A stretch of 24,543 nucleotides of DNA, taken from positions 1 to 24,543 of the IMG/VR virus record IMGVR_UViG_3300005662_000230; one strand, 5' to 3'. The stretch comes from a virus. Lineage: Duplodnaviria > Caudoviricetes. A model generated the notes under the pieces. It was not told the DNA's origin. It saw only the letters and a program-made list of their open reading frames with translations, and did no database searches. Position numbers and translations under genes: made by a program. Below, piece after piece: positions 1-24,543 of this stretch (the first letter of the stretch is position 1; each line of letters begins with the position of its first letter).

Positions 1-1089
1 GTCGTGGACGCTTCGGCGGCTCACGACCCGCGGGTGATCGAAGCGGCGCTCTGCCTCAACGGCGGACTCGGCAACGTCGAGAAGGTCTTCGACCAGAAGA
101 CCCTCGAGGCGGCCGACCGTCGGCGTGGCAGCACGTCGCTGCAGGAGGTGCTCGTCGAGGCCGCCCGTGCCAACGGGTATCACGGCCCCGCCCGCGTCTC
201 GGCCGGCAACGTGCGGGAGGTGCTCGCGAGTGGTTTCGCCACTCACTCGATCTCCAACGTGCTCGCCGCGACCTACGGCAAGTTCTTGCTCCAGGGCTAC
301 ACCGCTGTCGAGGCGGCGTGGGACCAGATCGCGTCGATCCGCTCGGTCAGTGACTACAAGACTGTCACCGGCGTGCGGCTCAACGGCGGTTTCGATTTCG
401 AGGATGTTGGACCTTCCGGCGAACTGAAGTCGGCCGACGCTTCGGACGAGACGCGGACGATCAAGGCCAAGCTCACCGGCCGCATGAGTTCGATCACGAT
501 GGTCGACATCGTGAACGACGACCTTGGTGCTCTTACCCAAGTGCCGGCCCGTCTGGGCCGCGGCGCCGCGGTGAAGCTCAACAAGGATTTCTGGACGGAG
601 TTCCAGGCGTCCAACTCGTCGTTCTACCGTGCGGAGTCGGCCGCGGCTGGTAACGCCCTCGCGATTTCGTCCCTGCGGACGGCGGTGGCTTCCTACCGGA
701 AGCTCACGGATCCCGACGGCAACCCGCTCGGCATCACGCCGCAGCTCTTGCTCGTCCCGCCGGAGCTTGAGATGACGGCCGAGGAGCTGATGGGCTCGTC
801 GGTGCTCATCACCGGAGAGAACGCGACTCGCGGCAACGTGAACGTGTTCGCCGGTCGGTTCCGCGTGGTCAGCTCGGCGTACCTCACCAGCGGTACGACC
901 TGGTGGCTCATGGCGAACCCGGCCGAACTGCCGGCGATGGAAGTCGCGTTCTTGAACGGCCAACGGCTGCCGACGGTGCAGCAGGCCGAGGCCGATTTCA
1001 ATCAGCTCGGCATCCAGGTTCGCGGGCACTTCTCCTACGGCGTTGCCAAGGCCGAAGCCCGCGGTGCCTACCGGATGGCGACGGCTTGA
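1..1089 (+). CDS. Major capsid protein, Mu gpT-like (probably the C-terminal part of a protease/scaffold-capsid fusion; 5' truncated)
   Basis: Frame is open from the window edge. Motifs 'SVSDYK', 'IVNDDLGAL', 'LLVPPELE..A..L', 'EVAFLNGQRLP' and 'V..H.SYGV...E.RG' are typical of gpT-like capsids. Followed by a DUF2190 gene. Confidence 0.85.
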   Translation, partial: VVDASAAHDPRVIEAALCLNGGLGNVEKVFDQKTLEAADRRRGSTSLQEVLVEAARANGYHGPARVSAGNVREVLASGFATHSISNVLAATYGKFLLQGYTAVEAAWDQIASIRSVSDYKTVTGVRLNGGFDFEDVGPSGELKSADASDETRTIKAKLTGRMSSITMVDIVNDDLGALTQVPARLGRGAAVKLNKDFWTEFQASNSSFYRAESAAAGNALAISSLRTAVASYRKLTDPDGNPLGITPQLLLVPPELEMTAEELMGSSVLITGENATRGNVNVFAGRFRVVSSAYLTSGTTWWLMANPAELPAMEVAFLNGQRLPTVQQAEADFNQLGIQVRGHFSYGVAKAEARGAYRMATA

Positions 1090-1106
1090 TCTTGATGTGA
1101 TCCATT

Positions 1107-1139
1107 CCCGGCCGGCGGGGGCCAAACCCGCCGGCCGGG
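1107..1139 (+). terminator. GC-rich hairpin after the capsid gene (terminator or mRNA stabiliser)
   Basis: Perfect 13-bp stem CCCGGCCGGCGGG/CCCGCCGGCCGGG with a 7-nt loop; no U-tract. Confidence 0.55.
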
Positions 1140-1178
1140 GCTCACCAACCACTCCCTCAGTTACGAAAGGTTTCTTAG

Positions 1179-1505
1179 ATGGCTTCCTACTATGCGGACG
1201 GCGACAAGCTCGACTACACCCCGACGACGGGCGTGGCGGCGGGCGAAATGGTCGTCCTCGGTTCCCTCGTGACGATGGCCGAGCGTGCGATCGTCGCGAA
1301 CGAACTTGGTGCGGTTCTTGTCAACGGCATCGTGACCGGCCCGGTGGCCGCCACCGGCGTGACCGGTGCCCAAGGCTCGGCGATCAAGTGGTACGCCACC
1401 AGCGGCGTGTTCGACGCCTCGACCGGCACCAACGCCGGCTACCTGGCTCGTGCCCGTCTGGCGACCGATCGCCAGGTGGCCGTGCTCCTCTGGCCGGGCT
1501 CGTGA
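1179..1505 (+). CDS. DUF2190-family head decoration/cement protein
   Basis: 108 aa, 'Y..DGDKLDYTP...VAAGEMVVLG.LV..A...I.ANELGA...NG', directly after the capsid gene; AAAGG RBS. Confidence 0.8.
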   Translation: MASYYADGDKLDYTPTTGVAAGEMVVLGSLVTMAERAIVANELGAVLVNGIVTGPVAATGVTGAQGSAIKWYATSGVFDASTGTNAGYLARARLATDRQVAVLLWPGS

Positions 1506-1520
1506 TCGACCCCACGCAAG

Positions 1521-1557
1521 GGGGCGGGTGCGGCCAGCTACCGGCCGTGCCCGCCCC
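1521..1557 (+). terminator. GC-rich hairpin after DUF2190
   Basis: GGGGCGGGTGCGGCC / GGCCGTGCCCGCCCC, 15-bp stem including G-U pairs, followed by TCTC. Confidence 0.5.
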
Positions 1558-1618
1558 TCTCGCACCTGGTGACTCATGCGTGACGTGATCGCCATCGGCT
1601 TGTGGCACCACTGTGAAC

Positions 1619-1999
1619 ATGATGCAAGACCTCATAGCAAAGGGCACGACGTGGTTTGAGGAGCAGCGGAAGCTCCACATGGCCGTGAACGTCGAGTACC
1701 GTGCCCTTGGGTCGCTCATTCCATCCGTGGTGCCGGCGACGATCGGCGGGTCGCGGTTTGAGGCCGCCGATACCGCCGGCCAGATCATCAGATACGAGAC
1801 TCGCGACTATTTCATTGGCGTATCGGATTGGCCGGACGCCCCGGTGCGTGGCGACCGCATCACCGAGACCGACGCCAGCGGCGTGAAGCGGGTGTACGAA
1901 GTCGCGTTGCCGGCTGGTGCCGGCAACCCGTGGCAGTGGGGCGACCGCTCCCAGCGGGTGCGAAGGATTCACACGACCTTTGTGGGAGTGACGGCATGA
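1619..1999 (+). CDS. Head-tail joining/head closure protein
   Basis: About 126 aa with 'P.RGDRI.E...YEV......W', typical of head-closure proteins; position after head genes. Start may be 1613 or 1622. Confidence 0.6.
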   Translation: MMQDLIAKGTTWFEEQRKLHMAVNVEYRALGSLIPSVVPATIGGSRFEAADTAGQIIRYETRDYFIGVSDWPDAPVRGDRITETDASGVKRVYEVALPAGAGNPWQWGDRSQRVRRIHTTFVGVTA

Positions 2000-2757
2000 G
2001 CCCTCGAGGATCGTGGCCCCGCGGTGGCGTGCGGACGCGGCTGCCGGTGGTATTTCGGAAGAGCGCCACGAGGCAGTTTTCGCCGTCGGATGTTACTGGG
2101 CTGGCGGCCTGGTACGACGCCAGCAATGCCGCGAGCATCACGCTCAACGGCAGCACTGTGTCGCAATGGAACGATCTCAGCGGGAACGGACGGCATCAAG
2201 TCCAGGGGTCGGCATCGCTGCAGCCGACCTACAACGCCAGTGGGCTTAACGGTAAGGGCACGCTGACAACCAGCGGGACGCAATGGACTCAGGCGAGTGC
2301 ATTCGCGTCCAGCTCGTCGGCTACGATCTTTTTGGTCTGGAAAATCGCCAATGCTGCTGGCACTCCGTTTATCTTTCAGCGAGGCGGCGTGAATGACGTG
2401 CACTCGTTCTTAATGAACCCAGGCACGAATCAACTACAGGCAAGACGCGGAGCTTCAAACCAAGGCACGCTCACCGTCTCCGGCCTTGGGACACCGGACA
2501 TCTGGCGAGTAGGGACGCTGGTGTTCAGTACGACTCTCTCTCGCATCTACAACGGCAACAGTGTCGGAACCGATAACACTGCAACCGTTTCGGCACCGGT
2601 TGGAAACAAGGTTCTGACACTGTTCGCACTTGACAGTGCAACGCGGGCGGGGCATCCCGGCATCGCGGAGTTTCTCTATTACTCAAGCCAACTTGACGAC
2701 ACGCAGCAGGCAGCTGTGCGGACTTATCTTGGGAACAAGTGGGGCATAACGCTATGA
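1996..2757 (+). CDS. LamG/concanavalin A-like domain virion protein
   Basis: ATGA overlap with the previous stop. 'GLAAWYDAS...VSQWNDLSGNGRH...QPTY' and C-terminal 'IAEFLYYS..L......VRTYL.NKWGI' are typical of phage LamG-like lectin folds. Confidence 0.7.
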   Translation: MSPRGSWPRGGVRTRLPVVFRKSATRQFSPSDVTGLAAWYDASNAASITLNGSTVSQWNDLSGNGRHQVQGSASLQPTYNASGLNGKGTLTTSGTQWTQASAFASSSSATIFLVWKIANAAGTPFIFQRGGVNDVHSFLMNPGTNQLQARRGASNQGTLTVSGLGTPDIWRVGTLVFSTTLSRIYNGNSVGTDNTATVSAPVGNKVLTLFALDSATRAGHPGIAEFLYYSSQLDDTQQAAVRTYLGNKWGITL

Positions 2758-3038
2758 CGCGGTATTTTCGCTCCACGGATGAAGTGCTCGCTCACGTTAA
2801 CGCCCAACTGGACGCGGCCTACGGATACCCCAACGAGGCAACTCGCACCAGAACGACGCTGCCGCCGCCCGCCGACTGCCCGCACGACGCCGAGGGTCGC
2901 GTCTACCTGGCCGTGGCGGATGACTACTGCGAGTACGTGTTGCCGTCGCAGATGCTTCCTCAGTTAATCGCATCTGGCCTCGTTGACGAGATCGACGAAG
3001 CGGAATACACGGCAACGCTTCCCGTGATTCCCGAATAA
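2754..3038 (+). CDS. Hypothetical protein (94 aa)
   Basis: ATGA coupling to the upstream gene; coding-like codon usage. Confidence 0.65.
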   Translation: MTRYFRSTDEVLAHVNAQLDAAYGYPNEATRTRTTLPPPADCPHDAEGRVYLAVADDYCEYVLPSQMLPQLIASGLVDEIDEAEYTATLPVIPE

Positions 3039-3046
3039 ATCCGGGG

Positions 3047-3074
3047 TTTACGCCCACGCCGATCCCGCTAGGCT
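3047..3074 (+). promoter_or_regulatory. Putative sigma70-type promoter for the glycan cassette
   Basis: TTTACG-16 nt-TAGGCT in the intergenic gap before 3088. Confidence 0.4.
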
Positions 3075-3087
3075 AACCGGTGAACAG

Positions 3088-4161
3088 GTGAACACCGGCA
3101 TGATCGAACACCTACACCGACTCGCGGCCCACGCTTACTACTGCGGCGAGCACGACGCTGGCCGCCGGGCGTGCGAACGGCTCATGCGTCTCCCGCTCTC
3201 GCCGGAGAAGGAAGAGAAGGTCCGCAGCAACCGGACGTGGTACACGCGGACTCTGTCCGACCAGGGCGTCGCCGCCAAGTTCACGCAGATCGACGTGCCG
3301 CCGGCCCGCGTCGGATGGTCGCTGTTCAACCCTTCGGTCGTCAGTCACGGAGACCGGTTGCTCGTCAACGTGCGGTCGAGCAACTATTCGATCGACGAAA
3401 ACGGTCGCTACGTCATTCCGCCGGAGGACCGCGAAGCTATTCGGACGTTCAACTGCCTCGTCGAGCCTGGTGACGGGCACGCACGCTATTGGGCCGCAGA
3501 CTACGAAGCCAGCGGGTTCGCGGTGACTGGGCTCGAGGACGTGCGGCTCAACTCCGTGGACGGCGAACTGATTGCGTCGGCCACGATCCGCAACTGGGCA
3601 GACCGCGACGGGACTTGCCGGATCGGCGTCGGGAAGCTGGAGAGGTTCGACCGGATCCACGACCTCCGCTGCCACGATACCGTCAGCGGCCGACACGAAA
3701 AAAACTGGATGCCGATCACCGGCCGGCGGGAGTGGCTGTATTCGTGCAGCCACGAAGGCCGGACGTGCCTGGTCCGCGAGGACGGCGACGATTGGACTGT
3801 GACCGCTCACGCCGAGGCTCCGTTGGTGGCCCGCGGCTTCCGCGGCGGGTCGCAGCTCGTCGAGCACCCATGGGCTCCGGGTTTGTGGTGGGCGATCGTC
3901 CACGAGGTCGCCGTCTCCGGTGGGCGGCGGGTCTACGAGCACCGATTCGTCATGTTCGACGAAGGGGCCGATTGGCGGATCACGCGGGTATCCCCGCCGT
4001 TCGCATTCCGAGAAACCCGCAGCATCGAGTTCGCCGCCGGGCTTGCGGTCAGCGGCCAGGACACCCTTGTGGCATCGTTCGGCGTGCGGGACGCCGAGGC
4101 GTGGCTGGCCTACGTTCCGATCGCCGACGTACTCAACATCATGGTGGACGCATGGGAGTGA
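3088..4161 (+). CDS. TPR-like N-terminus plus five-bladed beta-propeller glycosidase-like protein (GH130/GH43-like fold)
   Basis: Motifs FNPSV, GLEDVRL, EKNWMP, RGGSQ, IEFAAGL and SFGVRD; helical N-terminus 'AYYCGEHDAGRRAC'. Start may be ATG 3100. Confidence 0.65.
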   Translation: MNTGMIEHLHRLAAHAYYCGEHDAGRRACERLMRLPLSPEKEEKVRSNRTWYTRTLSDQGVAAKFTQIDVPPARVGWSLFNPSVVSHGDRLLVNVRSSNYSIDENGRYVIPPEDREAIRTFNCLVEPGDGHARYWAADYEASGFAVTGLEDVRLNSVDGELIASATIRNWADRDGTCRIGVGKLERFDRIHDLRCHDTVSGRHEKNWMPITGRREWLYSCSHEGRTCLVREDGDDWTVTAHAEAPLVARGFRGGSQLVEHPWAPGLWWAIVHEVAVSGGRRVYEHRFVMFDEGADWRITRVSPPFAFRETRSIEFAAGLAVSGQDTLVASFGVRDAEAWLAYVPIADVLNIMVDAWE

Positions 4162-4712
4162 CAGCATCGGCAGCATGGACCGACTCCGTTCGCAAACTGC
4201 TGGAGAGCAACTGGCGCGAGGATGACTGGTTCGGCTGCGACTCGCGAGTGATTTTTCACTACGCGATGAAAGGCGAGATTTTTCGACGCTACAAGCCGGC
4301 CAGCGTGATCGAGATCGGCACCCGCTGCGGCTACTCGCTGCTGACGTTTGATGCCGCGGCCCCCGGTGCCCACTACCTCTGTATCGACGGTGCGATGGAC
4401 GCCGACTCCTACGACTGTCTCGCCCACTGGCGGCGGCTCGTTGCGAAGCACCAGATCGACGCCGACCTGGTCGTGGTGGATTCCCACGCGATCAAGTCGC
4501 TGCCGCCGGCAGACTTCGCCCACGTCGATGGCGACCACTCCTACGCCGGGGCTCTCGCCGACCTCCGGCTGGTGGCCGGCAGCCGGGTGATCTTGGCCGA
4601 TGACTGTGACAACCGGGAGGTGCGGGCGGCGGTCGAGACGTTCGCCAAGGAGCAGGCCCGGACCGTGGAGTATTTCGATGACGGTCTGCGGCAGGGGGCC
4701 ATCCTCACATGA
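4158..4712 (+). CDS. Class I SAM-dependent methyltransferase (Methyltransf_24-like)
   Basis: 'VIEIGTRCGYS', 'DFAHVDGDHSYAGALADL' and 'ILADD'. GTGA overlap with the upstream stop (alternative ATG at 4152). Confidence 0.8.
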   Translation: MTASAAWTDSVRKLLESNWREDDWFGCDSRVIFHYAMKGEIFRRYKPASVIEIGTRCGYSLLTFDAAAPGAHYLCIDGAMDADSYDCLAHWRRLVAKHQIDADLVVVDSHAIKSLPPADFAHVDGDHSYAGALADLRLVAGSRVILADDCDNREVRAAVETFAKEQARTVEYFDDGLRQGAILT

Positions 4713-5761
4713 AAGTCGCCATCTACGCCCTCGCCCGCAATGAAGCCGCAAACGTCGAGCGGTGGGAGTCGTCGTGCCGGGAGGCCGACGTTCGGGTGGT
4801 CACCGACACCGGCTCCACCGACAACACGGTGGAGCTGCTCGAGGCCGCGGGCGTGACGGTGGCCCGCGGGGCTCCGATCCCGTGGCGGTGGGACGACGGC
4901 CACAACCTATCGCTGATGCACGCCCCGGCCGACGCCGACGTGGTGATCCGTCTGGATCTCGACGAAGCCCTCGACCCCGGCTGGCGGGAAGCCCTAGAGC
5001 GTGATTGGAAGCCGGAGACCACCAAGCTCCGCTACTGGTACTGGTGGTCAGACGTGGTCCGGTTCCGCTGCGACCGCATTCACACCCGCACTGGCTACCG
5101 GTGGACCGGGGCGACGCACGAGGGGCTCGTGAGGTGGGACGGCGATGAAGTGCAGACGCAATCGGACGGCGTCGTGATCCGCCACCACCGGCAACCAGGA
5201 AAGACCCACAAAACCGACCTCACGCTTCTCCGGCAAGCCGTCCGCGAGAATCCGGCCGACGCCAGGATGCAGTGGTATTTCGCTCGCGAGCTGGACTACG
5301 CCGACGATGCGGCGTGCGTCGAGGAGTTTCAGAAATACCTTGCCATGCCGGGCGGGGCCGCGAATGAGCGGGCGTATGCCCGCCGGGTGCTTGCCAGGCG
5401 TGACGAGCGTGGACGTGCCCGCCACATGCTCGGGTCCATGCTGGAGAGCCCGCTGGAGCCAGAGGCATACGCCCACGTCGCTGAGCTGGCCTGGTCGAAA
5501 GGTGACGCGGTGGGGGCACTCTACTGGGCACGGCAAGCATTGAACTGCTCCGACGAAAACCGGTCGCACGCGAGCGATCCGGCTGCCTACGGAGAGTTTC
5601 CAGCCGACGTGGCGTATTCAGCCGCCTACAAGCTGGGGCTCATGGGTGAGGCTATTAGCCATGCCAAGGAAGCCGCACGACGGAATCCTGGCAATCAGCG
5701 GCACGCGGACAACGTGCTGGCGATTGGGAGAATGGAAGTAGAGGAAGGCCCGAAACCATGA
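4709..5761 (+). CDS. GT2-family glycosyltransferase with C-terminal TPR region
   Basis: 'ARNEAANV', 'DTGSTDNT', DxD motif 'LDLDE', 'W.G..HE', then helical repeats ('RMQWYFARE', 'EAYAHVAELAW'). Confidence 0.85.
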   Translation: MKVAIYALARNEAANVERWESSCREADVRVVTDTGSTDNTVELLEAAGVTVARGAPIPWRWDDGHNLSLMHAPADADVVIRLDLDEALDPGWREALERDWKPETTKLRYWYWWSDVVRFRCDRIHTRTGYRWTGATHEGLVRWDGDEVQTQSDGVVIRHHRQPGKTHKTDLTLLRQAVRENPADARMQWYFARELDYADDAACVEEFQKYLAMPGGAANERAYARRVLARRDERGRARHMLGSMLESPLEPEAYAHVAELAWSKGDAVGALYWARQALNCSDENRSHASDPAAYGEFPADVAYSAAYKLGLMGEAISHAKEAARRNPGNQRHADNVLAIGRMEVEEGPKP

Positions 5762-6222
5762 ATGCCATCGAAATACTCATTGCTGACTCGCTGGCCGACA
5801 GTCTCTCTAGACATACGTTTGACGGTGCGATTTCCAAGATCGCTGCCGTTCGCCGGTTCGTGCCCGACTTCCAAGGCGATGACGTGTCGACGCTGAAAGT
5901 GTCGGTCGTTCCCGGTGAGTGCGAAGTGTCCAACCATACGCACGGGGCCGATTTGTTTGAGGTATCCGTTCACGTCGTGATCGCGAAGCGGATCACGACA
6001 GACGAGGACGTGGACGACCTTGTAGAGCTGCGGACGAACATCGTCGACGCGATTCGCTCGAAAGTCATTCCCGCGTCAGTGCCGGCCATGCCGGCCGGTG
6101 TTTCGTGGTTCTCGATCTCCAACTCCGTCACGTTTCAGCCCGACCAGATCACGAACCATCGCGTGTTCATGGGCGAAATCATGGTGACGTATCGCAGGGC
6201 TCAAGCGAAAGTCACGGCGTGA
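5758..6222 (+). CDS. Putative tail terminator/completion protein
   Basis: 154 aa alpha/beta protein upstream of neck and tube genes; ATGA coupling. Confidence 0.5.
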   Translation: MNAIEILIADSLADSLSRHTFDGAISKIAAVRRFVPDFQGDDVSTLKVSVVPGECEVSNHTHGADLFEVSVHVVIAKRITTDEDVDDLVELRTNIVDAIRSKVIPASVPAMPAGVSWFSISNSVTFQPDQITNHRVFMGEIMVTYRRAQAKVTA

Positions 6223-6986
6223 TCCCAAACATTCCTCGCATCGTGCCAAACATCCCGGCCGTGGGAATGCGGGCCAGCACGTCCATGTTTTTTGACCGCG
6301 AAGCCGTGCAGGCCGCGATGTCGGAAATGGATCTCAAGGCGCTGTCGAAAGCGTCGATGCTGGTGAAGGATCGTGCGAGGCGAATCATCAAGAAGCGGGG
6401 GCTGTCTCGGATCCCTCGCACGCTCCAAGAGCGATACCCTGGAGCTGGCCCGACGGCCCTCCAAGCCATGGGCGTGATTTCTCCGCGGGCACGCGACGTG
6501 ATTATCCGTGAGGTGCAGTTCCCGCCGGCTTCACCGCCAGGGTCGCCACCATTCACGCACACCCCTTACAGCGGCCACCAAGCATCGTTTCTAGGGTTTC
6601 GCCGGAATCTGTGGAACTACTACGACTCACAGACCCACTCGGCCGTCGCCGGCCCGTCAAAGAAGGGTCGGATGCTGCCGTACCTTCACGAGTTCGGCGG
6701 CACCGTGCGGCTGCGGACGTGGGTCTATATCCCGCAGATCAAAACCAAGAGCGGTGGTATGCGGCGGCCGATCACGATGAAACTGCCGACCGGCCAGCGT
6801 CCCAACAACATCACGCACTGGCGACCGATGTCTCGGCAGATCGTGACGGTCTACCCGGCCCGTCCGTTCATGAAGCCGGCTATGGATTTCTGTGTGGCGA
6901 ACGGCTCGATCGCCAAGGCTTTCAAGGGTTCGTTTCGGCACACTGCTGGCACTAGAGGGAGCGGGTTTACGGTCCGTCGCGGATGA
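6219..6986 (+). CDS. Neck/tail completion protein (HK97 gp10-like)
   Basis: Basic protein with 'SPPGSPP', 'HEFGG' and 'YPARPFMKPA'; GTGA start overlapping the upstream stop. Confidence 0.65.
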   Translation: MIPNIPRIVPNIPAVGMRASTSMFFDREAVQAAMSEMDLKALSKASMLVKDRARRIIKKRGLSRIPRTLQERYPGAGPTALQAMGVISPRARDVIIREVQFPPASPPGSPPFTHTPYSGHQASFLGFRRNLWNYYDSQTHSAVAGPSKKGRMLPYLHEFGGTVRLRTWVYIPQIKTKSGGMRRPITMKLPTGQRPNNITHWRPMSRQIVTVYPARPFMKPAMDFCVANGSIAKAFKGSFRHTAGTRGSGFTVRRG

Positions 6987-6992
6987 TCGTGC

Positions 6993-7001
6993 TGGTATAC
7001 T
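6993..7001 (+). promoter_or_regulatory. Putative extended -10 promoter before the tail tube gene
   Basis: TGgTATACT in the 6987-7051 gap; strong RBS AAAAGGAG at about 7037-7044. Confidence 0.45.
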
Positions 7002-7051
7002 GACGTACAGATGGCCGATCGGGCCAAATCTCGCACAAAAGGAGCCGTTTG

Positions 7052-7414
7052 ATGGCCGTCACTGCCCACTCGTACCAACTCGGAAAGAATTGCTCGTTTA
7101 CGTTTGGAAGTGTAATCGCGAACAAGGACGTGAAGACCGTCACGGTCACTCGCGAGACTTCTGCCGAGGCCGAGGTTACCACTCGTGGCAGTGACGACGT
7201 GCAGGAGTTCGTTCCAGTTCGCCAGAACATGACGATCGAGGTTGTGTGTCTTGACCATTCTGCGGTCATGCACGGCACTGGCGTAGCCACCGTCACTCCC
7301 GCGACCGGAGCAGCGGTCACCGGCGTTTATTACGTCAACAACATTTCGATCCCGCAAGAGATTGACGGTGCTGTGGAGTTTACGATCACGCTCAAGCGTC
7401 TTGCTGGCGTATGA
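7052..7414 (+). CDS. Putative major tail (tube) protein
   Basis: 120 aa, beta-rich, 'EAEVTTRGS' and 'QEIDGAVEFTITLK'; strong RBS; precedes chaperone and tape measure genes. Confidence 0.6.
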   Translation: MAVTAHSYQLGKNCSFTFGSVIANKDVKTVTVTRETSAEAEVTTRGSDDVQEFVPVRQNMTIEVVCLDHSAVMHGTGVATVTPATGAAVTGVYYVNNISIPQEIDGAVEFTITLKRLAGV

Positions 7415-7425
7415 GGCATTGACGC

Positions 7426-7833
7426 ATGGCTATCGACGGCGGACGTAGCCGCACCTACGCACTTGGTCGGGAGTGCATCCTGACCATTGAGGGCGGGGAG
7501 GTTACTGGTGCCGCGGATATGTCGTTGCGTGAGACGGTGACAGAGGTCGACGCGACCGGGTTCAACCACCAGGTCGTGTCGACGATCGTCACTCAGCGGA
7601 CTTACGAGATCAGCGTCAGCATTCCAGACATGAGCCAAGCATCGCGGCTTTACGGGCTGCGTTGGCGACTGTTCGATGGGTTCAAGGTGCCAAACATCTT
7701 GGAACTGTCCCTCGAGGGCGGCCTGGTGGAGTTCACTAACGCGAAGTTCACGATCCACGACGTTGACGCCGACGAGCCGCTGGATGGGGTTGTGGTGCCG
7801 CGGTTCACGCTCAAGCAGTGGGGCCACGACTGA
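7426..7833 (+). CDS. Second tail-tube-like protein (paralog of 7052-7414)
   Basis: Shares Y.LG+.C..T, RET..E.+.T and C-terminal +DG.V...TLK with the upstream gene. Confidence 0.5.
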   Translation: MAIDGGRSRTYALGRECILTIEGGEVTGAADMSLRETVTEVDATGFNHQVVSTIVTQRTYEISVSIPDMSQASRLYGLRWRLFDGFKVPNILELSLEGGLVEFTNAKFTIHDVDADEPLDGVVVPRFTLKQWGHD

Positions 7834-8399
7834 TGCACTTGTTCAAGGACAACAAAGGCCGCGAGTGGAAGGTTGAGGCCAACTTCGGCAGCTACGGCCG
7901 AGTGAAGGCCGCGACCGGCGTCAAGCTCTACGACATTGCCACCGAGAATCGGGACAGCCTCATCCAGCTCGCCGACGCACTGACGCTCGGCCAGGTGCTA
8001 TGGGCGATGGTCGAGCCGCAAGCCGAGGCCCGCGGCGTGACGCCAGACGAGTTCTACGAAGCGTTTGACGGCGAGGTTTTGAATACCGCCTACGCGGCGT
8101 TGATCGACGAGATGATTTTTTTTTGCCACCCGCGGCAGAGGAAGGTGCTGGGGATAGCAGTGCAGAAGGTGCGGGAGGCCGAGATCAAGGCGGACAAGGT
8201 GGTGGACGCCAATCTCGCGGAGTACGAGAAGGAAATCGACCGGGCAATCGACCAGTGGACCCGTGGGTTCTCGGGTTTGAGCTTGCCGGAATCATCGGCG
8301 TCCACCCACGAGATTGGTCCCTCCGTGAGCTTGTCGATGCCTCTCGAGGCCGACGGCGAGAAGAGTGGAACCACACTTGTGCAGTCCTCGCCCAAATGA
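7833..8399 (+). CDS. Tail assembly chaperone (gpG-like)
   Basis: 'FKDNKGREW', 'GVTPDEFYEAFDGE' and 'ALIDEMIFF'; located between tube and tape measure genes. Confidence 0.7.
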   Translation: MHLFKDNKGREWKVEANFGSYGRVKAATGVKLYDIATENRDSLIQLADALTLGQVLWAMVEPQAEARGVTPDEFYEAFDGEVLNTAYAALIDEMIFFCHPRQRKVLGIAVQKVREAEIKADKVVDANLAEYEKEIDRAIDQWTRGFSGLSLPESSASTHEIGPSVSLSMPLEADGEKSGTTLVQSSPK

Positions 8400-8521
8400 C
8401 CGAGATCCACAGAGACCCCAAGAAGAGATCACGACCCTACGACGCATCCGAGTTCCATCCAATGCGTGAGGCTCCGATGGTGCCGATCGCCACTCCAGAA
8501 ATGTTGAGCGAAGGAATATGA
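8273..8521 (+). CDS. Tail assembly chaperone extension (gpT-like, -1 frame)
   Basis: The -1 frame ORF 'GFELAGIIGVHPRDWSLRELV...HRDPKK...FHP' lacks a good start of its own and ends overlapping the tape measure ATG. In-frame slippery heptamer G GGT TTG at 8273-8279. Confidence 0.6.
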   Translation, partial: GFELAGIIGVHPRDWSLRELVDASRGRRREEWNHTCAVLAQMTEIHRDPKKRSRPYDASEFHPMREAPMVPIATPEMLSEGI

Positions 8522-10398
8522 GCGCTGGAGCAGTTCGGGCCGGAAAAGCGTTTGTCGAGATCACCGCGAACGACACTGACTTCCAGCGTGGGCTAAAGCG
8601 TGTCCAGCACAGTGTCGTCCGGCTCGGGAACGTCATGCGTCAGGTCGGAAGCGGCATGGCGATCGCCGGCGGTGCGATGGGATTGCCGATGGTGCTGGCC
8701 GCCCGCCAGGCCGCGACGTTTGAAGATGCGTTGCTTGAGCTGCAGGGGGCCGTCAGCGACATCACGCCGGATCAGATGAGAGCCGTCCGCGACGAGGCTA
8801 TTCGGCTTTCGCGTGCGATGGGCGTGGCTCCGGAGAAGATCGCACAGTCGTTCACACTGCTCATCAAGGCTGGCATGGGTGTTGAGGACGCCTTGCGTGG
8901 CGGTGCGAAGGCCGCCACCGAGTTTGCTCGCGTCTCTGGTGTCGAGGCCGCGGACGCAGCCGAGTTCATGAAGGTGGCGATGAACGTGTTCGGCATTTCT
9001 GCCACTCAAGCGGCCGACACGCTATCGGCCGCTGCCGACTCGAGCGAAACGTCGATCGCGTCAATGGTCGAATCGTTTGCCCTCGTCGCCAGTGTTGCCA
9101 AGGGCACCGGGCAAAGTCTGTTCGGACTGTCGCAAGGGCTGGCTGTTCTCGCCCGCTACGGAATCAAAGGGGAGGAGGCCGGCACCGGCATCAAAACGCT
9201 GCTCGTGAAACTGCTGGCCCCGGCCAAGGACGCGAAAGACGCCCTCGCAACTCTCGGGCTGTCGATGGAGTCGCTGGTCGACGAGACCGGCAAGCTGCTG
9301 CCGCTGGCACAACTCGCCGGAGTATTTCGCAAGGCTCTCGGAGGCATGGGGAAGGAAGCCCGCGAAGCCATGCTCGCGAACGAAGCACTCGTGAAGGTGT
9401 TCGACGTTCGCGGTATTCGCGTGATTCAAGCATTCTCCGACATTGGCGAAAAAGGCTTCAATGACATTGCGACAGCAATGGAGAACAGCCGGACGGTTTC
9501 CGAGAAGTTTTCCATCGCTATGTCGGGGATCACCGGTTCGTTTGAGCGGCTGTATTCCGCGGTCCAGCGGATGGCGATCGCGTTCATGGTGGGGGCGGCG
9601 CCCGCCTTATCGGCGTTCGCCGCGGCGGCCGTGCCGGTGATGGATTTCATGGCGTTCATCTTCACGCAAGTGCCGATCATTTCGCCGATCCTTGCTGGCA
9701 TGGCGGCCGGACTATTCGGAGTTGGCCTAGCCGCCCTCGGCGCTGGTGCGATGCTTGGGTTCGTAAACTTCGGAATCAAAAACATCATCAACTTCCGCAC
9801 GACGTTCGTCATGGCCGTCCGTGCCATGACCAGCGTGATCGGAAACTTTTCGAGGGCACTTGTCGGGCTTCGCGTCGCCATGCTTGCCATCCCCGGATGG
9901 GGGTGGGCTCTCGCTGCCATTGCTGCGGCTGGCGGTGCCGCGGCATGGATGATGTCCGGGTCGGGCTCAACGGCGAAGGGAAAGGGCTCCGGCATCAAGC
10001 GGGACGCCAATCGCGACCCGCTGGCAAATCCAATGGGCGGCGGCATGGCAGCACAAGCCAAGGCCCGCGGCGAGGCTCTCGGGACGTTCTCGGCAGCGGT
10101 GGCGTCGCAACTCGGCATCGGCCCGGCCCTCACGGCCGCCGACGAGACCGCTGCCAACACGGGCCGAATGGCCGACGGGGTCGACGCCCTCGTCCGGCAG
10201 GGCGAGGCTCGGATGCCGGGGGCCGCGGCGTTGCAAGCCGGCATGGTGCCGCCAGGAGTCCGCGGTGGCGTGGCTGCCCGCAGCGACCGCGACCTGGTGA
10301 GCATGAGCGAACGGGCCGCGATCGCGGCCGAGGAGTCGCGTACCTACCTCCGGCAACTAGTTGAGAAAGCGAGGGACGGGGGCTTGGCCTTCGCGTAA
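8518..10398 (+). CDS. Tail tape measure protein (TP901-family core)
   Basis: 626 aa, Ala/Gly-rich, 'AGKAFVEI', 'ADTLSAAADSS' and 'GIKGEEAGTGIK', with hydrophobic segments. Confidence 0.9.
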   Translation: MSAGAVRAGKAFVEITANDTDFQRGLKRVQHSVVRLGNVMRQVGSGMAIAGGAMGLPMVLAARQAATFEDALLELQGAVSDITPDQMRAVRDEAIRLSRAMGVAPEKIAQSFTLLIKAGMGVEDALRGGAKAATEFARVSGVEAADAAEFMKVAMNVFGISATQAADTLSAAADSSETSIASMVESFALVASVAKGTGQSLFGLSQGLAVLARYGIKGEEAGTGIKTLLVKLLAPAKDAKDALATLGLSMESLVDETGKLLPLAQLAGVFRKALGGMGKEAREAMLANEALVKVFDVRGIRVIQAFSDIGEKGFNDIATAMENSRTVSEKFSIAMSGITGSFERLYSAVQRMAIAFMVGAAPALSAFAAAAVPVMDFMAFIFTQVPIISPILAGMAAGLFGVGLAALGAGAMLGFVNFGIKNIINFRTTFVMAVRAMTSVIGNFSRALVGLRVAMLAIPGWGWALAAIAAAGGAAAWMMSGSGSTAKGKGSGIKRDANRDPLANPMGGGMAAQAKARGEALGTFSAAVASQLGIGPALTAADETAANTGRMADGVDALVRQGEARMPGAAALQAGMVPPGVRGGVAARSDRDLVSMSERAAIAAEESRTYLRQLVEKARDGGLAFA

Positions 10399-10400
10399 CC

Positions 10401-11390
10401 ATGGCGACACTGCCACCAGACAGTATCGAGGGCGTTGAATCCGGGGCTGGCACGCTGTCCGTAGGATCGGACGGCTTGATGTCTCGCGAGATTGAGCTGC
10501 GGTTCCTCGTGCGGTCGATGGAAGGGTATTCCGACGCCGAGGATAAGGGGCGTGAACTGGCCCCGCTCTACTACGACGGGCATCGTCGAGGGACGCTGCA
10601 GTGCCGGCCGGTTGGTGGTGGTTGGTATCAGATTTCGGTCAACTACTCCAACGCTGGCGTGAATGCCTACGAGGGGTGGGGCGTCGAGAACAGCGACGGC
10701 GTCGTGCTGATCCCGAATGGTATTTCGGTAGATACGACCGGCGGGTCGGAGCATATCACTCAGGCAATCAAAGCTGATGGGTATGAGGCGGCTGGCCCAA
10801 GTGCCCCAAACTCATACAAGGCGATCAACGTCAGCGGTAATCAAGTCAACGGCGTCACGAAGACAGTGCCGGCGTTCAACTTCACCGAAACGTGGCTCGT
10901 TCCGGCGTGGTACTTGATGGTAGGTGCCAAGAAGGAAGGGGTAGGTAACGACGGAGAAAACGACCCCGGTGCATTGACGCCATACGCCCAAACACTTCGC
11001 GAGATGACCGGCACGATCAACAAGGACAAGTGGCGGATATTTGAGGGCGGCGAGGTGATGTTCCTTGGGGCTCGTTACGACGTTTCCCGTGCGTCGAGTC
11101 TTGTGCCGGTCACCTACTCGTTTTCCGTTCAGCTCAGCAAGAACGACTTCAAGGTTGGCGACATTGAGGTCTATTCCAAGCAGGGCTGGGACTACATGTG
11201 GATCGTCTACGAGGACGCCATCGACGCCAACTTCCCGGTCAAGAAACCCAAGTACGTCTACATCGACCAGATTTACGAAGAGACGGACTTCCGAGACCTT
11301 GGCATCGGGATGAAGTGGGGCCAGCACTTCATGTTCACTGGCGACACGTTTGCCCACCCGTTGGTTGAGGCCAAGAGGGACAAGGTGTGA
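10401..11390 (+). CDS. Putative tail tip (distal tail/hub-like) protein
   Basis: 329 aa, beta-rich, immediately after the tape measure gene. Call is from synteny only. Confidence 0.5.
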   Translation: MATLPPDSIEGVESGAGTLSVGSDGLMSREIELRFLVRSMEGYSDAEDKGRELAPLYYDGHRRGTLQCRPVGGGWYQISVNYSNAGVNAYEGWGVENSDGVVLIPNGISVDTTGGSEHITQAIKADGYEAAGPSAPNSYKAINVSGNQVNGVTKTVPAFNFTETWLVPAWYLMVGAKKEGVGNDGENDPGALTPYAQTLREMTGTINKDKWRIFEGGEVMFLGARYDVSRASSLVPVTYSFSVQLSKNDFKVGDIEVYSKQGWDYMWIVYEDAIDANFPVKKPKYVYIDQIYEETDFRDLGIGMKWGQHFMFTGDTFAHPLVEAKRDKV

Positions 11391-12178
11391 GCGACGCATT
11401 CCGCAAGGTTCGGCCAGGCGAGCCGATAAAGATAGCCGCCCAAGCGTGGAACCAGGTCATCGACCAGGTGACGACGCGGCCGCGGTTCGATGCGTCAACG
11501 AGTCCGTATCCGGCCATCAACTTCCAGGTGCGTTGCCGAAACTCTACGTCGGGCGACGTTGCTCGCTGGGGCGTGCTGCAGATTACGGGCGTGCTCGAGA
11601 CTCCGACCGGGGCCACGGGTGCGTCCGGGGCCACCGGCTCAATGGACGCCGGCACGATGTCGTTCCTGGCGTATCCGGGGATTGTCGGCGTGACGCCAAT
11701 GGATACGGCCGGGGCTCGCTACGTCGTGGCAACGCAGCCGATCAAGGCCGGGGAAATCGGCATGGCGGCGATCGACGGCGTTGTCCAGGTCAAGCTTGAC
11801 ATTCAATCGGCCAGCGACAACTTCGCCACGGTCAAGAGCGGGTCTGTTGAGCAGATGAAGACGGCGTCGAGCGGCGACGCGAGTGTGCTGTGGAAAGAAA
11901 GCGGCACCGGCGTGAAGTGGGGGTTGGTGCGGATCGGTGCCGGGAGCGGCGGCGGCGTGAAGGTCGGGAAGATCACCGGGACGTGGAGCAAGGGCGGCAC
12001 GCAAACGGTGTGGGAATACACGGCGGCTGGTGTTCAAGCCAGTGGGCCAAGCGGGCCGCTGTCGCTCACCGGCGTCAATAGGTTTGCGAACGTCAACATC
12101 TCCGGCAGTGCGGCCAGATGGGTCGCGGTGACGAGCATAGATTCGACGTGGCATCTGATCGCGGCGGAGTGTGAATAA
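11387..12178 (+). CDS. Putative minor tail protein
   Basis: 263 aa, GTGA coupling; short GxxGxx run and a DUF2190-like segment; ends in 'WHLIAAECE'. Confidence 0.55.
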   Translation: MSDAFRKVRPGEPIKIAAQAWNQVIDQVTTRPRFDASTSPYPAINFQVRCRNSTSGDVARWGVLQITGVLETPTGATGASGATGSMDAGTMSFLAYPGIVGVTPMDTAGARYVVATQPIKAGEIGMAAIDGVVQVKLDIQSASDNFATVKSGSVEQMKTASSGDASVLWKESGTGVKWGLVRIGAGSGGGVKVGKITGTWSKGGTQTVWEYTAAGVQASGPSGPLSLTGVNRFANVNISGSAARWVAVTSIDSTWHLIAAECE

Positions 12179-12804
12179 TGGTTCTTTTTCCATGCTCTAA
12201 ATGCTGCGCATCGTGCCCGCCCGGTTTAAGTCTTTCTCTCAATGTCAGCGGGAGCGTCGGCCTTTTTGGATATGGCGGCGATCAACATCATGGGTGTCAA
12301 TCATTGTGGCCGGACTCGAATTGGCCGAGGCTGATTGGCTATTCTTCTACTCCGCAAGAAGGAAGGTGTGTCGGGCTATCAAGCATCACGTTCGACGAAA
12401 GAAGCGGTGCTGATGTTCTTGGAGCGCGACTGATAATCAGTTTTCCAGGCATTGTCGGCCAGAACGCTCCCAGTGGTTCAGTCGTGCGGTTTTCTATTGT
12501 TCAGAGCATCGCTGGGTGGGAAACAGAATACGAAGTTCCATTTTCGGGATACCCAACGTGCGAAAATGGAGTTCAATACACATTTGGGCCTTCAAACAAA
12601 GTTTCTGGAAATGGTTCGTTCTGTGGTGGATCTATTTCTTGGATAGTAGCGGCCCCATGTTTTGGTTGCTGCTGCACGACAGGCGGTTACACAAGCAGAA
12701 ACTATACTAAAGCAACTTGCGAGGCGGCTGGACATATATGGTTTAACACGTTGTCCAGTTATTGTGTGAACGGACAACCATACTGCCAAAATCTCTTTCC
12801 ATGA
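12178..12804 (+). CDS. Cys-rich, low-GC hypothetical protein (candidate receptor-binding tail protein)
   Basis: 208 aa with 15 Cys; TAATG and ATGA coupling at both ends; one sampled 60-nt line (12541-12600) is 42% GC. Confidence 0.6.
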   Translation: MVLFPCSKCCASCPPGLSLSLNVSGSVGLFGYGGDQHHGCQSLWPDSNWPRLIGYSSTPQEGRCVGLSSITFDERSGADVLGARLIISFPGIVGQNAPSGSVVRFSIVQSIAGWETEYEVPFSGYPTCENGVQYTFGPSNKVSGNGSFCGGSISWIVAAPCFGCCCTTGGYTSRNYTKATCEAAGHIWFNTLSSYCVNGQPYCQNLFP

Positions 12805-13124
12805 TTACCGGCGCAACTGATCAGTTTTTGCTTAGGTGCATTGAGCGTGGATACACGCTAGACGAAGTGCGCCCCTGCATCGTTAGCCAAAATGGCGACA
12901 CAATCACAGTGGACGAAACGCACCCAGCGTACCCTCGCCAGCGTCCAGGCCTCGGCGACTACGTCGCTGCCGGGCTCTCCGCAATCGGCATCACCAAGGA
13001 AAGGGTGAGTAAGGTCGTGGGCGGCGATTGCGGTTGTGCCAAGCGACAAGCCGCTTGGAATGCCTCCGGAGCCAAATACCTCGGTCTCCCGCCGGGCTCC
13101 ACAGCCCCGGAAAACAAGGGTTGA
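12801..13124 (+). CDS. Hypothetical protein with GLGD...CGC..RQ..WN motif
   Basis: 107 aa; ATGA coupling; Cys motif. Confidence 0.65.
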   Translation: MITGATDQFLLRCIERGYTLDEVRPCIVSQNGDTITVDETHPAYPRQRPGLGDYVAAGLSAIGITKERVSKVVGGDCGCAKRQAAWNASGAKYLGLPPGSTAPENKG

Positions 13125-13148
13125 CACCCGTACACTATCCGCGAGGAT
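13121..13148 (+). promoter_or_regulatory. Putative promoter, possibly leaderless, for 13155
   Basis: Perfect TTGACA, 16 nt, GAGGAT, with ATG 6 nt later; also contains TACACT. Confidence 0.45.
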
Positions 13149-13154
13149 CGTGCT

Positions 13155-13403
13155 ATGGACTCGCTCGTCGACCGCATTAGCGCGGCTGCAGCCGGCATCA
13201 AATCCGCTCCTCGCGGGTTTGAATCGCGGCTGCCGCCGGCCGTCCGCGAGCAGCTCCTAGAGATCCGCCGGCAGTGGCAGTCGGGTGATCTGCAAGTCTC
13301 CGCGTGCTGGCTGGCAGATCAGATCGTCGCCATGGCGGCGTCGGATGGATTCCCGGTGTGCGGTCGCCAAGGGCTCCGGCAATGGCTGACAAGGAAAGAC
13401 TGA
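13155..13403 (+). CDS. Hypothetical protein (82 aa, helical, possibly DNA-binding)
   Basis: ORF follows a promoter; C-terminal 'GRQGLRQWL' resembles a recognition helix. Confidence 0.6.
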   Translation: MDSLVDRISAAAAGIKSAPRGFESRLPPAVREQLLEIRRQWQSGDLQVSACWLADQIVAMAASDGFPVCGRQGLRQWLTRKD

Positions 13404-14578
13404 TCGACCGGGTGAAGGCCGCGGCCCCGCCGCCGGCTCCAGCCGCCGACGCCGAGCAAGTCACGAAGCGCCAGGACGGCGACGTGCTCGAGGCCCGGTC
13501 CACGTCGCGGACGATCCGCACGGTCGAGGATTTGCTGCGACACATTGAAGCGGACCTCGACCGCTACGAGGTCGCGGCCAGCGAAGCGACCAAATGGGAG
13601 TCGGCGAGCGTCGATCGAAATACCGGGCAGCCGGTGGTGACTGAGTTGTTCCGGGTGTTCGTGCGGCTCAAGCCGCGGGGCGGGCCGGGGATTCGCGAGT
13701 GCGTCGAAGCGATGATCGCGGCGGCGTCCGACCGTCTCCGCGTCCGCGGTTCGCGAATCGCGAACAAGCCTTCCCGCAAAGGGGCTTGGGCCGTGCTCGT
13801 CGTGGCCGATACGCATTTCGGCAAATACTGCTGGGAAAAGACAACCGGCGAAGCCGACTACGACCTCGACATAGCCGCGAAGCTGGTTGACGAGTCTGCC
13901 GGCGAGTTGCTGGCTATCGCCGACACTTACAAGCCCGGCCGCATGACGGTCGGGATGCTTGGCGATCTATTCCACTATGACCGTCCGGACGGCAGCACCA
14001 CCAGCGGCACACCGCTGGAGCGTGACGGCCGGCTGCAGAAGATGATCCAAGTCGGCACAGACTCGCTCATCGGCGTGATCGACAACGCGGCCGGCGTCGC
14101 ATTGGCTGACGTTGTGGTGGTCAACGGAAACCATGATGAGACTTTGACGTGGACACTGCATCGGCTTCTCGTTGAACGCTACCAGGCCCGTGGGCGAGTG
14201 ACGATCGACGAGAAGTTCACGCCGCGGAAGTACCTCGATCACGGCCGCAACCTCCTCGGGTTCGTTCACGGGCACCGGGCAAAGCGAAAGCTCCCGCAGC
14301 TCATGGCGATTGAGGCCGCGAAGGCTTGGGCACGCTGCCCATACCGCGAGATCCACACCGGGCATCTCCACCACCAGGCCGCGGAGTGGTCGCGGCCGAT
14401 CGAAACCCTTGATGGGGTGCTGGTTCGCGTTGCCCCGTCCCTCGGGCCGGCGGACGACTATCACGCGGTCAACGGCTGGCTGGGCCAACGGCGGGCGATG
14501 GAGTTGTTCATCTACGACGAAGCCGGCGGGCTGGTTGCCATGCACGTCGCCGGCCCACGGCTGGAGGTGCCGTCGTGA
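13382..14578 (+). CDS. Calcineurin-like metallophosphoesterase/nuclease
   Basis: All five motifs present: DTH, GDLFHYD, GNHD, HGH and GHLHH. Confidence 0.85.
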   Translation: MADKERLIDRVKAAAPPPAPAADAEQVTKRQDGDVLEARSTSRTIRTVEDLLRHIEADLDRYEVAASEATKWESASVDRNTGQPVVTELFRVFVRLKPRGGPGIRECVEAMIAAASDRLRVRGSRIANKPSRKGAWAVLVVADTHFGKYCWEKTTGEADYDLDIAAKLVDESAGELLAIADTYKPGRMTVGMLGDLFHYDRPDGSTTSGTPLERDGRLQKMIQVGTDSLIGVIDNAAGVALADVVVVNGNHDETLTWTLHRLLVERYQARGRVTIDEKFTPRKYLDHGRNLLGFVHGHRAKRKLPQLMAIEAAKAWARCPYREIHTGHLHHQAAEWSRPIETLDGVLVRVAPSLGPADDYHAVNGWLGQRRAMELFIYDEAGGLVAMHVAGPRLEVPS

Positions 14579-15180
14579 CAAAACCTATGCACTTAGAAAC
14601 TTCGGCAGAGGTTTTGTATCGCGAGCCGCTGACAGAGGAATACATCGCGACCGCCCTCCGCGATGCACGTCGATTCATGGGGTCGTGGTCTGGCACAAGT
14701 GGAAATCTGGCGGCACACACCGTGCGTCTCATAAATGAAAGGAAGCGAATGTTAGAAGCGAATCGAGAGAAAGAGGCCGGCGGGGCGATGCTGGAAGCAG
14801 CGTGGGAGAAATACAAACGGGACCAGATAGCCCCGGACGGCGAGCCGATCACCCGGCGGATTTACGGTGCCAGCGGCGATCGGCCGGAGCCGGAGCAGAC
14901 TCCCGCCGAGCAGTTGTGCTCGAGGACCGCCGAAGTGATCCGCGACCGTCGTCCCAAGTACGGCGGGCCGCAAAAGCATTTCGCCAGGACGGTCGGCATG
15001 GTCAACGCGGCGTTTGCCGACGTGCTCAAGCGACCGCTGACCGAAGCTGATTGGGCCACGATCATGATCCTCGACAAGATCGCCCGATTCCGGGGGCCGA
15101 ATGCCACGATCGACGGCCCGGTCGACATCGCCGGATATGCCGCGTGCTTGTACGAAGTCATGGACCGAGAGGGCCAGTGA
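14575..15180 (+). CDS. DUF6378-domain protein
   Basis: C-terminal 'DRRPKYGGP..HFART...MILDKIAR....D..VDIAGYAAC'. Confidence 0.75.
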   Translation: MTKPMHLETSAEVLYREPLTEEYIATALRDARRFMGSWSGTSGNLAAHTVRLINERKRMLEANREKEAGGAMLEAAWEKYKRDQIAPDGEPITRRIYGASGDRPEPEQTPAEQLCSRTAEVIRDRRPKYGGPQKHFARTVGMVNAAFADVLKRPLTEADWATIMILDKIARFRGPNATIDGPVDIAGYAACLYEVMDREGQ

Positions 15181-15211
15181 ACACCCGTACAATGGTGGTA
15201 GAGGGCATTGC

Positions 15212-15445
15212 ATGACCGACTCGTTATTTCGATCGACCGCCAGGGGCCGCGAGCCACTGGCGTCGGCCAGCGATGCCGGCGAGCACGTTCATTACCAACC
15301 GTCTCGGCGTGTAGGAATCGGGTCGATCACGAGCCGGAAGCCGGGGAGGGGTAGGCCGCTCACGTTTTTTGAGGTGCTAGCTCTCCGCATGGGAGTGACG
15401 CTGGCAGAAGCAAAGAGACTCCACGCAGAAGGCAAGGTGACGTGA
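15212..15445 (+). CDS. Hypothetical protein (77 aa)
   Basis: GAGGG RBS; TACAAT -10-like box upstream; TGATG coupling downstream. Confidence 0.55.
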   Translation: MTDSLFRSTARGREPLASASDAGEHVHYQPSRRVGIGSITSRKPGRGRPLTFFEVLALRMGVTLAEAKRLHAEGKVT

Positions 15446-15939
15446 TGGCGAACACTGTCTCGGTTTCCGGAAACACTCGGCTGGCGTGGGTTCTGTCGGA
15501 GAGCCAGAGCGTCGGGTCGGTGTCGAGGTCGGTCGAGCAGCGGTCGTCTCGGTCGATCTCCACTGGCACCGGGCCGAATCAAGCCAGCATCGCGTTTTCA
15601 ACGACTGAGAGCGTGACCGGGACGAACACCCGCAACCTAGACGTTGCCGCGTATCAAACAAATGCGTTTGGGTTTCCGGGGCAAGCATTTTTCTCGACGG
15701 TTCGCGAAGTGCTTGTGAGCGTCACTACCGGGCCAACCGGCGGCAATCTCACGGTTGGGCTGCCGACTGGCGTCACTGGCGTGCGTCTCAATGTTGGCGG
15801 ACAGTTTCATTGGATTGACTACCTCGGCGGAATACCGTCGCCGTCCAGCCCTTCCAATATTTCGCTCAAAAGCAACGTGACCGGCGTTTACTCGGTTGAC
15901 GTGACTGTGATCGGCACTGGCGACTTCGGGAGTATCTGA
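15445..15939 (+). CDS. Ser/Thr/Gly-rich beta protein, paralog A (possible virion protein)
   Basis: Aligns over its full length with 15939-16412. Confidence 0.7.
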   Translation: MANTVSVSGNTRLAWVLSESQSVGSVSRSVEQRSSRSISTGTGPNQASIAFSTTESVTGTNTRNLDVAAYQTNAFGFPGQAFFSTVREVLVSVTTGPTGGNLTVGLPTGVTGVRLNVGGQFHWIDYLGGIPSPSSPSNISLKSNVTGVYSVDVTVIGTGDFGSI

Positions 15940-16412
15940 TGCCAAACACTCTTTCTGTGGCTGGTGCGACTCGTGTTGCGTGGTCTCTCGGCGACTCCGA
16001 CGGAGCATCAAAGAGCGACTCGCAATCGTCGAGCCGTTCGATCACCACCGGCACCGGTCCAAACCAGGCCAACGTCGCGTGGTCGTATCCGTTTTCGACC
16101 ACCGGCATCGGTTCGGCGTCGTGGTCAGTGTCCGCACTTCCGGTTTCTGCATTCGGACCGACGGGCTCCGCAAGCGTGACCGCCATCAAGGAAGTGCTGG
16201 TCACCGTGTCCACCGGCCCGACCGGTGGCTATGTGGCGTTCAGCGCCCCGACGGGCGTGATTGGTGTCCAGGTGGCCGTGGGCGGGCAGTTCCACCTCGC
16301 GGACTATCTGACCGGGATTGGCGTCACCACCGGGAACATCGTGATCGCCAACGGCCCGACGGGTTCGTATGCCGGTGAGATCACGATCGTCGGCAATGGG
16401 TCATACCAGTGA
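15939..16412 (+). CDS. Ser/Thr/Gly-rich beta protein, paralog B
   Basis: Shares SSRSI.TGTGPNQA, EVLV.V.TGPTGG and VGGQFH..DYL.GI with paralog A. Confidence 0.7.
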   Translation: MPNTLSVAGATRVAWSLGDSDGASKSDSQSSSRSITTGTGPNQANVAWSYPFSTTGIGSASWSVSALPVSAFGPTGSASVTAIKEVLVTVSTGPTGGYVAFSAPTGVIGVQVAVGGQFHLADYLTGIGVTTGNIVIANGPTGSYAGEITIVGNGSYQ

Positions 16413-16783
16413 TCGCAGAAGCACCGGCCGCGGCTGCGGCCAACACCCCCGGCGGCGTCCTCGTGAAACTTCATGCGTTTGTCGAGTCCGCGAAGTCTGC
16501 CGCTGCTGACGGGCTGACGTGGTCAGAGTTCGGCGAGCTGCTCGTCGCGTTCCTCCGGATGGCCGTCTCGCTCTATGACGACGTGGTCGGCATGAAGGGA
16601 GAGCAGAAGAAGGCCGCGGTGCTCGACGGCGTGGCCGCCCTCTTCGATGCGGTGGCCGACCGCTGCGTGCCGCTGGTTCTCTGGCCGCTATGGGGGCTGG
16701 TTCGCGGTCCCGTCCGGCTCCTGGTTCTCGCCCTCGCGTCCGGGGCGATCGAGCAACTCCTACCACTCGTGAGGCTTGCATGA
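16409..16783 (+). CDS. Hypothetical membrane-associated protein (holin-like candidate)
   Basis: 124 aa, 'GEQKKAAVL', hydrophobic C-terminus. Confidence 0.5.
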   Translation: MIAEAPAAAAANTPGGVLVKLHAFVESAKSAAADGLTWSEFGELLVAFLRMAVSLYDDVVGMKGEQKKAAVLDGVAALFDAVADRCVPLVLWPLWGLVRGPVRLLVLALASGAIEQLLPLVRLA

Positions 16784-17334
16784 TTCCTACGCTTCTCGTT
16801 CTCGCAGCGGTGGCAGCCTGGGGCTGGCCTCACCTCCAGCCGTTGGCCGAGAAGGCCAAGGCCGCCGCAGCCAATCTCACGCCCCGCCACTACGCCGGCA
16901 TCGCCCTGGTGGCCGCGGCCGTCGCATACGGTCTCGGTCCATCGGCTTCCCCCGCCCCCGGCCCGACGCCCGCCCCCGACGCCGGCCCGCTGTCGCTGGC
17001 CGGTTTGTTCGCGGGGGAGACGGCCAGTGAGGACGCGGCCCTCATAGGTGCCATGTGTTCGGAGTTGGCCGACGAGATCGAGTTTTCGTCCGGCCAGCCA
17101 GACGGCTACCTCTCCACCGGCATCGGCGTCGACGAGCTGCGGAAGAGAACCCGCATTCTCCGCTGCCGGGGTATTTCGATTGGCGACCGGCAGCCGGCCG
17201 CCCGCGACGCGATCGCCAAGTACCTCGAGGACGCCGTGGGCACCGACGGCGGGCCGCTGACCGCCGAGCAGCGGACGGCGTGGGTTGCGGCGTATCGCGA
17301 TCTTGGGAGGGCTGCCACCAATGCGGCGAAGTGA
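16780..17334 (+). CDS. Membrane-anchored hypothetical protein
   Basis: Two N-terminal hydrophobic stretches, a Pro-rich linker (PAPGPTPAPD) and a helical C-domain. Confidence 0.65.
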   Translation: MIPTLLVLAAVAAWGWPHLQPLAEKAKAAAANLTPRHYAGIALVAAAVAYGLGPSASPAPGPTPAPDAGPLSLAGLFAGETASEDAALIGAMCSELADEIEFSSGQPDGYLSTGIGVDELRKRTRILRCRGISIGDRQPAARDAIAKYLEDAVGTDGGPLTAEQRTAWVAAYRDLGRAATNAAK

Positions 17335-18466
17335 TTGGTCGTGGTCTGCGATCGCGTTCGTGGTGTTCGCGGCGACTTTGGGCACGATCGTGTCGCGGTA
17401 CGTCTCGCGGCTGGCCGATCGAGTTGAGACAAACTTCGGTTACGTCCCCGACGCGGAAGGCACCCGCGAGTTCCTCCGCGAGCTGGACCAGCCGCTATTC
17501 CGCCAGGCCGGGGCCGAGGTCATTGCCGGGGCCAAGGGGCACGATGCCTACCTTTATCGGTTCGCCGATCGGTGCCACCGGCAGCGGTATGGCAAGCCGT
17601 TCGGGCCGTGGAACCAGGGCAGTGCCGGGACGTGCGTGTCGTTCGGCTGGGCTATGGGTTCGTACATCGGCCAGTGTGTGGATCACGTCGCTGGCGGGCT
17701 GGCTGAATGCCCGCTGATCGTGGCGACAGAGCCAATCTACGGCGGCTCGAGGACGGCCGGCCGGATGCCGCCGGTCACCAACGCCGGGTTCTCCGACGGC
17801 TCCTACGGCGGTGCTGCGGCCCGCTGGGTGTCGGGGCGGTGCAAGGACCAGACGGTCGGCGGGATCCTCTATCGCCAGGTCTACGGCGACATCGACCTCA
17901 CGACCTACTCAATCGACCGCTCCCGGCAGTGGGGTGCATACGGAGTGCCGCCCTCGCTCGCGAAGCTGGCCCGCGAACACACCGCCCGTGCGGTTGCTCT
18001 CTGTGAGGATTGGGCGTCGCTGACGGCGGCGCTCGAGTCTGGCATGTGCGTGCCAATCTGTTCCAACGTCGGCTTCGCGACCGGCGATCGTGACGCTGAC
18101 GGATTCTGCCGGAGGTCGGCACAACCCTGGAACCATTGCATGGTGGCGTGCTCTTTGAAGTACGCGAAGAACAACGGGCCGGGGTCCGCAACCCCGATGA
18201 AGAATCCACGCGACGGGATCCTCATACTCAATAGCTGGGGATCGTATGTAGGGGGCGGCAAGCACCCCGCCGACCAGCCGGATGGCTCGTTCTGGATCTC
18301 CCGCCAGGACGCCGAAGCGATCCTCGCCCAAGGCGATTCATTCGTTATCGGTTCGGTCGACGGCTTCAAGTACCGCGACCTCGATCACGCCGGCTGGCTG
18401 CAGCCGGCCCCCTCCCCCACCGACGCGGCGAAGTCGCCGGCAGTCAACCACTACCTCGCGTTGTAG
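17321..18466 (+). CDS. Papain-like (C1) cysteine peptidase with N-terminal membrane anchor
   Basis: 'WNQGSAGTCVSFG' (Gln/Cys), 'WNHCM' (His), 'LNSWG' (Asn) and 'GSFWI'; GGAGG RBS; hydrophobic N-terminus. Confidence 0.85.
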   Translation: MRRSDWSWSAIAFVVFAATLGTIVSRYVSRLADRVETNFGYVPDAEGTREFLRELDQPLFRQAGAEVIAGAKGHDAYLYRFADRCHRQRYGKPFGPWNQGSAGTCVSFGWAMGSYIGQCVDHVAGGLAECPLIVATEPIYGGSRTAGRMPPVTNAGFSDGSYGGAAARWVSGRCKDQTVGGILYRQVYGDIDLTTYSIDRSRQWGAYGVPPSLAKLAREHTARAVALCEDWASLTAALESGMCVPICSNVGFATGDRDADGFCRRSAQPWNHCMVACSLKYAKNNGPGSATPMKNPRDGILILNSWGSYVGGGKHPADQPDGSFWISRQDAEAILAQGDSFVIGSVDGFKYRDLDHAGWLQPAPSPTDAAKSPAVNHYLAL

Positions 18467-18474
18467 GGTTCGCC

Positions 18475-18735
18475 ATGTCGAAACGTGCCATCGTCTTATC
18501 GTGCCTCGGCTGTCTCGTGGCCGGCTATCTGGCCGCCAGCGTGCCCGGCTTCGACCCGATCAACCCATTCAACCCACGGCCGCAACGGCCGTTCATCAAG
18601 TTCATTTCGCGGCTGGCGAAGATGGGATTGTGGATGACGGTGTTCGCCGAGCCGGCACCGCGGCCGGTCGAGCAGCAGTATGCGGCGATTCATAACGGCG
18701 ACCGATCACTCGTTTGTCACGCGGAGGGATGGTGA
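18475..18735 (+). CDS. Small exported/membrane protein
   Basis: Signal-peptide-like N-terminus 'MSKRAIVLSCLGCLVAGYLAA'. Confidence 0.6.
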   Translation: MSKRAIVLSCLGCLVAGYLAASVPGFDPINPFNPRPQRPFIKFISRLAKMGLWMTVFAEPAPRPVEQQYAAIHNGDRSLVCHAEGW

Positions 18736-18986
18736 TGTTTTCGATCCTCGTTTGGCTCGTGTTCGGTTTCATCGCTGGCAGCGTCGCCGAATGGCTTTGG
18801 CCGCCGGCAAGGCCCACAAGCCGCTGGCAGACGATCGCCGTCGGGGTTGCCGGATCCGTGGCCGGCGGTCTGGCCGGTTCGCTCGTGAGCGGTGACCACT
18901 ACCGGCCGGCCGGCCTGGTGCTGTCGGTCGTCGGTGCGGTGGCGTGCATGGCGATCTGGCGACAACTCGACGAGGTGAAGCCATGA
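18735..18986 (+). CDS. GlsB/YeaQ/YmgE (transglycosylase-associated) membrane protein
   Basis: 'ILVWLVFGFIAGSVA..L.P.......TI.VGVAGSVAGGL.G......G.V.SVVGAV', three TM segments. Confidence 0.85.
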   Translation: MFSILVWLVFGFIAGSVAEWLWPPARPTSRWQTIAVGVAGSVAGGLAGSLVSGDHYRPAGLVLSVVGAVACMAIWRQLDEVKP

Positions 18987-19192
18987 GCATCCTCTGGCGG
19001 TGGGTTATTTCGATACTCGTTTGGCTATCGGCCGATCACCAGCGGATCGCGACCGAGCCCGCGAGGGCTGCGGCTGCGGTGTCGGCCGCCAGGGCGTCGA
19101 TCCTCGAGGAGCTGGCGGCGAAGCCGCCGGCCCCGGTGCCGGTGAAGTCGGGCACGACGTGCGTCTCCGGAACGTGCCCACCCCGGCGGTGA
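18983..19192 (+). CDS. Small membrane-anchored protein with C-terminal CxxGxCP
   Basis: GAGG RBS; ATGA coupling. Confidence 0.55.
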   Translation: MSILWRWVISILVWLSADHQRIATEPARAAAAVSAARASILEELAAKPPAPVPVKSGTTCVSGTCPPRR

Positions 19193-19196
19193 CGAC

Positions 19197-19622
19197 GTGA
19201 ACGAGGCTATCGCCCAACTGCAGGCACACGTTCGCTACCGGTTGGGCAGCCGCGTCACCTACGCCGAAGTCTGGCGGGTGGACCAGCTCACCCGGCTGGC
19301 GATCCGGCATTGGCCGCACAATCACCTGGAGGACGCGGAAGCCGGTGGCGGGCGGCATCATGCCGCGGTGTGCCATGCGTTGACGCTGATGCGGAGCCAG
19401 GTTCGCGAACAGTGGGAAGCCCGGCATGGGGCCGGGCCGCTATGGGACGTGGTGCTTGGCGGCACGACCTCGGCTATCGGGGTGGTGCTGCTCGATCTCT
19501 GGTGGCCGTCGAGGCCGTGGCGGTCGATCCTACGGGCGATGGGGCGGTCACTGGCCGACGATCGCCAGGACGGCGTCGATCGCGTCGTGGACCGCACGGG
19601 CGAGCCGCGAGTCGGTCCCTAG
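19197..19622 (+). CDS. Hypothetical protein (last + strand gene)
   Basis: 141 aa; its 3' end overlaps the convergent - strand ORF. Confidence 0.55.
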   Translation: MNEAIAQLQAHVRYRLGSRVTYAEVWRVDQLTRLAIRHWPHNHLEDAEAGGGRHHAAVCHALTLMRSQVREQWEARHGAGPLWDVVLGGTTSAIGVVLLDLWWPSRPWRSILRAMGRSLADDRQDGVDRVVDRTGEPRVGP

Positions 19623-19685
19623 TTCCTGCCCGATGCGGATCAGAAGCAGGCCGCGGATGGCGTCGGTCCAGGTGGGGCGGGTCAT
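19548..19685 (-). CDS. Small hypothetical protein (45 aa)
   Basis: ATGA coupling to the Prim-Pol stop; MTRPTWTDAIRGLLL... Confidence 0.45.
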   Translation of the reverse strand: MTRPTWTDAIRGLLLIRIGQELGTDSRLARAVHDAIDAVLAIVGQ

Positions 19686-20176
19686 GGAAGCACCTGTGCC
19701 GCAAGCAACTGGGCCGGGAACGGAGCAATCGGAACCTCTGCCGGGCTGGTTGTCCATTCGTATTTCGATCCGGACGGGTGGACGGACGGCGGGAGCACCG
19801 ATTGGGCGGCCCGACCGCCGATGCGGATCTCCAGGTCGTCGGCCTTGATGACGGCGGTCTCCGGCATCCAGGGTTCCCAGTGGTATAGCCGGTGCTCTCC
19901 TCGAGCCGATCGCCAGGTCGGGGTGGGAATGTCGAGCAACCCGAATGCGGCGAGCTGCTCGCGTCCCTCGCGCGTGTCGTATTCAACGTCGACGACGCCG
20001 GACATTGGGCCGAGCAGGATGCCGACGTTCGACCCGGCGGCGAGCCACCGGGCCACGTCGTCGTGGTTGTCCGTGGCTTTGGTTTGCCAAGCGGTGCCGA
20101 GCGGTCGTTTCTCACGGCGGGCGACCCGGATGATCAGGCAGCCGGAGTCGATGAGGGCGATGAGTTCGCGGGTCAT
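19682..20176 (-). CDS. Bifunctional DNA primase/polymerase (Prim-Pol) domain protein, stand-alone
   Basis: 'K.P....WQ..AT', 'NVGILLG..SGVVDVEYD', 'S.RGEH.LY' and 'VLPPSVHPSG..YEW'. Confidence 0.85.
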   Translation of the reverse strand: MTRELIALIDSGCLIIRVARREKRPLGTAWQTKATDNHDDVARWLAAGSNVGILLGPMSGVVDVEYDTREGREQLAAFGLLDIPTPTWRSARGEHRLYHWEPWMPETAVIKADDLEIRIGGRAAQSVLPPSVHPSGSKYEWTTSPAEVPIAPFPAQLLAAQVLP

Positions 20177-20367
20177 TCCTGGTCCCTCCCGCCGTTGATG
20201 TTCCGGCCCGTGTCGTCGAGGACATACCACTCATCGCCGGTGTAGTGCGTCTCGGCGTATTGGTTGGCAGCGGTGTCGTCTGCCGCCCGGAACGTGTCCA
20301 CCACGTCCCAGTCGCCATCGGTTAGGGGATAGGCGATTCGGTATTCGCGATCTTCTGTCGTGGTCAT
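20173..20367 (-). CDS. Small acidic protein (64 aa)
   Basis: CACAACC-AGGAG-ACCGAGACC-ATG leader; Asp/Glu-rich. Confidence 0.75.
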   Translation of the reverse strand: MTTTEDREYRIAYPLTDGDWDVVDTFRAADDTAANQYAETHYTGDEWYVLDDTGRNINGGRDQE

Positions 20368-20420
20368 GGTCTCGGTCTCCTGGTTGTGCGGCCTGGGCCG
20401 CGGGTTGTGGCACTGGTCTA

Positions 20421-20449
20421 GATATATTCGGTCGGCAATACGAAGTCAA
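20421..20449 (-). promoter_or_regulatory. Promoter with operator-like palindrome
   Basis: TTGACT-17-TATATC; 18-bp site at 20423-20440; A/T tract upstream. Confidence 0.55.
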
Positions 20450-20479
20450 CTTGGTTAGCAAAAAAACTCACGGGGGCGA

Positions 20480-20743
20480 TCAGTCGGCCGGCTTTTTGCG
20501 GCTACGCTTCCGGGCCAGCTTCTCCCGGCGGGCGATCGTCTCATCGGATTGCGGCCGGCCGGCGTTCGGGTGGCGCTCGAATGCCGCGGCTGCAGCCCGT
20601 AGGACAAACCATTGCCCGTCGATTTCGATGCCGGGCACCTTGCCGGCTTTGACGTGCTGGAGCATCCAGAAGCGTGAGACGTTCGCAAGGTCGGCGGCGG
20701 TGCCGACGCGAACGTAAAGCGAGGGGTCGATTTTTGGTGGCAT
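20480..20743 (-). CDS. HTH_17/excisionase-like DNA-binding protein
   Basis: 'YVRVGTAADLANVSRFWMLQHVKAGKVPGIEIDGQWFV' plus a basic tail. Confidence 0.8.
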   Translation of the reverse strand: MPPKIDPSLYVRVGTAADLANVSRFWMLQHVKAGKVPGIEIDGQWFVLRAAAAAFERHPNAGRPQSDETIARREKLARKRSRKKPAD

Positions 20744-20749
20744 GATGTC

Positions 20750-20777
20750 ATTTTTGCGGCCGGTTGCTGGTTGTCAA
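20750..20777 (-). promoter_or_regulatory. Putative leaderless promoter of the HTH gene
   Basis: TTGACA-16-AAAAAT-6 nt-ATG; no Shine-Dalgarno. Confidence 0.45.
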
Positions 20778-21049
20778 TACTGGGTTCGAGTAGTTGTCCA
20801 GTAGCCGAGAGCCGCGGCCTGGCATTCCGCGAGGCTTCCGTAGGTTCGGCCGTCGGCCGGCGATCGGTTGTCGCCGGTCGTGATGTAGTACGGGTAAAGG
20901 GCGGTGCCGTGGCCGCAGTGGCGGACGATCACCCCAGGTAGGTCGTCGCGGGTCCATGTCAGGTTTCGCCCCCACGGGCCGCGGCGGCCGATCCATTTCG
21001 CGGGCGTGGCCGCGGGCTCGAGGGCAAATAGCTGCAGTTGCGATGTCAT
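20774..21049 (-). CDS. Hypothetical protein (91 aa)
   Basis: Preceded by a CACAACC-rich leader; MTSQLQLFALEP...HCGH.TALYPYY. Confidence 0.7.
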   Translation of the reverse strand: MTSQLQLFALEPAATPAKWIGRRGPWGRNLTWTRDDLPGVIVRHCGHGTALYPYYITTGDNRSPADGRTYGSLAECQAAALGYWTTTRTQY

Positions 21050-21084
21050 TGGTTGTGGGTGTTGGTTTGGGTTGTGGTTGTCGA

Positions 21085-21333
21085 TCAAATCGCGGCACCG
21101 CTGGCGGGCGTGGCGTCCAGCTTGCCGGCCGTGTCCAGCACCCACCAACGGAATCCGGTCTCGGCGTCTAGCCGTCGTCCCTCGCGGATCGCGGCCTGGT
21201 GGGTCTGGTGGTTGAGCTGGCCGCCGGCGTCGATCGCGGCGATGTATGCGGCGAGGGTCCAGCGGTTTCGCTGGTGGTCGTCGGCCGCGAACGTCAAGGA
21301 ATGGGGGGCTAGGTGAAAGCGGTTGGCGGGCAT
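21085..21333 (-). CDS. Hypothetical protein (82 aa)
   Basis: CACAACC x4-AGGAG leader. Confidence 0.75.
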   Translation of the reverse strand: MPANRFHLAPHSLTFAADDHQRNRWTLAAYIAAIDAGGQLNHQTHQAAIREGRRLDAETGFRWWVLDTAGKLDATPASGAAI

Positions 21334-21384
21334 GGTTGTGTGGCTCCTGGTTGTGGGGTTGTGGGTTGTGGTTGTGGTTGTCGA

Positions 21385-21606
21385 TCACCAGCCGTACACG
21401 TCACCGCATGGGTAGACCTCGGCGATCAGCACGCCGTCGAACGCTTCGTATTCGGCGGTGTGCGTGTAGTCGTTGTCGACGACTCGCACGGCACGCGAGT
21501 CGTAGGCGCTGTCCATTTCGATAACGGCCATCGTGCGGCCGGTCTCGCGGGCGATGCGTCGGGCCTTGGCGATTGCTTGGGGGGCGTAGAGCGGGGCGGC
21601 GGGCAT
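21385..21606 (-). CDS. Hypothetical protein (73 aa)
   Basis: CACAACCACAACC-AAGGAG-AACCAGACC-ATG leader; MPAAPLYAPQ... Confidence 0.75.
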   Translation of the reverse strand: MPAAPLYAPQAIAKARRIARETGRTMAVIEMDSAYDSRAVRVVDNDYTHTAEYEAFDGVLIAEVYPCGDVYGW

Positions 21607-21713
21607 GGTCTGGTTCTCCTTGGTTGTGGTTGTGGGTCTCGGTGGCCGGCGATCGCCGGGCCGGCCCGGTTCCCGCCGTCCCCGGTGGGGCGGCGGTGGC
21701 CGGGGCGGCCGGG

Positions 21714-22022
21714 TCAGTCGTCGAGCCCCTCGGCGAGATCCCAAGCGGCCGCGGCTGCAGCGGCGGCTATCTCGTTGGTTGTGGGGCGGCGGCGCTTGCC
21801 GCCGCGGGCCCGGCGGGCCAGCTCGTCGGCACAGTAGTTGATCTCGTCGAGGTAGTAGCCGTAGTTCGGCTGCTCGGGCCATGCGGCGAGGACTGCTTGG
21901 CAATCGGCGATGACGAACAGAAGTTCGGCATCGGATCGCGTGCGGCACAGTTTGGGATAGGCCGCGTGGTCGATCTGCTTGGTGGGGCATCCGTAAACGT
22001 TGTCGGTGGTTGTGGCGTTCAT
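21714..22022 (-). CDS. Hypothetical helical protein (102 aa)
   Basis: Repeat leader with GAGGAG; 'EL.FVIADC...GYYLDEINYC..EL.RR'. Confidence 0.75.
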   Translation of the reverse strand: MNATTTDNVYGCPTKQIDHAAYPKLCRTRSDAELLFVIADCQAVLAAWPEQPNYGYYLDEINYCADELARRARGGKRRRPTTNEIAAAAAAAAWDLAEGLDD

Positions 22023-22125
22023 GGTCTCGGCTCCTCGGGGGTTGTGGTTGTGGGTTGTGGGCAACGTGCCCGGCATCCCCCTGGCCGGCCGCGGCGGATG
22101 CCGGGGCCGGCGTGGGGGCGGCCGG

Positions 22126-22470
22126 TCAGGCCGCGGGGGCGATTACTCGGCGATCGGCTGACACTGCGGCGAGGATGTCGGCGGCCGCCGTGTCGTCTCG
22201 GGCGACCGTCTCGCGAGTCTCGGTTGTGGTGAACACGTCGATGTCGCCAATGGTCCAACGGTCTGCGGCATCGCGGAACACCGTCACGCGGGCAACCCTC
22301 CACGATGGGCCATCGTGGGGAAGGTGGCACCAATACTCGCGGGCATCGTCGGCACGCATCAAGCCGCCCGCGGCCGGTCGGCTCCAGGAATCAAGGGCCG
22401 CGGCACCGTCGCCGATTTGCTGGCAAATCATGTCGCGGTCCGCGGCGGTTAGCTTCTGGTCGATCGTCAT
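22126..22470 (-). CDS. Hypothetical protein (114 aa)
   Basis: Repeat leader with AAGGAG. Confidence 0.75.
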   Translation of the reverse strand: MTIDQKLTAADRDMICQQIGDGAAALDSWSRPAAGGLMRADDAREYWCHLPHDGPSWRVARVTVFRDAADRWTIGDIDVFTTTETRETVARDDTAAADILAAVSADRRVIAPAA

Positions 22471-22580
22471 GGTCTAGGCTCCTTGGTTGTGGTTGTGGTG
22501 GGTTGTGGTCGGGCGTTGTGCCCGGCCGCCCGGTTTCCGGCCGCCGGCGGCGGCGGCCGGTGGCCGGGGGGCCGCGGCGA

Positions 22581-22841
22581 TCAGTTGGGGAAACCCTCTC
22601 GCCAGTAGCACGGGGCCGGCTGGTCGTCGTCGTCCTGGTCGTCGTCACCGGCGACGGCTTCGCCGATGTACTCCTCGACGCCGCTCGCGTCGTCGTCGAG
22701 CCGATAGACGCTGGCGGATTCGCCATCGTCGGCCCCCTCGTCGGCCAGTAGTTCGCGGACGTAGTCGATAGCCGCGGAGTCGGTGACGGCGTCGAATCGT
22801 GTCGACGGGCCCCGGTCGAATCGTGCTAGGTAGTCGGGCAT
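22581..22841 (-). CDS. Very acidic small protein (86 aa)
   Basis: Repeat leader with AGGAG; 'DDDQDDDDQ'. Confidence 0.75.
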   Translation of the reverse strand: MPDYLARFDRGPSTRFDAVTDSAAIDYVRELLADEGADDGESASVYRLDDDASGVEEYIGEAVAGDDDQDDDDQPAPCYWREGFPN

Positions 22842-22936
22842 GGCGTGGGCTCCTGGTTGTGGTTGTGGGTCGGTCGAGAGTCGGCCGCCCGTTTGCCCCC
22901 GCCCGTGGGCGACGGGGGGCGACGGGGGGCCGGCGG

Positions 22937-23488
22937 TCAGTTGTTGGTGAAAACCCAAACACCGCCGGGGCCGCGGATCGTCTCAACGTCGCCGGACAGC
23001 TCCAGGTCTCGGGCCATGCGGTCCCAGTCGACATAGTGGGCGGGGTGCCACCATTGGCCGGCCGCGGCCTTGTCGGCGTCCTGGTTGTGGCCCATGTCGT
23101 CCCATAGGTTTTCAACGTAGTCGGCGAGCGTGTCCCATTCGCCGCGGAACACGTCTGCGAAGTCGTCGGGGTCGCGGCCTGGTTCGTTGCCAAGCCAAGC
23201 CAAGAGCGCCGCGGCATCGTCGCCGGCCGCCGCGACGGCCTGGCCGATCGACGAGACGCGATCGAATGATTCCCATTCGCCGATCGAGCCGAGCCCCTCA
23301 TGGTCATGAATCGCCCATTCTTCGGCACCAGGTTCGGGCGATGCTGCGAGCATCTCCGCGACCTGGTCGCGGATGTCGTCGGCGTCTTGGTTGGCGTCAA
23401 TCCATCGGCCGTGGAGTCGGCCGGAGTTGTAAGCCGCGAGGCACGCGACATACACGCGGGGAGTCGGGTTGTTGGTTGTGGCGTTCAT
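22937..23488 (-). CDS. ardA: Antirestriction protein ArdA
   Basis: 'PRVYVACLAAYNSGRLHGRWIDA', 'EEWAIHDHEG', 'F.GEWD' and 'YVDWDRMARDL..SGD'; acidic. Confidence 0.93.
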   Translation of the reverse strand: MNATTNNPTPRVYVACLAAYNSGRLHGRWIDANQDADDIRDQVAEMLAASPEPGAEEWAIHDHEGLGSIGEWESFDRVSSIGQAVAAAGDDAAALLAWLGNEPGRDPDDFADVFRGEWDTLADYVENLWDDMGHNQDADKAAAGQWWHPAHYVDWDRMARDLELSGDVETIRGPGGVWVFTNN

Positions 23489-23560
23489 CGTCGTTTCTCC
23501 GTTCAAGTGTTCCGGCCGATTGAATCCCGCGGCCGGGTCGGGTTGTGTTGCTGGTTGTGT

Positions 23561-23589
23561 GGTATTGGCGATCGACAATATAGGATCAA
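23561..23589 (-). promoter_or_regulatory. ardA-operon promoter with operator-like palindrome
   Basis: TTGATC-17-AATACC; palindrome TATTGGCGATCGACAATA at 23563-23580. Confidence 0.55.
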
Positions 23590-24170
23590 AACGGGGCGGA
23601 TTCAAGGTGAGCACGAAGCCGGGGACGGCCGGCCGTCGGATGGCGGCTGAAAAACGCAACGTCGACCGCGGCAACCTCCCAGCGACGGCCGACCTTGCGG
23701 CCGCGGACCTTGCCGGCTTTCACCAGTTGTCGCAACCATTGTTCGGTTATGTCGGCCGCGGCCGCGGCGGCTACCAAACCCGTCCACGTCGTTTCCACGT
23801 CGTCGGCGCTGGCTTGGTCGATCATTCGGTCGATCACTTCCGCCATCACGTCGTCGGCCGGCCGCATTCCGGGGGCAGCGGCGGCCAGCTCCTCATACAA
23901 CTCGTCTGCATTCATGCCGCGGCCGGCCGCTGTCACGTCCAGACCGCGAATGTAGGTTGCATCCCCGCCCGTGAATGCTGCCCGGTTCCGCGCCTTCCAG
24001 TGCCCGCCGTGAGTGTCGCCACAAGAAGCCTGGAAAGCCTCACGGCGGAAGGTGCCGATACGCTCGAGCTCAGCGGCTTCAATCGCACGGACCTCACGGT
24101 AGGCGGCAAGTACGGTCGGCCACTCGATGCCCGCGGCCGCCGCTCGTTCTTTGTGTTCGTTCGTGTTCAT
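23586..24170 (-). CDS. Protein with unknown N-domain and C-terminal HTH_17-like domain
   Basis: C-terminal 'AADITEQWLRQLVKAGKVRGRKVGRRWEV......F.RHPTAGRP' is paralogous to 20480-20743. Confidence 0.75.
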   Translation of the reverse strand: MNTNEHKERAAAAGIEWPTVLAAYREVRAIEAAELERIGTFRREAFQASCGDTHGGHWKARNRAAFTGGDATYIRGLDVTAAGRGMNADELYEELAAAAPGMRPADDVMAEVIDRMIDQASADDVETTWTGLVAAAAAADITEQWLRQLVKAGKVRGRKVGRRWEVAAVDVAFFSRHPTAGRPRLRAHLESAPF

Positions 24171-24176
24171 GTCGTT

Positions 24177-24205
24177 AGTATCGTCGATCGTCAATACGGC
24201 GTCCA
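24177..24205 (-). promoter_or_regulatory. Leaderless promoter with operator-like palindrome
   Basis: TGGACG-17-GATACT-6 nt-ATG; site TATCGTCGATCGTCAATA at 24179-24196; A/T tracts at about 24215-24230. Confidence 0.55.
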
Positions 24206-24252
24206 GTGCTCCACCAAAAAAATCTTTTTTGCGGGAAACCCGGGCGGCAGTG

Positions 24253-24270
24253 TATTGGCGATCGCCAATG
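24253..24270. promoter_or_regulatory. Fourth operator-like palindrome
   Basis: TATTGGCGATCGCCAATG, with a perfect 16-bp inner palindrome. Confidence 0.6.
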
Positions 24271-24302
24271 GACACTTGGCAAACGCGAAACCGGACGGTG
24301 CC

Positions 24303-24386
24303 GACCATTGACCATTGACCATCGACCATCGACCATCGACCATCGACCATCGACCATCGACCATCGACCATCGACCATCGACCATC
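24303..24386. repeat. Tandem 7-mer array (GACCATY) x12
   Basis: Two GACCATT followed by ten GACCATC. Confidence 0.97.
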
Positions 24387-24415
24387 GGTCACCAGGTCAC
24401 CAGGTCACCAGGTCA
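24387..24415. repeat. Tandem 8-mer array (GGTCACCA) x3.6
   Basis: Directly abuts the 7-mer array. Confidence 0.95.
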
Positions 24416-24449
24416 ACGACCTTGTGACGGTCGGCCGGTCGTGATGGCC

Positions 24450-24530
24450 GGCCATCGAAATACCATCGCGGCCGCGGCGGTCGGCTATCGAAATACTCGC
24501 GGGCGGGGTTGTGGGGCTATCGAAATACTC
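24450..24530. repeat. Three phased direct repeats GGCYATCGAAATAC(TC)
   Basis: Copies start at 24450, 24483 and 24515 (33 and 32 bp period). Confidence 0.9.
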
Positions 24531-24543
24531 CCCGCGCGTGTAC

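Follow-up and report, generated by a model that had tools for sequence, protein, structure and literature searches.

A standard leader, composed of G- and T-free (CACAACC)n repeats followed by a ribosome-binding site, precedes nearly every small gene of an early anti-restriction operon in an uncultured lake phage, and in this form it is confined to that one operon. We consider it somewhat better than an even bet that the repeats form the variable-length core of a translation-initiation module, one that would give ribosomes a standby or enhancer site and at the same time supply homology for cassette shuffling.

A repeat leader confined to one early operon

The window (the whole stretch of 24,543 bp that was analysed) contains 32 copies of CACAACC, whereas 100 dinucleotide shuffles averaged 3.18 and peaked at 9, none of them attaining 32. 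The early (-) strand carries 27 of these copies between 20382 and 24513: 21 are found in spacers that total 740 nt, five within ORFs (two of them in the first codons, where ardA and gene E encode MNATT), and one lies 5' of gene A. The remaining five are scattered (+ strand at 4901 and 18120; - strand at 7240, 7788 and 13032) and none precedes a gene start. Of the nine genes counted between ardA and prim-pol, seven (C, D, E, F, M, G and H) have a copy no more than 45 nt from their start. The preliminary description had assigned A/C-only leaders to nearly every gene from ardA onwards, and all of the examples it quoted are present, at starts 22841, 22470, 22022, 21606, 21333, 21049 and 20367. The generalization holds for these seven genes but not for A2, which has a degenerate motif, or for prim-pol, whose start overlaps the preceding stop; the ardA copies are displaced 55-70 nt upstream.

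The earlier statement that the motif is missing before late genes also stands, as CACAACC precedes none of the 22 inspected + strand starts, some of which are uncertain calls, and no CACAAC leader was found before any of the 44 + strand genes in the 42,795-bp whole genome of a relative. That genome contains 28 CACAACC copies, as opposed to 5.1 in shuffles, and 23 of them are in its 5.2-kb array. Within 5 kb upstream of prim-pol the strand bias is 27/0 in the window, 27/0 in locus L095 and 29/0 in L098, and CACAAC occurs at -50 to -1 of 182 of the 304 auto-called genes upstream of prim-pol versus 49 of 807 intra-CDS control windows. Further, CACAACCACAACC occurs five times in a 4.3-Mb Pirellulales MAG, with all five copies on a phage contig.

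Anatomy of the cassettes and their spacers

The repeated unit runs from a stop codon through a covarying GC-rich hairpin, A/C-only repeats, AGGAG and 8-9 nt to the ATG. It is therefore larger than the A/C repeats and SD that had been recognized earlier, since it includes the 3' hairpin, and the proposed ACC-ATG ending is present in five of seven genes. All features below lie on the - strand and are given from right to left. The leftward early region begins with gene A (23586..24170, 194 aa), which is present in most related loci and ends in an excisionase-like HTH (phrog_1840, E 1.8e-5, residues 137-172). The A>ardA spacer (23489..23585) harbors a promoter-like site (23605>23577), an operator-like palindrome (23564-23579), two CACAACC copies (23553 and 23541), a small hairpin and an SD whose context differs from that of the other genes, a design kept in relatives as 'class III' spacers. 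ardA itself (22937..23488, 183 aa; Pfam PF07275, E 1.9e-34; phrog_2059) encodes its MNATT N-terminus with ATGAACGCCACAACC.

The four spacers that follow are of the long type. The ardA>C spacer (22842..22936, two CACAACC copies) consists of a GC-rich hairpin, an A/C run at 22854-22870, AGGAG, 8 nt and ATG; its fold has -38.6 kcal/mol (z -0.56) and the hairpin model matches it at 22860-22935 (E 0.005). Gene C (22581..22841, 86 aa), which matched nothing in Pfam and PHROG profile searches and sits elsewhere in the array in relatives, shows codon-position differences of 10/26/69 against four orthologues. The C>D spacer (22471..22580, three copies) has the bipartite hairpin, in which covariation is seen, plus a small second hairpin, an A/C run at 22483-22509, AAGGAG, 8 nt and ATG (-54.2 kcal/mol, z -4.2), and leads gene D (22126..22470, 114 aa; differences 15/17/91). 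The D>E spacer (22023..22125, three copies) has a hairpin, an A/C run at 22037-22061, GAGGAG, 8 nt and ATG (-50.9 kcal/mol, z -3.2), and was matched by the hairpin model at E 0.0011 while lying outside that model's training set. Gene E (21714..22022, 102 aa), the most widespread array gene, is followed by the E>F spacer (21607..21713, two copies), again bipartite with an additional small hairpin, an A/C run at 21620-21637, AAGGAG, 9 nt and ATG (-50.1 kcal/mol, z -2.75).

Gene F (21385..21606, 73 aa; differences 16/10/68) precedes the hairpin-less F>M spacer (21334..21384), which is nearly all A/C repeats plus AGGAG, with four CACAACC copies 5' of the SD and a fifth between the SD and the ATG. 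Gene M (21085..21333, 82 aa; differences 15/7/31) is followed by the M>G spacer (21050..21084, two copies), where a 33-nt A/C-only run adjoins the ATG and there is no SD, an arrangement also found in L004 and L005. Gene G (20774..21049, 91 aa; differences 3/5/23 against two orthologues) thus starts without an SD; like D, F and M, which were searched against Pfam and PHROG, it belongs to no known family. A2 (20480..20743, 87 aa), a small HTH protein, clusters with the C-terminus of A (its family representative matches phrog_1840, E 4.6e-5), has a promoter-like site upstream (20777>20750) and starts at 20743 behind a degenerate CAACCAGCAACC only, with neither a CACAACC leader nor an SD. The A2>H spacer (20368..20479) is of a promoter type with a T-run, a small hairpin, CACAACC at 20403 and 20382, AGGAG, an operator-like half-palindrome (20424-20439) and, as read by eye, TTGACT-17-TATATC at 20449>20421; 42 unique 'class II' spacers of relatives are built in the same way. 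Gene H (20173..20367, 64 aa) is replaced in most relatives by gene N (88 aa), with the same leader, and its stop overlaps (ATGA) the start of the prim-pol N-terminal domain protein (19682..20176, 164 aa; PF09250, E 1.9e-23), the conserved feature that bounds the variable array on its right.

In each long spacer the A/C tract stands beside a bipartite stem, conserved and roughly 20 bp long, that is broken by 3x3 internal loops; its outer stem and internal loop stay constant, and its inner stem varies with compensation. These hairpins may protect 3' ends or serve as RNase III-type processing signals. They resemble the signals between T7 early genes, where the polycistronic precursor has five RNase III signals and internal loops lead to single-strand cuts (reviewed in PMC3867540). 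Among 202 unique spacers of 25-140 nt from 33 CACAACC-type loci, 139 contain an A/C-only run of at least 12 nt, ending at the SD core in 81 and within 4 nt of it in 88. Overall, C makes up 42% and G 23% of the leader zone (-45 to -14), and the runs are G-free over 12-35 nt. This C-rich, G-poor composition, along with the presence of a stem next to the tract in each long spacer, would suit a role in transcription or RNA decay, either as a rut-like Rho-loading site, with transcription ending at the tract when a cassette is untranslated, or as a landing pad for a processing nuclease by the hairpin. However, we regard this as highly unlikely: the tract adjoins the SD, where Rho would face competition from a loading ribosome, and the short F>M and M>G spacers carry the tract without a hairpin. 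A processing role for the hairpins is moreover compatible with a translation-initiation module and no rival to it.

The cassettes are promoterless, lie in one orientation downstream of a common promoter-like site and, in the long spacers, have an imperfect hairpin at the ORF 3' end, all of which recalls an integron. The attC core consensus is GTTRRRY. In a true integron-like system the hairpins would be attC-like ssDNA sites at which an upstream tyrosine recombinase captures and excises cassettes, and a tyrosine integrase gene does lie immediately 5' of gene A, in the same orientation, in L012, L061, L063, L073, L075 and L079 (phrog_1, E 1.8e-26). We give this very little credence. GTTRRRY is no commoner in the window than chance predicts (28 versus 30.4), with no copy in the spacers. 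None of the NCBIfam models, that for integron integrases among them, matches the integrase, its Pfam match is weak (E 3.9e-4), and it sits where an ordinary phage integration module would. Variable cassettes also lie between hairpin-less spacers, the switch points checked are within the repeats 25-40 nt past the hairpin, and the hairpin alignment, with G-U pairs in three cells and C-A mismatches in two, does not distinguish RNA from DNA folding. The phrase 'integron array without an integrase' from the preliminary description therefore survives as a loose analogy, as neither an attC core nor an integrase of the IntI type was found.

Mosaic arrays and repeat dialects in relatives

The relative set comprises 73 loci, 33 of them CACAACC-type and 30 of a 'none' type with ordinary SDs; gene calls across the set are automatic and contain errors. 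The 33 related lake-phage contigs have the same arrays with differing gene content and order. From prim-pol onward relatives are collinear at 77-93% nucleotide identity, whereas the array itself is mosaic, and eight curated loci gave six different gene orders. In L012, which is the closest distinct relative, E-C stands in place of the window's C-D-E and ardC in place of ardA. ArdC and a TGT-like enzyme fill array slots of relatives; together with ArdA in the window these bear out an anti-defence content in part, while most cassette genes have no known function.

The gain, loss and shuffling predicted at the leaders is seen as whole-gene changes. In hand-checked junctions, C>D and E>F among them, the sequence passes from that of the upstream gene to that of the downstream gene within the CACAACC run, while other switch points directly follow the stop codon, outside the repeats. 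In two of the alignments, one of them of E>F, the hairpin and first repeat unit go with the upstream gene and the last repeat unit(s), SD and SD-ATG spacer with the downstream gene. Across 143 junction events, which are mutually non-independent, similarity stops at -20 to +5 in 48 of 78 events with a shared upstream gene and at -40 to -21 in 33 of 65 with a shared downstream gene. Sorted by spacer class, junction ends fall within the A/C run in only 56 of 143, against 36% expected from the run's share of spacer length, and their clustering is seen only when the SD and first codons are counted into the module. Such edges are also built in: every cassette carries the module, and similarity has to stop at its borders by whatever route the cassettes moved. 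Some switch points are elsewhere: hairpin types are exchanged behind O333, ardA and ardC, and one downstream hairpin is common to both C-terminal variants of gene C.

In sister lineages the repeat in front of these gene families is CCGAACC or CCACGCC, a difference the preliminary description did not foresee. In 18 gene families common to different genome types, CACAAC was found in 87 of 104 members from CACAACC genomes and CGAACC in none; CGAACC was found in 17 of 22 members from CCGAACC genomes, and CACGCC in 15 of 44 from CCACGCC genomes. A hybrid leader, cacaaccaccaccAGGAGcccgaaccc, occurs in L051. The dialects, all T-free and G-poor, probably arise by concerted evolution.

It is distinctly unlikely that the repeats have no expression role and are slippage-prone microsatellites, persisting as scars and substrates of inter-cassette recombination. 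Copy number does differ at orthologous junctions (five at F>M in the window, four in L009, two in L004), the repeats extend into coding sequence as poly-Thr N-termini (for instance, MNATTTTTT in L009 gene R), and Tandem Repeats Finder picks them up as 6-7-nt arrays. However, their placement is strictly on one strand, the run stops exactly at the SD in 81 of 139 spacers, all three dialects keep one composition, and the M>G leader takes the place of an SD in three loci. In lineages with prim-pol proteins only 67-100% identical, neutral microsatellites would not keep to this place and this composition.

Alternatively, the repeats may be operators for a trans-acting factor that switches all cassettes jointly, each dialect fitting its own factor, which we consider unlikely. 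The factor would be a phage or host RNA-binding protein, for which T4 RegA is the model, or a G/U-rich sRNA in the manner of GcvB. An exact heptamer, beyond mere composition, is constant within a genome and lineage-specific before the same gene families, and dialect clusters on the prim-pol tree (11 changes versus 30.5 in shuffles). Protein E, whose family of 41 members falls in 39 array-type and two borderline 'none' loci, has a basic patch, RRxRGGKRRRP. GcvB is reported to silence ACA and C/A-rich enhancers (PMC3879156). However, the predicted four-helix fold of protein E (pLDDT 85) found no match, RNA-binding or other, in a Foldseek search (best E 0.41), its sequence has no Pfam or PDB match, and no candidate factor was found. 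Doubled GGTTGTG is absent outside the array in the complete relative genome, which leaves no anti-leader sRNA candidate. Copy numbers from one to five and hybrid leaders fit loose requirements better than a specific operator, similar CA-rich leaders occur in unrelated phages, and concerted evolution alone can yield dialects.

Accessibility and translation of the cassettes

A role in translation initiation accords with the position of the leaders, which immediately precede the SD in small genes that are otherwise unrelated, as expected of the interchangeable modules proposed earlier. Predicted mean unpaired probability over -20 to +6 is 0.51-0.79 for six repeat-led genes, versus 0.41-0.46 for five other early genes and a mean of 0.46 for ten late genes. 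When the repeat zone was swapped for pieces of early coding sequence, five of the six genes lost predicted accessibility in 90% or more of 30 trials. The predicted gain is modest, at about 0.15-0.2. The minimum-energy fold leaves the repeats and the SD unpaired in each of the four long spacers. CA-repeat 5' tails are reported to increase translation with length, (CA)4 < (CA)6 < (CA)8, and to require single-strandedness (PMC5934652), and ACA motifs adjoining the SD are described as enhancers (PMC3879156). Both CCGAACC and CCACGCC include a G and lack ACA, so an ACA-specific enhancer cannot be the whole story. Isolated CA-rich runs adjoin the SD in unrelated viral contigs (three in L006, one each in L003 and L008), and a fourth in L006 lies 3 nt before AGGA. 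The leaders are of a known kind, akin to PeSL cassettes, to the start-associated sequences of cluster K and to C/A-rich enhancers. As 30 of the 73 loci use ordinary SDs, the leader would not be a requirement of the hosts of this family, if those hosts are alike.

Its position and predicted accessibility suggest that the leader may enhance translation. Single-stranded RNA free of G and T 5' of the SD would offer a ribosome standby or enhancer site, allowing each promoterless cistron to be translated independently within a hairpin-rich polycistronic early mRNA. Since the same sequence flanks every cassette, the repeats would also serve as recombination homology, through which homologous recombination or slippage may add, remove and reorder cassettes. 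If this is correct, the standard leader would be the common sequence at which related phages exchange their early genes.

A heptamer leader on the early strand

The window is the entire record of this genome and holds part of an uncultured tailed phage with 64% G+C. Late genes (capsid, decoration protein, head-tail joining protein, tape measure and others) occupy the + strand from 1 to ~19,600, and the early region runs on the - strand from 24,170 down to 19,682, with gene A, ardA, seven small genes (C, D, E, F, M, G and H), A2 and prim-pol. Gene A, the first early gene, encodes 194 aa with an excisionase-like HTH at the C-terminus, ardA (22937-23488) matches PF07275 (E 1.9e-34), and A2 is a small HTH gene. 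The last gene of the leftward operon, prim-pol (19682-20176), encodes a 164-aa prim-pol domain protein with the N-terminal domain only. None of the seven small genes has a family match. When compared with their orthologues, all cassette ORFs differ disproportionately at third positions (for instance, 3/5/23 in G and 16/10/68 in F) and are therefore taken to be real genes. The prim-pol gene converges head-on with the last + strand gene (19197-19622), 60 nt away, so that late read-through transcription would be antisense to the early genes.

Most of the early genes are preceded by leaders, (CACAACC)n repeats of A and C only that stand before the Shine-Dalgarno sequence (SD). The window holds 32 copies of CACAACC where 3.2 are expected, a number that none of 100 shuffles reached; 27 of these lie on the early strand from 20382 to 24513, 21 of them inside 740 nt of spacers. 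All seven leader sequences that the preliminary description had quoted before early small genes were found in place. Its statement that nearly every gene from ardA on has a leader holds for seven of the nine genes between ardA and prim-pol, whose starts lie within 45 nt of the motif, but not for A2, which has a degenerate motif only, nor for prim-pol, whose start overlaps the preceding stop. Its view that late genes are free of the motif was confirmed at all 22 late-gene starts inspected in the window and in a complete 42.8-kb relative, where none of the 44 + strand genes has a CACAAC-type leader and 23 of 28 CACAACC copies fall within the 5.2-kb array. It had also asked about host genes: in a 4.3-Mb Pirellulales MAG (the candidate host), the doubled motif occurs on the phage contig and nowhere outside it.

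We also observed that unrelated cassette genes can begin alike. E and ardA (22008-22022 and 23474-23488), together with ardC and the cassette gene R of relatives, start with ATGAACGCCACAACC (MNATT), while F, M and other unrelated genes start with ATGCCCGCC (MPA). In one relative (L009), the repeat runs on in frame into R as poly-Thr. Because unrelated cassette genes have the same first codons, the standard module extends into the coding sequence.

A pattern scan and prim-pol-based scans together gave 117 loci with a prim-pol match, 73 of which are non-identical and extend 1.5 kb or more upstream. In 33 of the 73, copies of CACAACC crowd the region upstream of prim-pol, on the early strand only (for example 27/0, 27/0 and 29/0 copies), and are rare downstream of it (0-5 copies). 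Within these 33 loci, CACAAC stands in the -50 to -1 interval of 182 of 304 automatically called upstream genes, compared with 49 of 807 control windows in coding sequence. An A/C-only run of at least 12 nt was found in 139 of their 202 unique spacers, and in 81 of the 139 it ends exactly at the SD.

A blastn search with the early region as query found no match among 50,697 phage records, and in a tblastn search with the capsid all matches stayed below 30% identity, so on sequence grounds no cultured phage is close to this one. The 24 listed sequencing runs that contain window sequence are all freshwater or lake metagenomes, with no RNA run among them. Two whole-phage-length contigs of the family were binned in MAGs: a 42.8-kb contig (L127, contig C24 of G001; 82% prim-pol identity) in the Pirellulales MAG, and a 45-kb contig (L128; 66% prim-pol identity) in an 'Enterobacterales' MAG, the latter looking like a binning error. 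The Pirellulales MAG is thus the sole hint at a host, and binning is weak evidence.

Spacer anatomy and the hairpin

The repeated unit exceeds the repeat itself and consists of stop codon, hairpin, repeats, SD and ATG. It is seen in full in the long - strand spacers ardA>C, C>D, D>E and E>F (95-110 nt), where the stop is followed by a bipartite GC-rich hairpin, a small second hairpin, two or three A/C-only heptamers, (A)AGGAG, and then 8-9 nt, often ending in ACC, before the ATG. The main hairpin is predicted to have ~20 bp interrupted by 3x3 internal loops, with stems of 5+6+3 or 5+5+10 pairs. The short spacers on the same strand, F>M (51 nt) and M>G (35 nt), are nearly all repeats and have no hairpin. 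A2>H is a third kind, in which a T-run, a sigma-70-like promoter, an operator-like half-palindrome and a small hairpin precede two separated CACAACC copies (20403 and 20382) and an SD. Gene G (20774-21084 with its leader) lacks a Shine-Dalgarno sequence, and its ATG directly follows a 33-nt run of A and C only; the same layout is found in two relatives (L004 and L005), and translation of G may start from the CA-rich tract alone.

Predicted folds of the long spacers range from -38.6 to -54 kcal/mol, and three of the four beat shuffled sequences (z -2.75 to -4.2). In all four, the repeats and SD are left unpaired. In this hairpin-bearing class of spacers (class I, 88 in all), we aligned 28 hairpins, namely the E>F spacer of the window and, from the 'GGCCACC' subtype, 27 of its 31 distinct cores; 55 of the 88 are of other subtypes, outside the alignment. 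Six of its 18 pairs have compensatory changes, and paired cells amount to 98.2% compared with 85.1% in shuffles. The covariation score is 0.289 versus 0.077 in shuffles, none of 500 shuffles scored as high, and slid partners gave at most 0.055. Selection acts on the structure of the hairpin. A search of 152,900 bases from the window and its relatives with a covariance model of these 28 hairpins found four sense-strand copies in the window, two of them outside the training set, and no copy that was not part of an array. The only Rfam candidate, P33, was rejected as sub-threshold (24 bits against a gathering score of 45). Most simply, these hairpins would be 3'-end protectors or T7-like RNase III signals between cistrons.

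Cassette turnover, switch points and leader dialects

From prim-pol onward the genomes are collinear with 77-93% identity, whereas the array is mosaic, with six gene orders among eight curated loci. The window has A-ardA-C-D-E-F-M-G-A2-H, L009 has A-ardA-D-E-C-R-F-M-..-N, and a further relative (L001) has J-A-ardC-E-F-L-M-A2-N, in which J, L and N are genes of the relatives. The nearest distinct relative (L012), with a backbone ~91% identical, has ardC-E-C in place of ardA-C-D-E. A locus nearly identical to the window (L011; 1 mismatch in 11,675) has an unchanged repeat number. Contigs over the window from the sequencing runs X2-X5 are short, have a depth of 2-7 and are broken near the spacers, and they gave no supported joints. 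One X5 contig links 21381 to 22484 with 20 other letters between, and this joint is taken to stem from a relative or from an artefact of the repeats.

The slot after gene A (window 22937-23488; L076:1353-2303; L061:3949-4947) is an anti-restriction slot, occupied by ArdA, by ArdC (PF08401 and PF18818, that is, ArdC-N plus a zincin peptidase) or by a protein of 332-336 aa, O333, in eight loci. O333 has no match in Pfam, PHROG, NCBIfam or PDB and is a candidate new anti-restriction protein. Further inside the array, a TGT-like protein (queuine tRNA-ribosyltransferase family; phrog_887, E 2.3e-26) was found as a cassette in some loci (L064:3033-4175, L017, L065 and L077), which suggests that DNA modification of the 7-deazaguanine type is another means of countering restriction. 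No array gene is more widespread than E (21714-22022), which has 39 members in array-type loci and a further 2 in borderline ones; its core is conserved (IDHAAYP..CR..SDAEL...DE..YCADEL.RR.RGGKRRRP) and its N- and C-termini are mosaic. The predicted model of E is a confident (pLDDT 85) four-helix protein. We considered E as a leader-binding factor and set this aside, having found no sequence match in Pfam, PHROG or PDB and no fold match (best E 0.41); in the Atlas, E has matches only below 0.9, none of them named.

Where the arrays differ, we looked at switch points, the places at which similarity from the upstream gene's sequence gives way to the downstream gene's. Behind E, five loci are identical through both hairpins to ...ACCCACAACCAC and then track the next gene, which is F, P or C (alignment A4). 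Behind C, identity extends through ...GACCACAACCCAC, after which the sequence tracks D, E or R (alignment A5). The last unit or units, the SD and the spacer are fixed per downstream gene, such as ...CACAACCACAACC-GGAGAACCAGMCC, which stands before F in four contexts. An automatic survey, based on automatic gene calls, gave 210 junctions representing 143 distinct events that are not independent of each other. Similarity between loci that share the upstream gene stops at -20 to +5 in 48 of 78 events, and between those that share the downstream gene at -40 to -21 in 33 of 65. Sorted by class, 56 of the 143 events end inside the A/C run, which itself makes up 36% of spacer length, and these junction statistics are weaker than the hand-checked cases. 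Further, because the module is shared, similarity is bounded at it however the cassettes moved. Some joins lie directly after the stop codon, hairpin types have been swapped behind ardA, ardC and O333, and two C-terminal variants of C share one hairpin. The expectation in the preliminary description that gene content would vary with breakpoints in the leaders is supported by the mosaic arrays and by the hand-checked joins inside repeats, while the surveyed proportion, set against the share of the run in the spacers, and the joins after stop codons count against it.

Unexpectedly, other repeats occupy the same place in sister lineages, namely (CCGAACC)n in 3 loci and (CCACGCC)n in 7. A further 30 loci have no repeated leader, and their early region is otherwise different. 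Each lineage's repeat, which we call its dialect, is T-free and G-poor, and the repeat also occupies the stretch between SD and ATG (GGAGCCACAACC-ATG, GGAGCCCGAACCC-ATG and GGAGCCCACGCC-ATG). Across 18 gene families that occur in more than one genome type, the leader tracks the genome and not the gene: CACAACC genomes have CACAAC in 87 of 104 cases and CGAACC in none, CCGAACC genomes have CGAACC in 17 of 22, and CCACGCC genomes have CACGCC in 15 of 44. A hybrid leader is present as well. The types cluster on the prim-pol tree, with 11 changes versus 30.5 in shuffles, but are not monophyletic, and the CCGAACC clade is sister of a CACAACC clade. The dialects are partly mixed on the tree of E, with at least three forced changes, where the key forks are weakly supported.

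Most simply, the dialects would result from concerted evolution of a recombining repeat family, and a lineage-specific factor behind them is a possible alternative. Pairing of the leader with 16S rRNA was dropped because three dialects would need three different targets. We also entertain, as an unlikely idea, that a private heptamer before all accessory cassettes of a lineage acts as an address label that sets the partners for homology-based cassette trading, a counterpart of the integron that works without a recombinase and has its compatibility groups built in, and that it may also be read by a lineage-specific factor controlling the whole anti-defence set at once.

The leader among described elements

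The best-supported reading of the (CACAACC)n leader is that it would act as a C/A-rich ribosome standby site or enhancer. By composition and position, a C/A-rich stretch directly upstream of the SD is present. Predicted accessibility from -20 to +6 is 0.51-0.79 for the six repeat-led genes, compared with 0.41-0.46 for other early genes and a mean of 0.46 for late genes, and coding-like sequence in place of the repeat zone lowers it for five of the six. The accessible text of Sterk et al. 2018 (PMC5934652) reports that single-stranded CA-repeat tails raise initiation in a length-dependent manner and cites work in which CA repeats just after the start codon are helpful as well, and that of Yang et al. 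2014 (PMC3879156) describes ACA motifs beside the SD as enhancers that can be silenced by a G/U-rich sRNA. The leaders resemble these in having CA-rich RNA, predicted to be single-stranded, directly before the SD, in run length (14-35 nt, against a published effective length of 12-16 nt; PMC5934652, PMC3879156) and in the MNATT codons, which place CA repeats after the start. However, the published examples, in the portions of these papers we draw on, are single host genes or synthetic tails in enterobacteria, whereas here a repeated part serves a whole operon. A 19-mer scan also returned CA-rich runs abutting the SD, each before a single gene, in unrelated viral contigs (three in L006 and one each in L003 and L008). 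L006, a 69-kb viral contig with 70% G+C, has a fourth run 3 nt before AGGA. Phages of GC-rich hosts may use CA-rich leaders more widely.

The layout combines such enhancers with two other described elements, the PeSL (promoter-early stem-loop) cassettes of T4-type phages and the start-associated sequences (SAS) of cluster K mycobacteriophages. PeSLs, in the accessible text of Arbiol et al. 2010 (PMC2839356) and Comeau et al. 2014 (PMC4122927), are repeated composite intergenic motifs that end in SD and start codon, and recombination between them gives circular DNAs. As there, the motif is concentrated in variable regions directly before small genes annotated without function, includes a GC-rich stem-loop (here in the long spacers and not in F>M or M>G), and bounds insertions, deletions and replacements between close relatives, although the statistics for this are weaker here than the hand-checked cases. 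The full design of A/T stretch, sigma-70-like promoter, stem-loop and SD is found in A2>H and in 42 spacers of the same class (class II) in relatives. In contrast, promoter-like sites are missing from the spacers that lead into C, D, E, F, M and G, and the common element of these spacers is the heptamer-repeat translation leader; only two promoter-like sites were called by tool in 19000-24543 (23605>23577 and 20777>20750), and a sigma-70-like early promoter as part of the motif is found, partly by eye, only in the A2>H type. Also unlike PeSLs, the hairpin has no U-run and the repeat varies between sister lineages.

SAS and the accompanying ESAS have a suspected role in translation and are described in the accessible text of Pope et al. 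2011 (PMC3203893) as of unknown function. Like the leaders, SAS is asymmetric and repeated in a single orientation, stands only ahead of non-structural genes, a few bases from mostly ATG starts, embraces AGGAG and is absent from the host genome (here, the doubled motif from the candidate-host MAG outside the phage contig); an inverted repeat often precedes it, with a consensus differing between subclusters. However, SAS is a single 13-mer of fixed sequence, GGGATAGGAGCCC, located 3-7 bp upstream of the start codon, whereas here a variable number of G/T-free heptamers lies upstream of the SD. The 13-mer does not occur in the array, and its one match in the window, at 4869 with 1 mismatch, is at chance level (0.55 expected). 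In that account the ESAS inverted repeats come without RNA-pairing support, whereas the hairpins here have compensatory changes.

The preliminary description had likened the region to an integron array without an integrase. Small promoterless ORFs in one orientation behind a common promoter (here a consensus match only), an imperfect hairpin after each cassette, and content and order that vary between relatives agree with this, but the switch points lie in the repeats and not at the hairpin. Integron cassettes end in attC sites with the core consensus GTTRRRY and an inverse core. GTTRRRY occurs 28 times in the window versus 30.4 expected, with two array-region matches inside the ORFs M and D and none in the spacers. 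The integrase of the relatives, encoded at a position beyond the end of the window, gave no match to any NCBIfam model, whether IntI-type or other, at E 0.01 or better. The likeness is an analogy of layout and not membership.

T7 gene 0.3 is linked to Ocr. As described in part of a review of T7 RNase III signals (PMC3867540), T7 likewise has a polycistronic early operon headed by an anti-restriction gene, with bipartite ~20-bp stems bearing internal loops (here predicted) between cistrons. If cleaved, such stems could leave a protective 3' hairpin upstream and a free leader downstream. Unlike in our arrays, neither a repeated leader nor cassette variation appears at the T7 RNase III sites in that part of the review.

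The small HTH genes A and A2 inside an anti-restriction operon also recall the Aca-type HTH autorepressors of acr-aca operons, although neither matches an Aca family in the libraries searched, and this likeness concerns the promoters and not the CACAACC leaders. At or near the promoter-like sites of the operon we found four operator-like palindromes, ATTGNCGANCGNMAAT, against 0.06 expected: two upstream of gene A (24254-24269 and 24180-24195), one at the promoter-like site before ardA (23564-23579), and one (20424-20439) within the by-eye promoter before H, where no site was called by tool. They are probably sites for the small HTH protein A or A2, and internal promoters in relatives have TTGCCGATnGG-type versions of the palindrome. 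Upstream of A, the contig end holds tandem repeats (CGACCAT x12.3 at 24302-24387, GGTCACCA x3.6 at 24387-24415, and a 32-nt unit x2.5 containing GTATTTCGAT at 24449-24528), a region that an integrase gene adjoins in relatives. Such repeats could serve as an origin or as arm-type sites, or form a regulator array.

New here are a heptamer-repeat leader without a promoter, switch points that can be read in the sequence, and dialects that differ by lineage. Phage accessory regions have the fastest turnover of anti-defence genes, and clean whole-gene swapping is still debated, with conserved linkers on one view and random breaks followed by selection on the other. This family is an unusually legible case, in that a short, countable, strand-specific repeat stands at every cassette boundary, the join of upstream and downstream sequence can be read inside it, and the repeat has been replaced wholesale in sister lineages while the genes were kept. 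If the leaders are standby sites, they would be a natural 'standard ribosome-binding part' for very GC-rich messages and would be useful for gene expression in Planctomycetota-like hosts. The arrays point to ~200 small protein families which, because they lie beside ArdA, ArdC and the TGT-like enzyme, are candidates for new anti-defence functions.

Follow-up and report, generated by a model that had tools for sequence, protein, structure and literature searches.

An uncatalogued, structure-conserved hairpin between the reordered small genes of a tailed-phage family, with a possible role in message processing

The DNA analyzed here, hereafter the window, is a stretch of 24,543 nt that makes up an entire IMG/VR record (IMGVR_UViG_3300005662_000230) and represents a tailed-phage fragment. 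Matches to Pfam and PHROG profiles place genes for capsid, head decoration and tape measure proteins on the plus strand; after the tail module, a metallophosphoesterase (DNA-repair-exonuclease-like) gene and then a DUF6378 gene were found at 13394-15180 (+). Small minus-strand genes form an array running from 24170 to about 19550, and its content includes ArdA, a Prim-Pol gene and two weak HTH-like genes by Pfam and PHROGs. The HTH-like genes, at 23586-24170 and 20480-20743, are candidate regulators. Tandem repeats (12.3 copies of a 7-mer, 3.6 of an 8-mer and 2.5 of a 32-mer) occupy 24302-24528, upstream of the array. In many relatives the contig starts at a point 230-700 nt before the first array gene, which may indicate an att site or a hard-to-assemble repeat there.

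All features of the array described below are on the minus strand. The first gene, F4 (194 aa; 23586-24170), has a weak excisionase/HTH-like C-terminus (phrog_1840, E 1.8e-5) and relatives in 28 loci. A putative sigma70-like promoter with a 9/12 match (23577-23605) stands ahead of the ArdA anti-restriction gene (22937-23488; PF07275, E 1.9e-34), and it overlaps a short palindrome that is a possible operator. The slot of ArdA is occupied in relatives by ArdC (PF08401 + PF18818) or a 332-aa gene (L262:2130-3083; L289:8686-9639). A short palindrome with a CGAT core overlaps the -10 region of the promoter-like spacers at 23577-23605, about 20420-20450 and about 24190-24210, and recurs in those of relatives (L244:959, L263:966 and L274:9434); it is likely an operator.

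Behind ArdA lies Hairpin A (22882-22932), which consists of 5 bp, a C.C mismatch, 5 bp, a 3x3 internal loop and 8 bp. A CACAAC leader with a GGAG ribosome-binding site (22842-22881) then leads into the orphan cassette gene F13 (86 aa; 22581-22841), which is without a Pfam or PHROG match. Hairpin B (22523-22574) has the same build with 10 bp above the loop, and is followed by a small second hairpin, a CACAAC leader and a ribosome-binding site (22471-22522) and by the orphan cassette gene F3 (114 aa; 22126-22470). Hairpin C (22071-22124) is a variant with two 2x2 loops and a C.C mismatch in its upper stem; the same three leader parts (22023-22070) separate it from the orphan cassette gene F0 (102 aa; 21714-22022), the commonest cassette, with 41 calls in 49 sources. 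Hairpin D (21659-21710; 5 bp, C.C, 5 bp, 3x3 loop and 6+4 bp with a bulged A) is again followed by a small second hairpin, a CACAAC leader and a ribosome-binding site (21607-21658). These four leader segments are treated below as exchange zones. The orphan genes F11 (73 aa; 21385-21606) and F20 (82 aa; 21085-21333) are each followed by a short hairpin-less CACAAC spacer, and an orphan gene of 91 aa (20774-21049) is the last of the unit, the next promoter candidate being at 20777-20750. Hairpins thus occupy the first four junctions after the promoter candidate, 2-7 nt after the stop codons, and short spacers the last two. A promoter search over 19400-24543 returned two promoter-like sites, neither of them in a hairpin spacer. 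In 20001-24000, the minus strand has 27 occurrences of the CACAAC word and the plus strand has none; these tracts run into the gene starts and hence give Thr-rich N-termini.

The initial annotation had proposed three minus-strand copies of one hairpin and a diverged fourth. The anatomy claimed for the three (22882-22932, 22523-22574 and 21659-21710) was found as described, namely 5 bp, C.C, 5 bp, 3x3 loop and a stem of 8-10 bp. A structural descriptor of this fold matched three times in 21544-23143 and not once in any of 200 Markov-1 resamples, and the MFE z-scores of the three folded spacers were -1.46, -3.62 and -2.50, respectively. As for the fourth copy, a hairpin does exist at about 22071-22124, but the inner pairing assigned to it was misfolded: the claimed fold reached -28.5 kcal/mol vs -50.7 kcal/mol for a long hairpin, which was kept in 9/9 distinct contexts examined, while the claimed fold failed in 3. 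In this Hairpin C, the C.C mismatch sits above the central loop, not below it.

Related loci were collected by protein and pattern searches, and 49 sources, several of them the same or nearly the same phage, were analyzed. They contained 103 hairpin copies, 67 of them distinct, and this family size is a lower bound. The consensus is about 52 nt long and comprises 5 bp, a pyrimidine-C mismatch, 5 bp, a 3x3 loop and an upper stem of 8-10 bp. The distance from the stop codon to the hairpin start was between -1 and +6 nt for each of the 67 distinct copies, in a search that was anchored on stop codons. The initial annotation had noted that a U-tract was missing, and this held throughout: none of the 67 has four or more T in the next 12 nt, and the reading as an intrinsic U-tract terminator was rejected. 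Hairpins are gained and lost between junctions, F0 being followed by one at 19/32 junctions and F11 at 1/9. A second class of spacer occurs late in arrays, with a perfect 10-12 bp GC hairpin that has neither a mismatch nor a U-tract (L265:4459, L134:7313, L245:1852 and L286:2799).

Fourteen of the 67 distinct copies were variant or misregistered and were set aside; without the apical loop, the remaining 53 collapsed to 45 distinct rows. The mismatch, initially called an invariant C.C, is strongly kept yet not invariant: the 45 canonical rows had C.C in 33, T.C in 7, C.A in 2 and T.G, A.C and C-G in 1 each, so that the position was Watson-Crick in 1/45. Unpaired positions were C or A in 86% (311/360), and four stem positions had invariant pairs. 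The pairs closing the 3x3 loop are mirror images, G-C in 36/45 rows and C-G in 43/45. The loop itself appears to be kept open, since a G on its 3' side faces A in 5/9 cases and C in only 2/21 (11 loop types, p 0.014, the types not being independent). A second weak spot, 6 bp above the loop, was Watson-Crick in 29/45 rows. The apical part, which had been described as free, is so in sequence, no conservation of the apical loop being found across the family hairpins, but not in size, which was 21-26 nt in the 53 hairpins.

Because MAFFT misregistered arms of unequal length, covariation was reassessed on structure-anchored columns and on a model-fitted alignment; both were built with the structure in mind, and their figures therefore lean in its favor. 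With a null in which substitutions were re-placed along the tree, four pairs stood out, one of them from the second stem and the other three apical, all at the lowest E that the test could give (0.017). Covariation was thus significant in these two stems but not for the basal GGCCG/CGGCC vs CGGCC/GGCCG swap cited at first, which amounts to about one tree event (0.6-1.0 events per pair; E 0.45-2.3). The basal stem contributed an off-helix pair as well (E 0.033), owing to the one-base register slide behind this same example. Summed over pairs, roughly two dozen compensatory events were placed on the tree. In the model-fitted alignment, which includes antisense duplicates, 95.9% of cells pair, and the covariation score was 0.406 vs 0.014-0.088 for slid registers. 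An alternative pairing, in which the basal 3' arm switches to a downstream CGAC word, was possible in 45/68 cases vs a shuffled mean of 34.5 and maximum of 43; it was only weakly above the control, and we do not put it forward.

These figures bear on a neutral reading, in which replication errors that form palindromes gave rise to the hairpins and recombination copied them between junctions. The copies are indeed related by descent and are gained and lost, as at the F0 and F11 junctions. However, the compensatory events maintain pairing while the mismatch and the 3x3 loop never close (the single C-G row apart), with a structure score well above those of slid registers. We consider a neutral origin very improbable. 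Collectively, the comparison of copies supports the repeating stop-hairpin-leader-gene unit that had been proposed, and indicates that its element is a real, uncatalogued, structure-conserved hairpin.

The assignment to no recognized family was sustained, as an Rfam search of 19500-24543 returned, at E up to 5, 3 matches that fell far short of the gathering score, and within the terms searched no description of the element was found in the open-access literature. A covariance model built from 12 copies matched 34/52 family-search sources. On a background of 80 loci from about 2800 mostly unrelated stretches with a loose DNA pattern, plus 20 from another search, it matched 1/100, namely L168, which has the same stop-hairpin-leader anatomy. 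When about 93 candidates were scored in each of 61 genomes from the host's order, the only match was the phage contig. GenBank phages gave 20 short chance-level matches, none covering more than 5% of the query. Five sequencing runs that contained at least half of the sampled words were freshwater metagenomes from three studies, one of them possibly the source.

The phage contig, 42.8 kb long, belongs to a Pirellulales MAG, and its first array gene is 79% identical to that of the window. It encodes a portal, a capsid, a terminase, a tyrosine integrase and an anti-restriction protein, together with a Sak4-like annealase (E 5e-46) and a RuvC-like resolvase. Given this gene content and the MAG placement, the hairpin-bearing phage family is probably temperate and probably infects Planctomycetota, the host link being one MAG contig. 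The same MAG, as the putative host, encodes a full-length RNase III (PF00636).

The hairpin-bearing spacers are about 90-113 nt long, and gene order around them varies widely among relatives: 14 family pairs, the families being loose BLAST clusters, were found in both orders among 33 distinct orders. Hairpin identity averaged 0.93 where the upstream gene end was shared (49 pairs), 0.72 where the downstream start was shared (80 pairs) and 0.64 in the background (3508 pairs), the pairs in each set not being independent. The hairpins thus travel mostly with the upstream gene. At the 33 of 89 junctions that had both kinds of partner, upstream-linked identity ended at a median of +24 nt past the stem and downstream-linked identity began at +33; the latter reached within 5 nt of the stem foot at 1/33. 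Among nine contig joints from four runs, several with fewer than 30 matched bases on one side, 6 had both ends in leader or start regions and 0 lay inside a hairpin. These positions suggest that exchanges fall 20-35 nt downstream of the hairpin, in the CACAAC leaders. In addition, hairpins that are nearly identical form clusters in which the 5' foot varies and 2-8 different upstream gene ends are represented. Because hairpins also change their upstream partner, neither end of the spacer has a sharp exchange point, a pattern that short-homology recombination would leave if only products with intact hairpins were retained. One 623-nt contig, from run X6 (window 21621-22843), joins the end of F13, F0 and the start of F13, with two F13 variants alongside; it may stem from a genome with the cassette in duplicate or from a circle of two cassettes.

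An ssDNA recombination site had been suggested for the hairpin, with integron attC sites as a parallel, and in its fuller form this reading makes the antisense ssDNA hairpin a recombination site for the upstream tyrosine recombinase, in a phage mini-integron with a non-IntI enzyme. It would account for the permuted gene-plus-hairpin units, found in both orders for 14 family pairs, and for the link between hairpin and upstream gene (0.93 vs 0.64). A tyrosine recombinase was found upstream of the array in 22/35 loci, the other 13 having less than 700 nt of upstream DNA. The antisense strand was more stable in 66/67 hairpins, by 6.4 kcal/mol as RNA and 3.9 kcal/mol as DNA, and attC bottom strands are described as folding more stably too, through G:T mispairs (PMC5027507). 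However, the strand bias may be a by-product of the A/C-rich sense strand, which extends over the whole region. No antisense wobble was kept in the loop, where A faced C once in 33 positions. The mismatches are symmetric rather than extrahelical, and neither R boxes (RYYYAAC / GTTRRRY) nor GTT were found at the stem foot in any of the 67 distinct hairpins. The breakpoints also speak against it, since downstream-linked identity came to the stem foot in a single junction of 33, no joint fell inside a hairpin, and near-identical hairpins stand behind several upstream gene ends.

The recombinase itself gave a weak PF00589 match and may be an ordinary prophage integrase. Three recombinases searched against NCBIfam had weak Xer-type matches far below the cut-off and none to an IntI-specific model, and no solved-structure match was found for the one of the three that was searched. 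An integron attC site is therefore not supported for the element as such, and a mini-integron around it is improbable. Its extension, in which the antisense hairpin guides the adjacent non-IntI enzyme to excise and reorder anti-defense cassettes by cutting at a distance, in the CACAAC leader, strikes us as decidedly improbable.

A closer parallel for the shuffling comes from the PeSLs of T4-like phages, described as repeated spacers of about 100 nt with a stem-loop between orphan genes (PMC2839356, PMC4122927). Recombination between them shuffles genes, with reported crossover points lying after the -10 box and ahead of the start codon (PMC2839356). Given the absence of attC boxes (0/67) and the Sak4-like annealase of the relative, the shuffling looks PeSL-like rather than integron-like, and comparison of the junctions supports the view that the spacer works like a PeSL spacer in this respect. 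Sak4 is described as an ATP-dependent annealase that promotes low-level recombination (PMC5928155), and the Sak4-like protein may act in the cassette shuffling.

We next consider what the hairpin may do in the message. Its position and geometry are compatible with a role in RNA processing or stability. An ideal substrate of RNase III is reported to measure 22 bp, with loops limiting cleavage and leaving stabilizing 3' hairpins (PMC3867540, PMC1540722); the helix here, with 11 positions below the 3x3 loop and 8-10 bp above it, is of about that length. RNase III of S. coelicolor is described as preferring poly(G).poly(C) and as cutting an intergenic hairpin on either side of its [4/4] loop (PMC10126417). 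Against cleavage, the stems are almost all G-C, and E. coli RNase III is reported to be inhibited by GC/CG pairs beside the cut site (PMC1540722). The pairs flanking the loop were G-C/C-G in nearly all rows, contrary to the proximal and distal box rules of E. coli; these rules may not transfer, as the enzyme of GC-rich Streptomyces differs. The greater stability of the antisense strand in 66/67 hairpins also weighs against a role of the sense RNA, as do isolated stem departures, which showed no G.U excess on the sense strand (5 G.U contexts vs 9 A.C/C.A, some of them the same event in another register). Compensatory changes can also come about at the DNA level in quasi-palindromes, although such correction would remove the mismatches instead of preserving them. 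The gene pair F0>F17 has a hairpin spacer in L286 and, by eye, a promoter-like spacer in L132, L145 and L262, of which a regex called only L262 promoter-like. At its end, the promoter-like spacer of these three has the small hairpin, CACAAC tract and ribosome-binding site that also close the hairpin spacer.

The all-GC stems, which are antideterminants for E. coli RNase III, favor a reading in which the hairpin is never cut, its mismatches avoiding RNase III, and a REP-like 3' exonuclease block or a U-less attenuator gives successive cistrons different lifetimes or levels. The spacers fold at about -36 to -55 kcal/mol directly after stop codons with no U-tract in any of the 67, and the perfect U-less hairpins later in the same arrays point the same way, as does the placement of the window hairpins at the first four junctions past the promoter candidate and of short spacers at the last two. 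However, a pure barrier would need neither the fixed 5/1/5/3x3 register nor an apical domain of 21-26 nt, and a simpler design does exist, as seen in the perfect hairpins elsewhere. Strong termination at the hairpins would moreover silence the downstream genes, since no promoter-like site follows them. We regard an uncut barrier as possible but unlikely.

The conserved features can also be read as a protein-binding site, with the hairpin, as RNA or as a DNA palindrome, serving antitermination, translational control or operator function and not being a nuclease substrate. The invariant pairs at four stem positions and the conserved mismatch and loop suggest specific read-out, and the array encodes several small proteins of unknown function along with the two HTH-like proteins. 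Yet the apical loop sequence is not conserved, the element follows genes rather than promoters, the ribosome-binding site is uncovered about 24-40 nt downstream, and the promoter-type spacers have separate palindromes of their own. Nothing pointed to antitermination specifically, a role that the initial annotation had listed. Protein binding as the function of the hairpin is, in our judgment, quite improbable.

Some role of the hairpin in cutting or protecting the mRNA appears probable. The specific version, which we put forward tentatively and which may well prove wrong, is that the hairpin is a cut-and-protect signal for, most likely, the host RNase III, with the genes shuffled separately by short-homology recombination in the flanking leaders. 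A long transcript would start at an upstream promoter, and each spacer would fold into an 11-position lower helix, the 3x3 A/C-rich loop and an upper helix of 8-10 bp, a two-turn, roughly two-fold shape that an RNase III dimer could straddle. After a cut at the 3x3 loop, the upstream cistron would keep a protective stem at its 3' end, and the downstream cistron would then begin like a promoter-made message, with the small hairpin, an unstructured CACAAC leader and a ribosome-binding site. Gene-plus-hairpin cassettes would be swapped by an annealase such as the Sak4-like protein with expression signals intact, because leaders and the stop-codon foot are alike at every junction.

The analysis adds an uncatalogued structured element with strong comparative support to the phages of a poorly studied phylum, and links it to a cassette array, with the anti-restriction genes ArdA and ArdC among its members, whose gene order changes rapidly. 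Should the hairpins prove to be cut by RNase III, the family would provide a natural set of 67 GC-rich substrate variants, and one spacer design would serve both message punctuation and gene shuffling. The kind of element is itself already known, from the T7 sites and the PeSLs.

Several known systems resemble parts of this arrangement. The CUP repeats of IncN plasmids and the SAS/ESAS of cluster K mycobacteriophages are promoter or start-site motifs. They likewise are repeated leaders ahead of ardA-type or accessory genes, whereas the element here is a covarying hairpin tied to the upstream stop codon. Like REP elements with TnpA-REP (PMC8266576), the hairpin directly follows stop codons and is an imperfect palindrome whose mismatch bulge is conserved. 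Unlike them, it has a GTAG foot in only 7/67 copies, where this is the TAG stop, and it is not dispersed, with no match in 60 other genomes of the host's order (about 93 candidates scored in each); no HUH/Y1 transposase was found among 51 and 32 ORFs of a near-complete relative by PHROGs and Pfam. With the integron attC site as described (PMC5027507), it shares an imperfect palindrome behind the gene that travels with it, a bottom strand that folds better and an adjoining tyrosine recombinase. It differs from attC in having no RYYYAAC/GTTRRRY boxes and no extrahelical bases, in crossovers about 25-35 nt off the stem and in a recombinase that is not IntI-like by profile. As in the PeSLs, repeated spacers are exchange points for the flanking orphan genes, including near the Shine-Dalgarno. 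PeSLs are described as holding a strong sigma70 promoter and a proven terminator (PMC2839356, PMC4122927); the hairpin spacers of the window, in contrast, have no sigma70-like promoter or U-tract and have a conserved internal hairpin register. By the tests run, the element does not belong to the attC, REP or PeSL families.

The early message of T7 is processed at intergenic RNase III sites of the R1.1 type. Like these sites and the RNase III hairpin of S. coelicolor rpsO-pnp, the element is intercistronic, spans about two helical turns, has a central internal loop and lacks a U-tract, and as in T7 it lies in a phage operon of accessory or early type with an anti-restriction gene. What sets it apart from both is the symmetric 3x3 loop, the fixed pyrimidine-C mismatch, the almost all-GC stems and the exchangeable cassettes, and its cleavage is inferred. 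The rpsO-pnp hairpin provides a GC-rich precedent (PMC10126417), and for expression the hairpin described here probably works like a T7-type processing hairpin.
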